A stretch of DNA of 64,000 nt. Source: an uncultured virus (IMG/VR IMGVR_UViG_3300010157_000055) (taxonomy: Duplodnaviria > Heunggongvirae > Uroviricota > Caudoviricetes). Position 1 is the stretch's first letter. Every line of letters starts with the position of its first letter. Shown here one piece after another: positions 1 to 64,000 of this stretch. The DNA lies in the IMG/VR virus record IMGVR_UViG_3300010157_000055; one strand, 5' to 3'. The notes below the pieces were generated by a model, which saw only the letters and a list, made by a program, of their open reading frames with translations, had not been told where the DNA came from and ran no database searches. The translations under genes were made by a program, and so were the position numbers.

Positions 1-585
1 CCAAGTAGCTATTTGCCAACTGGTCCAGACGATAGTGCCGCAGTTTATACAGATGGAAAACTGGGTACTGCAATGATTCAAGAGTACCGTTTTAACAGAT
101 ATTGTCGTAGGCTACAGGGGCTAATTGCTCCGTATCTCGACCGTGAATTCAAGGCTTTTATGAAGAATAGAGGCGTAAATCTTGACAGTTCTGACTTTGA
201 CATTGACTTGTTAGAGCCACAAAACTTCAGCGGATACCGTGAAATTGAAATTGATGGAGCTCGTGCAGGTGTGTTTAGTCAACTTGCTGAGATTCCATAT
301 CTAAGCCATAGATTTAAACTGAAGAAGTACTTGGGCTTGGATGATGACGAACTGTTAGAAAACGAAACGCTGTGGCGTGAAGAAAATCAAGGTGAAGAAG
401 CAGTAGACATGAGCGGAGAAACAGGAGCAGGATTTAGCGCAACCGGTGTATCTGGACCAAATGACAGTGATTTAGACCTGTCAGGTGGTCTTGATGCCAA
501 TCCAGCAGAAGGTCCAGAAGGTGGAGCCGACGCAGGAGCACCTGCCGCAGATCTAGGAACACCACCAGCACCGCCTGGAACTTAA
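1..585 (+). CDS. Portal protein (T4 gp20-like), C-terminal part; gene starts before the window
   Basis: Frame is open from base 1. The segment IQEYRFNRYCRRLQ..KKYLGL..E..EN resembles the gp20 C-terminus, has an acidic tail, and lies upstream of protease/scaffold/capsid. Confidence 0.8.
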   Translation, partial: PSSYLPTGPDDSAAVYTDGKLGTAMIQEYRFNRYCRRLQGLIAPYLDREFKAFMKNRGVNLDSSDFDIDLLEPQNFSGYREIEIDGARAGVFSQLAEIPYLSHRFKLKKYLGLDDDELLENETLWREENQGEEAVDMSGETGAGFSATGVSGPNDSDLDLSGGLDANPAEGPEGGADAGAPAADLGTPPAPPGT

Positions 586-609
586 ATTACATTTTGGATA
601 AGTACACTT

Positions 610-822
610 ATGAGATTCAATGATTTAATGGCCAACCAAGATGAGATCGACAAAGAAATTGATCCTGAAGTTGCTTTCTTTGGCGATTTGCGTAGGAAGC
701 GTTTGACGCTTGAACATGTGAATCGTTTAAGAAAAATCAGAGATTTACGGAAATACGAAACAAAACAACGATTACAATTAGTCAAAAAAATGTATGCTCG
801 CCCTGTCGAGCAGTCAATGTAA
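610..822 (+). CDS. Small basic head-module protein
   Basis: 70 aa between portal and core genes; TAAGTA late-promoter motif 5 nt before the ATG. Confidence 0.7.
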   Translation: MRFNDLMANQDEIDKEIDPEVAFFGDLRRKRLTLEHVNRLRKIRDLRKYETKQRLQLVKKMYARPVEQSM

Positions 823-953
823 TAAAATTGTAATCTTTCAGTAGAAAAACACCGTTTTTTCTACCATATGAACTTCATTATAGTGTGCCAATAGTAAGTA
901 GTTATTGGTAAAGCACATTCTTATGTGTGCCCCTTAGCGCAAGGAGACTAATA

Positions 954-1763
954 ATGAGTAAAACAGTTCTAGAACAGGCATTAGATCATCTTTTGAATAA
1001 AGAAGAAGATAAAGCTAGTGCGTTGTTACATGATTACTATGTAAGCGTTGGTCGTCAGGTCTATGAAGACATTATGACTGATGATGATCAAGAAGATCAA
1101 CAACAAGAAGCTATCAATTCCGTAGACGAAGTTGATGCAGATTTAACACAAGAAGCCGAAGGCGATGAAGAAGCCGGTATCCAAGATTTGGAAGTACCAG
1201 CTGATGATTTAGAAGCCGGCATGGACAATGGCGAAGAAGGTGCAGAACCAGTTAGTTCTGATGCCGCTGATGTTGCTGACGCAATGTTAGATGTAGAATC
1301 AGCCCTGGCCAAACTAAAAGCAGAATTTGAAGAGATGGTATCCGGTGAAGGTGACCAGGATTCAGAAATGGGTCCAGAAATGGGTGCTGACGACAATGCC
1401 GAAGAAATGCCAATGCCAACAGGCGAGTCTTTAGAAGAAGCTCTAGAATTACAACGAGTAAAACTAGATGCCAATTCAGAAGGCCAAGCAGTAGGCGCCG
1501 GTTCAGGTGCAAATAGTGTAACAGGTGCTACTAATACTACTAGCCCAGTTGCAAAACGCAACCCAATGATGGCTCGTCCATCAACATCATTTGGTGGAAG
1601 CACAAGTGGAGAAGGCGTTGCCAGCGGCACATCACCAGCTAAAGCACCAAGTTCACAAGATTTAGGCGGAACAACTCGCCCAGCAGTTAGCAAGGTTGCA
1701 AAACCTGGTGCCGCTCCTGGACGCGAAGCTGGTTCAAGTTCTTCAGTCTTACCAAAGGGTTAA
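954..1763 (+). CDS. Acidic prohead core-like protein
   Basis: AAGGAG RBS before ATG 954 (MSKTVLEQ); very acidic; occupies the T4 gp67/68 position before the protease. Confidence 0.55.
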   Translation: MSKTVLEQALDHLLNKEEDKASALLHDYYVSVGRQVYEDIMTDDDQEDQQQEAINSVDEVDADLTQEAEGDEEAGIQDLEVPADDLEAGMDNGEEGAEPVSSDAADVADAMLDVESALAKLKAEFEEMVSGEGDQDSEMGPEMGADDNAEEMPMPTGESLEEALELQRVKLDANSEGQAVGAGSGANSVTGATNTTSPVAKRNPMMARPSTSFGGSTSGEGVASGTSPAKAPSSQDLGGTTRPAVSKVAKPGAAPGREAGSSSSVLPKG

Positions 1764-1766
1764 ACC

Positions 1767-2408
1767 ATGCAGAACCTACAGCCACTACGCGAAAACTTAT
1801 CTTTTGATCAAGCCCAAATGGTTCTTGAAACTAAAGACACGGCCAGTGGCGGTAAGGATCTCTACATGAAAGGTGTTTTTATTCAAGGTGGAGTACGCAA
1901 TCACAATCAGCGTATCTACCCTGTAAATGAAATCACCAATGCTGTAGAGAGCATTCGTAAACGATTAGATAGTGGTTTCTCCGTCCTTGGAGAAGCAGAT
2001 CATCCAGACGATCTACAAGTGAACATTGACCGAGTAAGTCATATGGTCACTGAAATGTGGATGGATGGCCCCAATGGTTATGGTAAATTAAAACTTATCC
2101 CAACCCCAATGGGTAACATTATCAAAACATTACTTGAAAGTGGTGTAAAGTTAGGCGTCAGCAGTCGCGGCTCAGGAAATGTCCAGGAATCTGGTAATGT
2201 TTCCGAATTTGAGATTGTCACTGTTGATGTGGTAGCACAACCAAGTGCTCCAGAAGCTTATCCAACACCAATTTATGAACGAGTAATGGGCAGTCGTAGA
2301 CGTGCCGCTCTAATGGATGTGGCCTACGCGGCGACCTACGATAGGTCCGCACAAAAACACCTCGAAAATGAGGTTACTAGATTCATTACGAATCTAAAGA
2401 AAGTCTGA
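1767..2408 (+). CDS. Prohead protease (T4 gp21-like)
   Basis: Motifs GVFIQGGVRNHNQRIYP, LGEADHP, GVSSRGSG and DVVAQPSAPEAY. Confidence 0.93.
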   Translation: MQNLQPLRENLSFDQAQMVLETKDTASGGKDLYMKGVFIQGGVRNHNQRIYPVNEITNAVESIRKRLDSGFSVLGEADHPDDLQVNIDRVSHMVTEMWMDGPNGYGKLKLIPTPMGNIIKTLLESGVKLGVSSRGSGNVQESGNVSEFEIVTVDVVAQPSAPEAYPTPIYERVMGSRRRAALMDVAYAATYDRSAQKHLENEVTRFITNLKKV

Positions 2409-2418
2409 GGAAAAAACC

Positions 2419-3531
2419 ATGAGTAATTTTACAGAGATGTTGGGCTCAGTTGTTTTATCCGAAGAGGTGCGTGAGAATATCAACGCCGCTTGGGAAAAAC
2501 ATATAGCCGAAAGCCGTGAAACTGTAACGGCAGAATTGCGTGAAGAATTTGCTTCACGCTACGAGCATGATAGAGGACAACTTATCGAAGCAATGGATAA
2601 GTTAATGCAAGATACTATCAATGCAGGAGCAACAGATTTAAAATCACTGCGTGAACAAGCAATTGTTCAGCGTGTGAAGTATGCTACAAAGATCAAAGAA
2701 GATGCTACAATGCTACAAAAATTGGTACTGGAAACACTTGCCAAAGAAATTGCAGAACTTCGTGGCGATCGTGGCGCACAAAAACAAAGTATTGCTCGCT
2801 TAGAAGAATTTGCATTACGCAAGTTAACAGGCGAATTAACTGAATTGCATGAAGATCATAAGGCATTGGTAAACGCTCGCGTAAAACTAGTGTCTGAGGG
2901 TCGTAAAGCAATTAATGAAACTCGTACAGCTTTCATTCAGAAAGCCAGTAGCAAGATCAACGGTCTAGTTACAGAGTCATTCAAGAAAGAAATGTCACAG
3001 TTAAAAACAGATATTCGTGAAGCAAAAGAAAACAACTTTGGTCGTAAGATCATGGAAGCTTTTGCCGCAGAATTTATGGCATCTAAGTTTGCAGACGGTA
3101 CTGCCGTTAGCCAGCTTAACAAATCAATTATCGAAATTCAAGGCCAATTGGCCGAGGCTAATACAAAACTAACACATAAAGAAGTACAAATTAGCGAGTC
3201 GCTTCGTCGTCAGCGCATTGCGGAAGATCAAGCACAGCGAGTTCGCGTTATGCAAGAATTATGTTCACCATTGTCGAAAGACAAGCGTGGCGTTATGGAA
3301 GAGTTATTAGAAGGTACTGATACCAGTAAACTAAAAGACCAATTCCAGAAATACTTGCCATCTGTTCTAAACGAAGAAGTTCGTCGAGAGAAGAAACAAC
3401 TAGTTGAAGGACAGCAATCACAGAAGACTGTGGTTACAGGTAACAAAGCTCTTAATGAGTCAGTTACTGCCCCAGCCGAAGCTGATGATACTATTCAGCA
3501 ACTTCGTAAACTCGCTGGAATTAAGAATTAA
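2419..3531 (+). CDS. Prohead scaffolding protein (gp22-like)
   Basis: Long coiled-coil protein between protease and capsid genes; GAGG RBS. Confidence 0.8.
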   Translation: MSNFTEMLGSVVLSEEVRENINAAWEKHIAESRETVTAELREEFASRYEHDRGQLIEAMDKLMQDTINAGATDLKSLREQAIVQRVKYATKIKEDATMLQKLVLETLAKEIAELRGDRGAQKQSIARLEEFALRKLTGELTELHEDHKALVNARVKLVSEGRKAINETRTAFIQKASSKINGLVTESFKKEMSQLKTDIREAKENNFGRKIMEAFAAEFMASKFADGTAVSQLNKSIIEIQGQLAEANTKLTHKEVQISESLRRQRIAEDQAQRVRVMQELCSPLSKDKRGVMEELLEGTDTSKLKDQFQKYLPSVLNEEVRREKKQLVEGQQSQKTVVTGNKALNESVTAPAEADDTIQQLRKLAGIKN

Positions 3532-3548
3532 TTAAGGAGACATACAAA

Positions 3549-4748
3549 ATGTCACAAGCTCTATTTGAAGCTAAAAATTGGTCTGCTACCAAGCAGGCTT
3601 TGACAGAAGGCCTAACTGGACAACGCAAGTCCACAATGGAAGTCTGTTTAGAAAATACTAAAAAGTATTTGACAGAAACTGCAACTGCTGGTGCAACTGC
3701 ACAGGGTAATGTTGCTGTTCTAAACAAGGTTATTTTGCCAGTTATTCGTCGTGTAATGCCAACAACCATTGCTAACGAATTAGTTGGTGTACAACCAATG
3801 CAAGGCCCAGTATCGCAGATCCACACATTGCGTGTGCGTTATGCAGATGCCGCATCCGCAAGTTCAGCCGTAAGCGGCAACGTCGGTAAAGCTATTACTG
3901 CAAATGATGAAGCTCTAAGCCCATTCAGCATTGCTACTCAGTATTCTGGTAGCTCAGCTGGTAAAGCTGAAACCACAGGCACATTAGAAGGTGCCGCTGG
4001 TAAGAGAATGAACATCCAGATCTTGAAAGAGACTGTAGAAGCTAAGAGCCGTAGGTTATCAGCTCGTTGGACATTTGAAGCCGCTCAAGACGCACAAGCC
4101 ATTCATGGTGTTGACGTTGAAGCAGAAATCATGGCCGCTCTAGCACAAGAAATTACTGCTGAAATCGACCAAGAAATCATTGGTTCATTGATTGGTTTAG
4201 CAGGTAGTGTATTTGGTACATATGACCAAGGTGCAGTTTCTGGTACAGCCAACTTCGTTGGTGACCAACACGCCGCATTGGCTGTGTTGATCAACCGTGC
4301 CGCTAACGACATCGCTAGCCGTACACGTCGTGGTGCAGGTAACTACATTGTTATTAGCCCAACAGCGTTGACAATCCTACAATCTGCTACTACCAGCGCA
4401 TTTGCTCGTACAACAGAAGGTACATTCGAAGCTCCTACAAATACAAAGTTTGTTGGTACATTGAACAGTTCAGTTCGCGTATATGTTAACCATTACGCTG
4501 GCGACGCCGCTCCAGTTCTAGTTGGATACAAAGGTGCAAATGAGATGGATGCTCCTGCATTCTATTGCCCATACATTCCATTGATGAGTTCTGGTGTTGT
4601 GTTAGATCCATCAACATTTGAACCAACTGTCAGCTTCATGACACGATATGGTTATGTTGAATTATCAAATGCGTCAAACTCTTTGGGTAACGCTTCTGAT
4701 TATGTTAACACAATTGCTATCGATGCAACTAACCTAAGCTTCATCTAA
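3549..4748 (+). CDS. Major capsid protein (T4 gp23-like)
   Basis: Motifs LVGVQPMQGP, VEAKSRRLSARWT.EAAQD..A.HG, FYCPYIPL and FMTRYG. Confidence 0.96.
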   Translation: MSQALFEAKNWSATKQALTEGLTGQRKSTMEVCLENTKKYLTETATAGATAQGNVAVLNKVILPVIRRVMPTTIANELVGVQPMQGPVSQIHTLRVRYADAASASSAVSGNVGKAITANDEALSPFSIATQYSGSSAGKAETTGTLEGAAGKRMNIQILKETVEAKSRRLSARWTFEAAQDAQAIHGVDVEAEIMAALAQEITAEIDQEIIGSLIGLAGSVFGTYDQGAVSGTANFVGDQHAALAVLINRAANDIASRTRRGAGNYIVISPTALTILQSATTSAFARTTEGTFEAPTNTKFVGTLNSSVRVYVNHYAGDAAPVLVGYKGANEMDAPAFYCPYIPLMSSGVVLDPSTFEPTVSFMTRYGYVELSNASNSLGNASDYVNTIAIDATNLSFI

Positions 4749-4772
4749 TCTACTGATTAGTTAAGTTTATAC

Positions 4773-4798
4773 AAAAAGGGCTCTTCGGAGCCCTTTTT
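4773..4798 (+). terminator. Intrinsic terminator after the capsid gene
   Basis: AAAAAGGGCTC-TTCG-GAGCCCTTTTT. Confidence 0.9.
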
Positions 4799-4815
4799 CA
4801 TTGCATAAGTACAGC

Positions 4816-5019
4816 ATGTTTGTAGATATAAAAACAAAATTGGAACGGGCCAGCCACTGTCAAAAGTGTGAATGGTACTATAGACCTGCAAGACAATGTA
4901 GACAATGTGGATGCTTTATAAATTTTAAAATAATTTTAGAAAGCGAATCTTGCCCAATAGGTAAATGGACCAAAATACATACTGCAAAAACATCCGCTTT
5001 GGTAAATACTCCTAAATAA
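4816..5019 (+). CDS. Small Cys-rich, putative metal-binding protein
   Basis: CxxC..CxxCGC..CPxGKW; TAAGTA 4 nt before ATG 4816. Confidence 0.65.
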   Translation: MFVDIKTKLERASHCQKCEWYYRPARQCRQCGCFINFKIILESESCPIGKWTKIHTAKTSALVNTPK

Positions 5020-5029
5020 GGAGGCCGCA

Positions 5030-5704
5030 ATGCCAAAATTAGATGATTATGACGACAGTCATGCAACGAATCCTGTAAGCGACACAGCTAAAAATTCGAT
5101 CGCGAATAAGGTATCAAGTGGAACATCAACACTTGTTACAGCCACACCGTCAAGTTCTGGATTTGGTTCAGCACCTGCCTCAGGTGGTTTTGGTAGTACT
5201 ACCCCAGCAAGTGGATTTGGTGGCGCAAGCACTAGTGGATTTGGTGGCGCAAGCACCAGTGGATTTGGCGGGTCCGGTTTCAGTGGAGCAAGCGCCAGCG
5301 GCTTTGGTGCTGGCTCAAGTACCTTTGGTGCTAGTTCATCCAGCATGTCTCAAACAAATTCGTTCAGTGGCACTGGCCAATCCAATAGCAATTTAACAAG
5401 CACTGGCGGAGCCATGCAAGAAGGCGGTACCACGACAATTGAAGCATCAAAAGGATTTGGAGATTTTATCAATAGCAAATGGCGCCCAATGATGGCAGTG
5501 ATTTATATGATTACCTGTTGCACAGACTTTGTAATATTTCCAGTGCTATGGTCAATAATGCAATCATTATTTCATGGGTCGGTTACAAGTCAATGGTCAC
5601 CACTAACACTACAAGGCGCTGGCCTGTATCACATTGCCATGGGTGCTGTATTAGGTTTAGCGGCATATGGTCGTAGTCAAGAAAAGATTGCAGGTAAAGC
5701 ATAA
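5030..5704 (+). CDS. Holin-like membrane protein (GTA 3TM-holin-like C-terminus) with a Gly/Ser/Phe-Gly repeat N-terminus
   Basis: WRP.M...Y followed by hydrophobic helices and the ending LGLAAYGRSQEK; AGGAGG RBS. Confidence 0.65.
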   Translation: MPKLDDYDDSHATNPVSDTAKNSIANKVSSGTSTLVTATPSSSGFGSAPASGGFGSTTPASGFGGASTSGFGGASTSGFGGSGFSGASASGFGAGSSTFGASSSSMSQTNSFSGTGQSNSNLTSTGGAMQEGGTTTIEASKGFGDFINSKWRPMMAVIYMITCCTDFVIFPVLWSIMQSLFHGSVTSQWSPLTLQGAGLYHIAMGAVLGLAAYGRSQEKIAGKA

Positions 5705-6869
5705 TGACAATTAAAATTAATCACTCTCAAGAATCTTTTACACCAGAATCTGGTGTTTTAAAAATTGAAGGTAAAGGAGCCTTAAAGCTTCCCAGCGGGC
5801 CCGAATCAGACCGCCCAGTGATTAGTGCCGCCGGCTATGTTAGATTTGATCAAACTGTAACCAAACCTGAATTCTTTGATGGCACCAATTGGCAAACAAT
5901 CACAGATAAAGTTTATGTTGACAACAAGGTTGCAACAGAGTTGACCAGAGCAACCGGCGCAGAATCAGTGTTAGATCTTAAAATTGATAATTTAGATTTA
6001 AATGCATTGACTGATGTAACATTACAAATCCAACAGACGGCCAAGTAATTACATTTGACTCGGCACTGGGACTTTTTAGAACACAGACACAAGCATTCAG
6101 TGCAATCACAAAAATATTTTCTGGTGATGAATCAACAATGACATTTGATCTGCAGATGTCAGTGGCTGGAGTAAACAACTTGGTTGTATCTGTAAATGGA
6201 ATACAACAAGAACCATTTTACAGTTTTAATTTGATTGATGGGCACATACTTGCATTTGATGAACCTCCAGAACAAAATGATAGAATTTTAGTCAGGGTGT
6301 TGAAGAGCACAGTTTCAAGTGACAGGCCTAGACCCAACATTGTTGGATTGTATTATGCCACTCTTTCTAATTTTACCACAATTACAATTGTTGCAACAGA
6401 TATAACATATGGCACATCAGTTAAAATTGGCGGTAAGGCAATTACTAGAATTGATTATCCGTCATCAGACCGCATGCAAGTCATGATCGAAACTTCATTG
6501 ATGTCAACTCAGTTTTGGCAACAGTCGCAGGATTTGACAATAGTCGACACCAGTGGCAATGAGTTTGTGTTTCCAGGCCTTATTAGGGTAGGAACCAATC
6601 AGCCACATTGGACAGACTCAACCAGCTATATCGGAACATTTTCCGGTGGAGACAGCGTTATTTTTCCAATTGGAGTAAATAATGCTACAAACTTTACTAT
6701 TGATCCAGCATATGATGGAGAAGCCGCAATTTCGTGGCTATCAATTAGTGGAGGTAATATCGTTGGTACTGCTCCTCAAAACAGTAGTCCAAGCAGATAT
6801 GAAGTAAAAATTACAGCCAGTGATGGTAGCGTTTATATAACGAAAAACTACTGGTTGTTAGTGATATAA
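5704..6869 (+). CDS. Virion structural/fibre-associated protein split by a -1 frameshift near 6020 (ORFs 5704..6048 and 6138..6869)
   Basis: The -1 frame is open from 6015 and runs into the 6138 ORF. The joined product LNALTDVT-ITNPTDGQVITFD parallels INALADVDT..DGYTLVW in the next gene. Confidence 0.65.
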
Positions 6870-6948
6870 TATATTCTCATGTTGGTTGGCACCATACTTA
6901 AAAATGCCAAGATTAGAGTTCACTAGAACTCTTTAAGAGGATAAAAAA

Positions 6949-9900
6949 ATGCCAATTATTAAAGCCAGGTCAAGTTCCCTATCAGGATCGTTGGACCTTC
7001 GTGGAACTCCTACGGCGCCAACCGCGTCACAGTCAGTACACACAACCCAAGTTGCTACAACAGCCTATGTTGGAACAGCCGTAACAAATTTAATTAACTC
7101 TGCTCCTTCAGTACTAGACACACTATCTGAATTAGCAAGTGCGATTAACAATGATGCAAGTTTTACATCAACAGTCACTACAGCACTAGCTGGTAAACTG
7201 GCCAAAGCCGGCGACACAATGTCAGGTTTCTTGGTATTGAATGCTGATCCAGTTGCCAACTTAGGTGCTACAACCAAGCAATATGTTGATTCGTTGATCA
7301 ATGGAATTACAATTAATAGTACAGACGATGTACCAGAAGGTTCAAATAACCTATACTACTTGACAACTCGTGTTCGTGGTGATATTTCATTGTCAAGCAA
7401 TAACACCAGTGTTTTAGACTATAACAGTACAACTGGTGCGTTCACATACTCACATCCAACAAGTGATGGCGTATTAGAAGGTACTACAAATGTATATTTT
7501 ACCAATGCAAGAGCTAGAACAGCAGTTAGTTTAACAACCGACGACAACAGTATTTTAACATACAGCAGTAGTACTGGTGGATTTACTTTTGCTAAACCAG
7601 ACACAGATAAAGTAGCAGAAGGTTCAACCCACTTATACTTTACAACAGCCCGTGCTCGTGCAAGTGTAAGCAATGGTTCCAATATTGCTTATGATTCAGC
7701 TACTGGTATTATCAGTACACAAGCCGCAGTTTGGTCAGTTAACGGACAAAACCACACAGTGGTATTGACAACTTCTGACATCGCCGAAGGTACAAATTTA
7801 TATTATACAGATACAAGAGCCCGTGCCGCAGTAAGTTTAACAACTGGCAACTCTAATCTTTTAGCCTATAACGCAACAACCGGTATTTTCACATTTGTAG
7901 TACCAACTACAACTGATATCGCTGAAGGTACAAATTTATATTATACAAACACAAGAGCCAGAGCCGCAATCAGTGCAACAGGTTGGGATAGACTAAGTTA
8001 TACTGCTGGAACAGGTGTTATCAATATTACTGCTCCAAACACAACCAATGTTGCAGAAGATCCAGCCGCGACAGTATCAAGTGGTACCATGTATTTCACT
8101 AACGCTCGTGTCAAGGCCGCAATCAGTGCAGTTGATGCAGGTGGTGATGGTAGTTTTGCATATGACTCTGCAACTGGTGCATTTACTTACACAGGTCCAA
8201 GTGATGCTGAAGTTCGCGCACACTTTAGTGCCGCAACAAGTGGAACTGGTTGGGGTGGATTGACATATGACTCAGCAACTGGTGTTAATACATTTGCCAA
8301 AGTAACAGATGCAAATATTCGTCAAGCATTGAGCGCCGCAACAAGTGGTACTGGCTTTGGTGGATTGACATATGACTCAGCAACTGGTGTAGTTACATTT
8401 GCCAAAGTCACAGCCGCTGATGTTCGTGGCAATTTAAGTGCTACAACAGCTTCAGGTGCCACATATGACTCAGCAACTGGTGTTATTGCATTGGCTAACA
8501 TTCCAAATGCAAGTTTGACAAACAGCAAAGTTACACTTAACACACATGATGTTTCATTGGGTGGTAGTTTAACATTAAATGCTGATGACATTGCTGAAGC
8601 TGTTGGTGGAACCAACAAGTACTTGACAGATGCACGATGGGATACAAGACTTGCTACTAAGACAACAACCAATCTTGCAGAAGGTACTAACTTATATTAT
8701 ACAACAGCTAGATTTGATACACAATTAGCCACTAAGACAACAACCAATCTTGCAGAAGGCACTAACCTGTACTACACAAATGCTCGTGCCAGAGCCGCAT
8801 TAGTTGGTGGAACTGGTGTATCATACAATACTAGCACTGGCGAAATTGCAATTGGACAGGCTGTAGAGACATCAAGCAATGTTACTTTTGGTAATGTTAC
8901 AGTTGGTGGTGATTTGACAGTTAACGGTACAATGACTGCTGTAAATTCAACAGTTGTTACAATTGCTGATAAAAATATCACACTTGGTGCAGGTGCCGCA
9001 GATGCGTCAGCCGCTAACGGTGCTGGTATTACAGTAGATGGCGCAGGCGCAACAATTACCTATGTTTCAAGTTCAGACAAATGGGCATTGAACAAAGGCT
9101 TGACTGTAGCAGGTGACTTGAGTATTACTGGTGGACTGGCCGCACCAAGCTTTACTGGTGACTTAAACGGTAGCGTATCGGGTGCGTCAGGTACATTTAG
9201 TTCGTTGATTAACGGACGAGTTGTATTTGCTGGATCTGCAGGCCTATTAAGTTCTGATTCAGATCTAACATTTTTAACTGACACACTAACTGCTACAAAA
9301 ATAGTTGGCACAACAAGTGTTTCTACTGCTAGTTTGACAGCAAGCTCATTGACAAGCGGTCGTGTTACATTTGCTGGCACAGCTGGACTACTAAGCGATA
9401 ATGCTGGTTTGACATTTGCCGCAGGTGTATTAACATCTACAGTTGGTTTTGCTGGTGCATTGACAGGTAATGTTACAGGTAACCTGACTGGTAATGTAAC
9501 TGGACAAGTTAGTGATATTAGTAATCACAACACAAGTCAATTAGCAGAAGATCCAGCCGCGACAGTATCAAGTGGCACCATGTACTTTACACAGGCCCGT
9601 GCCCGTAGTACTTTAAGTGTAGTTGATGCAGGTGGTGATGGCAGTTTTGCATATGACTCTGCAACTGGTGCATTTACTTACACAGGTCCAAGTCCAACTG
9701 AAGTTCGCGCACACTTTAGTGCCACAGCAAGTGGAACTGGTTGGGGCGATTTGACTTATGCCGCAGGTGTATTCACATACGCAAAAGTAACAGATGCAAA
9801 CATTCGTCAAGCAGTGAGCGCAACAACAGTAAGTGGTGTAACTTATAGTTCATCAACTGGTGTTATTGCACTAGCCGCTATTCCAAATAGCAGTTTGACA

Positions 9901-10890
9901 AACAGCAAAGTTACAATTAACACACATGATGTTTCATTGGGTACTAGCTTGGTATTGAACACAGATGATGTACAAGAACTTGGTTCACCAACCAACAAGT
10001 ACTTCACTGACACTCGTGCTAGAAATGCTATTAGTTTGACCACAAGCAAAAACACAGTATTGTCATACAATGCCACAACTGGTGTATTTGTATTTGACTT
10101 GGCCCATACAACAACTGATGATGTTGCAGAAGGTGCAACCAACAAGTACTACACTGACACTCGTGCAAGAGCCGCTATCAGTAACGGTGCCAACATTGAC
10201 TATGACAACACAACAGGCGTTGTCAGCACACAGGCCGCTGTATGGTCAGTCAACGGACAAAACCACACAGTTGTTCTATCAAGTGATGACATTTCTGATC
10301 TTGGTCGTACAAACAAATGGTTTACAAATGCTCAGGCTCGTGCCGCAATTACATTAACATCAAATGATACTAATGTATTAAGCTACAACGGTGGTACTGG
10401 TGTATTCACATACGCAAAACCAAATACTGATGCAGTTGCAGAAGGTTCAACTAACCTGTACTATACCAATGCAAGAGCAGATGCTCGTATTGCAGCCGCA
10501 AGTATTAATGCATTGGCCGACGTTGACACAACAGTTGGTTTATCTGATGGTTACACACTGGTTTGGTCTGCCGCAGGAAGCAAGTTTGTTCCACAGAACA
10601 TTGCTACTTCAAGTACATCATTGAACTTTACCGGTGATGGCACAACATTAAGTTACAGTACTGGTGTTTTAGTAAGCTCAATTGACAATACACAAGTGTA
10701 TGTCAACGGTTTAATCCAAGCACCTACATACTCTTATAGTATTTCTACTACAAGTGGTATAACAAGTATTGTATTAACTGAAGCTCCGGAACAAGACGAT
10801 TATATCTATATTCGCGTAAGTTCAGTCTCTGGCTTGACAGCTGGTGGTGTTCTAAATGAGTCTAGTACAATCGACGGTGGTACATACTAA
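6949..10890 (+). CDS. Long tail-fibre-like structural protein with internal repeats
   Basis: 1313 aa, T/S/G/A-rich. N-terminal PTAPTA..TQVATTAYV..APSVLDTLSELASAINND is a fibre-type motif; many AEG.NLYYT..RARAA repeats. Confidence 0.8.
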   Translation: MPIIKARSSSLSGSLDLRGTPTAPTASQSVHTTQVATTAYVGTAVTNLINSAPSVLDTLSELASAINNDASFTSTVTTALAGKLAKAGDTMSGFLVLNADPVANLGATTKQYVDSLINGITINSTDDVPEGSNNLYYLTTRVRGDISLSSNNTSVLDYNSTTGAFTYSHPTSDGVLEGTTNVYFTNARARTAVSLTTDDNSILTYSSSTGGFTFAKPDTDKVAEGSTHLYFTTARARASVSNGSNIAYDSATGIISTQAAVWSVNGQNHTVVLTTSDIAEGTNLYYTDTRARAAVSLTTGNSNLLAYNATTGIFTFVVPTTTDIAEGTNLYYTNTRARAAISATGWDRLSYTAGTGVINITAPNTTNVAEDPAATVSSGTMYFTNARVKAAISAVDAGGDGSFAYDSATGAFTYTGPSDAEVRAHFSAATSGTGWGGLTYDSATGVNTFAKVTDANIRQALSAATSGTGFGGLTYDSATGVVTFAKVTAADVRGNLSATTASGATYDSATGVIALANIPNASLTNSKVTLNTHDVSLGGSLTLNADDIAEAVGGTNKYLTDARWDTRLATKTTTNLAEGTNLYYTTARFDTQLATKTTTNLAEGTNLYYTNARARAALVGGTGVSYNTSTGEIAIGQAVETSSNVTFGNVTVGGDLTVNGTMTAVNSTVVTIADKNITLGAGAADASAANGAGITVDGAGATITYVSSSDKWALNKGLTVAGDLSITGGLAAPSFTGDLNGSVSGASGTFSSLINGRVVFAGSAGLLSSDSDLTFLTDTLTATKIVGTTSVSTASLTASSLTSGRVTFAGTAGLLSDNAGLTFAAGVLTSTVGFAGALTGNVTGNLTGNVTGQVSDISNHNTSQLAEDPAATVSSGTMYFTQARARSTLSVVDAGGDGSFAYDSATGAFTYTGPSPTEVRAHFSATASGTGWGDLTYAAGVFTYAKVTDANIRQAVSATTVSGVTYSSSTGVIALAAIPNSSLTNSKVTINTHDVSLGTSLVLNTDDVQELGSPTNKYFTDTRARNAISLTTSKNTVLSYNATTGVFVFDLAHTTTDDVAEGATNKYYTDTRARAAISNGANIDYDNTTGVVSTQAAVWSVNGQNHTVVLSSDDISDLGRTNKWFTNAQARAAITLTSNDTNVLSYNGGTGVFTYAKPNTDAVAEGSTNLYYTNARADARIAAASINALADVDTTVGLSDGYTLVWSAAGSKFVPQNIATSSTSLNFTGDGTTLSYSTGVLVSSIDNTQVYVNGLIQAPTYSYSISTTSGITSIVLTEAPEQDDYIYIRVSSVSGLTAGGVLNESSTIDGGTY
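8053..9746 (+). repeat. About 200-bp intragenic direct duplication (8053-8255 and 9544-9746)
   Basis: Highly similar DNA at an offset of 1491, both copies encoding AEDPAATVSSGTMYFT..VDAGGDGSFAYDSATGAFTYTGPS..EVRAHFSA..SGTGWG. Confidence 0.9.
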
Positions 10891-10992
10891 TCTAATTTAG
10901 AATCTAAATTGGTTGAGTAAAAGGGAGGGCATAGGAAACTATGCCTTTCCTGCTAAATACTGCGTCAAATTGACTTTGAGGTAAGAGTATAA

Positions 10993-11493
10993 ATGCCAAT
11001 ATTTCGCGGTAGAAATTTAGTAAGTGCAATCTCAGACTATAAAGATAGTGCAAGAGTTGTGCTTCGTTCCCCTATTGACCTGGCCAATTCTGTTTTTACA
11101 ATTGACGGAGTGACACTGAACGATAAAGATAGGGTATTGTTGGCTGGCCAAAGTCCAGCAACTACCAACGGAATTTATACCTGGTCGGCCAGCACTAATA
11201 AACTCACAAGATCAAAGGACGCAGATAGTAGCGTAGAGTTGACTTCCGGCGCCAAAGTGTATGTGGAAGAAGGAACTATTAACGAAAAAACAACATGGAC
11301 TGTGATCACTGCAGGAAATTTTACAATTGGCACATCAAGTATTGTATTTGCCAAAGAAAGCAGAATTGGTCCAGTTGATTTATCTGGAGCCTACGGCGCT
11401 TCTACCAAAACCCTAACAATAACATTAAACGAGTCCGGCCAAATTGACTCAATCGCCCAATCAGACATAGCTCTCGATGGCGGCGAATTCTAA
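10993..11493 (+). CDS. Fibre-associated structural protein
   Basis: IDGVTL...DRVLL..Q...NGIY motif common in phage fibre N-termini; ends LDGGEF, like the DGGTY ending of the previous gene. Confidence 0.65.
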   Translation: MPIFRGRNLVSAISDYKDSARVVLRSPIDLANSVFTIDGVTLNDKDRVLLAGQSPATTNGIYTWSASTNKLTRSKDADSSVELTSGAKVYVEEGTINEKTTWTVITAGNFTIGTSSIVFAKESRIGPVDLSGAYGASTKTLTITLNESGQIDSIAQSDIALDGGEF

Positions 11494-11596
11494 AATATTC
11501 AAGTACTACCACTGATTATTGGTTGGTCCTGGTAAATAGCTTTGGAAAGAATGGACGAAACCCATCAATAGACCAAAAAGGGAGTAGATACTCAAA

Positions 11597-14500
11597 ATGG
11601 CCAATCAAATCATTTTAAAGCGTAGTTCACAGGCGAGCAAAGTTCCAACAACAGCTCAACTAGAATTAGGCGAAATTGCTATCAACACATATGACGGCAG
11701 AATTTTCATCAAGAAAAACAACGGAGCAACATCAGTTGTTGAAATTGGTGGTGTAACAACCGTCAACACATACGGCGGCGCAGTAGTTCTAAATGCAGAT
11801 GATGTATTAGAAAAAGCATCATCGCCAAATAATTTATATTTCACTAATGCTCGTGCAAGAGCCGCATTAAGTGGAACAGGTAGCATCAGCTACAGCTCAT
11901 CAACTGGTGTTATCACAACTACCCAGTCAATCACAACTGCCGCTACACCAACATTTGCTGGTTTAACATTGACCGGCAACATGGGTATCACTGGTAACAT
12001 TACACCAAGTGCAAGCAACACCTATAGCCTAGGTACTGCTTCATATCCGTGGAAAGACGTGTTTGTTGGTCCAGGTACATTGTATGTTAACGGCAAAGCA
12101 GTTATTCAGGACACATCAGGTACAATGACTTTCAGTACTGACACTGACCAAAACATGCGTATTACCACAGCTGGTACTGGTGTTTTACAATTGGGTTCAA
12201 GTACAACATTAACAGCAGTAAGCGGTACTTTACAAATTCAAAGCGGTAAGAATGTCACTGACAGCGCAGGCGTAGCAGTTTCGTTTGGTAATGCCATTAA
12301 CATGAACACTGCCAAAATTATTGGCCTAGGTACTCCAAGTGCCAATACAGATGCCGCAACAAAAGGTTATGTTGATAGTACAGTTGGCGCATTAAGCACA
12401 AGCAGTATCACACAAGGTAACTCAAGTGTTTCAGTAGTTGACACAGGAACAGGTTCAATTACACTGACAGCAGATGGTTCAACAGCCATGACCGCTGATG
12501 CAACTGGTGTTACAATTTCAGGCAACTTGACAGTCAACGGAACAACAACCACAGTCAATTCAAATACAATTAACTTAGCTGACAACATTATCACATTAAA
12601 CAGTGATTGGACTGGCTCAGCCTCACAAAATGCTGGTGTTGAAGTCAATCGAGGTGATGATTCCAAGGTATCATTGCGTTGGAATGAAGGTTCGGACATT
12701 TGGCAATTTACAAATGATGGCGCAACATACTATCCAATGGCAGTCAATACAGATGGATTGGCAGAAGGTAGTACAAACCAATACCATACAACCACTCGTG
12801 CTAGAGCCGCATTGAGTGCAACAACAGCAACTGGTGTTAGCTACAGTAGTGCAACAGGTGTAATCAGCTTGGGTTCTATCCCAAATACTGCATTGGCAAA
12901 CAACAGCATCACTATCAATGGAACAGCAACAGCATTGGGTGGAACTCGTACATTGACAACTAGCGATGTTGCCGAAGGTACAAGCTTATACTATACTGAT
13001 ACTCGTGCTAGAGCCGCACTCAGCGCAACAACTGCAACAGGCGTTGCATACAACAGCTCAACAGGTGTTATTTCTTTAGCCAGCGTTCCAAACTCATCGT
13101 TGACAAACAGCTCAGTCACAATTGGTTCAACTGCTCTAAGCTTAGGTGCAACATCAACTGTGTTTGCTGGCCTAACAAGTGTAACATCAACAAGTTTTGT
13201 TGGTGCGCTAACTGGTAATGCTACAACAGCTACTACATTGGCAACAGCCCGTACAATTAACGGTGTAAGTTTTGATGGTAGCGCGGCAGTTACAGTTCAT
13301 ACAGCAGGTACAGGTATCAGCGTAAGTGGTACAAGTGTTGCAATTGATACTGCTGTAACAGTTGATAAAACAACTACTCAGACTTTGACCAACAAAACAT
13401 TAACAAGCCCAACAATCAACGGTGCAACAATTGGTGGTCATTTGCTTCCAAGCACTGATGTTACATACAACTTGGGTAGTGCAACCTACAGATTCAAAGA
13501 TCTATTCTTAAGCGGCAACACAATTCAACTTGGTACTGCAACAATCTCTGCCAGTGGCAGTGGTGTTGGTATGTCAAGCTTGGCACTAACTGGTGCAACA
13601 AGCGGTACTGTTACATTAACTCCTCCGGCAGTGGCAGGCACAACAGCAATTAGTATTCCAGCAACAAATGGAACATTGGTAACAACAGGCGACACAGGTA
13701 CTGTTACAAGCACAATGATTGCCGACGGTACAATTGTCAACGGTGACATTAGTGCCAGCGCCGCAATTGCCTACAGCAAATTGGCACTAACTGGTGCAAT
13801 TTTAAATGCTGACTTAGCTGGTAGTATTGCTACAAGCAAGATCACTGGTTTAGCTACATCTGCTACAACAGATACAACTAATGCAAGTAACATTACTAGC
13901 GGTACATTACCAAATGCTCGTTTAGTAAGTGTTCCAAACAGCGCATTGGCAAACAGCTCAGTAACAGTTGGTACAACAGCAATTGCATTGGGTGCAAGCT
14001 CAACAACATTGGCTGGTTTAACTAGTGTTACATCAACTGGCTTTACTGGTGCTTTGACAGGTAATGCAGACACAGCAACAGCATTAGCAACAGGTAGAAC
14101 TATTGCTTTAACTGGCGATGTCACATACACTAGCCCATCATTTACTGGTGCTGGCAATGTAACAGCGGCAGCTACACTGGCCACAGTCAACAGTAATACT
14201 GGTGCATTTGGTTCAGCAACGGCTATTCCAGTAATCACAGTCAACGGCAAGGGTTTAATTACTGCAATTTCAACAACAGCAGTTTCTATTCCAAGTGGCG
14301 CTTTAACATTCACTGGTGATGTAACAGGTTCAGGTACAACTGGTAGTTCAACAGCATTGACAATTGCCACCGGCGCAGTTACAAATGTCAAACTAGCAAA
14401 CAGTTCTGTTACAGTCACAGCTGGTACAGGCATGTCAGGTGGCGGTGCAGTGGCATTAGGTAGCACAATTACATTGACCAATGCTGGTGTAACAAGTATC

Positions 14501-15049
14501 GTTGCTGGTACAGGTATTAGCGTAAGTGGTGCAACAGGTGCAGTTACAGTTACCAACAGTATCACAAACAACAACCAGTTGACAAACGGTTCTGGCTATG
14601 TTACATCAAGCGTCTTGGCAAGTACACACACTGGTGCATTGTCCACAAGTAGTGCTTGTGCAACAGGTGCTTTGACAGTTACTGGTGCTATTACAGCTAC
14701 TGGTGAAGTTACAGCTTACTACTCAGACATTAACTTGAAGAAGGACATTGTAGAAATTACAGATCCTATTGCCAAGGTAATGAGCTTGCGTGGTGTTACT
14801 TTCCGTCCAAATGATACAGCGTTGGCCTTGGGCATTGTTGACAAAGAAGAAGTTGGTGTTATTGCTCAAGAAGTTGAAGCAGTATTACCACAGCTTGTAT
14901 CAGCCAGTGCATTTGAAGGTTATAAAACTGTTAAGTATGAGAAGTTGACAGCATTGTTGCTCGAAGCAATTAAAGCCCAACAGCTACAACTTGATGCCTT
15001 AACAGCTCAAATTGCTAAGTTAGGCGGTTCGGCTACAACCGAACTTTAA
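11597..15049 (+). CDS. Tail fibre with C-terminal intramolecular chaperone (peptidase S74)
   Basis: C-terminal YSDINLKKDI..LRGVTF..GVIAQEVEAVLP.LV..V.YEKL.ALL.EAIK plus coiled coil; N-terminal ILKRSS..P...L..GEIAIN. Confidence 0.88.
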   Translation: MANQIILKRSSQASKVPTTAQLELGEIAINTYDGRIFIKKNNGATSVVEIGGVTTVNTYGGAVVLNADDVLEKASSPNNLYFTNARARAALSGTGSISYSSSTGVITTTQSITTAATPTFAGLTLTGNMGITGNITPSASNTYSLGTASYPWKDVFVGPGTLYVNGKAVIQDTSGTMTFSTDTDQNMRITTAGTGVLQLGSSTTLTAVSGTLQIQSGKNVTDSAGVAVSFGNAINMNTAKIIGLGTPSANTDAATKGYVDSTVGALSTSSITQGNSSVSVVDTGTGSITLTADGSTAMTADATGVTISGNLTVNGTTTTVNSNTINLADNIITLNSDWTGSASQNAGVEVNRGDDSKVSLRWNEGSDIWQFTNDGATYYPMAVNTDGLAEGSTNQYHTTTRARAALSATTATGVSYSSATGVISLGSIPNTALANNSITINGTATALGGTRTLTTSDVAEGTSLYYTDTRARAALSATTATGVAYNSSTGVISLASVPNSSLTNSSVTIGSTALSLGATSTVFAGLTSVTSTSFVGALTGNATTATTLATARTINGVSFDGSAAVTVHTAGTGISVSGTSVAIDTAVTVDKTTTQTLTNKTLTSPTINGATIGGHLLPSTDVTYNLGSATYRFKDLFLSGNTIQLGTATISASGSGVGMSSLALTGATSGTVTLTPPAVAGTTAISIPATNGTLVTTGDTGTVTSTMIADGTIVNGDISASAAIAYSKLALTGAILNADLAGSIATSKITGLATSATTDTTNASNITSGTLPNARLVSVPNSALANSSVTVGTTAIALGASSTTLAGLTSVTSTGFTGALTGNADTATALATGRTIALTGDVTYTSPSFTGAGNVTAAATLATVNSNTGAFGSATAIPVITVNGKGLITAISTTAVSIPSGALTFTGDVTGSGTTGSSTALTIATGAVTNVKLANSSVTVTAGTGMSGGGAVALGSTITLTNAGVTSIVAGTGISVSGATGAVTVTNSITNNNQLTNGSGYVTSSVLASTHTGALSTSSACATGALTVTGAITATGEVTAYYSDINLKKDIVEITDPIAKVMSLRGVTFRPNDTALALGIVDKEEVGVIAQEVEAVLPQLVSASAFEGYKTVKYEKLTALLLEAIKAQQLQLDALTAQIAKLGGSATTEL

Positions 15050-15080
15050 GCTCTGGTAACTAGCAAAGGAGATATACATT

Positions 15081-15272
15081 ATGGCAATCCTTCCAGCAAC
15101 TGGATCGGCAATGACTTTTACTAATGTCAAAAAGGGCTACAGCAATGCGGCCCCAGGCGCAGGCTCAAATACCGCATTACGCGGTACACTTGGCGCTTAC
15201 ATTAGTATCAGTACAGGTGCCGTTAGTTTAAGTTCTACATTTGGCGGTCGAAGTACACCTTATGCAACTTAA
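15081..15272 (+). CDS. Small fibre-associated protein
   Basis: AAGGAG RBS; 63 aa directly after the S74 fibre; followed by a terminator. Confidence 0.65.
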   Translation: MAILPATGSAMTFTNVKKGYSNAAPGAGSNTALRGTLGAYISISTGAVSLSSTFGGRSTPYAT

Positions 15273-15284
15273 TCGTTGATAAAC

Positions 15285-15314
15285 AAAGAAAGGGCGGCAA
15301 CGCCCTTTCTTTTT
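15285..15314 (+). terminator. Intrinsic terminator
   Basis: AAAGAAAGGGCG-GCAA-CGCCCTTTCTTTTT. Confidence 0.9.
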
Positions 15315-15370
15315 GGTTATGATTTCAGAAAATATTTTGATACATAGTAAGTTATTAAAGGAGTTTACCC

Positions 15371-15883
15371 ATGCAACTATCACAAGTTGAAGTTCTAGCC
15401 AGTTCTAGAGCGTTATTGAAGAATGTACCATTCCGTACCAAATTTGAAAGAGAAAACTTTCTATATGGATCGGCCAGTGGTCCAAGACTATTGGTTATTC
15501 TTTGCCAAGAAATTGAAGCGTTGAATAATTTGTTCGAGCAAACCAGCAATGAAGACGAACTAGCGTCAGTGCTAAATGAAATGAATATCATTCTAGAAAA
15601 AATTAATGAACTAAAGGCTGAAATTGGCACAGATATTGAAACAGCCTTGGAAAATGCAGAACCTGAATTCTGGGTAGAAGCATTGGCCAGAAAAGCCGCA
15701 ATTGAAGCATTGACACAAAAGTTTAGTTTTGATAATATGGAACAGATGTTAAAATTACCAGCTGAACTGTATGAAGAAACAATTACCAAGTGCCAAAGTT
15801 TTCTTAATGTAATTAATAAGACCACCAGGTTAGCAGAACGCAAGGCAAATTTATCTAATGTGCCAAGTGACGTGGGCGAATAA
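15371..15883 (+). CDS. Hypothetical helical protein
   Basis: AAGGAG RBS; 170 aa. Confidence 0.7.
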   Translation: MQLSQVEVLASSRALLKNVPFRTKFERENFLYGSASGPRLLVILCQEIEALNNLFEQTSNEDELASVLNEMNIILEKINELKAEIGTDIETALENAEPEFWVEALARKAAIEALTQKFSFDNMEQMLKLPAELYEETITKCQSFLNVINKTTRLAERKANLSNVPSDVGE

Positions 15884-15886
15884 AAC

Positions 15887-16531
15887 TTGTTAAAGTCCGG
15901 GAAAACTATCTTTGATAAACAACCTGCTTTGAGTGAGCAGGTTGTAATCTGCATTCCAACAAATGGAATGATGCATTCATTGAGTGCGTTTTGCCTAACC
16001 AACGCAATACGATTCACTGAAAAGCAAGGTATACCAGTAGTACTAGAAATGGATGCAGGTACAGTATTGAGCAATCAACGACAAGTATTGTTAGATAGTG
16101 CTATTAATACTCATCAAGCAGATCACGTCATGTGGTTTGATAGCGATATGACATTTCCAGAAGATGTCATTGTCAGACTACTTGAACACAATAAAAATGT
16201 TGTTTGTGCAACATACTCCAAGAGAGTAGAGCCATTTCATGTCACTGCTTTTTACAACATTAATCCTGTTGAACCAGTGGATGTCAGCGGTCACGGTCTA
16301 GCTGAAATAAAATACACAGGAATGGGTTGTGTATTAATGAAGGCCAGTATCGTCAATGAAATTCCAAGCCCACATTTTCCTCTAAAGTGGCATGCACCCA
16401 GTTCTTCATGGCACGGCGAGGATATGGGTTTTTGCGAAGTGCTTTCGCAGAACAATGTTAAAATATTTTGCGACTTAGATCTTAGTCGAGAGATTGGGCA
16501 TTTAGGGACACAAGAATTTTATGTGAAGTAG
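15887..16531 (+). CDS. GT-A/GT2-like glycosyltransferase
   Basis: VVICIPT, WFDSDM (DxD), GMGCVL, GEDMGFC and IGHLG. Confidence 0.75.
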   Translation: MLKSGKTIFDKQPALSEQVVICIPTNGMMHSLSAFCLTNAIRFTEKQGIPVVLEMDAGTVLSNQRQVLLDSAINTHQADHVMWFDSDMTFPEDVIVRLLEHNKNVVCATYSKRVEPFHVTAFYNINPVEPVDVSGHGLAEIKYTGMGCVLMKASIVNEIPSPHFPLKWHAPSSSWHGEDMGFCEVLSQNNVKIFCDLDLSREIGHLGTQEFYVK

Positions 16532-16913
16532 GCAAGCTGACAAAAAATGAGCACCAGCGATTTAATTTTTTAAGATTGATGCCTGCAGAAATATGATATT
16601 CTGGATACATATCATTGGCCAGCACACTACGCATACTTGCACCATCCAACACTGAGCTCATTACAAGTTTAGTCTTGAGACTTTGGTCTAAAATTATACT
16701 ATTGAGCAACGGATGGTACCACAATTCCTCATTGATGAGACGACGAATTTCCAAGTACCATCTTTCTGTGTGACTGATAGAATTTTTATACAGATTATTT
16801 AGAAGAGGGTTGTTAAGCCACGGCTCCCAACAATGTTGATATTCTAGTTGGTGGTGGGGCCCTGTATAAATGTCAAGTAATTTTTTATTTGGCGCCTTAA
16901 TTACTCTTAACAT
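16482..16913 (-). CDS. Hypothetical protein
   Basis: 143-aa ORF coupled to the NUDIX gene on the minus strand. Confidence 0.6.
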   Translation of the reverse strand: MLRVIKAPNKKLLDIYTGPHHQLEYQHCWEPWLNNPLLNNLYKNSISHTERWYLEIRRLINEELWYHPLLNSIILDQSLKTKLVMSSVLDGASMRSVLANDMYPEYHISAGINLKKLNRWCSFFVSLPTSHKILVSLNAQSLD

Positions 16914-17328
16914 TGTTTAATAACCCTTCGAGCGTTTCTTTAAAACCTCTACTGTTAAACATCTTGGCTGTATTGCGATGCAATGGCTGTGGCCACTCCC
17001 ACATGTTTACCCAACAATAACCTGCACTCTCTGAATCAATGATGGGTACAAACTCGTCTTCGCATAAGATTAGATAACTGACATGTCTAAATCGTTTGTC
17101 TCTAGTGGTGAAAGTGTACACATGACTGATTGCAATAGTTTCTGGCACACCAGGAAAACCTAGTTCTTCACACAGTTCTCTTTTGAGTCCATTGAGGTCA
17201 CCTTCATTGCCTTCAAGCTTGCCGCCCCATATGCCCCAACACATGCTGTGTGATTCACTGGGACTTCGCAACTGCATCATTGCTCTGCCTGTTTTTTTAC
17301 TTACGATTAGTGCGCCTACTGCTCTCAT
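16897..17328 (-). CDS. NUDIX hydrolase
   Basis: Nudix box WGGKLEGNEGDLNGLKRELCEELG. Confidence 0.85.
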   Translation of the reverse strand: MRAVGALIVSKKTGRAMMQLRSPSESHSMCWGIWGGKLEGNEGDLNGLKRELCEELGFPGVPETIAISHVYTFTTRDKRFRHVSYLILCEDEFVPIIDSESAGYCWVNMWEWPQPLHRNTAKMFNSRGFKETLEGLLNNVKSN

Positions 17329-17337
17329 ACTTTGTAG

Positions 17338-18702
17338 TTAGTTGACTATGCGCCACCAGCCTTGTTCGAATATTCCTTCTATTGCCAATACCCAATCTGT
17401 GCCATTGAAGTATAACTTTTTCATTGTGTTGGCATTGGTAGTATAACCACTGGTGTTGACAGCCCGTGCATCAAATGAAACAATCCAATTACTGCCGTTA
17501 TACTCAATAATGTCATTGGTAAATGCTTCCAAGTTGCCCCACAAGCTATTCATAATCATGTTGTTGGCCAATAGATATCGCTGTCCAACAGCCGGCACAG
17601 GAATATTGGCTGTGCCCGGAGAAGATCTTTCTGGATCAACTACACCGTTGATCATTGGGATTGTATCAGTTGGCAATGTGCTGTTGTCCATAGAATAGCC
17701 AAGTACATTTTCATTTCCAGGAACTTCAACCACCCGTAAAATTATTTCGTTTGGATCCAGTGCATCGCCCAATTTCAATCGAAGTTCAGTAATGCCATTT
17801 CTAATGCCGCCGTGTATCTCAAAGTGTGATTTCCAACTTAGGTTTGCACCAGTGCTGTCGTCATTGTCTTTTGCAGTATTATCATTGTTCAGTAACTGAA
17901 CAAAATCTTCATTTACCTTAATGTGACGATCTTTAAAAGTGATCCATTGTCTGCTGTTTGCAGTCTGCTCATTGAGCACAATGTTGTCAAGGAATGTTGT
18001 AGCATCAATTGGGCTGTTGAAAGCACTAATGCTGGCAAGAATACTATGGATAAGCACCTGTCTTTTGACCTTGGCAGGTGGTGTCAAATAAATTGGCAGG
18101 GAGAAGATTAAACTTGCTACGTCTATGATATCGTCTGTTCCTTGCGGAATACTACGAGCAGTCCAAGTAATGTTTACAAGTTCTACCACTGCCAAACTGG
18201 TCCAGTCATATGGATTCTGACTGCTTTGTAAGTTAACACTTGGATTGAACAATAGTAAAATTTGCTCAAGTAACTGAAGCTTCTGTTCTGTATTACTGGT
18301 CCAAATGTCCACATTGATTGTTAGATCAAACGGAATAGGTGCATGTCTTTCTAAGGTATAAGTTTCACCAATGCTATCTAGTACATTGCCCAGTGGGTCA
18401 ACTGCCTTCTCATAAATTTGCACAGCATCTTGATGCGACGGATTTAGGCGGCGATCTGCATTGGGCACAAGCTCTGCAATATAACAACTGATGGCAGGCA
18501 CACTAAGAATTGTGTTCTCGCTGTTTTTGCGAAGTATGTGTTGACTCATACGATTCGTATCACCGTAGCGTACCGGCACTTGATGATAGTAATCATCATT
18601 GTTTGCATCCTTGCCCATCTTAACACTGAAGCCGCCAAACACACGCATGAACTGAAGCAACCAGCGTCTTATTTGTTGGTCGTAAAAATATTGTTGAGCC
18701 AT
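17338..18702 (-). CDS. Tail sheath stabiliser/terminator (gp15-like) with C-terminal extension
   Basis: YFYD.QIRR..QF..VF, VPVRYG, PIPFDL.I and QLLEQIL.LFNP. Confidence 0.75.
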   Translation of the reverse strand: MAQQYFYDQQIRRWLLQFMRVFGGFSVKMGKDANNDDYYHQVPVRYGDTNRMSQHILRKNSENTILSVPAISCYIAELVPNADRRLNPSHQDAVQIYEKAVDPLGNVLDSIGETYTLERHAPIPFDLTINVDIWTSNTEQKLQLLEQILLLFNPSVNLQSSQNPYDWTSLAVVELVNITWTARSIPQGTDDIIDVASLIFSLPIYLTPPAKVKRQVLIHSILASISAFNSPIDATTFLDNIVLNEQTANSRQWITFKDRHIKVNEDFVQLLNNDNTAKDNDDSTGANLSWKSHFEIHGGIRNGITELRLKLGDALDPNEIILRVVEVPGNENVLGYSMDNSTLPTDTIPMINGVVDPERSSPGTANIPVPAVGQRYLLANNMIMNSLWGNLEAFTNDIIEYNGSNWIVSFDARAVNTSGYTTNANTMKKLYFNGTDWVLAIEGIFEQGWWRIVN

Positions 18703-19796
18703 TAATTATCTGCCTTAGGTTTTACAAATACTTTACTCAGGGCCTGGCGTTCAGGAACAGTATTAACAGTTCCACCAGCGCCTTGCGTAGTGGTAGTATT
18801 TGTATTGTTAATAAAATTGCCAGCGTTGACAGTATTGTTGATCCACTGCATTTCGTTCAAGTTGTCCATGACCCTATGCCATTTATTTCCACGATACACA
18901 AATAATCTAGTTGGAGTAAAATCTGCTCTTTGAAACAACATGCCCTGACTTGGCGCATCTGGAAAAGACAATCCACTGTCAACGCCTGTACGATCACTGG
19001 AATTTTCAGGGGTAGCAACATGAATGATACTTGTACTCTGTCCGCTCATTACATTTATTACTGGAACATTTGTAATGTTATCAAATGGAGTATTAAGGTA
19101 GCCGGTGTTTGGAGTCATTACTTTTGCTGATTCAACAATGGCATTGCTAATTTGAATTTCTCGATTGTAGGTACTCAATGCATTTTTCAAGCTGTCTTCA
19201 TCTTCTGGATTGCCTAAGATGCTACGATATTCCTGTGCATCATTCATTGGTGCCACTTTGATTCGCCAAAGATGCGACCACCAAGTTGGACCAAAACCTT
19301 CTGCGGCTTTTGATGCATCCTGTACTACATAAAATTTGTTAATACTTTTTGCGTTGGCATCTAATAGTAAATCGTCATTCAAGTGCGGCAACTCAATGAC
19401 ATCACCTGCCATTAATTTTCGCCCTAGATGTTTGACCATCTCATTGGTATGGAATGTGATAAACAAGGTGTCAGCATTTAAAAATAAACCAAACTGACTC
19501 AAGTCAAAGTCTTGGTCGTTGACATTATAAGTACCACGCAATTCATAGATAGTGGTATCGTATACACGATCGCGGTTTTCCATAAACAAGATGTCTTGTA
19601 TGTCCATTTCGTTAATTTCGGTCTGAGCCGCCAAATTTGGCTTGGCCGGATCTGATCCATCCTCAACTGCCGCCGGCCCTAAATATTTGTGGACCAACAT
19701 GCTGGTGCCGCTGGCATCTACCATGTCACGGATCACACGGTCCTGATAGTAATAGTCTTGCGTTTTAGCGTTTTTCCAAAGTGAGATTCTAGGCAT
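18702..19796 (-). CDS. Neck/head-closure protein (gp14-like)
   Basis: LFMENRDR.YD, DLSQFGL...D.LFITF and GDVIELP; coupled to the gp15-like gene. Confidence 0.7.
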   Translation of the reverse strand: MPRISLWKNAKTQDYYYQDRVIRDMVDASGTSMLVHKYLGPAAVEDGSDPAKPNLAAQTEINEMDIQDILFMENRDRVYDTTIYELRGTYNVNDQDFDLSQFGLFLNADTLFITFHTNEMVKHLGRKLMAGDVIELPHLNDDLLLDANAKSINKFYVVQDASKAAEGFGPTWWSHLWRIKVAPMNDAQEYRSILGNPEDEDSLKNALSTYNREIQISNAIVESAKVMTPNTGYLNTPFDNITNVPVINVMSGQSTSIIHVATPENSSDRTGVDSGLSFPDAPSQGMLFQRADFTPTRLFVYRGNKWHRVMDNLNEMQWINNTVNAGNFINNTNTTTTQGAGGTVNTVPERQALSKVFVKPKADN

Positions 19797-19855
19797 AATT
19801 TCCTCAGGTCCATTATGGACCTATTCTATTGTGTTATTTACCGCTTAGATGTCGC

Positions 19856-19884
19856 TTGACAGGTTCGCAAAGATAAGTTATAAT
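19856..19884 (+). promoter_or_regulatory. Consensus sigma70 (early) promoter
   Basis: TTGACA-N17-TATAAT. Confidence 0.9.
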
Positions 19885-19916
19885 AGCATCTATACGCTAC
19901 TAACTTGGAGTAAAAC

Positions 19917-21170
19917 ATGGCCACAGCAACTAAACGCACAGTCGCAAAACCCCCTAAAAAGAAAAAAACACTGGGCCGAAGCACTCGTACTGCCAGAGAC
20001 TCTGGCACAGTAAAATTTGATGCCAATGGCAAGCCCAAGCTAAAAGCCATCCAAGTCACTGACATTCATCGTATGGGGCACGAACCAGAATGGACTGAAC
20101 AGGGCACATGGGATGAAGTGCAACGCAGAATTCAAATGAGCCGTGCGTTCAACTGGTACAACTACTCCTGTGATCACAAAGATGCCAGGGCATTTTTTGA
20201 AGCATATTGTGCTACTAAAGAAGAATTGGCACATTATCCTGCCAAGTTCAAAGCAGTCAATGACAGCCAGTATACTTTAACAGTTGGTTGGGTGTGCCGT
20301 ATGGTGCTGGCAGGATTTGAACTGCAAAATGATGAGGAGCGTCACATCCATCAGCTAATTGGAAACTTGGAAGCTCGTCTTGCTTCTGAGAAAAATGTGG
20401 TAGTTGATCCAGCGGTACCAGTGGTCAAAAAAGAAACAATCCAAGACAGGCTTGCTGAAAAGTTCAGTGAAGCAATGGGCGAGATTGAAGGAGCAATTGA
20501 CGAGTTTATAACTGAAGGCAAAGAATTTTCTGCTTACAAATTCTTACAAGGGCAAAACATTTCTGTGCAGTACATTGCCAAAGTGGCAGAATTCATCCAA
20601 CCCAAAATTAACGAACTAAATGAATTGCTGGAAGGAAGGGACAGCCAGCTCATGGAAGGGTACAAACACATGAGCAAGCGTGATGTCAAAGCATTAATCA
20701 AGTTCTACGAGGCAATTATCAATGATGCTAGTGCATACAAAACTAGTAAAATTGCCACTCGTGCCAAGCCCAAGCGCAAGCCAGTGCCACCTGAGCGCCA
20801 AGTTAAAGGTCTAAAGTATCTTAGAGAGTTTGCTGAGCTTGGTCTCAAGAGCATTAACCCAACTGAGATCTTAGAAATGAGTGAGCTGTGGACTTACAAT
20901 ACCAAGACTCGCAAGTTGGGTCGCTTTGTTGTAGCCATGCATGGCGACATGGTAGTGGGACAGTTGGGCGTTAAGGGCTCTGCTATCATTGGCTTTGATG
21001 AGATCAAGAGCACTTGCAAGACCCTGCGTAAACCCGCAGAAAAGCTGGCAGAGTTTAAGACACAGGGCAAGCCCGGATTGCGTAAGTTTATGGACACCAT
21101 TAGATCAGTGGAAACCAGGTTAAAAGGGCGCATTAGTCCAGAAACAATCTTGCTCCGAGCAATCAAGTAG
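19917..21170 (+). CDS. Hypothetical early protein with basic N-terminus
   Basis: 417 aa; GGAG RBS; perfect sigma70 promoter upstream. Confidence 0.8.
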   Translation: MATATKRTVAKPPKKKKTLGRSTRTARDSGTVKFDANGKPKLKAIQVTDIHRMGHEPEWTEQGTWDEVQRRIQMSRAFNWYNYSCDHKDARAFFEAYCATKEELAHYPAKFKAVNDSQYTLTVGWVCRMVLAGFELQNDEERHIHQLIGNLEARLASEKNVVVDPAVPVVKKETIQDRLAEKFSEAMGEIEGAIDEFITEGKEFSAYKFLQGQNISVQYIAKVAEFIQPKINELNELLEGRDSQLMEGYKHMSKRDVKALIKFYEAIINDASAYKTSKIATRAKPKRKPVPPERQVKGLKYLREFAELGLKSINPTEILEMSELWTYNTKTRKLGRFVVAMHGDMVVGQLGVKGSAIIGFDEIKSTCKTLRKPAEKLAEFKTQGKPGLRKFMDTIRSVETRLKGRISPETILLRAIK

Positions 21171-21179
21171 GTTTTGTGG

Positions 21180-21210
21180 AGTGTCTCCGGTAAATAGTCT
21201 CGGAGACACT
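21180..21210 (+). promoter_or_regulatory. RBS-sequestering hairpin with a late promoter in its loop
   Basis: AGTGTCTCCG-[GTAAATAGTCT]-CGGAGACACT; the GGAG in the 3' arm is the RBS for ATG 21213. Confidence 0.8.
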
Positions 21211-21212
21211 AT

Positions 21213-21968
21213 ATGGCAGACGACACAAAAACATCCGAACGATCAAAAGTACAACGATTCATTGAGCTTAGTCTCGGTGGTGGCATGGTTGATATTGAGC
21301 TTGACAAAGAACACTACGATCTTGTGATTGATAAATCTATTGATTACTACCGCCAGCGAAGCAGTCGTGCAGTAGAAGAAAGCTTCATGATTTTAAATTT
21401 ACAACCTGCCGAAAGCACATACTATCTGCCAGACGAAATCAATGAAGTTACCAATGTTTACAGATCCAGTGGCGGCGGTATTGGAACCACGGCCGCATCA
21501 TTTGAACCGTTTGAAGCTGGCTATCTTAATATGTATATGCTGAATGCCACAAGAGGCCAAGGACTTGCAACTTTTGAGTTATACATGGGTCAGCGCAAGA
21601 TGCTTGGCTACTTTTTTGGTGCCAATTTGATGTTTACTTGGATTTCCGAAACAAAGCGTTTGACATTACATAGAAATATCAAAGGTGATGAACCAGTTAT
21701 TTTACATACATTCAATTATCGTCCGGTTGAATCACTGCTGGCTGACACCCATTGCAAGCAATGGCTTAGAAATTACAGTTTGGCCAATGCAAAAATGATA
21801 CTAGGACAAGCTCGTAGCAAGTTTGCAAGCTTGGCCGGACCGCAGGGTGGAGTACAATTGAACGGCAATGATCTGATCACACAAGCATCAGCTGAAATAG
21901 AAAAGCTGGAAGATGACTTGTCAAAATATTCAGATGGTGGCACACCACTGGGCTTCATAATTGGCTAA
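21213..21968 (+). CDS. Neck protein (T4 gp13-like)
   Basis: LGGGMVDIEL and W...Y..A..K..LGQARSKF..L.GP.GGV.LNG..L...A..EIE.LE. Confidence 0.85.
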   Translation: MADDTKTSERSKVQRFIELSLGGGMVDIELDKEHYDLVIDKSIDYYRQRSSRAVEESFMILNLQPAESTYYLPDEINEVTNVYRSSGGGIGTTAASFEPFEAGYLNMYMLNATRGQGLATFELYMGQRKMLGYFFGANLMFTWISETKRLTLHRNIKGDEPVILHTFNYRPVESLLADTHCKQWLRNYSLANAKMILGQARSKFASLAGPQGGVQLNGNDLITQASAEIEKLEDDLSKYSDGGTPLGFIIG

Positions 21969-21975
21969 AAAATAA

Positions 21976-22004
21976 TTGACCTAGTGTCACAGTTGTGCTA
22001 CACT
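21976..22004 (+). promoter_or_regulatory. Sigma70 promoter, probably leaderless transcript
   Basis: TTGACC-N17-TACACT, 5 nt before ATG 22010. Confidence 0.7.
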
Positions 22005-22009
22005 TAGCT

Positions 22010-22630
22010 ATGACTACAAAAATTATTGGCGTATGTGGATTTATAGGGTCTGGTAAAGACACAGCCGCAGACTATCTTGTTAACTTTCACGAATTTCGCA
22101 GAGATTCTTTTGCCTCAACCCTCAAAGATGCGGTAGCCGCCGTTTTTGGCTGGGATAGAGAAATGCTGGAAGGCCGCACTAAACAAGCCCGTGAATGGCG
22201 AGAACAAGTGGATCCCTGGTGGAGCACCAGACTTGACATGCCAAACCTAACTCCTCGCTGGGTTTTACAGTGGTGGGGAACTGAAGTTTGCCGTAAAAGC
22301 TTTCACGACGACATATGGATTGCAAGTTTAGAAGCTCGCTTACGAAATACCACAGATAATATTGTAATTTCTGACTGTAGATTTCCCAATGAAATCAAAG
22401 CAATTAGAAATGCTGGTGGACAAGTGATCAGGGTAGTGCGAGGAGAAGATCCAGAATGGTACGATATTGCCATAAGTACAAATGCTGGTACTTTCAACCA
22501 TATGGCCACTGCCTACTCAGATGTGCATGCCAGCGAATGGGCTTGGGTTGGTACCAAGTTTGATGCAGTAATTGACAACAACAGTACTGTGGATAATCTA
22601 TATAAACAGCTAGAAATGGTTGTCCAGTAA
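22010..22630 (+). CDS. Deoxynucleoside monophosphate kinase (T4 gp1-like)
   Basis: IIGVCGFIGSGKDT, SFA..LKD, TPRWVLQWWGTE and ISDCRFPNE. Confidence 0.92.
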   Translation: MTTKIIGVCGFIGSGKDTAADYLVNFHEFRRDSFASTLKDAVAAVFGWDREMLEGRTKQAREWREQVDPWWSTRLDMPNLTPRWVLQWWGTEVCRKSFHDDIWIASLEARLRNTTDNIVISDCRFPNEIKAIRNAGGQVIRVVRGEDPEWYDIAISTNAGTFNHMATAYSDVHASEWAWVGTKFDAVIDNNSTVDNLYKQLEMVVQ

Positions 22631-22734
22631 ATTATAAAATCAGTTGTACCGCTAAATATCGTCATTTTTCGTTTTATAGCTAAATATCTTCATGAAGGGT
22701 AATGAGAATCCCTTAAGATTACGGAGATATTAAA

Positions 22735-25116
22735 ATGGCTCAGCTAGTTTCCCCAGGCGTAAGTGTATCGATCATTGATGAAAGTGCATACGCATCTGCA
22801 GGCAATGGAACTGTACCTGTTATTGTTTTAGCAAGTGCTTCTAACAAGAAAGCACCAGACGGAACAAGCGCAACTTACACTACAGCACCTTTTGCCCTTA
22901 AACCACTAATGCTCACAAGCCAGAGAGAATTAGTACAATTATATGGTGAACCAAATTTCACTATCGTCGACGGCACACCAGTACACGGTCACGAATTAAA
23001 CGAATACGGCTTGTTGGCCGCTTACTATTACTTAGGCATTGCCAACCGCGCAATTGTTGTGCGAGCAGATCTAAAGATGGAAGAATTAGAGCCATCAGCA
23101 ATGGCACCAGTTGGTCCTCCAACCAACGGTCAATACTGGTTAGATACATTGTTTTCATCTTGGGGAATCTTTGAAGGCGACGGCAACAAGTGGATCAAGC
23201 AAAAAGTTAGAGTCACTGTTGGTGCGCCAGGCAACGGCGTTGGTGCCAACGGAGACTATGCAGTAGATGCCAGTACCACAATGCGCCAGTTCTATAAAAA
23301 ATTAGCTGGTGCCTGGGTACATTTAAGTTCAGCCGCAATTTCTGCCACTGTTACAATTAGTGCTCACTATAACCGTCCAACTCCAACACTTGGAAATGTT
23401 TGGTTTAAAGTAACAAGTCCAAATGCAGGATTTGCTCCAGTCATTAAGAAATACAATGCAAGCACAGAAACATGGACAAAACAAGTAATTGGTCCAAACG
23501 GTGCTGACATGAGAATTGGTTACGGCAACAACACACTTGCAACTACAGCATTTGGAGATGCACTAAATGTAAATGATCTTTACATTGAATTTCCAGATAG
23601 CAACGAAGCAAAATTTCAAATTAGACGCTACAATGGTGATGCTTGGGTTGTAATTGATCCATCAGCAGGCGATGACAAACCAGCAGGCGCAATTCCAAAT
23701 GGTAAGTTATGGTATGATGCCGGCGACACCGTTGACATCTATGTAAAAGATACAGTGGCAGGAACACCAATTTGGAAAGCAGTCAGTCAAGTTGATGTCA
23801 ACACTGAAGAGCCAGCAAATCCAAGCTTTGGCGATGTATGGGTTGACACAAATGACATGGCCAACTATCCATTACTAAAAGTATATGATGGTAGTGCTTG
23901 GGTCGCTCGTGACAATGCAGACCAAACTACAGAAGAAGGTTGCTTGTTTGTTGATTTAACAACAACATTGGGCGACACCACAGGAACACAAAATGGTGCA
24001 ACAGCATTAGAGACAGCACCAAACCCAGCTTACTATCCAGATGATATGCTATTATGGAACAGCGCAATGAGTTCTGGTAATGTTAAGAAATGGGTAGAAG
24101 ACGGAGATATGAGCCGTTGGCACACAGAATCTGGCAATATCGATGCAGGCGCCAAAGCCGGTGCTCCTTACATGTTTGACAAGGCACAACGCCGAGTAGT
24201 TGTCAAGCGTTTACAAGAAGCATTGACAGACAATCCGGATCTTCGTGCAGAAACACTAGACTTCAACTTAATTGCAACTCCAGGATATGTTGAATGTTTA
24301 GACGAAATGATCACATTGAATTATGATCGTAAGGAAACAGCGTTTATTATTGCCGACACTCCAATGAAGTTATCAAGTAGAATGAGTGATGTTCATACTT
24401 GGGCATTGGGTACACAAGCAGGCAGTAACAGTGCCGATGGCCTAACAACTCGAAGTAGCGGAGCCGCAATTTACTATCCAAGCTGTTTATCAACAGACTT
24501 GAATGGCAACGATGTTGCAGTTCCAGCAAGTCATGCAGTATTGCGTGGCTTTGCCTACAACGACCAAGTTGCTTATCCATGGTTTGCACCAGCTGGTTTA
24601 ACTCGCGGTGCGCTAAGTGGCATCAGTAACTTGGGTCTAGTAACTTCTGAAAACGAATTCATGCCAATGGCATTGAATCAAGGTCAGCGAGATACATTGT
24701 ATCTTGACAAGATTAACCCGTTGGTCAACTTCCCAGGCCAAGGTTTGTACATCTGGGGACAGAAAACATTGTACGCGGCAGATACCGCATTGGATCGTGT
24801 TAACGTCGGCCGTTTATTAGCTTACTTGCGTAAACAGTTTGATATTATTGCTCGTCCGTTCATATTTGAACCAAACGATCAAAAGACTCGCGATCGTATT
24901 ATTTCTGTATTCAACGGCTTCTTGGCAGATTTGTATAGCAAAAGAGCTGTTTATGACTTCTTAGTAGTTTGTGATTCAACAAACAATACACCAGCTAGAA
25001 TTGATAGAAATGAACTGTACATTGATGTGGCAATTGAGCCAGTCAAAGCCGCAGAATTTATCTACATTCCTGTTAGGGTAGTAAACACTGGCGCGATTGC
25101 CGGCGGCACTAAATAA
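22735..25116 (+). CDS. Contractile tail sheath protein (gp18-like)
   Basis: LVSPGVSVSIIDES, PWFAPAGLTRG, WGQKTL, ALDRVNVGRL and FIYIPV. Confidence 0.95.
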   Translation: MAQLVSPGVSVSIIDESAYASAGNGTVPVIVLASASNKKAPDGTSATYTTAPFALKPLMLTSQRELVQLYGEPNFTIVDGTPVHGHELNEYGLLAAYYYLGIANRAIVVRADLKMEELEPSAMAPVGPPTNGQYWLDTLFSSWGIFEGDGNKWIKQKVRVTVGAPGNGVGANGDYAVDASTTMRQFYKKLAGAWVHLSSAAISATVTISAHYNRPTPTLGNVWFKVTSPNAGFAPVIKKYNASTETWTKQVIGPNGADMRIGYGNNTLATTAFGDALNVNDLYIEFPDSNEAKFQIRRYNGDAWVVIDPSAGDDKPAGAIPNGKLWYDAGDTVDIYVKDTVAGTPIWKAVSQVDVNTEEPANPSFGDVWVDTNDMANYPLLKVYDGSAWVARDNADQTTEEGCLFVDLTTTLGDTTGTQNGATALETAPNPAYYPDDMLLWNSAMSSGNVKKWVEDGDMSRWHTESGNIDAGAKAGAPYMFDKAQRRVVVKRLQEALTDNPDLRAETLDFNLIATPGYVECLDEMITLNYDRKETAFIIADTPMKLSSRMSDVHTWALGTQAGSNSADGLTTRSSGAAIYYPSCLSTDLNGNDVAVPASHAVLRGFAYNDQVAYPWFAPAGLTRGALSGISNLGLVTSENEFMPMALNQGQRDTLYLDKINPLVNFPGQGLYIWGQKTLYAADTALDRVNVGRLLAYLRKQFDIIARPFIFEPNDQKTRDRIISVFNGFLADLYSKRAVYDFLVVCDSTNNTPARIDRNELYIDVAIEPVKAAEFIYIPVRVVNTGAIAGGTK

Positions 25117-25133
25117 GGACAAGGAGAAATAAA

Positions 25134-25745
25134 ATGGCGGTCCAATTAGACAAATTTAATGTACCAGGTGGTAGCTCAGGCGCTCTTGTTCAACCAAAGT
25201 TAGGTTATCGTTTTCGCGTAGTCCTAAATAACTTTGGCAATGGTGCTGATACACTTGAACTAACAAGTCAGGTTGTTAGCGTAACTCGTCCAAGCGTAAC
25301 GCACGACGATATCACAGTTGATGTTTACAATTCAAGAATTTTCTTGGCAGGTAAACACACTTGGGATCCAATTACAATCACTGTAAAAGATGATGTAACT
25401 GGCAAAGTTGCAACAGCAATTGCAAAACAACTTGAAAGACAGCTGGACCATGCTAGTCAAGCCGGTGCAACATCTGGACAAGGCTACAAATTTGGTTTGC
25501 GTATTGAAAACTTAGATGGCGGAAATGGTGGCGAAGTTGTGTTAGATGGGTGGCACCTAGGTGGTGCATACATTCAAAACGTCAACTACGGTGAGAACAA
25601 CTACTCAAGCAGTGATCCATTGAACATTACCATTGCCATCAAGTATGACAATGCCAACCATATTGTAACGGATATCCCAGTACTAGAAGGTGACACACCA
25701 GACAACACAGCAGGCGTATCAACAGCAGGTGCTTCAGGCGGTTAA
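25134..25745 (+). CDS. Tail tube protein (gp19-like)
   Basis: Follows the sheath gene; PKL.YRFRV, AGKHTWDPITIT and I.YDNA. Confidence 0.85.
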   Translation: MAVQLDKFNVPGGSSGALVQPKLGYRFRVVLNNFGNGADTLELTSQVVSVTRPSVTHDDITVDVYNSRIFLAGKHTWDPITITVKDDVTGKVATAIAKQLERQLDHASQAGATSGQGYKFGLRIENLDGGNGGEVVLDGWHLGGAYIQNVNYGENNYSSSDPLNITIAIKYDNANHIVTDIPVLEGDTPDNTAGVSTAGASGG

Positions 25746-25811
25746 TAACTAGCTTTAATATCAAGTGATAAGTAAGTGTAAGCAGAAATGCTTGCCCTTA
25801 TTAGGAGAAAT

Positions 25812-25837
25812 AAAAAGGGCGAGAAATCGCCCTTTTT
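25812..25837 (+). terminator. Intrinsic terminator, possibly an attenuator
   Basis: AAAAAGGGCGA-GAAA-TCGCCCTTTTT. Confidence 0.85.
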
Positions 25838-25848
25838 CATTATAACAA

Positions 25849-27267
25849 ATGTCATATTCAAATTTAGCAACACGACTTATTGGCCGTCAGGAAAATGGAC
25901 TTCCTCTTGAAAGCGGATTCCCTTACCTAAAATTTGCATGGGATGTTGTTCTCAGTGGTGAAGGCATTGGTTCAAGTCCCCCGTTGGTCGCTAAAACTTG
26001 TGAGTTGCCACGCTGGTCTACTGACACACAAATTATCAATGTCTACAACCATAAAACAATTGTACAAACAAAATTCAACTACGAACCAATTACTATAAGC
26101 TTTTATGACCAGTGTAACAAAGTTGCAGATTCGGTGATTTGGAAATTTGTGCATGGTCAGTTTGATTGCACAGACGGCAGTAAAAAAGCAGACTTTGCGT
26201 CAATCGAAGTAAAAATTACGCAGAAGTCGTTGGGAGGTGGCCCTACCTCTGATAAAATATACACATTGAAGAATGCATTCATTACAGATGCACAACACGA
26301 TACTTTGGATTATGCAACTAGTGATGTGGTGTTATGGACAGTGACAATTAGGTATGAAAATATGGAATCTGAATTTTGTGATGGACAGGCACAAGATGTT
26401 ACCACTGGTGTTGGTGCTTCGGCGTTGAACAAGACTCAATCACCTCCAAATGCAATATCAACCCCAGTGAATCCAGCAGTTAACAAGCCAGCTGATAAAC
26501 CTGTAAATGGCTGGGTGCAAAATGGCGGCGGTTCCGCCAATAACAGTGATCCGACTTCGGCGTCATACGGAATCCCAAGAGGAAGAGCTGGTCTACACAA
26601 GCTACCAGGTGATGTTGGATATGATCCAAATATAAATCCAGTCAAGCCAGGAAGCCTGGCCAGTCGTCGAACAACATTGCCACCAGATCCACATGCCAAG
26701 CCACCGACACCAACAGTGGAATCTTTTATGGCAAGAAGCTTTAGTACAACTACACCACAATTTGTAAATACAGTTACAATTCCATTGGATAATAACACAG
26801 CAGAGCCAAGTTTGTATGATGCAAGCACTGGTACAGTTTCTCCTGCGACAAATAGTACTTTTCCAACTCGCACCGAGGCCAGCAAACAGTCAGACTTTTT
26901 GTCTAGACTAGAAAACATGCCCGACTTCAAGTCAAGCACTACAGAATGGCAAACTGCATTTAAGAACAATTTTAATCCTGCCAGCGATTCTCCAAAGGAT
27001 TTACAGATAGCAGTCAAGCAAGCTCAACTGGAAGCCAATACATCAACACAGAGATATGCACCCGAAGTCAGAGTGGTCGATAGAGAAGTAATCTATAATA
27101 CTGCGCTGAACCAACAAAAAGAAGCAATTGGTCCAGCTGTTGTCAACGGATATGCACCTGTCAACGCCAACGATACCAAAAGCAATACACTATCAAGCCA
27201 ACAGGCCGCTCGACAACAAAGTTATCAAACAACTAATCCATTAAAGGGTAATTCAACAGTATGGTAA
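25849..27267 (+). CDS. Tube-like baseplate protein (gp48/gp54-like N-domain) with low-complexity tail
   Basis: CELPRW....INVYNHK..VQTK..YEPITISFYD..LDYA...W.VTIRYE is a tube-fold pattern. Confidence 0.6.
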   Translation: MSYSNLATRLIGRQENGLPLESGFPYLKFAWDVVLSGEGIGSSPPLVAKTCELPRWSTDTQIINVYNHKTIVQTKFNYEPITISFYDQCNKVADSVIWKFVHGQFDCTDGSKKADFASIEVKITQKSLGGGPTSDKIYTLKNAFITDAQHDTLDYATSDVVLWTVTIRYENMESEFCDGQAQDVTTGVGASALNKTQSPPNAISTPVNPAVNKPADKPVNGWVQNGGGSANNSDPTSASYGIPRGRAGLHKLPGDVGYDPNINPVKPGSLASRRTTLPPDPHAKPPTPTVESFMARSFSTTTPQFVNTVTIPLDNNTAEPSLYDASTGTVSPATNSTFPTRTEASKQSDFLSRLENMPDFKSSTTEWQTAFKNNFNPASDSPKDLQIAVKQAQLEANTSTQRYAPEVRVVDREVIYNTALNQQKEAIGPAVVNGYAPVNANDTKSNTLSSQQAARQQSYQTTNPLKGNSTVW

Positions 27268-27545
27268 AAGTAATTCCACAAGTGGACTTTGACAAAGCAG
27301 TTCAAAAGATTTTATCAGTTGGACTGTCCAGGATTGCCGCAGAAAACATTGTGATTGTTTTTTGGAATGTGTGTGTAGAAAAAGATTTAAACTTTAAACA
27401 ATTTGTTGACAAAGCTACCAGCACAGGTAAAATAGATGTTGATCAAAACATATTGGATTATATCAATTTAACCTTGCCCAACACAGTTAGATATTACAAA
27501 GACAAACCTGCCAAATTGAGTACTGTAATTGCTCGTGAACTATAA
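27261..27545 (+). CDS. Hypothetical protein
   Basis: 94 aa, translationally coupled to its neighbours. Confidence 0.6.
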   Translation: MVKVIPQVDFDKAVQKILSVGLSRIAAENIVIVFWNVCVEKDLNFKQFVDKATSTGKIDVDQNILDYINLTLPNTVRYYKDKPAKLSTVIAREL

Positions 27546-27994
27546 TGGCCAACAACTACTCACAAGGGTTCTTTACTCCAACGCACCCGGAGAAATATGT
27601 AGGTAAAGGCACTCCTAAATACCGCAGTGGTTGGGAACTGACATTCATGCGTTTTTGTGACAACCATCCGGGTGTAGTTAATTGGGCAAGTGAAAATGTA
27701 CGCATACCTTATCGCAATCCTTTCACAGGAAAAGACACATTCTATGTTCCAGACTTCTTTGTTGTGTATCAAAATGCCAATGGTAGACATGCTGAACTGG
27801 TTGAAATCAAACCCAAGTCACAAGCAGTGATGGAACTTGCCCGTAGCCAGCAAGAAAAAGCCGCTGTTGCACTCAACATGTGCAAATGGGCGGCCGCCAA
27901 AGCATGGTGCCAGCGTATGGGTGCCACATTCCGTATTCTAACAGAAGAAGACATTTTTAACAATGTAAATCCGACTCGGAAGAGACGCAAATAG
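27545..27994 (+). CDS. Head completion nuclease (T4 gp4-like, TnsA-type fold)
   Basis: P.HPEKY.G, YRSGWE..FM.FCD, WASE...IPY, YVPDF, EIKP, KW.AA and F.ILTE. Confidence 0.88.
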   Translation: MANNYSQGFFTPTHPEKYVGKGTPKYRSGWELTFMRFCDNHPGVVNWASENVRIPYRNPFTGKDTFYVPDFFVVYQNANGRHAELVEIKPKSQAVMELARSQQEKAAVALNMCKWAAAKAWCQRMGATFRILTEEDIFNNVNPTRKRRK

Positions 27995-28007
27995 TCATAA
28001 GTAGTTC

Positions 28008-28511
28008 ATGACTAAAAAATTAGAAGAAGTGTTTGGCTTTGCACCGATTGACGAAGCCAATGCTTTATTAGACACACAACCAACTGAAGTTCCTGTGGAA
28101 ATACAGGAGGAAATAGATACTGCACTGGCAACCATTGACATGGCAACTCGTGTAGATATTGCGTTGCCTACTGTAACAGATATGGCTTCAGCAGAGCGAG
28201 AGCTGGATGGACTTGCAAACAAAGCGCAGGAACAAAGCGAACGCTTGATGGATTTAGGCTTTAATGTAGATGATAGAAATGCGGGTAAGATTTTTGAAGT
28301 TGCCGCGCAATTGTTAAAAACAGCAGTGGATGCTAAGACTGCAAAGTTGGATAAAAAGCTCAAAATGGTTGAGTTACAATTGCGTAAGGCAAGAATGGAT
28401 GGGGAAAAGGGCAACGATGATAATATCCTCGATGCAACAGACTCTGGCATGATCGGAAACCGCAATGATATTGTCAAAGCCATCCTAAACCGTGTTGGTC
28501 ACAATAAATAG
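28008..28511 (+). CDS. Probable terminase small subunit (gp16-like)
   Basis: FEVAAQLLKT..D....L.KK helix resembles gp16 of T4-like phages; lies upstream of the large terminase. Confidence 0.55.
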   Translation: MTKKLEEVFGFAPIDEANALLDTQPTEVPVEIQEEIDTALATIDMATRVDIALPTVTDMASAERELDGLANKAQEQSERLMDLGFNVDDRNAGKIFEVAAQLLKTAVDAKTAKLDKKLKMVELQLRKARMDGEKGNDDNILDATDSGMIGNRNDIVKAILNRVGHNK

Positions 28512-28531
28512 TCTTATAAGAGGATTTAATT

Positions 28532-29152
28532 ATGCCAACCCTACTAGAGTATATAAGCAAGTTACAACAAGAACATCGCTATCGTATTAAGATGGTTTTT
28601 CAACCATCTGAAGCACAGTTAGAATGTTTAGAACGCCATATGAAAAAATATGATGCGTTAGAAGTAGGTCGCCCTGAAAAATTAATGCTACAAGCAGTAC
28701 CAATGGACTTTCCACAATATGGTGGAGCAGAACTTGTTATTGTTGATGTAGTAACTCGCTTACCAATTAGTCCGCCAGTACTAGAAGCAGAGCTTCGTGG
28801 CCTACTATTTGTACGAGACGGAACCATTAAAGTATTTGGACGCGACGAGCCAATTGAAAAACAAATAGAAGATGACAAAGAGCCAAATCATGAGGCGCTA
28901 CTTTGTGCAGATTATTCCAGCGCAGAAGCAAATGCTGTTTCAGCAGATGATGCCGCTGGAGATAAGTATAATCAAAGTCTATTAAAAGATTTAGATAATA
29001 ACCGAGCCGAAGCTCGTAAGAATATTACACAATCTAAAGAGTCAGCAAAAACAAGCCCAACTTGGGAATCGCCAGCAGATGGCAAAACCAGTCCAGTTGG
29101 AACAAAAAAACAGGATATACCATATCCAACCAAGTCAGGAGCTAAAAAATGA
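28532..29152 (+). CDS. Hypothetical late protein
   Basis: TAAATA promoter motif and GAGG RBS. Confidence 0.7.
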   Translation: MPTLLEYISKLQQEHRYRIKMVFQPSEAQLECLERHMKKYDALEVGRPEKLMLQAVPMDFPQYGGAELVIVDVVTRLPISPPVLEAELRGLLFVRDGTIKVFGRDEPIEKQIEDDKEPNHEALLCADYSSAEANAVSADDAAGDKYNQSLLKDLDNNRAEARKNITQSKESAKTSPTWESPADGKTSPVGTKKQDIPYPTKSGAKK

Positions 29153-30324
29153 GTAATAAAAAATTAACTGAAGGTATTCGTGGCGCCAAAGAAGGCGTTG
29201 CTGAATGCTACACAGACGCTATGTCGCAAGGCGGCCAAGGTGAACAAATGTCGGTGACTATTTCTATGCCCGGCAAGAATATCAGTGTTACCACAGACAG
29301 CGCCGACGAAATTGGAAACATCCTTCGTTTAGCTGGTATCAATGTTGGTGGCGCAAGTGCTGAACCAGAAATTGCCCTTGCAGTTGAACCAGGTGCCATG
29401 GGCGGCGAGGCTCCAGAAGCCGAGTTGCCACCAATGGGCGCACAAACAATGGGTCAACAACCTCCAATGGATCCAAGGCTAGATCTGGATGGCGACGGCG
29501 ACCATGACATGCATGACCATGAGTTAGAAGCTGAACAAGAAGCTGAACAAGAAGCTGAGCCAGATGTTGAAGAAGGTGCTGGAGCCATGCACTTCAAAGC
29601 ACAACAGGCCAAAGCCGACGGTAAAGACAGTTTCAAGCTAGGCGACGAAGAATTTGATGTCGAAGAAGCGGCAGGCGATGTTTCAAGAACTTCCAAAGGT
29701 GGAACAGTAACACAAACTTCAACCGGACAAGTTCACAAAGCTGGTGCTGGCAACTATGGTGGATCAGACGATGATCACGACGATGACACACCAGTGCCAG
29801 CCGGTGCTGTTCCTGAAAAAGAAGATGAAGTTGACGAGTCCGCTCGTATACTTCAACTTGCTGGTGTAACTAACGAAGCACAAAGTGCCGCACAAAAAGC
29901 CGCATTCAAAGCCATGATTGACAAGAAGAATGGCAAGTCAGAAGACAAGGCAGATGACAATGCCGAGGCAGATGACGAAGAAAAAGTTGAAGAAGCCACT
30001 GATGCAGTTCCAGCCGCAGGCAATGTATACGGCCAAGGTGTTTACGAAGGTCAACAAGAATACAGTCGTATTTTAGCATTGGCTGGCATTAACGAATGGG
30101 CAAACAGTCCACAGGGTAAAGCAGACGACAAAGGTACTACATTTGATAAACTTCCAAGCAAGCCAGGTCAAGGCAGTGGTAGTGCCGACTACGGACAAAA
30201 CCGTGCAAACGGTCAGGGCGAAAACCCAATGGGCAGAAAAGATGTTGGAGTTGAAGAAGCATTTGAAATTGCCATGGGTGAATACAGAAAATTTGTTTCA
30301 GAGAGCATTACTGATAAGAAGTAA
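29149..30324 (+). CDS. Acidic, probably internal head/core protein
   Basis: Low-complexity acidic sequence with three IL.LAG(I/V) motifs and many (L/V/I)xE sites. Confidence 0.6.
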   Translation: MSNKKLTEGIRGAKEGVAECYTDAMSQGGQGEQMSVTISMPGKNISVTTDSADEIGNILRLAGINVGGASAEPEIALAVEPGAMGGEAPEAELPPMGAQTMGQQPPMDPRLDLDGDGDHDMHDHELEAEQEAEQEAEPDVEEGAGAMHFKAQQAKADGKDSFKLGDEEFDVEEAAGDVSRTSKGGTVTQTSTGQVHKAGAGNYGGSDDDHDDDTPVPAGAVPEKEDEVDESARILQLAGVTNEAQSAAQKAAFKAMIDKKNGKSEDKADDNAEADDEEKVEEATDAVPAAGNVYGQGVYEGQQEYSRILALAGINEWANSPQGKADDKGTTFDKLPSKPGQGSGSADYGQNRANGQGENPMGRKDVGVEEAFEIAMGEYRKFVSESITDKK

Positions 30325-30336
30325 TACGGAGGCCTA

Positions 30337-31896
30337 ATGGCACTTGAAAATAATTTTGTCAAGGCACCGTTCCAAGTAGAAAAGTTCACGGACGAAAATG
30401 TCCGTGAACTTGCCTTGTGTGCCCAAGATCCAGTTTACTTTATTGATACCTACTGTTGGGTACAGCATCCAACCAGAGGTAAAGTTCCTTTTAAACTGTT
30501 TGATTATCAACGCGAACTAATCACTTGCTATCATGAAAATCGTTACAGTATCAACATGCTGGGTCGACAGATGGGCAAGACAGCATGTGCCGCGGCATAC
30601 CTAGTATGGCGAGCCATGTTCATGGCAGATCAAACAATTCTTATTGCGGCACACAAGTATGCAGGTGCTCAAGAAATTATGCAACGAGTACGATTTACAT
30701 ACGAAACTCTTCCAACATTTTTAAAAGCTGGAGCAGTCAGTTACAACAAAGGTAGCATTGACTTTGACAACGGCAGTCGTATTGTAAGTGCCACAACAAC
30801 AGAAACAACAGCTCGTGGTATGTCACTGTCATTGATCTATTGTGACGAGTTTGCTTTCGTCAAGCCTAGGATTGCAACTGAGTTCTGGACATCAATCAGT
30901 CCAACATTGTCAACAGGTGGCAAGTGTATTATTACAAGCACACCTAACCAGGATGATGATCAGTTTGCCCGTATTTGGAAAGAAGCAACAAAGAATGTTG
31001 ACGAGTACGGTAATACAAATAACACAGGCATTGGCCGTAACGGATTTGCACACATTAAATTTATTTGGAGCAAGCATCCAGACCGTGATATAGTATGGGC
31101 GCAAGTTGAACGCAGTAAGATTGGAGAAGAACGATTCCTACGCGAACACGAATGTGAATTTATTATTGCTGATGAAACATTGATTCATCCAATGAAGCTT
31201 GTTAGCATGGAAGGCAAAGACCCAAGCAATAAAATGGGTCAGGTTAGAGTTTATAAATTTCCAGAGCGCAATGGATCTTATGTCATTGGATGGGATCCAA
31301 GTTTGGGCACAGGCGGAGATCCGGCCGCTATACAGATCTTCAAGATTCCAGAAATGGAACAGATTGCAGAATGGCAACATAACAAAACAGACATGCAAGG
31401 TCAATTGCGTACACTTGTATCTATTTTAAAATGGCTAAAAGATGAAACAGGCAACAACACAGAATTGTATTGGAGTGTTGAAAACAACACCATTGGCGAA
31501 GCCGCACTTATTAGTATTCGCGAATTTGGTGAAGAAAACATTCCAGGTACATTTGTACAAGAAATACGCAGAGCAGGACAGAGTCGAGGACGCCGCGGAT
31601 TTGCTACCACACACAAGACAAAAATATCAGCATGCATGCGTTTAAAGAACTATGTAGAAGCTGATAAAATGACAATTCGTAGTCATAACTTGCTACGAGA
31701 ACTGAAGAACTTCATTGCTCGTGGAGCCAGCTTTGCCGCAAAAGATGGCGAAACAGATGACTTGGTAATGGCAACATTGCTGGTAATCAGGATAGTAGAA
31801 GTTGTTATGACATGGGATGTTGAAACCTACGAAAAGTTGGTTGATTATGGCTCAGAAGAGATGATGAAGCCCATGCCTATTGGCTTTTTAAACTAA
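30337..31896 (+). CDS. Terminase large subunit (gp17-like)
   Basis: LFDYQ, GRQMGKT, IYCDEFAF, ITSTPN, GWDPSLGTGGD and DDLVMA. Confidence 0.95.
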   Translation: MALENNFVKAPFQVEKFTDENVRELALCAQDPVYFIDTYCWVQHPTRGKVPFKLFDYQRELITCYHENRYSINMLGRQMGKTACAAAYLVWRAMFMADQTILIAAHKYAGAQEIMQRVRFTYETLPTFLKAGAVSYNKGSIDFDNGSRIVSATTTETTARGMSLSLIYCDEFAFVKPRIATEFWTSISPTLSTGGKCIITSTPNQDDDQFARIWKEATKNVDEYGNTNNTGIGRNGFAHIKFIWSKHPDRDIVWAQVERSKIGEERFLREHECEFIIADETLIHPMKLVSMEGKDPSNKMGQVRVYKFPERNGSYVIGWDPSLGTGGDPAAIQIFKIPEMEQIAEWQHNKTDMQGQLRTLVSILKWLKDETGNNTELYWSVENNTIGEAALISIREFGEENIPGTFVQEIRRAGQSRGRRGFATTHKTKISACMRLKNYVEADKMTIRSHNLLRELKNFIARGASFAAKDGETDDLVMATLLVIRIVEVVMTWDVETYEKLVDYGSEEMMKPMPIGFLN

Positions 31897-31904
31897 ATAC
31901 AATT

Positions 31905-32756
31905 ATGGCAACCGAACAAGATCTTTCAAGCGAAATAGCCGCCGCAGTTGCGGGCGTTAGTCACAATGCACACTATACAGATGCAGATGGTGCTGGTACC
32001 CTAAAACAAGCGGATGCTATCTATCAATACCTACCAGAGCAATCAGTTATGGTAATGGTTAATCACGATGAAAATAAAGTTGAAATTTGGTTTGATCCAA
32101 TCAAAACAGATAAAGAATGGTTTGAAGAAACATTCAAACCAACCATAGAGGAAATTGCACACAGGAACTTATACCAACTGGTAATTAGAAGTTATGCTGG
32201 TGATATTACTCCAAAAAAACTGATTCATCGTACAGATGTTGCAGAAAGCCGTAACACTACAAAAACAAGTTACAAGCCATTGGGCGGCACCAAGCTAATT
32301 CTTCGCCACAGCAAACCTGTCACAGAAGAAAAGCCCGGTGCCCGTAGTCGCAACATTGGTGCAATATTTGTAGAGAAGGACGGCGAGCGTTTTCGCTATC
32401 CATACAACCATTTGCTTGGTGCCCGTGTCATGGCACTACATGTTGAGTCTGGTGGCAAGCCTTGGGACGACAACGGTTCTAAGATATTAGAAATTAGTCG
32501 TAGACGCAAGGACATTATGGAATTGCTTCGTTGGAGCAAGCGTCTGGATAACACTCAACAAATTGATGAGATCCGTGAACGAGGACAAGCTGAAGTTGTG
32601 GCACTAAAGCGCACAATGGAAAGAGCGGCCCGTACAGGAGACTTGGTGGGTGTGTTTGAATACCAACTACCACCAAAGGATTCGGTGACTGAGCAATCTA
32701 TGGTCAGCGAAGCAGTTGCTGAATTAGACAACGCACTAAACAAGCTACTAGGTTAA
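31905..32756 (+). CDS. Hypothetical late protein
   Basis: 283 aa; TAAATA 5 nt before the ATG. Confidence 0.7.
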   Translation: MATEQDLSSEIAAAVAGVSHNAHYTDADGAGTLKQADAIYQYLPEQSVMVMVNHDENKVEIWFDPIKTDKEWFEETFKPTIEEIAHRNLYQLVIRSYAGDITPKKLIHRTDVAESRNTTKTSYKPLGGTKLILRHSKPVTEEKPGARSRNIGAIFVEKDGERFRYPYNHLLGARVMALHVESGGKPWDDNGSKILEISRRRKDIMELLRWSKRLDNTQQIDEIRERGQAEVVALKRTMERAARTGDLVGVFEYQLPPKDSVTEQSMVSEAVAELDNALNKLLG

Positions 32757-32760
32757 TTTA

Positions 32761-32782
32761 AAAAGCCCCTTGCGGGGCTTTT
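32761..32782. terminator. Bidirectional terminator between convergent genes
   Basis: AAAAGCCCC-TTGC-GGGGCTTTT. Confidence 0.85.
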
Positions 32783-32808
32783 GTTATACCAGTCTCTCAA
32801 TGCTGATA

Positions 32809-34353
32809 TTAAAGAGTTGTATAACCCCAATTTACAACTTGACTAGTTCCACTATTGTTAGTAATACCAAATGTAAATACATTGGCAGTCGTAGTACTAA
32901 CTACAGCAGTACTAATATTGTTCTGAGTTCCAACAATCTGTGTAGGTATTGCTGTAAGTACCAATGCATTACCGGCTGCATAATACCAACCATAACTACT
33001 GCCTAATACTGGAACATTGGTATTTGTAACAATCACTGTAGCAGTATATGTAACAATACCATTTGGAATATTTCCTCTAACCCATATTGAGTAAGTACCA
33101 TTTATCGGTACTGTGAGACTTACTGTGTTAGCACCTGCTGACAATGTCCAACTACCTGTTGTTTGTGTAGCGACATTCGAAAGTTGACTGCCATCACCTA
33201 CAAATTTAACTGTTGATGCCGTTTGCGTAATACTACCAATTTTTGTGCCAGCCGCATTAAGGAAGTTAATGGCAGTGGTGTTATCATTGGTCGGTTGCAA
33301 AGTCATACCATGTTGGGTACCTGCACCTGCATACTTGACGCCCAATGTTGAGTAATATCCGGTAACTTGTGAGTATCCGCCAAGTAGTGTAGTTCCGCTC
33401 ACAGCCAAGGATGACAGTGTGCCCACTGAAGTTAAACTACTAGCAGTTACACCGCTGGCCAATGTTGTACCAGTTAAATTTGCGGCTGCAACTGGTCCAG
33501 TGGCTCCTGTGTCGCCTTTTGCGCCAGTGGCTCCTGTGTCGCCTTTTGCTCCGGCAGGTCCTGTTGCGCCAGTGGCTCCAGTAGCACCTGTAGCACCTGT
33601 AGCACCTGTAGCCCCTGCGGCACCTGTATCGCCTTTTGGCCCAGCAGTACCTTGTATGCCTTGCGGCCCTTGAGCACCAGCCACACCTGCGGCACCAGTG
33701 TCTCCTTTTGGTCCCGTAGCACCAGCAGGTCCCGTAGCACCAGTGTCTCCTTTTAGGCCCGTAGCCCCTGTATCTCCTTTGAGTCCTTGAGCACCAGCCA
33801 CACCATTTGCACCAGCCACACCATTTGCGCCAGCAGGCCCCGCGGCACCTGTATCACCCTTGATACCTTGTGCGCCTGTATCTCCTTTTGGTCCGCGAGT
33901 ACCTGTATCGCCTTTTACACCTTGAATTCCTTGTGCGCCCGTATCGCCGGTGTTACCTTTTTCCCCTTGTATACCTTGTACACCACGAGCACCTGCCAGC
34001 CCTTGCGGTCCCGGATTCCCTTGAATTCCTCGCGGACCAGCCGGACCCACTGGACCCACTGTTAAAATTGGTGTATTGGTTAAGTCGTTGTAGTCACCAC
34101 TAAACAAGATAGGTTTGTCAATTAGGTCAGCATAAGATCCGCTGGTCGCTACTGTAGCAAATATTGGTTTACCTGTAAGTGTTGTCCAGTTGATAGCACT
34201 GTTACCACCTTGAATCAACTCTCCACCTGGTGTTTCGCCATCGTGATAGTATAACGAACCATCTCTATAGGTAATTTCACCTAATCGTCCTGGATGTTCT
34301 GCCGGGTTACCAACATCATTTACCTTATAGCTAAAAAATTTACGAAACGTCAT
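32809..34353 (-). CDS. Collagen triple-helix repeat protein (fibre-like)
   Basis: Long uninterrupted G-X-Y run ([24 protein letters not shown]); AAGGA RBS; minus-strand TAAATA at 34391-34396. Confidence 0.9.
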
Positions 34354-34555
34354 TTAAAATCCTTCAATGCCAAAAAATTGGGCTTTGGGTTATTTACCAA
34401 TTTGTCCAAAATGGCAAAAATAGATTGATTTGGCTATTGCTCTTTGACTGCAATCATAAGTATAATACAACACATGCCCAAACAATTGAAGCGTGTGTTG
34501 TTTGACCCATTAGGGTCTAACACTAATATTGGCTAATACATAAAGGAAATTTATC

Positions 34556-35539
34556 ATGGCATCTTTAGCAGAAATCCGCGCTCGCTTAGCCGAGCAAGCA
34601 CAAAAGTCTGGTGGTTCTAATACCAGCACCGGTGATAACGCAATTTACGCACACTGGAACATCCCCGAAGGCACATCCGCATCAATGCGTTTTCTCCCAG
34701 ATGGAGATGACACTAATACATTCTTCTGGCGTGAGCGTCAGATGATTCGTATTCCGTTCAGCGGAGTAGCAGGTCAGGACGAAACTAAGAAAGTTGTTGT
34801 ACAAGTACCTTGCGTTGAAATGTGGGGTGAGACTTGTCCAGTTCATGCTACCATTCGTCCTTGGTTCAAGGACCCTAACCTAGAAAAACTAGGTCGTACA
34901 TACTGGAAGAAACGCAGTTATGTGTTCCAAGGCTTTGTTGTCAACAGCCCAATGGAAGAACAAAGCACACCGGAAAATCCAGTACGCCGATTCATCATCA
35001 GCCCACAGATTTTTACAATCATCAAGCAAGCACTGATGGATCCTGACATGGAAGAATTGCCAACTGATTATCAGCGTGGCACAGACTTCCGTCTTAACAA
35101 AACCCAAAAGGGCGGATACGCAGACTACTCAACAAGCGGTTGGGCCCGTAAAGAGCGTGGCTTAAACGAAACTGAACTGCAAGCAATTGCACAACATGGT
35201 TTGTTTAATCTCAACGACTTTATGCCCAAGCGTCCAGGTGTTGACGAAGTCCGTGCCATCATGGAAATGTTTGAAGCGTCAGTTGATGGTCAGTTGTATG
35301 ATCCCAACAAGTGGAGCAAGTTCTATCGTCCAAGTGGCGTTCAGATTGTTGGCGCCACAGGAGCAGTGGCTGATGCAGATGAAGATACACCTGCACCTGC
35401 TGTCAGCAAGCCTGCACCAGCACCGATGGCAAGTTCAGCACCTGCTCAAACAACTGCAACAGCACCATCCGATAGTGGAACAGCTAAGCCAAGCGTTGAC
35501 GACATCCTTAAGATGATTCGTAACCGTAGCACAACTTAA
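34556..35539 (+). CDS. Single-stranded DNA-binding protein (gp32-like)
   Basis: RFLPD, C..MWGE.CPV, YWKKRSY, G.DF.L.K..KGGYADYSTS; lies before UvsX. Confidence 0.85.
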   Translation: MASLAEIRARLAEQAQKSGGSNTSTGDNAIYAHWNIPEGTSASMRFLPDGDDTNTFFWRERQMIRIPFSGVAGQDETKKVVVQVPCVEMWGETCPVHATIRPWFKDPNLEKLGRTYWKKRSYVFQGFVVNSPMEEQSTPENPVRRFIISPQIFTIIKQALMDPDMEELPTDYQRGTDFRLNKTQKGGYADYSTSGWARKERGLNETELQAIAQHGLFNLNDFMPKRPGVDEVRAIMEMFEASVDGQLYDPNKWSKFYRPSGVQIVGATGAVADADEDTPAPAVSKPAPAPMASSAPAQTTATAPSDSGTAKPSVDDILKMIRNRSTT

Positions 35540-35546
35540 TTGCTGA

Positions 35547-35573
35547 AAGAGGGTAGAGCGATTCTACCCTCTT
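35547..35573 (+). other. Intergenic 11-bp hairpin (weak terminator or mRNA stabiliser)
   Basis: AAGAGGGTAGA-GCGAT-TCTACCCTCTT. Confidence 0.6.
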
Positions 35574-35593
35574 AATTTCTACTAGAGGATAAC

Positions 35594-36688
35594 ATGGCGC
35601 AAAAAGCATTTGACGTTTCTAAGTTTCGTAAAAACTTAACCAAAGCCATTCCAGCAATGAGCTCTGGCTTTAACGATCCGCGAGATTGGATCAGTACAGG
35701 CAATCATACACTTAACTATTTGATGACTGGCGACTTTGGTCGTGGCATTCCACTTGGTAAGGTTACTATGTTTGCTGGTGAATCCGGTTCGGGCAAAAGT
35801 TATATCTGTTCGGGCAACCTGGTTCGACATGCACAAAAGCTGGATATACTTCCAGTTATACTAGACAGTGAAAACGCACTGGATGAAGACTGGTTACGGT
35901 CATTGGGCATTGATACTGCACCGGACAAGTTGATGCGCTTTGGTGTATCAATGATTGATGAAGTGGCAAAGTTTATTTCTGAGTTCATGAAAGAATACAA
36001 AGAGGCCTACGCAGATCTTCCATACGAAGAACAAAAGAAGGTATTGTTTGTAATCGATTCTGTTGGTATGTTGTTGACTCCAACAGACATTAACCAGTTT
36101 GAAGCAGGTGATATGAAAGGTGACATGGGTCGTAAGGCCAAGGCATTGACAGCTCTTATTAAGAATACTGTTAATCGTATTGCTCCGCATCCAGTTGGCT
36201 TGGTAGTTACCAACCATACATACGCAAGCCAAGACATGTTTGACCCCGATGACAAAATCACTGGTGGATCAGGCTTTGTTTACGCCAGCTCAATGGTGGT
36301 GGCCATGAAAAAGCTCAAACTTAAAACGGATGCTGATGGCAACAAGACCACTACAGTAAATGGTATTCGTGCCGCTTGTAAGATTATGAAAACACGCTAT
36401 TCAAAACCCTTTGAAAGTGTGCAAGTAGAAATTCCGTGGACAACTGGTATGGATCCATACAGCGGCCTGGTAGACTTGTTTGAAGCTCGTGGCTGGCTCA
36501 AGAAAGAAGGCAACAAACTGGTGTATACCACATTGGATGGTGAGATTATTAAAGAATTCCGTAAAGGTTACTCCGATGGAATTTTAGATAAGATCATGAC
36601 AGACATTGTGGCCCGTGGTACAGACTTGGCTTACCAAGGCGCTATTAGCCCCAATGGCGAAATAGACGCAGAAGTAGCCGAGGCCTAA
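35594..36688 (+). CDS. uvsX: RecA-like recombinase
   Basis: ISTG..LNY..TG...GIPLGK, AGESGSGKS, DSENA, VIDSVG and TGGSG..YASS. Confidence 0.92.
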   Translation: MAQKAFDVSKFRKNLTKAIPAMSSGFNDPRDWISTGNHTLNYLMTGDFGRGIPLGKVTMFAGESGSGKSYICSGNLVRHAQKLDILPVILDSENALDEDWLRSLGIDTAPDKLMRFGVSMIDEVAKFISEFMKEYKEAYADLPYEEQKKVLFVIDSVGMLLTPTDINQFEAGDMKGDMGRKAKALTALIKNTVNRIAPHPVGLVVTNHTYASQDMFDPDDKITGGSGFVYASSMVVAMKKLKLKTDADGNKTTTVNGIRAACKIMKTRYSKPFESVQVEIPWTTGMDPYSGLVDLFEARGWLKKEGNKLVYTTLDGEIIKEFRKGYSDGILDKIMTDIVARGTDLAYQGAISPNGEIDAEVAEA

Positions 36689-36690
36689 CA

Positions 36691-37074
36691 ATGGCTGACA
36701 ACCATGATGAATGGTTGCAGGAACAAGGAGTAAGGGTCATTGAAAAGCGACCCTTACGCCGTGCATTGTTCCAGCCGTTTTCTTTTAGAGAATCGCCTGA
36801 CATTGACACAGCAATTACATACAGTGACTATGAAGAGCATCTTTATAAAATTGAAGTAACAGGTGCAATGCTTAAAAAATGGCAGATGTGTGAGGCCAGA
36901 CTGGATCATGTAATTAGATATGCAGACAAACAGGATACTTCTCCAACAAGTTTTTACCTTGACAACAGAGCCAAGCACCAAGATATGTTGGTAAACAATC
37001 CCATGTACCGAGAAGCCTGGAAAGAGTTTCAATCCATTCGTGCCTTGCTTGGACAAGATACCTATTGGCCTTGA
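36691..37074 (+). CDS. Hypothetical protein
   Basis: 127 aa in the operon. Confidence 0.6.
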   Translation: MADNHDEWLQEQGVRVIEKRPLRRALFQPFSFRESPDIDTAITYSDYEEHLYKIEVTGAMLKKWQMCEARLDHVIRYADKQDTSPTSFYLDNRAKHQDMLVNNPMYREAWKEFQSIRALLGQDTYWP

Positions 37075-37098
37075 CAACATTTTATGTTATAATATGCT

Positions 37099-37311
37099 AT
37101 GCTGATAAAAACTTTGATCGAACAGCTTCAAACATTGTATGAAAAAGAAATGATTCATGCTGATGTTATGGGTGAACCAGAAATCATGATTGACTGTTTT
37201 AAACGAGTTGAGCAAGGCGTATTTCAGTATGCTGGCTTTAGCAACCAAGTGAGGATTGAAAGAAGCGCAGATGGAGTGTACGCAATACTAAGTGGGTTTG
37301 TAGATGATTAA
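37099..37311 (+). CDS. Hypothetical protein
   Basis: Extended -10 TGTTATAAT ends 5 nt before the ATG. Confidence 0.6.
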   Translation: MLIKTLIEQLQTLYEKEMIHADVMGEPEIMIDCFKRVEQGVFQYAGFSNQVRIERSADGVYAILSGFVDD

Positions 37312-37762
37312 AAAATTAATGCAACAACTTGGACGACACAGAATTATTTTAGATCGTCGAAGCAGTGAACCGTTGTTGGAACGCTACTATGTGTTTCTTC
37401 GAGATCGTACCTGGTTTCCATTCAACATCTTTGTGCATAAGTTTTGCAAAAGTGATCCAGATGATGTGCATGATCATCCGTGGCCGTATTTTACATTGAT
37501 TCTAAAAGGTGGATACTATGAATGGATTCCGCAATTTGACAAACACGGCAACAAGTTTGGTGAAATGGCACATTGGAGAAAACCTGGTCACTTTAGAATC
37601 TGTAGCAGTAGGTCTTATCATCGTATCGAGCTTGATCCAGACGTCATATGTTGGTCATTGTTCGTGCCTGGACCAAAGCAAAGAGAATGGGGATTCCTAG
37701 TTAAGAATAAATGGATTCACAATGAAGAATACCTTTCACAAATGGCAAAACAAAACAACTGA
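37304..37762 (+). CDS. Cupin-fold protein
   Basis: H...SD...HDHPW....LILKGGY.E and a downstream HRIEL. Confidence 0.7.
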   Translation: MIKKLMQQLGRHRIILDRRSSEPLLERYYVFLRDRTWFPFNIFVHKFCKSDPDDVHDHPWPYFTLILKGGYYEWIPQFDKHGNKFGEMAHWRKPGHFRICSSRSYHRIELDPDVICWSLFVPGPKQREWGFLVKNKWIHNEEYLSQMAKQNN

Positions 37763-37816
37763 TGCGACTAAGTATCGCAGTATCAAAACGATACACTTTT
37801 TGGAGAATTAATTAGC

Positions 37817-38053
37817 ATGACAGAATCCGGAGAAATGTTAGCCGAAACATGGCTGGCTCTTAAACCTTACATTGATAAAAAAGAAAGACAAGATGCGGCT
37901 CTGGCCTTTTTAAGAGTGGCGGAAAATTTTGTAGACTTAGAAGGTTGCCGTAAAGATGCAAAAGGATCAGACTCTGCATTGGATAATGCATTTGCAGAAA
38001 TTCTAGGCGAGGATGAAGAATCTGAACAAGATGATGACGAAGAGGAATATTGA
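37817..38053 (+). CDS. Small acidic protein
   Basis: GGAG RBS; acidic tail; coupled to uvsY. Confidence 0.65.
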   Translation: MTESGEMLAETWLALKPYIDKKERQDAALAFLRVAENFVDLEGCRKDAKGSDSALDNAFAEILGEDEESEQDDDEEEY

Positions 38054-38514
38054 TGAGTCAATGGTATAGAAAAGTAGCCGGTGATATTGGTCAGTTACCT
38101 GACTGTATTGCCTACTTTGAAAACCAATTGGCCGAAGCTCGTGCTGAATTAAAAATGTCTGGTAGCCTAGAGCGAGCCAGTAGAGATATGCCAGGTATTG
38201 TAGAATTTCGTTTCAATCAGCTACAAGAGATAGAAGCAATACTTGAGCATCTCAATATTGAATTAAGAAAACTCCGTAGTGCCAAGTTCCGACAATTTAC
38301 AGAACACTACAATCGCGCACTGACCAGTCGCGATGCTGAAAAGTATGTAGACGGCGAACCCGAAGTGTCTGACATGGACAGTATTGTCAATGAGTTTGCA
38401 TTGGTCAGGAACAAGTATCTGGGTCTAATAAAAGGCATTGACATCAAGCAATGGCAATTGAGCAATGTGATCAAGCTTCGTGTAGCAGGCATGGAAGATG
38501 CAGAGTTAAGTTAG
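38050..38514 (+). CDS. uvsY: Recombination mediator (UvsY-like)
   Basis: Helical protein with ..D...YVDGE..V..KG.D.K.WQL.N..KLR.AG. Confidence 0.75.
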   Translation: MMSQWYRKVAGDIGQLPDCIAYFENQLAEARAELKMSGSLERASRDMPGIVEFRFNQLQEIEAILEHLNIELRKLRSAKFRQFTEHYNRALTSRDAEKYVDGEPEVSDMDSIVNEFALVRNKYLGLIKGIDIKQWQLSNVIKLRVAGMEDAELS

Positions 38515-38590
38515 TGCGTACTAACTAAAAAACAGCAAAAAGTGCAAAAATCCCACACTTTTTAAGCTGATAATGTAAAAACTCCAACAA

Positions 38591-38758
38591 AATCAATGAC
38601 TTATAGCACCAGAAAGTGCAATAAAAAGGTTGACCTTTGGGCCTAGCTAGCATATAATACATACATGATGCAGAAAAACACTACTAAAACAACCCGTGTT
38701 GCAAAAATGCAACAAAGCAAAAAAAGAGGTTGCAAAGTAGTCTGTTTTGTAGCATAAT
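38591..38758 (+). promoter_or_regulatory. Tandem sigma70 promoters with an IHF-consensus site and a palindromic operator
   Basis: AATCAATGACTTA (38591-603); TTGACC-N17-TATAAT (38630-658); TGTTGCA-AAAA-TGCAACA (38697-714); TTGCAA-N17-CATAAT (38730-758). Confidence 0.75.
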
Positions 38759-38798
38759 AGAGTTTGTGTTTAATCATTCCACGCAAAGGAACCCAAAA

Positions 38799-39857
38799 AT
38801 GTCAGCATACATTACAATCAAGAACGGTACATACCGTAGCTTCAACATTAACAATCAGACTTTCCAGTTGATTGCAGATTACAAAGAAGGCACCAAAGGT
38901 GGCTATGTTACTGTACTAGGTGACGAGAGCCTTGGTGAGTTTGCAGGCCGCGAAGTGCGTATTAAAGTGGCATCTATGCGAGATGTTGAGCCAGCCAGTG
39001 CCGCGGATTGCGCCACAACCAGCATTGAAGCTAACTACGATGCACCCAAGCGTAAAGAAAAGCCAATGCAATTAGAAACAGACGAACAAGCAATTACCCG
39101 TATCCGTGAGCGTTTTGACATTTTGGAAGAAATGACAGAAGGCGCTGTTGACGGCTCAGTCCGTGCAATGATTGTTGTTGGCCCTCCAGGAGTTGGCAAG
39201 AGCTTTGGTGTTGAGAAAGTTCTCAACAAGGCCGCAATGTTTGACAAGATTGGTGGCAAGCGTCCTCGCTACGAAGTGGTCAAAGGTGCAATGAGCGCCA
39301 TTGGTTTGTATTGCAAACTATATCAGTTCAGCGACGAAGGCAATGTCTTAGTGTTTGACGACTGTGACAGCATCTTGCTTGACGACTTGAGCTTGAACAT
39401 TTTGAAAGCCGCTTTGGATACTAGCAAGAAGCGTACTATTTCTTGGAACACTGACAGCCGTATGCTTCGTGCAGAAGGCGTGCCAGACAAGTTTGACTTC
39501 AAAGGTAGTGCAATTTTCATTACCAACATTAAGTTTGAGCATGTTAGGTCTGCCAAACTCAAGGATCACTTGACAGCATTGGAGAGCCGTTGTCACTATC
39601 TGGACTTGACAATGGATACCACCCGTGACAAAATGTTGCGTATCAAACAGATCACCATGGATGGTATGTTGGATGCGTATGATTTTGAAGAAGGTGCCAC
39701 TAAAGAAATTTATGAGTATGTTGACACTAACAAGGACCGCTTGCGCGAGTTGAGCTTGCGTAGTGTTATCAAGATTGCAGACTTGAAGAAGATGTCAGGC
39801 GCTGGCGATCGTTGGAAGCGTTTGGCAGAAACTACAGTAATGAAGCGAGCAGAATAA
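38799..39857 (+). CDS. AAA+/P-loop ATPase
   Basis: Walker A GPPGVGKS, Walker B VLVFDDCD, FITN and an SRC arginine finger; AAGGA RBS before ATG 38799. Confidence 0.85.
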   Translation: MSAYITIKNGTYRSFNINNQTFQLIADYKEGTKGGYVTVLGDESLGEFAGREVRIKVASMRDVEPASAADCATTSIEANYDAPKRKEKPMQLETDEQAITRIRERFDILEEMTEGAVDGSVRAMIVVGPPGVGKSFGVEKVLNKAAMFDKIGGKRPRYEVVKGAMSAIGLYCKLYQFSDEGNVLVFDDCDSILLDDLSLNILKAALDTSKKRTISWNTDSRMLRAEGVPDKFDFKGSAIFITNIKFEHVRSAKLKDHLTALESRCHYLDLTMDTTRDKMLRIKQITMDGMLDAYDFEEGATKEIYEYVDTNKDRLRELSLRSVIKIADLKKMSGAGDRWKRLAETTVMKRAE

Positions 39858-39907
39858 CAGCTGAAGTTACCGGGAGGCATCGTGTCTCCCGTATTTAGGA
39901 ATATGAT

Positions 39908-40954
39908 ATGCGTAAACTAGCAACCATACGAACGATAGACGAAATCCGGGCAATCCCAAATGCCGACGCAATTGAATGTGCAGTGGTAGGCGGCTGGACT
40001 GTGGTTATTAAAAAGGGCGAATTTAAAGTAGGCGAAGCGGCTGTCTATTGTGAAATTGACAGTTGGATTCCTACAGCACTTGCCCCATTCCTCAGCAAAG
40101 GTCAAGAGCCTCGGATATACGATGGCATTCCGGGTGAGCGTCTGCGTACAGTAAAACTTCGCGGACAGTTGAGTCAAGGCTTGCTTCTTAGGTATTGGGA
40201 TTTTCCCAAAGTGGTAGAGGAATTTCATAAGACTCGCTTGGCATCTGATGAGCCGTTTGATGTTACTGAAATTTTAGGCGTTGTAAAATACGAACCTCCT
40301 GTACCAGCACACTTGGCAGGTGAGGTGCGTGGTCTGTTTCCAACATTTATTCCAAAGACAGATCAAGAGCGTGTTCAAAATCTAAGCACAGAGTTTGCAC
40401 AATGGCAGGCTGACCAAGTCAAGTGGGAAGTAACCGAGAAGCTGGATGGCTCGTCAATGACAGTATATGTCAATGGTGATGATCATGGAGTATGTAGTCG
40501 CAACTTGAACCTTAAGGATACAGAAGGCAATACACTTTGGAAAGTGGCACATCGTGATCAAATCATTTCTGCCATTGCCGAAAGCGGTCGCAATCTTGCG
40601 GTGCAAGGTGAAATTGTAGGTGAAGGCATTCAGGGCAATCCTTACAAGATTAAAGGTCAAAGTTTTTACACATTTGACATTTATGACATTGATGCCAGGC
40701 GCTATTTCAATCCAACGGAGCGGAATGAGTTTTGTGAGCTGTATCAACTGTTGCATGTACCCGTGGTGGCATTTAAAGCTGAGCCATATGATACATTGGG
40801 CATTGTGACCATTGCTGACATGTTGAAATTTGCAGAAGGCAAAAGTGACCTTAATGCTCAAACGGAAAGAGAAGGTGTCGTGTTTAAAGCACACTCACTT
40901 GATCAATCCTTTAAGGCCATCAGCAACAGGTTCTTGTTGAAAAGCAAGGATTAA
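39908..40954 (+). CDS. ATP-dependent RNA ligase (DRB0094/Rnl2-related family)
   Basis: MRKLATI..I..I..ADAIE N-domain, PKTDQER, TEKLDGSS, QGEIVG, FDI, EGVVFK and FKAISN.FLLK. Confidence 0.92.
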   Translation: MRKLATIRTIDEIRAIPNADAIECAVVGGWTVVIKKGEFKVGEAAVYCEIDSWIPTALAPFLSKGQEPRIYDGIPGERLRTVKLRGQLSQGLLLRYWDFPKVVEEFHKTRLASDEPFDVTEILGVVKYEPPVPAHLAGEVRGLFPTFIPKTDQERVQNLSTEFAQWQADQVKWEVTEKLDGSSMTVYVNGDDHGVCSRNLNLKDTEGNTLWKVAHRDQIISAIAESGRNLAVQGEIVGEGIQGNPYKIKGQSFYTFDIYDIDARRYFNPTERNEFCELYQLLHVPVVAFKAEPYDTLGIVTIADMLKFAEGKSDLNAQTEREGVVFKAHSLDQSFKAISNRFLLKSKD

Positions 40955-41001
40955 GTTCAACACCGACAGCTGACTATTTGCGTGGAATGTGGTCGGTGGG
41001 G

Positions 41002-41032
41002 AAAAGGGCTCTTAGGAGTCCTTTTTTTTTTT
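41002..41032 (+). terminator. Intrinsic terminator
   Basis: AAAAGGGCTC-TTAG-GAGTCC followed by a long T run. Confidence 0.85.
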
Positions 41033-41167
41033 GACTAAAATATATTTTCCTAGGCCATTAAAAAACTGTGGTTTTTTAGATAAATATTAGTCGCCCAACC
41101 AACAGCACAACAGTCATTATGGCAACATACGAATAGACATTGCCACTTACACCTGTTATAATAGACT

Positions 41168-42625
41168 ATGCCTGGAATAACTAGATTAGAAATCCGCGAT
41201 GAAGTGAATGTCAAGTTCCATGACCTTGACCCTAGCACTCGTCGCAAATGCGAAACCAAATTAAAGTACCAACTACCCTATGCATACCATGTGCCTGCAT
41301 TTAGGTTAGGCAGGTGGGATGGTAAGATAAGTTTCTTTACCACTGCTGGATCAACATATTTAAACTTGTTGGATCGAGTGCTACCTATTCTCGATGAGGA
41401 AGGCTGGCAAGTTGAGATTGACGATCGTAGACAAGCACATAATTTTGCTTTTGTAGAAGTTACCGAAGACACCTTTAGTCATATAGTTTGGCCCAAAGGA
41501 CATCCTGCACAAGGTCAGCCTATTGTAATTAGAGACTACCAGGTGGAATGTATCAATCGCTTCCTTGCCAACCCACATGGTGTTCAAGAGATTGCCACAG
41601 GTGCAGGCAAGACATTGATGACAGCGGCCATGAGTCTAACTTGTGAACCGTATGGCCGCACAGTTGTTATTGTACCCAACAAAGACCTGGTACGGCAGAC
41701 ACATGCAGACTATGTCAACATGGGATTAGATGTTGGTGTATACTTTGGTGATGAGAAAGACCTTGGCCATACACATACCATTGCAACATGGCAAAGCATT
41801 AACTCCTTAATCAAACGAAGCAAGGAAGGAACCAGTGCAATTGGGATTGAAGCAATTACAGATGACCTGATTGCAGTTATTGTTGACGAAGTACATATGG
41901 CCAAGGCTGATGTGCTTAAAACAATGTTGACAGGTCCGTTTGCAAATGTTCCAATCCGTTGGGGGTTGACAGGTACCATTCCCAAAGAAGAACATGAGTA
42001 TGTTAGCTTACTGGCCAGCCTTGGAAATGTACTACACAGATTACAGGCCAGTGAACTACAAGACATTGGTGTACTGAGCAATTGCCATGTTAAGGTGCTA
42101 CAGTTTGATGACAAGGTAGAATACAAAACCTATCAAGAAGAATTGACATACCTGACCAGTAATGAACGCAGGCTGGACGAACTTGCCAAAACAATTGATG
42201 CCATTAGTCAAGGTGGAAATACTTTGGTCTTGGTTGATCGTATTGCATCGGGTAAGATGCTGGTTGAGCGGCTACCAGAGAGTGTGTTTGTATCTGGAGC
42301 AATGAAGTCAAAGGATAGGAAAGACGAATATGATGAAGTTACCCTTGCAACAAATAAAATTATTGTGGCCACTTATGGTGTGGCTTCTGTGGGCATTAAT
42401 ATACCTAGGATCTTTAACTTGGTTTTGGTTGAACCTGGAAAGAGTTTTGTTAGGGTTATACAAAGTATCGGTCGCGGTATTAGAAAAGCAGAAGACAAAG
42501 ACTTTGTCCAGATATGGGACATAACAAGCACAGCAAAGTTTGCCAAAAGACACTTGACCAAGCGCAAGAAATTTTATGAAGAAGCAAACTATCCATATCA
42601 AACTGAAAAGGTAATTTATAAATGA
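41168..42625 (+). CDS. uvsW: SF2 DNA helicase (UvsW-like)
   Basis: RDYQ, ATGAGKT, VDEVH, GLTGT, VGINIP and QSIGRGIR; promoter TAGACA-N17-TATAAT at 41134-41162. Confidence 0.88.
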   Translation: MPGITRLEIRDEVNVKFHDLDPSTRRKCETKLKYQLPYAYHVPAFRLGRWDGKISFFTTAGSTYLNLLDRVLPILDEEGWQVEIDDRRQAHNFAFVEVTEDTFSHIVWPKGHPAQGQPIVIRDYQVECINRFLANPHGVQEIATGAGKTLMTAAMSLTCEPYGRTVVIVPNKDLVRQTHADYVNMGLDVGVYFGDEKDLGHTHTIATWQSINSLIKRSKEGTSAIGIEAITDDLIAVIVDEVHMAKADVLKTMLTGPFANVPIRWGLTGTIPKEEHEYVSLLASLGNVLHRLQASELQDIGVLSNCHVKVLQFDDKVEYKTYQEELTYLTSNERRLDELAKTIDAISQGGNTLVLVDRIASGKMLVERLPESVFVSGAMKSKDRKDEYDEVTLATNKIIVATYGVASVGINIPRIFNLVLVEPGKSFVRVIQSIGRGIRKAEDKDFVQIWDITSTAKFAKRHLTKRKKFYEEANYPYQTEKVIYK

Positions 42626-43128
42626 GAATATTAACAGTTGATAATCTGTCATACGACCTAGATCGTCTACCAGAAGAAATTGACGAAGACTTGCGCTACG
42701 GAGTACTTGACTACAGCAATCCTGCTGATGTTGACTATGTCTTTGTACCATTGGTTTTCTTAGAGAGCTTTAGTTGTCCTGCGGCAGTATTGCGTATTGG
42801 AAAACATGAACTCAAAGTGCCATTGGACTGGTCACTGATCATTGGCGAACCTGATCACGGCGAACCAGAGATTATCAATGTTATGAGTCTCAATGATAGA
42901 GGCTTTAGTACATTTGTGTTTAACCCAATCAACGGCTACAAACCCGAGTGGATGAAGGTTGAGGTAATCAACATCTATCAAGAAGTCAAATGGTATGTGC
43001 CCAAGTTGAAGTTTGGTCATGTGTTGGCAGTTCCTTTAGAACATACCAAGGAACCAGTGTGTGCGTTCTTTCTAAAAGAAACAAATAAAATTCCAGAAGT
43101 ACTTGACTTAAACAAGATTTGGTTTTAA
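42622..43128 (+). CDS. Hypothetical protein
   Basis: 168 aa, coupled to the helicase gene. Confidence 0.7.
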   Translation: MRILTVDNLSYDLDRLPEEIDEDLRYGVLDYSNPADVDYVFVPLVFLESFSCPAAVLRIGKHELKVPLDWSLIIGEPDHGEPEIINVMSLNDRGFSTFVFNPINGYKPEWMKVEVINIYQEVKWYVPKLKFGHVLAVPLEHTKEPVCAFFLKETNKIPEVLDLNKIWF

Positions 43129-43137
43129 AATACACAT

Positions 43138-43629
43138 ATGGCCACCAAAAAGAAAGAACCGGCTTCAGCAAAATATCAACTGCCAATTGATCAGGTAATG
43201 ACTGCTGTTGACCTACGCAAGGGCACTTTCTACGACAAGTTGGATGACGATGGTCGTAAATCTCTAAGCACTTTTATGGCACAGCGTTGGGCCAGTCAAG
43301 TACAAGGCACCAGAGATGTACAGGAACAATATCTAATAGATGTGAATGCCTACAGCAATGTTGACTACATAGCAACAACCAGCACTCATGAGGAACTACG
43401 ATGGAAGGCTCTGGCCCTGGTTGGCTTGGGTGTCAAACTCAGGCACGAATTCATTCCGCCCATTGGTGTCAAGAAAGACAAACTGACAGCATGGCTTATT
43501 GAGAAGTTTCCACAACTTGGTGCAGAGGAAATAGAATTGTTCAAATCTATCAACAGCACAGAAGATCTAGAAGACATTGCCCGGGCACAAAACATGGGTA
43601 ATAAAGAATTCAAGGAATTGTTTAAATAA
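43138..43629 (+). CDS. Hypothetical protein, possibly clamp-loader small subunit (gp62-like)
   Basis: Size, replication context and the weak pattern FMAQRWAS only. Confidence 0.35.
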   Translation: MATKKKEPASAKYQLPIDQVMTAVDLRKGTFYDKLDDDGRKSLSTFMAQRWASQVQGTRDVQEQYLIDVNAYSNVDYIATTSTHEELRWKALALVGLGVKLRHEFIPPIGVKKDKLTAWLIEKFPQLGAEEIELFKSINSTEDLEDIARAQNMGNKEFKELFK

Positions 43630-43631
43630 AC

Positions 43632-44321
43632 ATGATTGATTATCAATGTAAATTTTGTAATAAAGCATTTACTAGAGAACGGACTTTGAGTAGCCACATG
43701 TGCGAGAAGAAACGCAGATGGATGAGCAAAGATGAAATTGCTGATAGAATTGCTTTCAGTGTATGGTCGGATTTTATGAAGTATGTGAGTCCTAATACAA
43801 AGAAAGTTAAAACAGTTGACGATTTTATAAAAAGCGCAGACTACATAGGCTTTGTAAAATTTGCTAACTATTTGATAGACCTCAAGCCGTTAGAAAGCGA
43901 CAAGTTTATACATTGGTTATTTAAAATGGGAGTTAGGTTGAGTGATTGGCAGAAGCCAGGAACTTATCAACTCTATGTACAAGAGGCCGCCAAAAAAGAA
44001 ACAGCCGATCGTGCGTTGGAAAGAACTATCATCTCAATGAGAGAATGGAGTGAAGTATCCGGGGAAGATTGGCAGGAATTTTTTAATAAAATTGCTCCAT
44101 CTACTGCAATGAACATGGTGGTAATGGGTAGGCTTAGTCCTTGGATTATATATTCAACCACTGCCGCACAGTCATTGTTAGATAGAATGGAACCAGGCCA
44201 AATTGAAACGGTAACAAAACATGTGGACACAGAATGGTGGAAAAAGAAATTAAAAGAAAACCCGCAAGAAGCAGTATGGATAAACACAACAATGCAACAG
44301 GCGATCGGTTTGTCGAGTTAG
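43632..44321 (+). CDS. Protein with an N-terminal zinc-finger-like motif
   Basis: YQCKFCNKAFTRERTLSSHMC. Confidence 0.65.
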   Translation: MIDYQCKFCNKAFTRERTLSSHMCEKKRRWMSKDEIADRIAFSVWSDFMKYVSPNTKKVKTVDDFIKSADYIGFVKFANYLIDLKPLESDKFIHWLFKMGVRLSDWQKPGTYQLYVQEAAKKETADRALERTIISMREWSEVSGEDWQEFFNKIAPSTAMNMVVMGRLSPWIIYSTTAAQSLLDRMEPGQIETVTKHVDTEWWKKKLKENPQEAVWINTTMQQAIGLSS

Positions 44322-44437
44322 AGGCTAAACTTGCCGAGTTTATTGATAAACTAGAAATAGTTGCAATAGAAATGGAAAAAATTAAAGCACAGCAAAACGA
44401 CTTAATAAAAATGGTTAAAGATAAATTTAAAAAATGA
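44276..44437 (+). CDS. Small coiled-coil protein
   Basis: Fills the gap and its stop overlaps the next ATG; start codon uncertain. Confidence 0.4.
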   Translation: MDKHNNATGDRFVELEAKLAEFIDKLEIVAIEMEKIKAQQNDLIKMVKDKFKK

Positions 44438-45018
44438 ACTTGCCTGACGTAGACATTGACTTTGCAGATAGAGAACAGGTACTTAAATTGTTGCCGCATA
44501 TACCTGCGACACAAAAGTCCAACCAAGCAACCCAAAAGCACAAAACAGGAGTGTACTTTCATCCTGTGCCAGTAAACCCTTTTACTGGTTGGTGCGACAT
44601 AGATTATAAAGAAGCAGAAGCATTGGGATTTTTTAAAGTGGACTTGCTTAATGTAAGTTTGTACAATGGAATCCAAAGTAAAGAACATTTGGATCGACTA
44701 GCCAACCAGGAGCCATTATGGGATCTGCTACTACAGGACGACTTTGTAAATCTGTTATTTCATTTGAACGGGCATGGAGATATTCTCCGGAAGACCCAGC
44801 CGACTTCCGTGGAACAATTGTCTGCGGTCCTAGCAATGATACGCCCGGCCAAACGCTATCTGATTGGGAAGCCATGGACGACGATTATGAAGGAAGTATG
44901 GACGAAGCCAGAGAGTGGTGATTACTTCTTTAAGAAGAGTCACGCAACAGCCTATGCAGTGGCCATTGTGGCTCAAATGAATCTGATCTGTGAAAAGATC
45001 AGTTATGGATACAGTTAA
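44434..45018 (+). CDS. Miniature family-C DNA polymerase (DnaE alpha catalytic core fragment)
   Basis: PDVDIDF, KH.TGV, GFFKVDLL, LAMIRP and YFFKKSHATAYA, in DnaE order. Confidence 0.85.
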   Translation: MNLPDVDIDFADREQVLKLLPHIPATQKSNQATQKHKTGVYFHPVPVNPFTGWCDIDYKEAEALGFFKVDLLNVSLYNGIQSKEHLDRLANQEPLWDLLLQDDFVNLLFHLNGHGDILRKTQPTSVEQLSAVLAMIRPAKRYLIGKPWTTIMKEVWTKPESGDYFFKKSHATAYAVAIVAQMNLICEKISYGYS

Positions 45019-45389
45019 TCTAGCTTTCTAATAAGGCTAATTTGACGGCGTTTTGTCCGTTTAGTAATGACATTTGTTAGACTAGTCTGATATCCATACA
45101 GCATTTCAAAGTCCTTTGTGCTGTAGGTTTTTAGGGTGTAGGCAAATCTTCGCATAGGTTCTTTTAGCACTATGTTGATTGGTATAACTCGATTACTCCC
45201 CCACCACCATTCCTCGCCACACGCAACGAATAGAAGCTTGTCTTCTTCGTCTTTTAATGAGTTATAAACATACATTGTAACAACCGTTTGATCGCTGTTT
45301 TGTATAATTCCAACTAGTTCTTGGTCGCCGTACCGAACCAAACTCATGAAAGGGAATCGTTCTAGAAATTCTTTTACTTTAGGATCCAT
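45015..45389 (-). CDS. Hypothetical protein
   Basis: 124 aa; minus-strand TAAGTA 6 nt before the ATG. Confidence 0.7.
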   Translation of the reverse strand: MDPKVKEFLERFPFMSLVRYGDQELVGIIQNSDQTVVTMYVYNSLKDEEDKLLFVACGEEWWWGSNRVIPINIVLKEPMRRFAYTLKTYSTKDFEMLYGYQTSLTNVITKRTKRRQISLIRKLD

Positions 45390-45436
45390 TGCATTTACTT
45401 AGCATTTTAAAGATCCACTTGTTGCTAAATAATGAC

Positions 45437-46246
45437 ATGGCCACTTTAAACTTAACAATTCCAACGGTATCTTTAAACTATGCGGGTGCAGGTACCGGCC
45501 CCAGTAGTACACGATATGTTTCAGACTATACCGACCAACGCATAACTTGGTTTAAGGGTGTAGATAACTTGCTTGATATCACCATTGTGGGTTCAGATCG
45601 CAGACCGGTTAGTCTGTTGCACAGAGAAGTCACAATGACAATGTGGAATAGAGAAACTGGCGGCGTGATTTTCCGACGTCGCGCAATTTCAACAAGTCCA
45701 GAAAACGGACAGGCCCGCCTAACCGTTTTTGCCAGAGACCTAATGATGCTTGGCCAAGGCCTTTATACCATTGCCGCAACCTTTGTAGATGATAGAGGAT
45801 TAGAAACTGCCCTAACTTGGAACCGTGCAAGAGTTGCCGCATTTGATGTTGAAGTAAAAGACGCACCTGTTCCAACAACTCGTAGCACATATGAAATTAC
45901 CAACTATACCTATGTTGCAGAAAACTTAGGTTCAATTTGGGCATCATCTGGATTTGATGGACCAACTTTCTATAGGAAAGAAACCTCCCTGTTCTCTGTT
46001 GCAGTATATGCAAGCAATTGGACAGGAACATTAATTGTACAAGGTACATTAGACAATTCAATAAACAGTTCAACATTGTGGGCAGATTTAAAACCACAAG
46101 CTGATACCACAGCCGTATTAACATACAATGGCTTCACAGGTATTGATCCATGGAACTATTACGCCGGCGTTAGATGGTTGCGTATTGTTAGACACACGGA
46201 CGCATTGAACGCTGGAACCCTTGACAAAGTCCAAATAAGAGTGTAA
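45437..46246 (+). CDS. Hypothetical beta-rich late (virion?) protein
   Basis: TAAATA 5 nt before ATG 45437. Confidence 0.65.
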   Translation: MATLNLTIPTVSLNYAGAGTGPSSTRYVSDYTDQRITWFKGVDNLLDITIVGSDRRPVSLLHREVTMTMWNRETGGVIFRRRAISTSPENGQARLTVFARDLMMLGQGLYTIAATFVDDRGLETALTWNRARVAAFDVEVKDAPVPTTRSTYEITNYTYVAENLGSIWASSGFDGPTFYRKETSLFSVAVYASNWTGTLIVQGTLDNSINSSTLWADLKPQADTTAVLTYNGFTGIDPWNYYAGVRWLRIVRHTDALNAGTLDKVQIRV

Positions 46247-46258
46247 ACTAAACTCTAT

Positions 46259-47227
46259 ATGAGTCTAGTTGAAAACACATTACGGGCACACCTACCTGCA
46301 TTAAAATCAAGTTCCAATGGTTGGCTGACCATGAACTGTCCTATGTGTGTGCAAAATGGACAAGCAAGACCTGACACCAAGCACAGAGGTGGATTTAAAT
46401 TTGAACACGATAGGTCGGGCTATCATTGTTTCAATTGCAGTTATACAACAGGCTGGCGCCCAGGACAACGATTGGGATTTAAACTAATCAAGTTGATGCG
46501 AGTGCTGGGCATCGACGAAGGCGAAATACAAAGATTAAAAATACAACTATGGGATCAGGTAGTTGCAGACGATACCATAATTGAAGAACCATTTAAGAAG
46601 CCAGACTGGCCAGAAATAACTTGGCCATGGACAGTTAGAGACTTGACCATTGAAGCCGCAGAGTATCTAGACAGCAGAGGCGTATTAGAATTAAGTGACT
46701 GGTATACCAGTGCAAGTCCTTTACAAAGTATGGATAGTCGTGTTATACTACCCTATACCAGCAACGGCAGGATAGTTGGATATACAGCACGATGGATTGG
46801 TGATGTACCAGACAAAAAAACTGCAAAGATGATTACCAGCAGGCCACCAAGCTTTGTATTCAATCTAGATCATCAAAGTCATTTGCGTAAGTATACAATT
46901 GTTACAGAAGGCGAGTATGATGCACTGACACTGGATGGCGTTGCAATTATGACCAATAGCATTAGTCCAGAACAGGCAAAGATTATTGAAGACATTGACA
47001 ACGAACCAGTTGTGCTACCAGACAGAGATCGTGCTGGTATGACCTTGGCAATGCAAGCGGCCGAGCTTGGGTGGAGCGTGAGCTTTCCAGATTGGCCAGA
47101 TGGCATCAAAGATGCAAACGAAGCCGCCCAGCGGTTTGGAAGAGTTGCGGTGGTACAAAGTGTGTTATCGGCGATTGAGAGCTCGCCATTGAAGATTAAA
47201 TTACTATGCAGGCGGTGGTGTGTATAA
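46259..47227 (+). CDS. DNA primase (gp61/DnaG-like)
   Basis: Zn-binding CPMC..HCFNC; TOPRIM VTEGEYDA and PDRDRAG; KDANE. Confidence 0.9.
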   Translation: MSLVENTLRAHLPALKSSSNGWLTMNCPMCVQNGQARPDTKHRGGFKFEHDRSGYHCFNCSYTTGWRPGQRLGFKLIKLMRVLGIDEGEIQRLKIQLWDQVVADDTIIEEPFKKPDWPEITWPWTVRDLTIEAAEYLDSRGVLELSDWYTSASPLQSMDSRVILPYTSNGRIVGYTARWIGDVPDKKTAKMITSRPPSFVFNLDHQSHLRKYTIVTEGEYDALTLDGVAIMTNSISPEQAKIIEDIDNEPVVLPDRDRAGMTLAMQAAELGWSVSFPDWPDGIKDANEAAQRFGRVAVVQSVLSAIESSPLKIKLLCRRWCV

Positions 47228-47426
47228 AGTAAAGATAAACTGGAAACTGGATCAGGATACTGATGACTGGTGGAACATGGCATGTATTTGGATGATAGAA
47301 GAGTTTGGTCTTCCAGGTGACAAGTATAAAACAGAAGTAACGGAAGATTATATGATATTTGATTTCGAAGAAAAAGAAAATGCAATGATAGCCGCATTGC
47401 GATGGGGGAATGAATATGGCAGATGA
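47220..47426 (+). CDS. Hypothetical protein
   Basis: 68 aa, coupled between primase and helicase. Confidence 0.6.
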   Translation: MYKVKINWKLDQDTDDWWNMACIWMIEEFGLPGDKYKTEVTEDYMIFDFEEKENAMIAALRWGNEYGR

Positions 47427-48930
47427 AATTAAAGAGTATGGATTTGAACTACAGAAATTGTTCTTAGAGTTTCTAGTAAGCAACAGAGACTTGGCGGCAA
47501 GATGTCAAAATGTGTTGGATCCAGAACACTTTGACAGACGACTCAGAGCCGCCGCAGAATTTATTAAGAACTATGTAAACGAACATGGTAACATTCCGGA
47601 TGTTTTACAAGTAAAAGCAACAACAAACACAGAGTTACAAAATTTACAAGAACGCTCAACAGAACACAGTGATTGGTTCTTGACTGAGTTTGAAGGCTTT
47701 AGTCGACACAAGGCAATCGAAGGAGCAATTCTTAAGAGTGCAGACATGCTGGATAAAGGCATGTACGGTACAGTTGAAAAGTTAATTAAGGATGCAGTTC
47801 AAATTGGATTGCCCAAGACATTTGGCACAGACTATTTTGCAGACCCAAGTGGTAGATTGACAGCACTCAAAGACAACAACGGACAGTTGAGCACTGGTTG
47901 GAAAACTCTTGATGATAAACTGTATGGTGGATTCAATAAAGGCGAGTTGAATATCTTTGCCGGAGCATCAGGTGCAGGTAAGAGTTTGTTTTTACAGAAC
48001 CTTGGACTGAACTGGGCAATGAGTGGATTGAATACTGTTTACTTTAGTTTGGAGCTCAGCGAGGGCTTATGTGCCATGCGTATGGATGCCATGCTGTCTG
48101 ACACGCCAACCAGAGAAGTGTTTAAGAAACTAGAGGATGTGGATCTCAAAGTGCGTATGGCAGGAAAGAAAGCCGGCATCCTACAAATTGTACAGTTGAC
48201 AAATGGTGTAACTCCAAATGACTTGTTGGCGTGGGTAAGAGAATTTCAAACTCAGCGCAAGATTAAAGTGGATGCTATCTTGGTTGACTACTTGGACTTG
48301 ATGATGCCAGCAGGACAGAAGATCAGCGTCAGCGACATGTTTGTCAAAGACAAGTTGGTAGCAGAGGAACTGCGTAACCTAGTGGTCAATGAGCAGTTGT
48401 TATTGGCAACAGCGTCACAGTTGAATCGTAGTGCAGTTGAAAGTGTGGAGTTTGACCACAGTATGATTGCAGGCGGCCTATCTAAGATTCAAACAGCTGA
48501 CAATGTGTTTGGTATCTACAGTACTCCAACAATGCGTGAGCGTTGTATGGTACAAATACAATTTATGAAAACTCGTAGCTCTAGTGCAGTTGGACAGAAG
48601 ATTGACTTGAGTTTTAATCCGGATACTTTGCGTATCACAGACATGGCAGGTGATAATAGTGCCAGCACATCTAGAGCCAGTGATGTATATGAAAAGATCA
48701 AGTCTAGGACAAATTTAGGAACAACAGTAACACCAACGCTGTCTACCAAATGGGAAAAGCCACAGGCCAAAGAAGGATTTGATTTAGAAAAGCCGCAGGG
48801 AGGTACACATGCTTGGGATATTCCACCAAATAATTCTGGTGCAAATGGACAAGTGACACCTGCGTCTGTACCAGTTGCCAGTAATGCCAATAGAGATGCA
48901 CTACGAGCGATTGTCAGTCGTGAAACTTGA
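47416..48930 (+). CDS. Replicative DnaB-like helicase (gp41-like)
   Basis: STGW..LD..LYGG, AGASGAGKS, SLELSE, VDYLDLM, TASQLNR and MKTRSS. Confidence 0.93.
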   Translation: MADEIKEYGFELQKLFLEFLVSNRDLAARCQNVLDPEHFDRRLRAAAEFIKNYVNEHGNIPDVLQVKATTNTELQNLQERSTEHSDWFLTEFEGFSRHKAIEGAILKSADMLDKGMYGTVEKLIKDAVQIGLPKTFGTDYFADPSGRLTALKDNNGQLSTGWKTLDDKLYGGFNKGELNIFAGASGAGKSLFLQNLGLNWAMSGLNTVYFSLELSEGLCAMRMDAMLSDTPTREVFKKLEDVDLKVRMAGKKAGILQIVQLTNGVTPNDLLAWVREFQTQRKIKVDAILVDYLDLMMPAGQKISVSDMFVKDKLVAEELRNLVVNEQLLLATASQLNRSAVESVEFDHSMIAGGLSKIQTADNVFGIYSTPTMRERCMVQIQFMKTRSSSAVGQKIDLSFNPDTLRITDMAGDNSASTSRASDVYEKIKSRTNLGTTVTPTLSTKWEKPQAKEGFDLEKPQGGTHAWDIPPNNSGANGQVTPASVPVASNANRDALRAIVSRET

Positions 48931-49377
48931 TCACTTTAATTCAAATGGGTCTTTGGGGTCTTTTGGCTCTTCATCGTCGATGTCAAATCCAACATATCGA
49001 TCGTCTGTTTCATCTGGATCGTTATCTAGTTCTTTCTCATTGTCGCGATTGAATTTTGCAATGTCATTTTTTAAACGATTCATCAGCCCATTGTCACTTG
49101 CAATAATGTCAATCATGCTGGTAAATGCAGAGGTAATTGTTTTTGCTTCAGCAGTACTAACTGGCTGTTGGTTTGACATTTTGTTCAAAATTTGCATGAA
49201 TCTGCTGGCTGTTTTACCATCAACCAGCGGGCGAAGCGCAACTTTTAATCTCAACAGGTCACCAGTGGATATGTCGTGGTCAGGTTCACCAGTATCACTG
49301 TGTGTATTATATTCGGAAATTTGCTCTAGCTTGTTGGCTAAGTTACGCAATTCCTGTGCGCCGGGTGACAGTTCCAC
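48931..49377 (-). CDS. Hypothetical protein
   Basis: GTG start with AGGAG RBS; minus-strand TAAATA at 49402-49407. Confidence 0.65.
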   Translation of the reverse strand: MELSPGAQELRNLANKLEQISEYNTHSDTGEPDHDISTGDLLRLKVALRPLVDGKTASRFMQILNKMSNQQPVSTAEAKTITSAFTSMIDIIASDNGLMNRLKNDIAKFNRDNEKELDNDPDETDDRYVGFDIDDEEPKDPKDPFELK

Positions 49378-49424
49378 TTTTTAGATCTCCTATTTCAATT
49401 CTATTTACCATAAATAACTTAATC

Positions 49425-49676
49425 ATGCGTAAACACACTCGTAGTATATTAGATGAAATTACCGGGCTAGTACCCAAGCAAGACAAGCACTTGCTAATTG
49501 AGGGTCTAGCTGTACAGGCCATTGCCCGTGTAATTAATCTAGTAGAAGTAATACAACAAAACTATCCTCAACATCAGTCTGAGGAACTAATTCGACGATT
49601 GCAATTGGCCATCAAAAATGGTGATCCTGCTAAATTTACCCGCGGTGTACGCTCAATAAAGGAAAACGAACTGTGA
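49425..49676 (+). CDS. Hypothetical protein
   Basis: TAAATA at 49411; ATG 49425 (MRKHTRSILDEI). Confidence 0.65.
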   Translation: MRKHTRSILDEITGLVPKQDKHLLIEGLAVQAIARVINLVEVIQQNYPQHQSEELIRRLQLAIKNGDPAKFTRGVRSIKENEL

Positions 49677-50884
49677 AAATTCGTGAATTGCAAAGACAAA
49701 AATTAAAAGAAGGCTTCTTAGACAATTTAATTTCTAAGGTCAAAGACATGGCTGGCGGAGATGGCCCCACTGGAATTGTCCGAAGCTTGATGGGTCAAGC
49801 GCCTAATCTAAACAAATTAGCAGACGAAATTGCCAACAATGCCAGAAGTAAAATACTCACCAGATTGGGCAATCAAATCAATGCTATTAAAAATGGAACA
49901 GCACCAACACCAATTGGACTTATTTTCCAACAAGCTCTGGCTGTTGCCGGTAACATTGCCAATGGTGAAGAGGGTGTCAAGTTCAATCCAGCGCAAATTA
50001 AAGCAACTATTTCAAGCAAAGGAAATGAGCTTTTAAAAATTGTGCTGAATGGTGATGCCGCCAGCGATGACACAGTGACACAAGTGTACAACGCAATTCA
50101 ATCAGGCACTCCAGAAATAACACTTGCAAATGATATCAATGTAACAATCAAAACTGTTGGAATGATAGTGGCGGCCGCACTGGTTTATATTTCAACTCAG
50201 GCCGAGGATAATCCTGGTGCTGGATTCAAAATAGATCCAACGCTGTTGAGTAAGTTCAACAACAGTGGAGAGCAAATTATTACCACATTGGTAAACCCAA
50301 CATCGCCTGTGCTACGGTCATTGAAACCAACGCCACAGTACAAAGATAACTTGGAAAACTTGATTGCAAACCTGGTCAACGAGTTGATGGAATTCACTGA
50401 CAAGTCAGTGGAGGAAATACAGGCCGCTGGAGTCAGTCCAAAATTGGTCAGCCTGGCACAAATTGAAACTGCATTGGGTGGGCATGATATCAATGTAGAT
50501 GTTGCAGTAGTAAAGGATGCGGCCAGGAAATTGAACTTGCAAATTACAAATTTAACAAAAGCATTTTTAAGTTCTGCCGCACTAGAAGCACAAGCAACTG
50601 GATCCGCTGATCGTTCTTGGCAACAGTTGGTCAAGCCTTGGGGTCAAAAAATTATGACTTCATTGGATAATTTAAATCTTGCTGGCGGAAAACCCGGAGA
50701 CGCACCAACAACTACACCACCTGAAGTTGAGGATACCTTTAAAAAGGCAGACGAAGCAGGAGATGCGGCCCGTAGTGCTCTTAGAAAAAACGCAGGCGAA
50801 TCTAACGAGGACTTTATTGCCCGGGGCTATGCAGAATCTGACAGAGCAAGAACAGAGTACTTGAAGGCAAACCCAACACCATGA
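49673..50884 (+). CDS. Hypothetical, probable internal virion protein
   Basis: AAGGA RBS; N-terminus MKIREL..LKE/G. Confidence 0.6.
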   Translation: MKIRELQRQKLKEGFLDNLISKVKDMAGGDGPTGIVRSLMGQAPNLNKLADEIANNARSKILTRLGNQINAIKNGTAPTPIGLIFQQALAVAGNIANGEEGVKFNPAQIKATISSKGNELLKIVLNGDAASDDTVTQVYNAIQSGTPEITLANDINVTIKTVGMIVAAALVYISTQAEDNPGAGFKIDPTLLSKFNNSGEQIITTLVNPTSPVLRSLKPTPQYKDNLENLIANLVNELMEFTDKSVEEIQAAGVSPKLVSLAQIETALGGHDINVDVAVVKDAARKLNLQITNLTKAFLSSAALEAQATGSADRSWQQLVKPWGQKIMTSLDNLNLAGGKPGDAPTTTPPEVEDTFKKADEAGDAARSALRKNAGESNEDFIARGYAESDRARTEYLKANPTP

Positions 50885-52035
50885 AAATATTTGAAATAGC
50901 AATCAATGGCAAGCGTATGCTGTCTGAAGCCAAGGCTCGTATTGACCATCCTGAAGATATTATCTTTGACGAAGGACTTGCTGGAGCACAGCGAGCACTT
51001 GATGCAATCACACATGCCGCAGGCAATCCAACCAGCACATCAGTAAAATGGGATGGCACGCCAGCAATTATATTTGGCCGAGACGAAGGTGGATTTGTAT
51101 TCACCGACAAGGCCGGATTTGGTGCAAAGAAATATGATGGCATGGCTCGTAGCCAAACAATGTTTAGAGACATGATTTATAATCGCAAGCCAGATGAGCC
51201 GGGTCGTTTAGACTATGCTGGACATCTTGCCAAGTTGTATCCTATGCTTGAAAAGGCAGTTCCTAAAAAGTTTCAAGGTTACATCCAAGGCGATGTAATG
51301 TGGATGAATCGCCCGCCACTGGACGATGAAGGTAATTTTGTATTCAAACCCAACAAGGTCAGATATCGTATTCCCAAAGACAGCAACCTTGGCGACACTA
51401 TTAAACTCAGCACCGCAGGCGTTGTTGTGCATAGCATATTTGAAAGCCGCACAGACGAAGAACCTAGAGCAATTGAATCGGTAAAATCTCTTGGATTAAC
51501 ACCCACAGCCAAGTTGTTGATTTTAAACCCAGAAATGAAAATTGAACAGGGCACCACACATGCATTAGATGACAGTTATGTGCAGGCCGTGGCTGGATTG
51601 ATTGCCAAAGGCAAGTCAATTGAAAAGTTTCTCGACCCGTATACCATTGGATCATTGAAGATTAGTAATCTTGGTGACTTATGCAAGAGCTACTTGAATT
51701 ACAAAGCAAGAAAAGGCGACATGGACCTGACCGGAGCCGCCCAGGAGTTTATCAATTGGGTAAATGATCCAGCACTAAGTAAGTTGACAGAAAACAAAAG
51801 ACAAAATGTCATTGCACACATTGAAGGCAATCAACCTGCTTACAAAACAATGTGGAAATTGGTAAATGCACTGGTAGCATTGAAGATGCATATGAAGAGT
51901 CAATTAGATTCTCATCCTGGCAGTGATGTTATGGCAGATATAAACGGCGAAACTGGACACGAAGGATTTGTGTCAGATACTCCACATGGTAAAATTAAAT
52001 TTGTAAACAGACCGCTGTTTATGAAAGAGGAATAA
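50881..52035 (+). CDS. DUF6267-like protein with ligase/nucleotidyltransferase-type motifs
   Basis: RIDHPED, VKWDG.PA, IQGDVM, HEGFV and KIKFVNR. Confidence 0.6.
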   Translation: MKIFEIAINGKRMLSEAKARIDHPEDIIFDEGLAGAQRALDAITHAAGNPTSTSVKWDGTPAIIFGRDEGGFVFTDKAGFGAKKYDGMARSQTMFRDMIYNRKPDEPGRLDYAGHLAKLYPMLEKAVPKKFQGYIQGDVMWMNRPPLDDEGNFVFKPNKVRYRIPKDSNLGDTIKLSTAGVVVHSIFESRTDEEPRAIESVKSLGLTPTAKLLILNPEMKIEQGTTHALDDSYVQAVAGLIAKGKSIEKFLDPYTIGSLKISNLGDLCKSYLNYKARKGDMDLTGAAQEFINWVNDPALSKLTENKRQNVIAHIEGNQPAYKTMWKLVNALVALKMHMKSQLDSHPGSDVMADINGETGHEGFVSDTPHGKIKFVNRPLFMKEE

Positions 52036-52036
52036 T

Positions 52037-52810
52037 ATGGAAGACAACAGCTTTAGTTTCATTAGAGAAAATTGTAACGAAAGTAAAATGTTTCGTAACG
52101 CATACTTGGAGCAAATGACTCTAAGAGATACTGCTGACAGCGTATTTTTAAACATGATTACTTTGTACCTTTTGAGTAAGGAATTTGAAACTGCTGGCTT
52201 TGCTCAAGACTATGCTCATAGAACATCAATGTATGGAAATTTTCAAGTAGCAAGAGTAAGTGGAACAGACTTATACCAAGGTATTCATATTGTATTATAC
52301 CCACACAGTGAAACGGCATTAAAATTAAATGCTGAAGAACAAAATGCAATACTTGCATCTAAGATGCATCCACAGCAAAAGATGTTCAAAGACTTTTTGC
52401 GCGGCATCCAATCAGGTATGACTTCTATTACAGCTATTCGACTAATGTATAGAATTGAAAGCCAGCTTGGTATCAATATCAGCAACTACAAGAGTTTACG
52501 CAGATTAGTCACTGACTGGGATAATATCAGCACATATCAACGACAGTTATGTGTAACTAGACTATTACAATATTATCGAGTTCGCGGCCGTAGAAGCGAA
52601 CTGTTTCCAGTACTGACCACATTGTCACAAAACAAAGGTTTGGAACTCACAGACGCAGGCAATGCCGAGTTGCGTGATGTTGGAGCAGGTGCAATTGTCG
52701 GATCCAGTTCAGGCCACGGATTTTTAAGTAGTTTGGCCGCTGTGGCCGCAGGAGCCTTGGCCGGCCATGTTGCACAACGAGCACTCAGCGGTCCAGTGCA
52801 TAACAAGTAA
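52037..52810 (+). CDS. Hypothetical protein
   Basis: GAGGA RBS; 257 aa. Confidence 0.7.
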   Translation: MEDNSFSFIRENCNESKMFRNAYLEQMTLRDTADSVFLNMITLYLLSKEFETAGFAQDYAHRTSMYGNFQVARVSGTDLYQGIHIVLYPHSETALKLNAEEQNAILASKMHPQQKMFKDFLRGIQSGMTSITAIRLMYRIESQLGINISNYKSLRRLVTDWDNISTYQRQLCVTRLLQYYRVRGRRSELFPVLTTLSQNKGLELTDAGNAELRDVGAGAIVGSSSGHGFLSSLAAVAAGALAGHVAQRALSGPVHNK

Positions 52811-52818
52811 GGAATCAT

Positions 52819-53235
52819 ATGTCAAGAAATTCGTGGATGATTCCCGGATCTTCAATTGGTGCAGACCCTGACTTTTTTACAGCTTGGACATTGTTTGACA
52901 TAAGTCCAAATGATGCAGGTGGCACCAGAAATTTAAACAAATTCTTTTCATTGATTAGTGGACATGGTCAACCGTTAATTGCTGGTGTCGAACAACTGTT
53001 GGATCAACCACTTGCCGGCGGCATGTTTGGCGAGAATCACACAGGTAATCATAATGTTTGGTGCTTGAAGTGGATTGCAGATCGTCAGGGTTTGATGAGC
53101 GAAGATTCCTTATCTAAGGAATTCAACAATGTTGCTTTGGAACTTGGTTTAGAAGAAACAGCCAACATAAATGGCCAAGTTTTAACCCAAGGTCCCGACA
53201 CAAACACCTTTTTTATTCGGCACGATTCTTTCTAA
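52819..53235 (+). CDS. Hypothetical protein
   Basis: AAGGA RBS; 138 aa. Confidence 0.65.
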   Translation: MSRNSWMIPGSSIGADPDFFTAWTLFDISPNDAGGTRNLNKFFSLISGHGQPLIAGVEQLLDQPLAGGMFGENHTGNHNVWCLKWIADRQGLMSEDSLSKEFNNVALELGLEETANINGQVLTQGPDTNTFFIRHDSF

Positions 53236-53356
53236 GATCGGCTAAATATCACTAATATAAACAACCCGTATTAACACAACTCACCCTGGCTCATTGTATT
53301 CTGATTCACCTCAAGTATGAACTTGGGTGTGGTTTAATATTGGGTAATATAAGTTT

Positions 53357-53650
53357 ATGGGTGACAGTAAAATTACTGAGTCAACAAGCCTGGAAATGCA
53401 TGTGGAATTATGTGCAGAACGCTACAAGCGTTTAGAAGAAAAGTTTGATTTGGTTGAAGAACGATTGGGTCATTTGCACGGCGACTTTACTAGTTTTAAG
53501 GGTGAAAATTCTAAGAATCTAAATGAAATTAAAACCATGCTGAGTAATGCAAAAGACGAAAAATTTAAAACAATGGTGACTGCAACTGCCACTGTTATTG
53601 TTGCGTTGGTTGGAATGTTAGGATATGTTGTTTTACACTTGCCAAAATAA
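53357..53650 (+). CDS. Coiled-coil protein with a C-terminal transmembrane helix
   Basis: HVELCAERY..LEEK coiled coil; hydrophobic TATVIVALVGMLGYVVL. Confidence 0.7.
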   Translation: MGDSKITESTSLEMHVELCAERYKRLEEKFDLVEERLGHLHGDFTSFKGENSKNLNEIKTMLSNAKDEKFKTMVTATATVIVALVGMLGYVVLHLPK

Positions 53651-53700
53651 GTGGTTACGATTAAAACTAAAAGACACTAAATAGCACATCGGAGAACCAT

Positions 53701-54318
53701 ATGAAATTTAATGACATTACATTAACAAAAACGCCAGCTAACGCGGCCCGTGAGGCATTGCTTAAAGAAAGCATTGTTGTCAACGAGAATCTTTCGGGTT
53801 ACAGATTACACGAAGAACTACAGCGTGTGCGTGAAGAAATTGACATTCTTTCAAGTAAAGGTGGTGCTGAGTATGCTCGCGCTATTTTACACAAAGAAGT
53901 CTATGAAAGTGCATTGCTTGAAGCTGATTTAGATGAAGAAGGCATTGAACAAGCCGAAGTTATTATCGCCGCCAAAGCAATGAACAAGAAATTCCAAGAC
54001 ATGATTGAAGATGTAGCTGACATGCTTGGCAGTGATATGATTACCTTGGTTGACCAAATGAAACAACGATTTGGTGATGGCGCAGGTGAGCAATATTCAC
54101 AAAATGTTAAAGGTGCGTTGGAAACAGCAATTGATACTTTGACAACTACAAAAGATTCGTTAGACAGCGCAATTACAGGTTTAACCAATCCAGGACAAAT
54201 TCAACCAGCGGATGCCTTGGGCGCCGAGCCTGGTGCAGAAGAAGCTCCAATCTACCCAAGCAGTACCGGCCCAGAAGATGAAACTACTGGCAGGGAGATG
54301 AAGAGTGATATTGCTTGA
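53701..54318 (+). CDS. Hypothetical acidic late protein
   Basis: TAAATA promoter motif and GGAG RBS; starts MKFNDI. Confidence 0.7.
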   Translation: MKFNDITLTKTPANAAREALLKESIVVNENLSGYRLHEELQRVREEIDILSSKGGAEYARAILHKEVYESALLEADLDEEGIEQAEVIIAAKAMNKKFQDMIEDVADMLGSDMITLVDQMKQRFGDGAGEQYSQNVKGALETAIDTLTTTKDSLDSAITGLTNPGQIQPADALGAEPGAEEAPIYPSSTGPEDETTGREMKSDIA

Positions 54319-54646
54319 ACTAACTAGTTTCGATAACGAATTTTCCAACGCCGTCAAGATGTTGATCATCAAAGGTCAAAACGACGGCTTGACGACTATT
54401 CCCATGAAACAGTTGACCAGTGATTTAAGTCGTATGGGCTATAACGCATCCAACAATGTGGATGCTGTCCGACAACTCATTTCCACTTTCAAAGCAAAAA
54501 ACAAAAATCTAGTAGCCGATGTCAATAACGATCAAGTTATGTTAACAACTGTACCAACTGCTGATAATCAAGACAAGGTAGAACAAGACAAAGAAAAAGT
54601 CAGCAAAGATGCAGTCGGTCAAGCAAGAAAGGCACTGGGACTATGA
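54305..54646 (+). CDS. Hypothetical protein
   Basis: GTG start overlapping the previous gene. Confidence 0.6.
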   Translation: MILLELTSFDNEFSNAVKMLIIKGQNDGLTTIPMKQLTSDLSRMGYNASNNVDAVRQLISTFKAKNKNLVADVNNDQVMLTTVPTADNQDKVEQDKEKVSKDAVGQARKALGL

Positions 54647-54993
54647 GTAGAATAATGTTAACTGCCGGTGAGGCCAGAGTTAAATCTTTACAAGATATTA
54701 TTGTTATTCGAGAAATCCGAGATATCGAAGAAGCAATTATTGAAGCAAGTTCAGACGGTGCCATGTCAGTAATACTTGGCATTACTACCACAATGGCCAA
54801 GCCAACTGCAAGTGCTCCTGGTTATGCAGTGGCCGCAGAATATTTTAATACATGGCAAGGTGATAGAGACGATCGTCAAAAGACTTTGCAAATGAACAAG
54901 GTGGTTCAATACTTCAGCGACCTTGGATACACAATTGATCGACAAACCAATTTGGTATCAAATGCCACATTCCAGTGGTACATCAGCTGGTAA
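54643..54993 (+). CDS. Hypothetical protein
   Basis: ATGA overlap with the previous stop codon. Confidence 0.65.
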   Translation: MSRIMLTAGEARVKSLQDIIVIREIRDIEEAIIEASSDGAMSVILGITTTMAKPTASAPGYAVAAEYFNTWQGDRDDRQKTLQMNKVVQYFSDLGYTIDRQTNLVSNATFQWYISW

Positions 54994-55001
54994 AATAGTC
55001 A

Positions 55002-55030
55002 TTGACATCTGTCGTTGTTTCGTTTATACT
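55002..55030 (+). promoter_or_regulatory. Sigma70 promoter
   Basis: TTGACA-N17-TATACT. Confidence 0.85.
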
Positions 55031-55038
55031 AAACGACA

Positions 55039-55707
55039 ATGATAACTTTTAATCCCAAATACAAATACGAAAAATTAACTAGGATTGATGGTCCTAGCCG
55101 TCTTTATGCTACTCCCGATGGTTCTCGGGTTCCTAGTGTAACAACAATCCTGAGTGGCACCGCAGACAAAACATTCTTAATTGAATGGCGCAAGCGTGTA
55201 GGTGATGCAGAGGCAACTCGCATCAGTACAGAAAGTGCCGGACTTGGGACACTGGTTCACAAGCATGTTGAAAACTTTATAGAAGGCATAGAACGACCAC
55301 CGGGTAGTACTCCTATTCATGTGCTGGCCCGTAGCATGTCTGATATGATCATCAATCAAGGACTTCCAGGTGTTGATGAAGTATGGGGCATGGAAGCAAG
55401 TCTTTACTACCCTGGCTTGTATGCTGGCACCACAGACTTGTGCGGTGTGTACAAGGGCAAGCCCAGTATTATGGACCATAAGACTGCTAAGAAAATGAAG
55501 AAGCCCGAGTGGATGCAGGATTATTTTATCCAAACTACAGCATACGCATTGGCACACAATGAAGTACATGGCACTGACATCCAACAAGGTGTGCTGTTTA
55601 TGGCTGATAGAGAAGGTGCATACGAAACATTCATCATCGAAGGTGCAGAATTTAAACACTACAGCGACCTCTGGTTGCAACGAGTTGAACAGTACTACAA
55701 ACTGTAA
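55039..55707 (+). CDS. PD-(D/E)xK exonuclease
   Basis: PSVTTIL, GT.VH...E, YAGTTD, IMDHKT and YFIQ..AYA. Confidence 0.85.
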   Translation: MITFNPKYKYEKLTRIDGPSRLYATPDGSRVPSVTTILSGTADKTFLIEWRKRVGDAEATRISTESAGLGTLVHKHVENFIEGIERPPGSTPIHVLARSMSDMIINQGLPGVDEVWGMEASLYYPGLYAGTTDLCGVYKGKPSIMDHKTAKKMKKPEWMQDYFIQTTAYALAHNEVHGTDIQQGVLFMADREGAYETFIIEGAEFKHYSDLWLQRVEQYYKL

Positions 55708-55718
55708 TAAGTAGTACC

Positions 55719-56165
55719 GTGGAACATAGAACCCTAGAACATTGGTTCCTTGACAAGCAAGGAAAGTTATCAGCCTGGCGCGAGTGGAGACAACAGTTAT
55801 CTGCAATGGATACTGAATCTGCTTACAACGAAGCCGCTACCTGGTGGAAATTTGTTCCTTTAGTAAACAAAACCTTTGATCCTTGGAGAGAAGAAACTTG
55901 GCCTGATCCTTGGTCATTGGTGGGCAATGGAAGTTTTTGTCCCAATGCACAAGGCCTTGGAATTTTTTATAGCCTAGTATTAACCAGCATAGATTGCGAG
56001 TTAATGCTGGTTATTTTGGAAGACAAACCTCGGCTTATGGTATTACTACCAAACAAAACTTTGTTAAATTATTATGACGGAGAAACAGTTGACATGAAAA
56101 ATGCAGACTTCCAAATTTTAAAAACATGGACGTCTAGCGACCTGGCTAGGCTGGTTAAAGTGTAA
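55719..56165 (+). CDS. Hypothetical protein
   Basis: GTG 5 nt after TAAGTA; WPDPW motif. Confidence 0.6.
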   Translation: MEHRTLEHWFLDKQGKLSAWREWRQQLSAMDTESAYNEAATWWKFVPLVNKTFDPWREETWPDPWSLVGNGSFCPNAQGLGIFYSLVLTSIDCELMLVILEDKPRLMVLLPNKTLLNYYDGETVDMKNADFQILKTWTSSDLARLVKV

Positions 56166-56229
56166 AGATATTACGTCAGTGGTCCTGGTTAAGTATTTGA
56201 CCGTTTTATGACTAGGAGCACTACAAACA

Positions 56230-58563
56230 ATGGATAATCAAATAAGAGATATGAGCAAAAGTATAATAAATGTTGTAAAGAGAGATGGACACCGAGAGCC
56301 ATTAGATATAAACAAAATCCATTTGATGGTAGAAGAGGCATGCGAAGGGTTAACTGGAGTCAGCGTAAGTCAAATTGAAATGAATGCAGATTTGCAGTTC
56401 AATGATGGCATTACCACTGCTGACATCCAAGAAATTCTTGTGCGTAGTGCTAGCGATTTAATTAGTCTAGACAAGCCAAAATATCAGTATGCCGCGGCCC
56501 GTTTATTGCTATACGGTTTACGCAAAGATGTATTTGGACAATTTGATTATATCCCATTGTATGATCTAGTTAAGAAGAATGTTGAGCGTGGTGTATATGA
56601 TGCTGAATTGTTGACTCAATATACCGAAGCAGAATGGCGTCAGCTAGATGTCTATATCAATCACGAACGCGACTTAGAATTCACCTACGCTGGCATGCGC
56701 CAAGTTGTGGACAAGTATCTGGTTCAAGATCGTAGCAATGGTTGTGTGTTTGAAACTCCACAGTACATGTACATGATGATTGCGGCAACATTGTTTGCCA
56801 CCTATCCAGCTGACAAGCGCCTGAGTTATATTCGTCGTTACTATGATGCAATTTCTACATTTAAAATTAATATTCCTACTCCTGTAATGAGCGGAGTGCG
56901 TACTCCTATTCGACAATTTGCCAGTTGTGTGCTGGTTGATGTTGATGACACATTACCTAGTATCTTCAATAGTTCTACCGCCGTTGGTTATTACATTGCA
57001 CAACGAGCTGGCATTGGTCTAAATCTTGGTCGCATTCGTGCCATCAATTCAAAGATTCGCGGCGGCGAAGTGGCACACACTGGTGTTGTCCCCTTCTTAA
57101 AAGTATTTGAGTCAGTGGTGCGTAGCTGTACACAAAATGGTGTGCGTGGCGGAAGTGCCACTGTGCATTTCCCAATTTGGCACAAAGAAATTGAAGACAT
57201 ACTGGTGTTGAAGAACAACAAAGGAACAGAAGATAATCGTGTTCGCAAGTTGGACTATTCAATCCAGTTAAGCAAACTTTTCTATGAGCGACTAATTACC
57301 GATGGTGATATCACATTGTTCTCACCACATGATGTTCCTGGCCTGTACGAAGCATTTGGCAACAACGATGTATTTGATGCGCTGTATGTAAAATACGAAA
57401 ACAATTCTAAGATTCCAAAGAAGACTGTGAAGGCCATGACATTGTTTGGACAGATGCTGAAAGAAAGAGCAGAAACCGGCCGCATCTATATCATGAACAT
57501 TGACCACTGTAACAGTCACAGTAGCTTTCAAGATATGATTCGCATGAGTAACCTGTGTCAAGAAATTACATTGCCAACAGATCCAATTCAATCCATGGAT
57601 GATGTTGAAGGAGAAATTGCCCTTTGTATTCTGAGTGCAATCAATGTTGGCAATCTAAGAGAGTTGGATGATCTTAAAAACCTAACAGAACTTGCTGTTC
57701 GTGCGCTGGATCAGATCATTGACTATCAGCGTTATCCAGTTGTGGCCGCAGAACGCAGTACCAAGGCTCGTCGCAGTCTTGGAATTGGTTACATTGGCAT
57801 GGCACATTACCTGGCCAAGAAAGGTTTGAAGTACAGCGACCCAGAAGCCGCCCGGTCAGTCAATCGTTTAACGGAAGCATTCCAGTATTACTTGATCAAG
57901 GCCAGTGTGCAGTTGGCCAAGGAAAAAGGCCCATGTGAATTCTTTGACCGTACAAAATACAGCCAGGGCATTTTACCAGTTGACACATACAAGCGTGAAG
58001 TTGATGAGTTTCTTGGAACTGAGTTACATTACGATTGGGAAGCCCTACGCAGAGAAGTTGCAGAGCATGGCATGCGTCACAGCACACTGAGCGCACAAAT
58101 GCCCAGTGAATCAAGTAGTGTGGCCAGCAATGAAACAAACGGTATTGAGCCACCGCGTGCCGCAATGAGTACAAAGAAGAGCAAGAAAGGCCCGTTGAAA
58201 CAAATTGTTCCTCAATATAATTCATTGAAAAATGATTATTCATATCTGTATGAAGAAGGTGTCAATGATGGTTACATTCGTATTGTAGCCGCAATGCAAA
58301 AATACTTTGATCAAGCAATTTCAGGAAATTGGTCATACAATCCAAAACACTACCCAGACAACGAAGTACCAATGAGTGTGATGTTCACTGATCTACTGAC
58401 CACATATAAATTGGGTTGGAAAACCAGTTACTACCAGAATACATACGACATGAAAGGTGAAGATGAAGATAACATACAATCTGTGTCAGACACTCATCAT
58501 AATTTACAACCAACACTATTGATACCCGATAGTGATGAAGCTTGCGAAGCTTGCACAATTTAA
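56230..58563 (+). CDS. nrdA: Ribonucleotide reductase class Ia, alpha subunit
   Basis: ATP cone VVKRDG..E, QFASCVL, SNLCQEI, MPSESSS, TNGIEP and terminal CEAC. Confidence 0.97.
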   Translation: MDNQIRDMSKSIINVVKRDGHREPLDINKIHLMVEEACEGLTGVSVSQIEMNADLQFNDGITTADIQEILVRSASDLISLDKPKYQYAAARLLLYGLRKDVFGQFDYIPLYDLVKKNVERGVYDAELLTQYTEAEWRQLDVYINHERDLEFTYAGMRQVVDKYLVQDRSNGCVFETPQYMYMMIAATLFATYPADKRLSYIRRYYDAISTFKINIPTPVMSGVRTPIRQFASCVLVDVDDTLPSIFNSSTAVGYYIAQRAGIGLNLGRIRAINSKIRGGEVAHTGVVPFLKVFESVVRSCTQNGVRGGSATVHFPIWHKEIEDILVLKNNKGTEDNRVRKLDYSIQLSKLFYERLITDGDITLFSPHDVPGLYEAFGNNDVFDALYVKYENNSKIPKKTVKAMTLFGQMLKERAETGRIYIMNIDHCNSHSSFQDMIRMSNLCQEITLPTDPIQSMDDVEGEIALCILSAINVGNLRELDDLKNLTELAVRALDQIIDYQRYPVVAAERSTKARRSLGIGYIGMAHYLAKKGLKYSDPEAARSVNRLTEAFQYYLIKASVQLAKEKGPCEFFDRTKYSQGILPVDTYKREVDEFLGTELHYDWEALRREVAEHGMRHSTLSAQMPSESSSVASNETNGIEPPRAAMSTKKSKKGPLKQIVPQYNSLKNDYSYLYEEGVNDGYIRIVAAMQKYFDQAISGNWSYNPKHYPDNEVPMSVMFTDLLTTYKLGWKTSYYQNTYDMKGEDEDNIQSVSDTHHNLQPTLLIPDSDEACEACTI

Positions 58564-58571
58564 GGATGCAG

Positions 58572-59672
58572 ATGTCAGCGACCGTTTTTAATCAGAATAA
58601 AGTAGACTTTACCAAACAACCTATGTTTTTTGGCGAGGCCCTAAATGCCCAGCGGTTTGATGTATTCAAGTATCCGGTGTTTGATAAACTCACACAAACA
58701 CAGCTTGGATACTTTTGGAGACCCGAAGAAGTGAGTTTGCAAAAAGATCGTAGTGACTACATGGACTTCCGTGATGAACAGAAGTTTATTTTCACTGCCA
58801 ATCTAAAGTATCAAATACTGCTTGACAGCGTACAAGGTCGTGCGCCAGCAATGGCATTCATGCCATATTGTTCGTTGCCTGAACTTGAAGGATGCATGAA
58901 CGCATGGCAATTCTTTGAAAACATTCACAGCAGATCATACACACACATCATTAAAAATGTTTACAGTGATCCAAGCGAAGTATTTGATACCATGCTGGAT
59001 GATGAGAAAATTATTGCCAGAGCCAAATCAGTGACCAAATCATACGATGAGTTCATTGCCGCGGCACAGCAATTTACAGTGACAGGCAAAGGTTCCATGC
59101 GAGATGTCAAGAAGAAGCTGTTCTTGGCCATGGTAAATGTAAACGCACTTGAAGCACTTAGATTTTTTGTCAGCTTTGCATGTAGCTTTGCATTTGGCGA
59201 ACTGAAGAAAATGGAAGGCTCTGCTAAAATTATTAGTTTGATTGCCCGAGACGAAAGTCAACATTTAAGCATTACTAGCCATATCATTAAAAATTGGCAA
59301 AGAGGCGATGACCCAGAAATGCAAGAAATTGCACAAGAAAATTATTCGGCCATTGGTGAAATCTATGACCAAGTTGTTGCTGAAGAAAAAGATTGGGCAG
59401 ACCATTTGTTTAGCCGCGGAGCCATTGTTGGTTTAAATGAACGCCTATTACACCAGTATGTTGAATATATTGGTAATCGCCGCCTTAAAGGGCTAGGAGT
59501 TGAACAACGATATGACCGAAGTGCTAACGATAATCCGTTACCTTGGACAGAGCATTGGACAAGTAGCAAGGGACTTCAAGTGGCCCCACAAGAAACCGAA
59601 ATTGAAAGTTATGTCATTGGAGGAATTAAGCAAGATGTTAGCAAAAGTACCTTCGCCGGCTTCAAGCTCTGA
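58572..59672 (+). CDS. nrdB: Ribonucleotide reductase class Ia, beta subunit
   Basis: FWRPEEV, LLDSVQGR, ENIHSRSY, RDESQH and APQETEIESY. Confidence 0.97.
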   Translation: MSATVFNQNKVDFTKQPMFFGEALNAQRFDVFKYPVFDKLTQTQLGYFWRPEEVSLQKDRSDYMDFRDEQKFIFTANLKYQILLDSVQGRAPAMAFMPYCSLPELEGCMNAWQFFENIHSRSYTHIIKNVYSDPSEVFDTMLDDEKIIARAKSVTKSYDEFIAAAQQFTVTGKGSMRDVKKKLFLAMVNVNALEALRFFVSFACSFAFGELKKMEGSAKIISLIARDESQHLSITSHIIKNWQRGDDPEMQEIAQENYSAIGEIYDQVVAEEKDWADHLFSRGAIVGLNERLLHQYVEYIGNRRLKGLGVEQRYDRSANDNPLPWTEHWTSSKGLQVAPQETEIESYVIGGIKQDVSKSTFAGFKL

Positions 59673-59919
59673 GTTTTCTGAACTATATACAATGGAAGGT
59701 TGTGCGGCTTGCAAAAGCTCTATAACCAAACTTATTGATGCAGGGTATGAATTTGATATTATTCACTACACTGATGAAAGTTCAACCCGATGTAATCGGG
59801 TGTGGGAACATAGACTAGGAAAGAATCCAAATAGTGTTCCACAGTTTTGGTACAAAGGCCAATACATTGGCGGTAGTGTTGAAATTGCAAAATTTATAAA
59901 GGATAATGATGTTACTTGA
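59635..59919 (+). CDS. Glutaredoxin-like protein
   Basis: LYTMEGCAAC..SVPQ.W..G.YIGG; GGAGG upstream of ATG 59635, inside the end of nrdB. Confidence 0.75.
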   Translation: MLAKVPSPASSSEFSELYTMEGCAACKSSITKLIDAGYEFDIIHYTDESSTRCNRVWEHRLGKNPNSVPQFWYKGQYIGGSVEIAKFIKDNDVT

Positions 59920-60226
59920 TATTAAGAAAAATGGCGATGTAATAAGTTTAAAAATGAGTTCAGGTGAAGAACTCATTGGAATGTATGTTGAAGAAGACAA
60001 TGCCAACTACACAATTGATCGTCCAGTTACATTGACTGTTGGCCCCAAAGGTGGTCCAGCACTGACTCCTTACCTTATGACTGTTAGTCCAGATAGGACT
60101 AGAAATTTAAAAATCAACAAGAATCTTGTTGTCACAGTAGCATCAACTGACACGCAATTGGCTGATCAGTATACTTCTGCTTTGAGCGGAATACAAGTGG
60201 CACCAAAAGGCATGGTCTTCAACTAA
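59906..60226 (+). CDS. Hypothetical protein (small beta-barrel-like)
   Basis: GDVISLKMSSGEELIG pattern; AAGGA RBS. Confidence 0.65.
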   Translation: MMLLDIKKNGDVISLKMSSGEELIGMYVEEDNANYTIDRPVTLTVGPKGGPALTPYLMTVSPDRTRNLKINKNLVVTVASTDTQLADQYTSALSGIQVAPKGMVFN

Positions 60227-60227
60227 A

Positions 60228-60482
60228 ATGACAGCCGTACACAGATTAGGAGATCCCAATGAGGATAACGGTATAATTACAAGTATCCCTCAGGGAACTG
60301 TCTTTGCAAACGAACTCTTAATCAGTATTGATGGCAGTGATGTTGAAAATGAACCAAATACAGCCAACGGTAGCCCTACTGTTTTTATTGGTGGCATCCC
60401 AGTAAACCGACAGGGTGACGAAGATGAAAGCGGTAGCAGGCGAGCTGAGGGCAGTGGAAATGTGTTTGTAGGACCCGACTAA
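60228..60482 (+). CDS. PAAR-like spike tip protein (gp5.4-like)
   Basis: AVHRLGD, TVFAN, GSPTVFIGGIPVNRQGD and EGSGNVFVG. Confidence 0.8.
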   Translation: MTAVHRLGDPNEDNGIITSIPQGTVFANELLISIDGSDVENEPNTANGSPTVFIGGIPVNRQGDEDESGSRRAEGSGNVFVGPD

Positions 60483-60533
60483 TATTTTGTAAAACTTCTA
60501 TAAATATAGGTTTAGAAATGGGAGTTTTATTCA

Positions 60534-61202
60534 ATGTGTTCAGTAAAGCCAACAGATACCGGAGCCAGACAAACTACAGAATCGGGTCAGATTTTTTACC
60601 CTGATACTCCTTCTGGCCATGCCGCAGCCACTGAAGATATGAAAGCAGCCGGAGGTGGTGGAGACAAAGGACACCCACCTGATAATACACCTCCACCAAC
60701 CGATTTTACTGATTGTTCAACATATTCAGATGATAAATGGGATACAGGCTGTAGTAAAAATTTCCGTTTTTCCCAAATGAAATATAAGCCAGTTGATGGA
60801 CAAGGAAGTGCGCCAAAAGCAGACTTGGCATGCAATTGGCAAAAATTATGTCAACAATGTTTAGACCCAATCAAAGCACAGTTTCCTGGTATGGCCATTA
60901 ATTCTGGATATCGCACACTGGCATATGACGCCACATTAGGTGGCACAGGAAAGGGCGATCACACATATGGTAAAGCCGCTGATATTTCTCTAGGCGGTCC
61001 AGAAGGTGCCAAACAAATGTTCAAATGGATTAGAGCAAACAACATACCATATAGCCAATTGATATTTGAAAATAATTGGGTACATATATCTCTGGGCGGT
61101 GGCTCTAATGCGGCGTCAGCGGTCGGAGTCACTAGAACAGGTACTGCACCATATCAATGGTATGCTAAAAATGCAACAAACTTGCCACCTGACCTAGCAT
61201 AA
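60534..61202 (+). CDS. Peptidase M15A-family muralytic enzyme
   Basis: LDPI...F....INSGYR, H..GKAADI and QLIFE..WVHIS. Confidence 0.85.
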   Translation: MCSVKPTDTGARQTTESGQIFYPDTPSGHAAATEDMKAAGGGGDKGHPPDNTPPPTDFTDCSTYSDDKWDTGCSKNFRFSQMKYKPVDGQGSAPKADLACNWQKLCQQCLDPIKAQFPGMAINSGYRTLAYDATLGGTGKGDHTYGKAADISLGGPEGAKQMFKWIRANNIPYSQLIFENNWVHISLGGGSNAASAVGVTRTGTAPYQWYAKNATNLPPDLA

Positions 61203-61212
61203 GTATCATACC

Positions 61213-63039
61213 ATGGCAGACATTCCAGTTATACCCGGCGTTTCAGTTACCCCAATGGGGATACTCAATAGACCAATCAAAGACATCATTTGTGCTATCC
61301 TTTTTGGTGGCATCAATAACATGCTCAAAGGAAATTTACTTTGTGTAAATTTAGACTTGGAAAAATTGTTAGATGAACCAATTGTTGCAGACATAAAAGC
61401 CGAGTTGACAGATCTAAAGAATGAACTCAAGGCCATGGAAGAAGCGTCTGGTATCAAAGATGTGCTTGGCCGAGTCAATCAGGGCATCGCTGAAGTTCAA
61501 AATCTACTGGCACTGGATGGCTTATGTAAAATTCCACTGAAGTGTCCTCCGATACCCGACATCCTGAACATGACCATTGACGCAGAGTTTGCCACTGCCA
61601 ATGCAATTTTGGATGATATTGGTAGATTAGAAAAACCAAAATTATGTATCAATGGTGCTGGTGGTCTCAATACTGGTTCATACAATCCCAGTAGCATCTT
61701 GGGTAGAATACAAAGCAACATTACCAGACTGGGAACTATTCCTGGTCATGAATTAGACATATTAAAAAGACAATTGACACGAGTGACTGCTGGACTAAAG
61801 GCCAGTCTCAATAGACAGTTGTTTCCAGATTTCAGACACAAGACAGATTTGACAACAGGCAGGCCATATGCTAAAGGTGGTGCTGGTGTAATACTGGCCA
61901 GTGCCGCTGAACAGACCAAACTGAAGGCCAAGATTGCCGCTGACTCAGCATCGCCTGCAGGCCTACTGGCATGGCAACAGGTAGCAAACATGCCTGGAGC
62001 ATCTGCCGCGGATATTCAAGCATCATATCCGCCAGGTGACGCCAGTCTAAAAGATGCAGTCAACATAGCACAGACTCTGGTAGGTGGAATGAAAAAGACT
62101 GCCAGTTATCCTTCCACAGCCAATGGAATTATAAATGCAAACATGTGGCCCGGTGTGTTGGGTCCAGACATATATGCTATGGCAGTACAGGCAATGAGTC
62201 CACAGGACCCGCTATTTGTACAACAAGATCCACTGTATGATTATTGCGGTAAGTTCATTGGATACAATGAAACAGTTATAACCGGCGACTCTGCATACAA
62301 AGGTGGCGACCCAAAGAAAGATGCTGTATTGAATCCACCCAAAACAAACTTTGAATTCAATTGGATCGCAGATAGACAATGTTGGGCAGTCACTGGCGTA
62401 CAAAGCGAGCAAGTGGTAAATGGAAGAAAGGACACTTATCTAGATGCAAATCCAGAAATTGAATTGCATCGAGGGTATAGTCATATTCTAAGTGTGCCAA
62501 GTGCTGACATCAGTGGATTCGTTATGAGTGGCGACTATCCAACAGCAACTAGTACGGCTCCAGAATTTTTTATATGTCGAGTTGGAAACGATCTAAGGCC
62601 ACTGATTGCCAATGGCGAAATTGTCAAGTTCAACATGGGACTAAGCAGACTTGAGACATCAGAAGTATTGGACAATGCCAATGGTTGGCTACCAAGTGAA
62701 ACAGAACATGCGGGTATTGATGGTCCAGAAGGATACAATCGTAGATTAGAAAACCCAATGGGTACCACATTGTATTTTTCAGTCGAACAACGACAATACT
62801 CGGGTACTGTTCCTCCGCTGTACCCAAGCAAGGACATTTGGTGGTATAATCCAACCACTCTTATAACACAACAGTGGATACCAGATGGCGAGGCCAGTGG
62901 TCAATGGGTTGTAGTATCTGATCAGGATAGAAACAATCATTGGTATGGATCAAGTCCTTTGCAGAGCGATATAAGTGCAAACTATCTGGCCTACAGTAAT
63001 CGAAATGGTTCAGTTTTTGGCCTATTAAAATTAATTTGA
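61213..63039 (+). CDS. Hypothetical late (baseplate-associated?) protein
   Basis: 608 aa; TAAGTA 7 nt before the ATG; follows PAAR and the peptidase. Confidence 0.65.
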   Translation: MADIPVIPGVSVTPMGILNRPIKDIICAILFGGINNMLKGNLLCVNLDLEKLLDEPIVADIKAELTDLKNELKAMEEASGIKDVLGRVNQGIAEVQNLLALDGLCKIPLKCPPIPDILNMTIDAEFATANAILDDIGRLEKPKLCINGAGGLNTGSYNPSSILGRIQSNITRLGTIPGHELDILKRQLTRVTAGLKASLNRQLFPDFRHKTDLTTGRPYAKGGAGVILASAAEQTKLKAKIAADSASPAGLLAWQQVANMPGASAADIQASYPPGDASLKDAVNIAQTLVGGMKKTASYPSTANGIINANMWPGVLGPDIYAMAVQAMSPQDPLFVQQDPLYDYCGKFIGYNETVITGDSAYKGGDPKKDAVLNPPKTNFEFNWIADRQCWAVTGVQSEQVVNGRKDTYLDANPEIELHRGYSHILSVPSADISGFVMSGDYPTATSTAPEFFICRVGNDLRPLIANGEIVKFNMGLSRLETSEVLDNANGWLPSETEHAGIDGPEGYNRRLENPMGTTLYFSVEQRQYSGTVPPLYPSKDIWWYNPTTLITQQWIPDGEASGQWVVVSDQDRNNHWYGSSPLQSDISANYLAYSNRNGSVFGLLKLI

Positions 63040-63064
63040 CAAGCCGATCAAATAAGTATATACT
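63036..63064 (+). promoter_or_regulatory. Sigma70 promoter of the tmRNA gene, overlapping a TAAGTA late motif
   Basis: TTGACA-N17-TATACT; TAAGTA at 63053-63058. Confidence 0.85.
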
Positions 63065-63068
63065 GTAA

Positions 63069-63361
63069 GTTATTGCTGTATGAAGCAAAGAGAAAAGTGT
63101 TCTGGACGGGGGTGCGAATCCCCCCAGGTCCACCATAAGCACATAGTTGTCCTAGATGAAAGAAACCTCTTAGGGCTCTAGTGGGGATTGTGTGCTTTTG
63201 ATGGGCCTGACCTAGATTCGACAGGGCAACAAGTAACAGAGTGGACAGCACGACAGCGATAGTCGTAAAAACTAAACAAAAGTAACCGCAAACGACTCAC
63301 AGTTCGCATTAGCGGCCTAACAGCCACTTAGGGTAAGACATACCTCGTAACAGAAACTCAG
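63069..63361 (+). ncRNA. ssrA: Circularly permuted two-piece tmRNA (acceptor piece about 63069-63135, intervening segment 63136-63202, coding piece 63203 to about 63361)
   Basis: T-arm GGGGG-TGCGAAT-CCCCC plus CAGGTCC-A-CCA lies upstream of GGGCCTG-ACCTAGATTCGAC; 7-bp acceptor stem with G3:U70; tag ANDSQFALAA-stop at 63288-63320. Confidence 0.95.
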
Positions 63362-63386
63362 AAAAGGTTGCTTCGGCAACCTTTTT
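63362..63386 (+). terminator. Intrinsic terminator of the tmRNA gene
   Basis: AAAAGGTTGC-TTCG-GCAACCTTTTT. Confidence 0.9.
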
Positions 63387-63437
63387 CTTTATAAGTATTT
63401 TTATAATACGAACATTATCACACTAAAGAATATATCA

Positions 63438-63893
63438 ATGGCTGAAATATTAATTGCAACAGAACAAGATAAAAGCGGCACAGATGTGACAATTTATATG
63501 GCGCAAACAATTGCCGGAAGTCCGGTGTATCCATTTTATTTAAAAAATTATGCAGAATTAATGGATGCAGGTTTGGCTCAATCTCTGCTGTATTCATCAA
63601 ATCGAACCAAAGCAGTATATGCAACGATTGACAATAAGGTTGTTGGAAACATAGTTTATGAAATACAAGAAGATGTTTTCAAGTCCTGCTACTTGTTGTT
63701 TAGTGCAGTTGACGAAAATTTTAGACAGCGTGGAATTTTGAAATTGATGCACAACCACTTTGAAGTTATTATTAAAAAACAAGGTGCAAAAAAATTGTAC
63801 AGCTTTGTCCATGTAGATAATGCGCCCCGAATCGCCAGTTGTGTGGGCCTAGGTTTAGAAAAGCAATTTTATAAAATGTATAAAGTGTTGTAA
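63438..63893 (+). CDS. GNAT-family acetyltransferase
   Basis: KVVG.I, AVDENFRQRGI (motif A) and VHVDN.......GLG. Confidence 0.8.
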   Translation: MAEILIATEQDKSGTDVTIYMAQTIAGSPVYPFYLKNYAELMDAGLAQSLLYSSNRTKAVYATIDNKVVGNIVYEIQEDVFKSCYLLFSAVDENFRQRGILKLMHNHFEVIIKKQGAKKLYSFVHVDNAPRIASCVGLGLEKQFYKMYKVL

Positions 63894-63933
63894 AAATACA
63901 ACACTTGACCATTGTTTCCCTTTGTGCTATAAT
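63885..63933 (+). promoter_or_regulatory. Palindromic operator abutting a sigma70 promoter
   Basis: GTGTTGTA-AAAA-TACAACAC immediately followed by TTGACC-N17-TATAAT (extended -10). Confidence 0.85.
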
Positions 63934-63956
63934 ACTGTATGAAACAGGAGAATCAT

Positions 63957-64000
63957 ATGGAATTAGTAGAAAGAGCCAGAATTTTTGCAACAGCGGCCCA
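63957..64000 (+). CDS. Start of a probable HD-domain (SpoT/Mesh1-like) hydrolase, truncated by the window edge
   Basis: AGGAG RBS; MELVERARIFATAA(H) fits the A..FA..AH opening of that family; only about 15 codons are visible. Confidence 0.5.
   Translation, partial: MELVERARIFATAA

Follow-up and report, generated by a model that had tools for sequence, protein, structure and literature searches.

An apparently functional, circularly permuted ssrA gene of betaproteobacterial design in an uncultured freshwater, T4-type and probably jumbo, myophage

Stalled ribosomes are freed by tmRNA. Does a large phage carry its own copy of this RNA, encoded in two pieces and in permuted order, and if so, where does the gene belong? 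The question was raised by the 64,000-nucleotide stretch of an uncultured virus (IMG/VR IMGVR_UViG_3300010157_000055) analysed here, which we refer to as the window. An earlier note, made from the sequence alone, had called a permuted two-piece tmRNA with its own promoter and terminator near the end of the window and had named ARAGORN and the Rfam covariance models as checks. Two detectors, covariation and conservation of the transcription unit now uphold that call. We consider it highly probable that the locus is a functional circularly permuted ssrA gene of betaproteobacterial design in a freshwater T4-type, probably jumbo, myophage. The elements of the gene described below lie on the plus strand.

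ARAGORN, run over the 64 kb, returned a single call, a permuted tmRNA ("tmRNA*") at 63043-63411 with the tag ANDSQFALAA. Both Rfam models scored above their cut-offs: RF01850 (beta_tmRNA) matched over the whole model (positions 1-331) at 136.5 bits against a cut-off of 84, and RF04321 (tmRNA_permuted) gave a full-length model match at 121.8 bits against a cut-off of 47. The E-values were 1.6e-41 and 2.9e-23, and the match to tmRNA is far above chance. The Rfam search reports one best family per clan, which for the window was beta. Bacterial members scored 88.8-111.9 bits in one set and 102.8-296 bits in another, so the 136.5 bits of the window fall within the range of true members. In gene order, the T arm, the acceptor 3' strand and ACCA come first, and the acceptor 5' strand and the tag frame follow.

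The structure was assessed in a covariation alignment of 35 distinct viral sequences, with 500 shuffles as the control. Overall, 87.5% of cells were paired, compared with 78.8% in the shuffles, and none of the 500 shuffles reached this value. The acceptor piece (63071-63135, approximately 65 nt) is supported by ARAGORN, Rfam and covariation, its predicted 5' end being placed from the promoter. It contains the T arm at 63108-63124 (stem GGGGG at 63108-63112 with CCCCC at 63120-63124 and a 7-nt loop, UGCGAAU), the acceptor 3' strand CAGGTCC at 63125-63131 and, read from the sequence, the discriminator A73 at 63132 and CCA at 63133-63135. The acceptor 3' strand pairs with GGGCCTG at 63203-63209 in a 7-bp acceptor stem, in which G63205:U63129 is the G3:U70 pair. 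The stem was paired in 100% of cells and G3:U70 was present in 35/35 sequences, with search patterns that fixed five of the seven acceptor 3'-strand letters plus G1, G2 and G7; compensatory changes were seen at two pairs of the stem, one with four pair types and another with CG in 18 and GC in 17 sequences. G3:U70 and A73 are the identity elements for AlaRS. The two pieces also pair through helix P2a (63098-63104, TGTTCTG, with 63222-63228, CAGGGCA; 96.3% paired among the 35 sequences) and through the outer P2 strands (63074-63079 with 63245-63250; 78.9% paired, with changes on both sides at 6/6 pairs). Each element of the tRNA-like 3' half as far as the CCA, the acceptor stem with its G:U pair and the P2a helix lie where the earlier note had read them. 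At the helices in the middle of the beta model, the Rfam alignment showed no pairing in the window.

The T loop departs from the usual form, having G at position 2, where tRNAs have U. This G was found in 98 of the 120 viral matches listed and in 0/20 bacterial rows; all 20 bacterial beta-type rows read UUC..., whereas the window reads UGC.... The Rfam alpha consensus likewise has G at this position. The substitution may carry a functional cost.

Between the two pieces lies an intervening segment of 67 nt, recognized from the start as a spacer and located at 63136-63202, which is presumed to be excised. It is closed by a helix of 63137-63143 with 63191-63197, extendable to 12 pairs, which leaves an unpaired leader, UUGAU, at 63198-63202. 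The closing helix was 96.7% paired in the 35 sequences, and its covariation score was 0.619 versus 0.211 in the shuffles, with 0/500 shuffles scoring as high. A closing stem of 7-14 bp was present in 34/35 sequences, and the leader that the helix leaves is an invariant UGAU among the viral relatives, in which the spacer ranges from 25 to 215 nt. The sole reading frame within the 67-nt spacer comprises five codons (ATG at 63156), and the idea that this spacer carries cargo was therefore rejected. The covarying closing helix and the invariant UGAU leader provide a concrete substrate model for processing in vitro.

The coding piece (63203-63388) is supported by Rfam, covariation and the MFE fold, its predicted 3' end being placed from the terminator. 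Its size, approximately 185 nt to the terminator, replaces the 160 nt first estimated, while the companion estimate of about 65 nt for the acceptor piece held. It opens with the acceptor 5' strand (63203-63209) and a D-loop analogue (63210-63221), and a hairpin at 63251-63265, 82% paired in the covariation alignment, precedes the tag. ARAGORN placed the tag frame (GCA...TAA) at 63288-63320, giving the same peptide and stop that had been read by eye, ANDSQFALAA-TAA. This peptide is encoded by eight distinct DNA versions over 28 rows, the window included; its retention via synonymous changes shows selection on the tag peptide. Most ARAGORN tags among the viral loci listed end in LAA. The stop codon lies in a helix equivalent to helix 5 (63311-63328), which in the window contains a single C.A mismatch; 70.1% of its cells were paired, three of its six pairs had changes on both sides, and both the helix and the resume-codon context are conserved in the alignment. 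The pseudoknots appear reduced, and none could be confirmed in the window. For PK1, inspection of the 35-sequence alignment by eye for pairing of the loop at 63255-63261 with downstream sequence found no consistent second stem across subgroups, and before the tag the window supports only the plain hairpin. After the tag, the position that holds a pseudoknot in many relatives is occupied by a small 5-bp hairpin (63331-63345; alignment and covariation); the second stem is missing, and the Rfam alignment flags non-standard pairs there.

The flanks of the RNA carry predicted transcription signals. A sigma-70-type promoter at 63036-63064 (TTGACA at 63036-63041, 17 nt, TATACT at 63059-63064) matches the consensus at 11/12 positions, was the top-scoring site across 62000-64000 in a promoter scan and aligns with the 5' portion of the Rfam beta_tmRNA model, which itself resembles a promoter. 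At the other end, a putative intrinsic terminator (63362-63390) consists of a 10-bp stem (63362-63385) with a UUCG loop, followed by a U run; it appears in the MFE fold and is the last helix in the Rfam alignment. Promoter and terminator agree with the transcription unit as first described. The hairpin at 63362-63385 was absent from the output of a simple terminator scan, perhaps because the stem can take up some of the T run.

The genes of the window include those for capsid, sheath, terminase, a UvsX-type recombinase, NrdAB and endolysin, and the capsid protein is 62-66% identical to those of jumbo phages, its closest relatives. The phage is probably a jumbo member of the T4-type myophages. 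The G+C content is even across the window, at 0.407-0.454. On one side of the tmRNA gene lies an unannotated ORF of 608 aa, which follows closely on the endolysin gene, and on the other side lies an acetyltransferase gene; this order of neighbours recurs in relatives at 72% protein identity. Among four loci related via the upstream ORF, two have the same tmRNA downstream and two stop at a contig edge. Furthermore, 19 of the 34 relatives with enough upstream DNA have a sigma-70-type promoter (at least 10/12) at equal distance. The promoter spacing and the neighbourhood shared by two of the four loci support the notion that the unit is conserved. Relatives also occur in viral genomes of 150 kb and 124 kb that are complete by CheckV, with terminal repeats.

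Scans of 34 window ORFs with PHROGs and of 40 with Pfam gave no match to SmpB, and the SmpB family PF01668 was found in 0/5 related viral records, of which three have a completeness of at least 95%; a control search with PF01668 was positive in 10/14 known genomes. Since SmpB was not found in these ORFs or in the five records, host SmpB would be needed, and the function of the tmRNA would have to depend on compatibility with it. The lack of an SmpB hit is compatible with membership in the tmRNA family.

Contigs of three public RNA libraries match both pieces with no other letters (for example at 63069-63118, 63089-63139 and 63223-63307), which places the sequence in RNA libraries and falls short of proof of transcription. 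In these libraries the middle of the spacer is uncovered, at 63154-63170 in all three and as far as 63187 in two, and so are the coding flanks at 62950-63034 and 63392-63450; a DNA run covers all of these parts. The holes and the contig ends there were considered as a signal of processing or expression and rejected, since the data are contigs only and relatives diverge exactly at the spacer. Joints skipping 59 and 93 letters across the spacer were likewise rejected as splices, because they also occur in the DNA run and represent a relative with another spacer. One 422-nt RNA-library contig spans the acceptor piece and spacer of a relative and continues into its coding piece. The DNA run shows it in identical form, so it may be DNA or a precursor.

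From the bacterial family we infer the following course. Host RNA polymerase, starting at the sigma-70-type promoter and stopping at the terminator, would make a single precursor, which would fold with the acceptor stem stacked on the helix that closes the 67-nt spacer. The tRNA-processing enzymes of the host would then act on it: RNase P would cut before G63203, and 3' trimming would proceed to just after CCA at 63135, with loss of the spacer. The acceptor piece of about 65 nt and the coding piece of about 185 nt would be held together by the acceptor stem and the P2 helices. Charging by host AlaRS via G3:U70 and A73 would be followed by delivery to stalled ribosomes by host SmpB and EF-Tu, and translation restarting on GCA at 63288 would add ANDSQFALAA, making the product a target for host proteases. 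The likely benefit to the phage would be ribosome rescue sustained through a long infection.

That no SmpB turned up in the scanned ORFs of the window or in the five related records would also fit a decoy RNA, the tRNA-like domain of which titrates host SmpB or obstructs trans-translation in the host, the tag frame being a relic. The altered T loop and the reduced pseudoknots point the same way, and PMC4131195 and PMC11915505 describe such an inhibitory form, a tag-less tmRNA-like RNA of the mycobacteriophage DS6A that is reported to inhibit tmRNA. However, a decoy requires neither a tag peptide nor an LAA tail nor a resume and stop context, so the preservation of ANDSQFALAA through eight synonymous DNA versions, the LAA ending of most tags among the viral loci listed and the conserved resume-codon context and stop-codon helix count against it, and we judge it very unlikely. 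The RNA might instead work, or fail, as one piece that keeps the spacer hairpin; the 422-nt contig of a relative, which bridges the spacer, would fit this. That contig looks alike in the DNA run, however, and the spacers vary freely in length (25-215 nt) and in sequence while both pieces are conserved, as would be the case for discarded RNA. Moreover, alanine attaches only to a free 3' CCA, so a cut after 63135 at least is needed. We give an unsplit RNA next to no chance.

The top Rfam family is bacterial and, according to PMC9004378, ssrA is a frequent site of phage integration, pieces of the gene being carried by phages. These points would fit host DNA, either the attachment-site remnant of a bacterial ssrA or a bacterial contig misjoined to phage DNA. 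Yet the gene is complete, with both halves, promoter and terminator, the G+C content is even across the window, and the phage gene neighbourhood recurs in relatives. When the gene was compared by BLAST with bacterial genomes, 401 at class level and 401 at order level, the matches were short (32-46 nt) and lay mainly in the tRNA-like core, and the exact tag, searched as a back-translated pattern, was found in 0/401 order-level genomes. A quick tree, built without alphaproteobacterial or cyanobacterial genes, placed the window in a set of 12 viral contigs plus one cultured phage, apart from seven bacterial rows. An origin of this kind is exceedingly improbable on these data, and we retain the functional, phage-borne permuted tmRNA as the preferred reading.

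The bacterial beta-type genes (RF01850) were compared with this tmRNA gene using those of Herbaspirillum and Duganella and of three genomes of the same order. They resemble it in full-length model fit, in the order of parts and in the AACAGAA motif of the 3' domain; indeed, the beta score of the window exceeds those of the genuine Herbaspirillum and Duganella genes. Promoter position and terminal hairpin are also shared; so are the leader, which is unpaired and reads (C)UGA(U/A/C), and a spacer hairpin that begins 0-1 nt past the CCA. The earlier note had suggested a possibly independent permutation; the gene fits beta_tmRNA end to end and bacterial beta-type genes have the same spacer-helix and leader design, so this suggestion is unsupported. 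In one 2.0-Mb bacterial genome (L152), the gene is compact in the same way: its last pseudoknot is followed immediately by the terminator, its spacer of 30 nt ends in TTTTGAT and its tag is ANDENFALAA. The differences are that the spacers of bacterial beta-type genes measure 30-44 nt, whereas that of the window measures 67 nt and those of phage relatives up to 215 nt, and that the pseudoknot region downstream of the tag takes up about 150 nt in Herbaspirillum-type genes, compared with about 65 nt in the window. Similarity detectable by BLAST is confined mainly to the tRNA-like core.

The possible novelty raised by the earlier note does not survive, because phage two-piece tmRNAs have already been published. 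Buchholz 2022 (PMC9004378) reports them in the OM43 phage Melnitz and the Pelagibacter phage Mosig, which, like the window, have the permuted order in a T4-type aquatic myophage with a host-type early promoter upstream and without an integrase context. Both of their genes adjoin a glutamine riboswitch according to the same text, whereas in the window no riboswitch was detected at the Rfam gathering threshold. By its capsid protein, the window phage is closer to jumbo phages. In the Mosig record (MT647606.1), the gene is annotated as SsrA and ARAGORN calls it permuted. Mosig and the window share G at T-loop position 2, a trailer after CCA and the spacer-loop motif YTAGATGAARGAAA, which among all loci compared occurs only in the window with its two identical copies, in locus L122 and in Mosig; the BLAST alignment of the two genes spans 64 nt at 82.8% identity and runs from the T arm to within the spacer. 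They differ in their best model (alpha at 67.6 bits for Mosig, beta at 136.5 bits for the window) and in their tags (GEDNFALAA and ANDSQFALAA, respectively). 

Table S1 of PMC9004378 lists as "Permuted", among others, the Caulobacter phiCbK group, the cyanophages S-CAM1, S-CRM01 and S-SSM7, Pelagibacter phage HTVC008M, and Stenotrophomonas and Bordetella phages; like the window, these are ARAGORN-called permuted genes in large, mostly aquatic phages. Among the phages of that table, Mosig and Xanthomonas phage BUDD alone matched the window gene when a 50,697-record phage collection was searched by BLAST. Our scan of viral contigs yielded at least 100 permuted genes among at least 120 loci, and the window is a well-supported, ordinary further case of a phage two-piece tmRNA. 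The tmRNA gene of BUDD is unannotated, a "hypothetical protein" being annotated over it, and in the window two reading frames on the minus strand, at 62861-63142 and 63048-63251, cover parts of the RNA gene. Since the family is common, annotation pipelines should expect it and avoid ORF calls across such genes.

The locus adds a case of a large phage with a ribosome-rescue RNA of its own, which would use the SmpB, AlaRS and RNase P of its host. Bacterial lineages are usually taken to have acquired the permuted form independently, and three independent bacterial permutations have been reported. An unlikely reading is that the window gene belongs to a permuted-tmRNA lineage maintained by phages and passed among aquatic myophages, as opposed to being copied from current hosts. 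The marks of such a lineage would be the T-loop G2, a long, variable spacer with a conserved closing helix, and reduced pseudoknots. It would combine traits of the alpha and beta bacterial types, with a fit to the beta model but an alpha-like T-loop G and a spacer motif in common with Mosig. If this were true, phages could have moved the permuted gene form between bacterial lineages.

The earlier note had called a permuted, two-piece tmRNA gene as a complete transcription unit, and sequence inspection found all of its listed elements at the claimed positions, spanning 63036-63390. The only RNA gene that ARAGORN reported across the 64 kb was a permuted tmRNA (63043-63411) whose tag is ANDSQFALAA. 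The Rfam model beta_tmRNA (RF01850) was matched over positions 1-331 of 331 with 136.5 bits against a cut-off of 84 (E = 1.6e-41), and tmRNA_permuted (RF04321) with 121.8 bits against a cut-off of 47. The promoter, TTGACA-17-TATACT (63036-63064, plus strand), has 11/12 consensus matches and was the top sigma-70-type site within 62000-64000. The terminator hairpin (63362-63385, plus strand) was seen in both the MFE fold and the Rfam alignment and was not listed by a simple terminator scan. The coding piece, which starts at 63203, has a length of about 185 nt rather than the 160 nt originally given. Two minus-strand open frames, 62861-63142 (93 aa) and 63048-63251 (67 aa), overlap the tmRNA gene; these most likely are not genes, and gene finders could miscall them. 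A second strong sigma-70-type promoter (63905-63933, plus strand; TTGACC-17-TATAAT with an upstream TG, 11/12) precedes the next ORF, which suggests a series of host-polymerase (early) units in this region.

Relatives were gathered by searching for a degenerate motif that covers the T arm and the acceptor 3' strand; this yielded at least 120 viral-contig loci. ARAGORN, in a run that also took in two cultured-phage loci, found a permuted tmRNA in 100 of the 120 viral-contig matches listed. Thirty-six genes passed the anchor patterns; one (L048), with a 4-nt spacer that looked like a false anchor, was left out of the alignment, which holds 35 distinct genes. Across these genes, 87.5% of the cells at the 40 pairs named from the window were standard pairs, versus 78.8 ± 0.6% in shuffles (0/500 attained the observed value; slid partners, 43 to 55%). 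The acceptor stem was 100% paired and G3:U70 (G63205:U63129) was present in 35/35 genes, as proposed, with the limit that the search pattern itself dictated the T arm and the greater part of the acceptor 3' strand, so that their invariance is uninformative. Four pair types occurred at one acceptor pair, and another was CG in 18 genes and GC in 17. The proposed helix between the pieces (63098-63104 with 63222-63228) was 96.3% paired. Six relatives (L015, L049, L090, L113, L007, and L050; alignment columns 372-400) form a subgroup with about 22 nt more after the hairpin preceding the tag. This stretch may complete a pseudoknot that is absent from the subgroup of the window.

Spacers differ in length and sequence even between relatives with 97-99% identity in both pieces; the aligned genes have spacers of 25 to 215 nt (67 nt in the window, 63136-63202). 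The spacer is closed by a helix in which the bases right after CCA (63133-63135) pair with bases ending 4 to 5 nt 5' of G1 (G63203). A stem of 7 to 14 bp was found in 34/35 sequences and was 96.7% paired, with a covariation score of 0.619 versus 0.211 ± 0.024 for shuffles (reached by 0/500; slid controls, 38 to 63%). Between this stem and G1, UGAU is invariant and left unpaired in the aligned relatives. Viral locus L122 shares the spacer-loop motif YTAGATGAARGAAA (63150-63166), as does Pelagibacter phage Mosig in its own spacer loop; besides two identical copies of the window gene, no other locus among those compared carried it. In the window, the motif opens a frame of 5 codons, and in L122 a longer one.

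The same spacer design is present in Herbaspirillum and Duganella genes, which have spacers of 35 to 44 nt and CUGA(U/A/C) leaders, as well as in a genome of 2.0 Mb belonging to the same order. The suggestion of a possibly independent permutation was unsupported, given the end-to-end fit to the bacterial beta model, a bit score in the bacterial range, and the common processing-site architecture. True bacterial members score 88.8-111.9 and 102.8-296 bits in two sets, a range that includes the 136.5 bits of the window. Only 4 of the 151 genomes sampled from the order exceeded the cut-off; the sample includes an unpublished genome (G429) that scored under it. BLAST against 802 bacterial genomes gave matches mainly in the tRNA-like core, and the exact tag ANDSQFALAA was found in 0/401 bacterial genomes. 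A quick tree of 44 rows (unrooted, 295 columns, bacterial rows other than alpha or cyano types) grouped the window with 12 viral contigs and the long-branched Xanthomonas phage BUDD (SH-aLRT, 96), apart from 7 bacterial rows. The T loop (63113-63119) reads UGCGAAU, with G at position 2, where tRNAs have U55. This G was present in 98/120 of the viral matches listed and in 0/20 bacterial rows (two of them repeats); it is shared with phage Mosig and with the Rfam alpha_tmRNA consensus.

The window is phage DNA. PHROGs profiles identified a prohead protease, major head protein, tail sheath, tail tube, large terminase, and tail fibres, together with a gp32-type SSB, UvsX-like recombinase, RNA ligase, helicases, primase, NrdA/NrdB, and endolysin; a Pfam search of the window ORFs added a T4-type portal fragment. 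Jumbo myophages, e.g., Sinorhizobium phage Phosso, Pseudomonas phage PA5oct, and Cronobacter phage GAP32, have head proteins with 62-66% identity to that of the window, and G+C is even along the window (0.407-0.454). The neighbours of the tmRNA gene are a 608-aa ORF without annotation and a gene for a GNAT acetyltransferase. Four viral loci are related via the 608-aa ORF: two (72% identity) have the same tmRNA and then a 152-aa ORF, and the remaining two end at a contig edge. Between the tail-tube and terminase genes, a 149-aa ORF (27545-27994, plus strand) has a TnsA-like endonuclease N-terminal domain (PF08722; E = 6.7e-20) and may be a homing-type nuclease. An 84-aa ORF (60228-60482, plus strand) adjoining the M15 peptidase endolysin gene matched the PAAR motif weakly, at 25.9 bits and so slightly under the cut-off of 27. 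The three best-matching public DNA runs are labelled freshwater, and the top one may derive from the sample of origin. Exact matches to both tmRNA pieces occur among the contigs of three RNA libraries, which indicates presence in RNA libraries and nothing further.

The phage permuted tmRNA is correctly called and well supported; two-piece phage tmRNAs as such were already known, which removes the novelty considered in the earlier note. Buchholz et al. (2022; PMC9004378) describe an ssrA in two pieces from OM43 phage Melnitz; in their survey of 18,146 phage genomes, they counted 53 two-piece forms, of which 50 were aquatic. The tmRNA database paper (PMC11915505) and Al-Shayeb et al. (2020; PMC7162821) report 79 bacteriophage sequences and huge phages with tmRNAs and SmpB, respectively. 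Phage BUDD (ON758385.1, 1480-1931) carries a permuted tmRNA with the tag VAANDADYSVARYA (ARAGORN; RF04321, 77.5 bits), and its GenBank record has a hypothetical protein annotated over this locus.

A promoter of at least 10/12 lies at the same distance in 19/34 relatives. In L024 (580-747) and L107 (567-632), tRNA genes directly adjoin a permuted tmRNA without a promoter of its own, which is therefore probably cotranscribed with them; in at least one of these relatives (L024), the tmRNA comes after the tRNA genes. Profile searches found no SmpB in the window ORFs scanned and none in five related viral records, three of them 95-100% complete (control positive in 10/14 genomes). The RNA would therefore have to use the SmpB, AlaRS, EF-Tu, and RNase P of its host. 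ANDSQFALAA is encoded by eight DNA versions in 28 rows, and among the tags that ARAGORN listed for the relatives, the majority have an LAA ending. The tag peptide is thus under selection, and this speaks against the RNA being a mere decoy.
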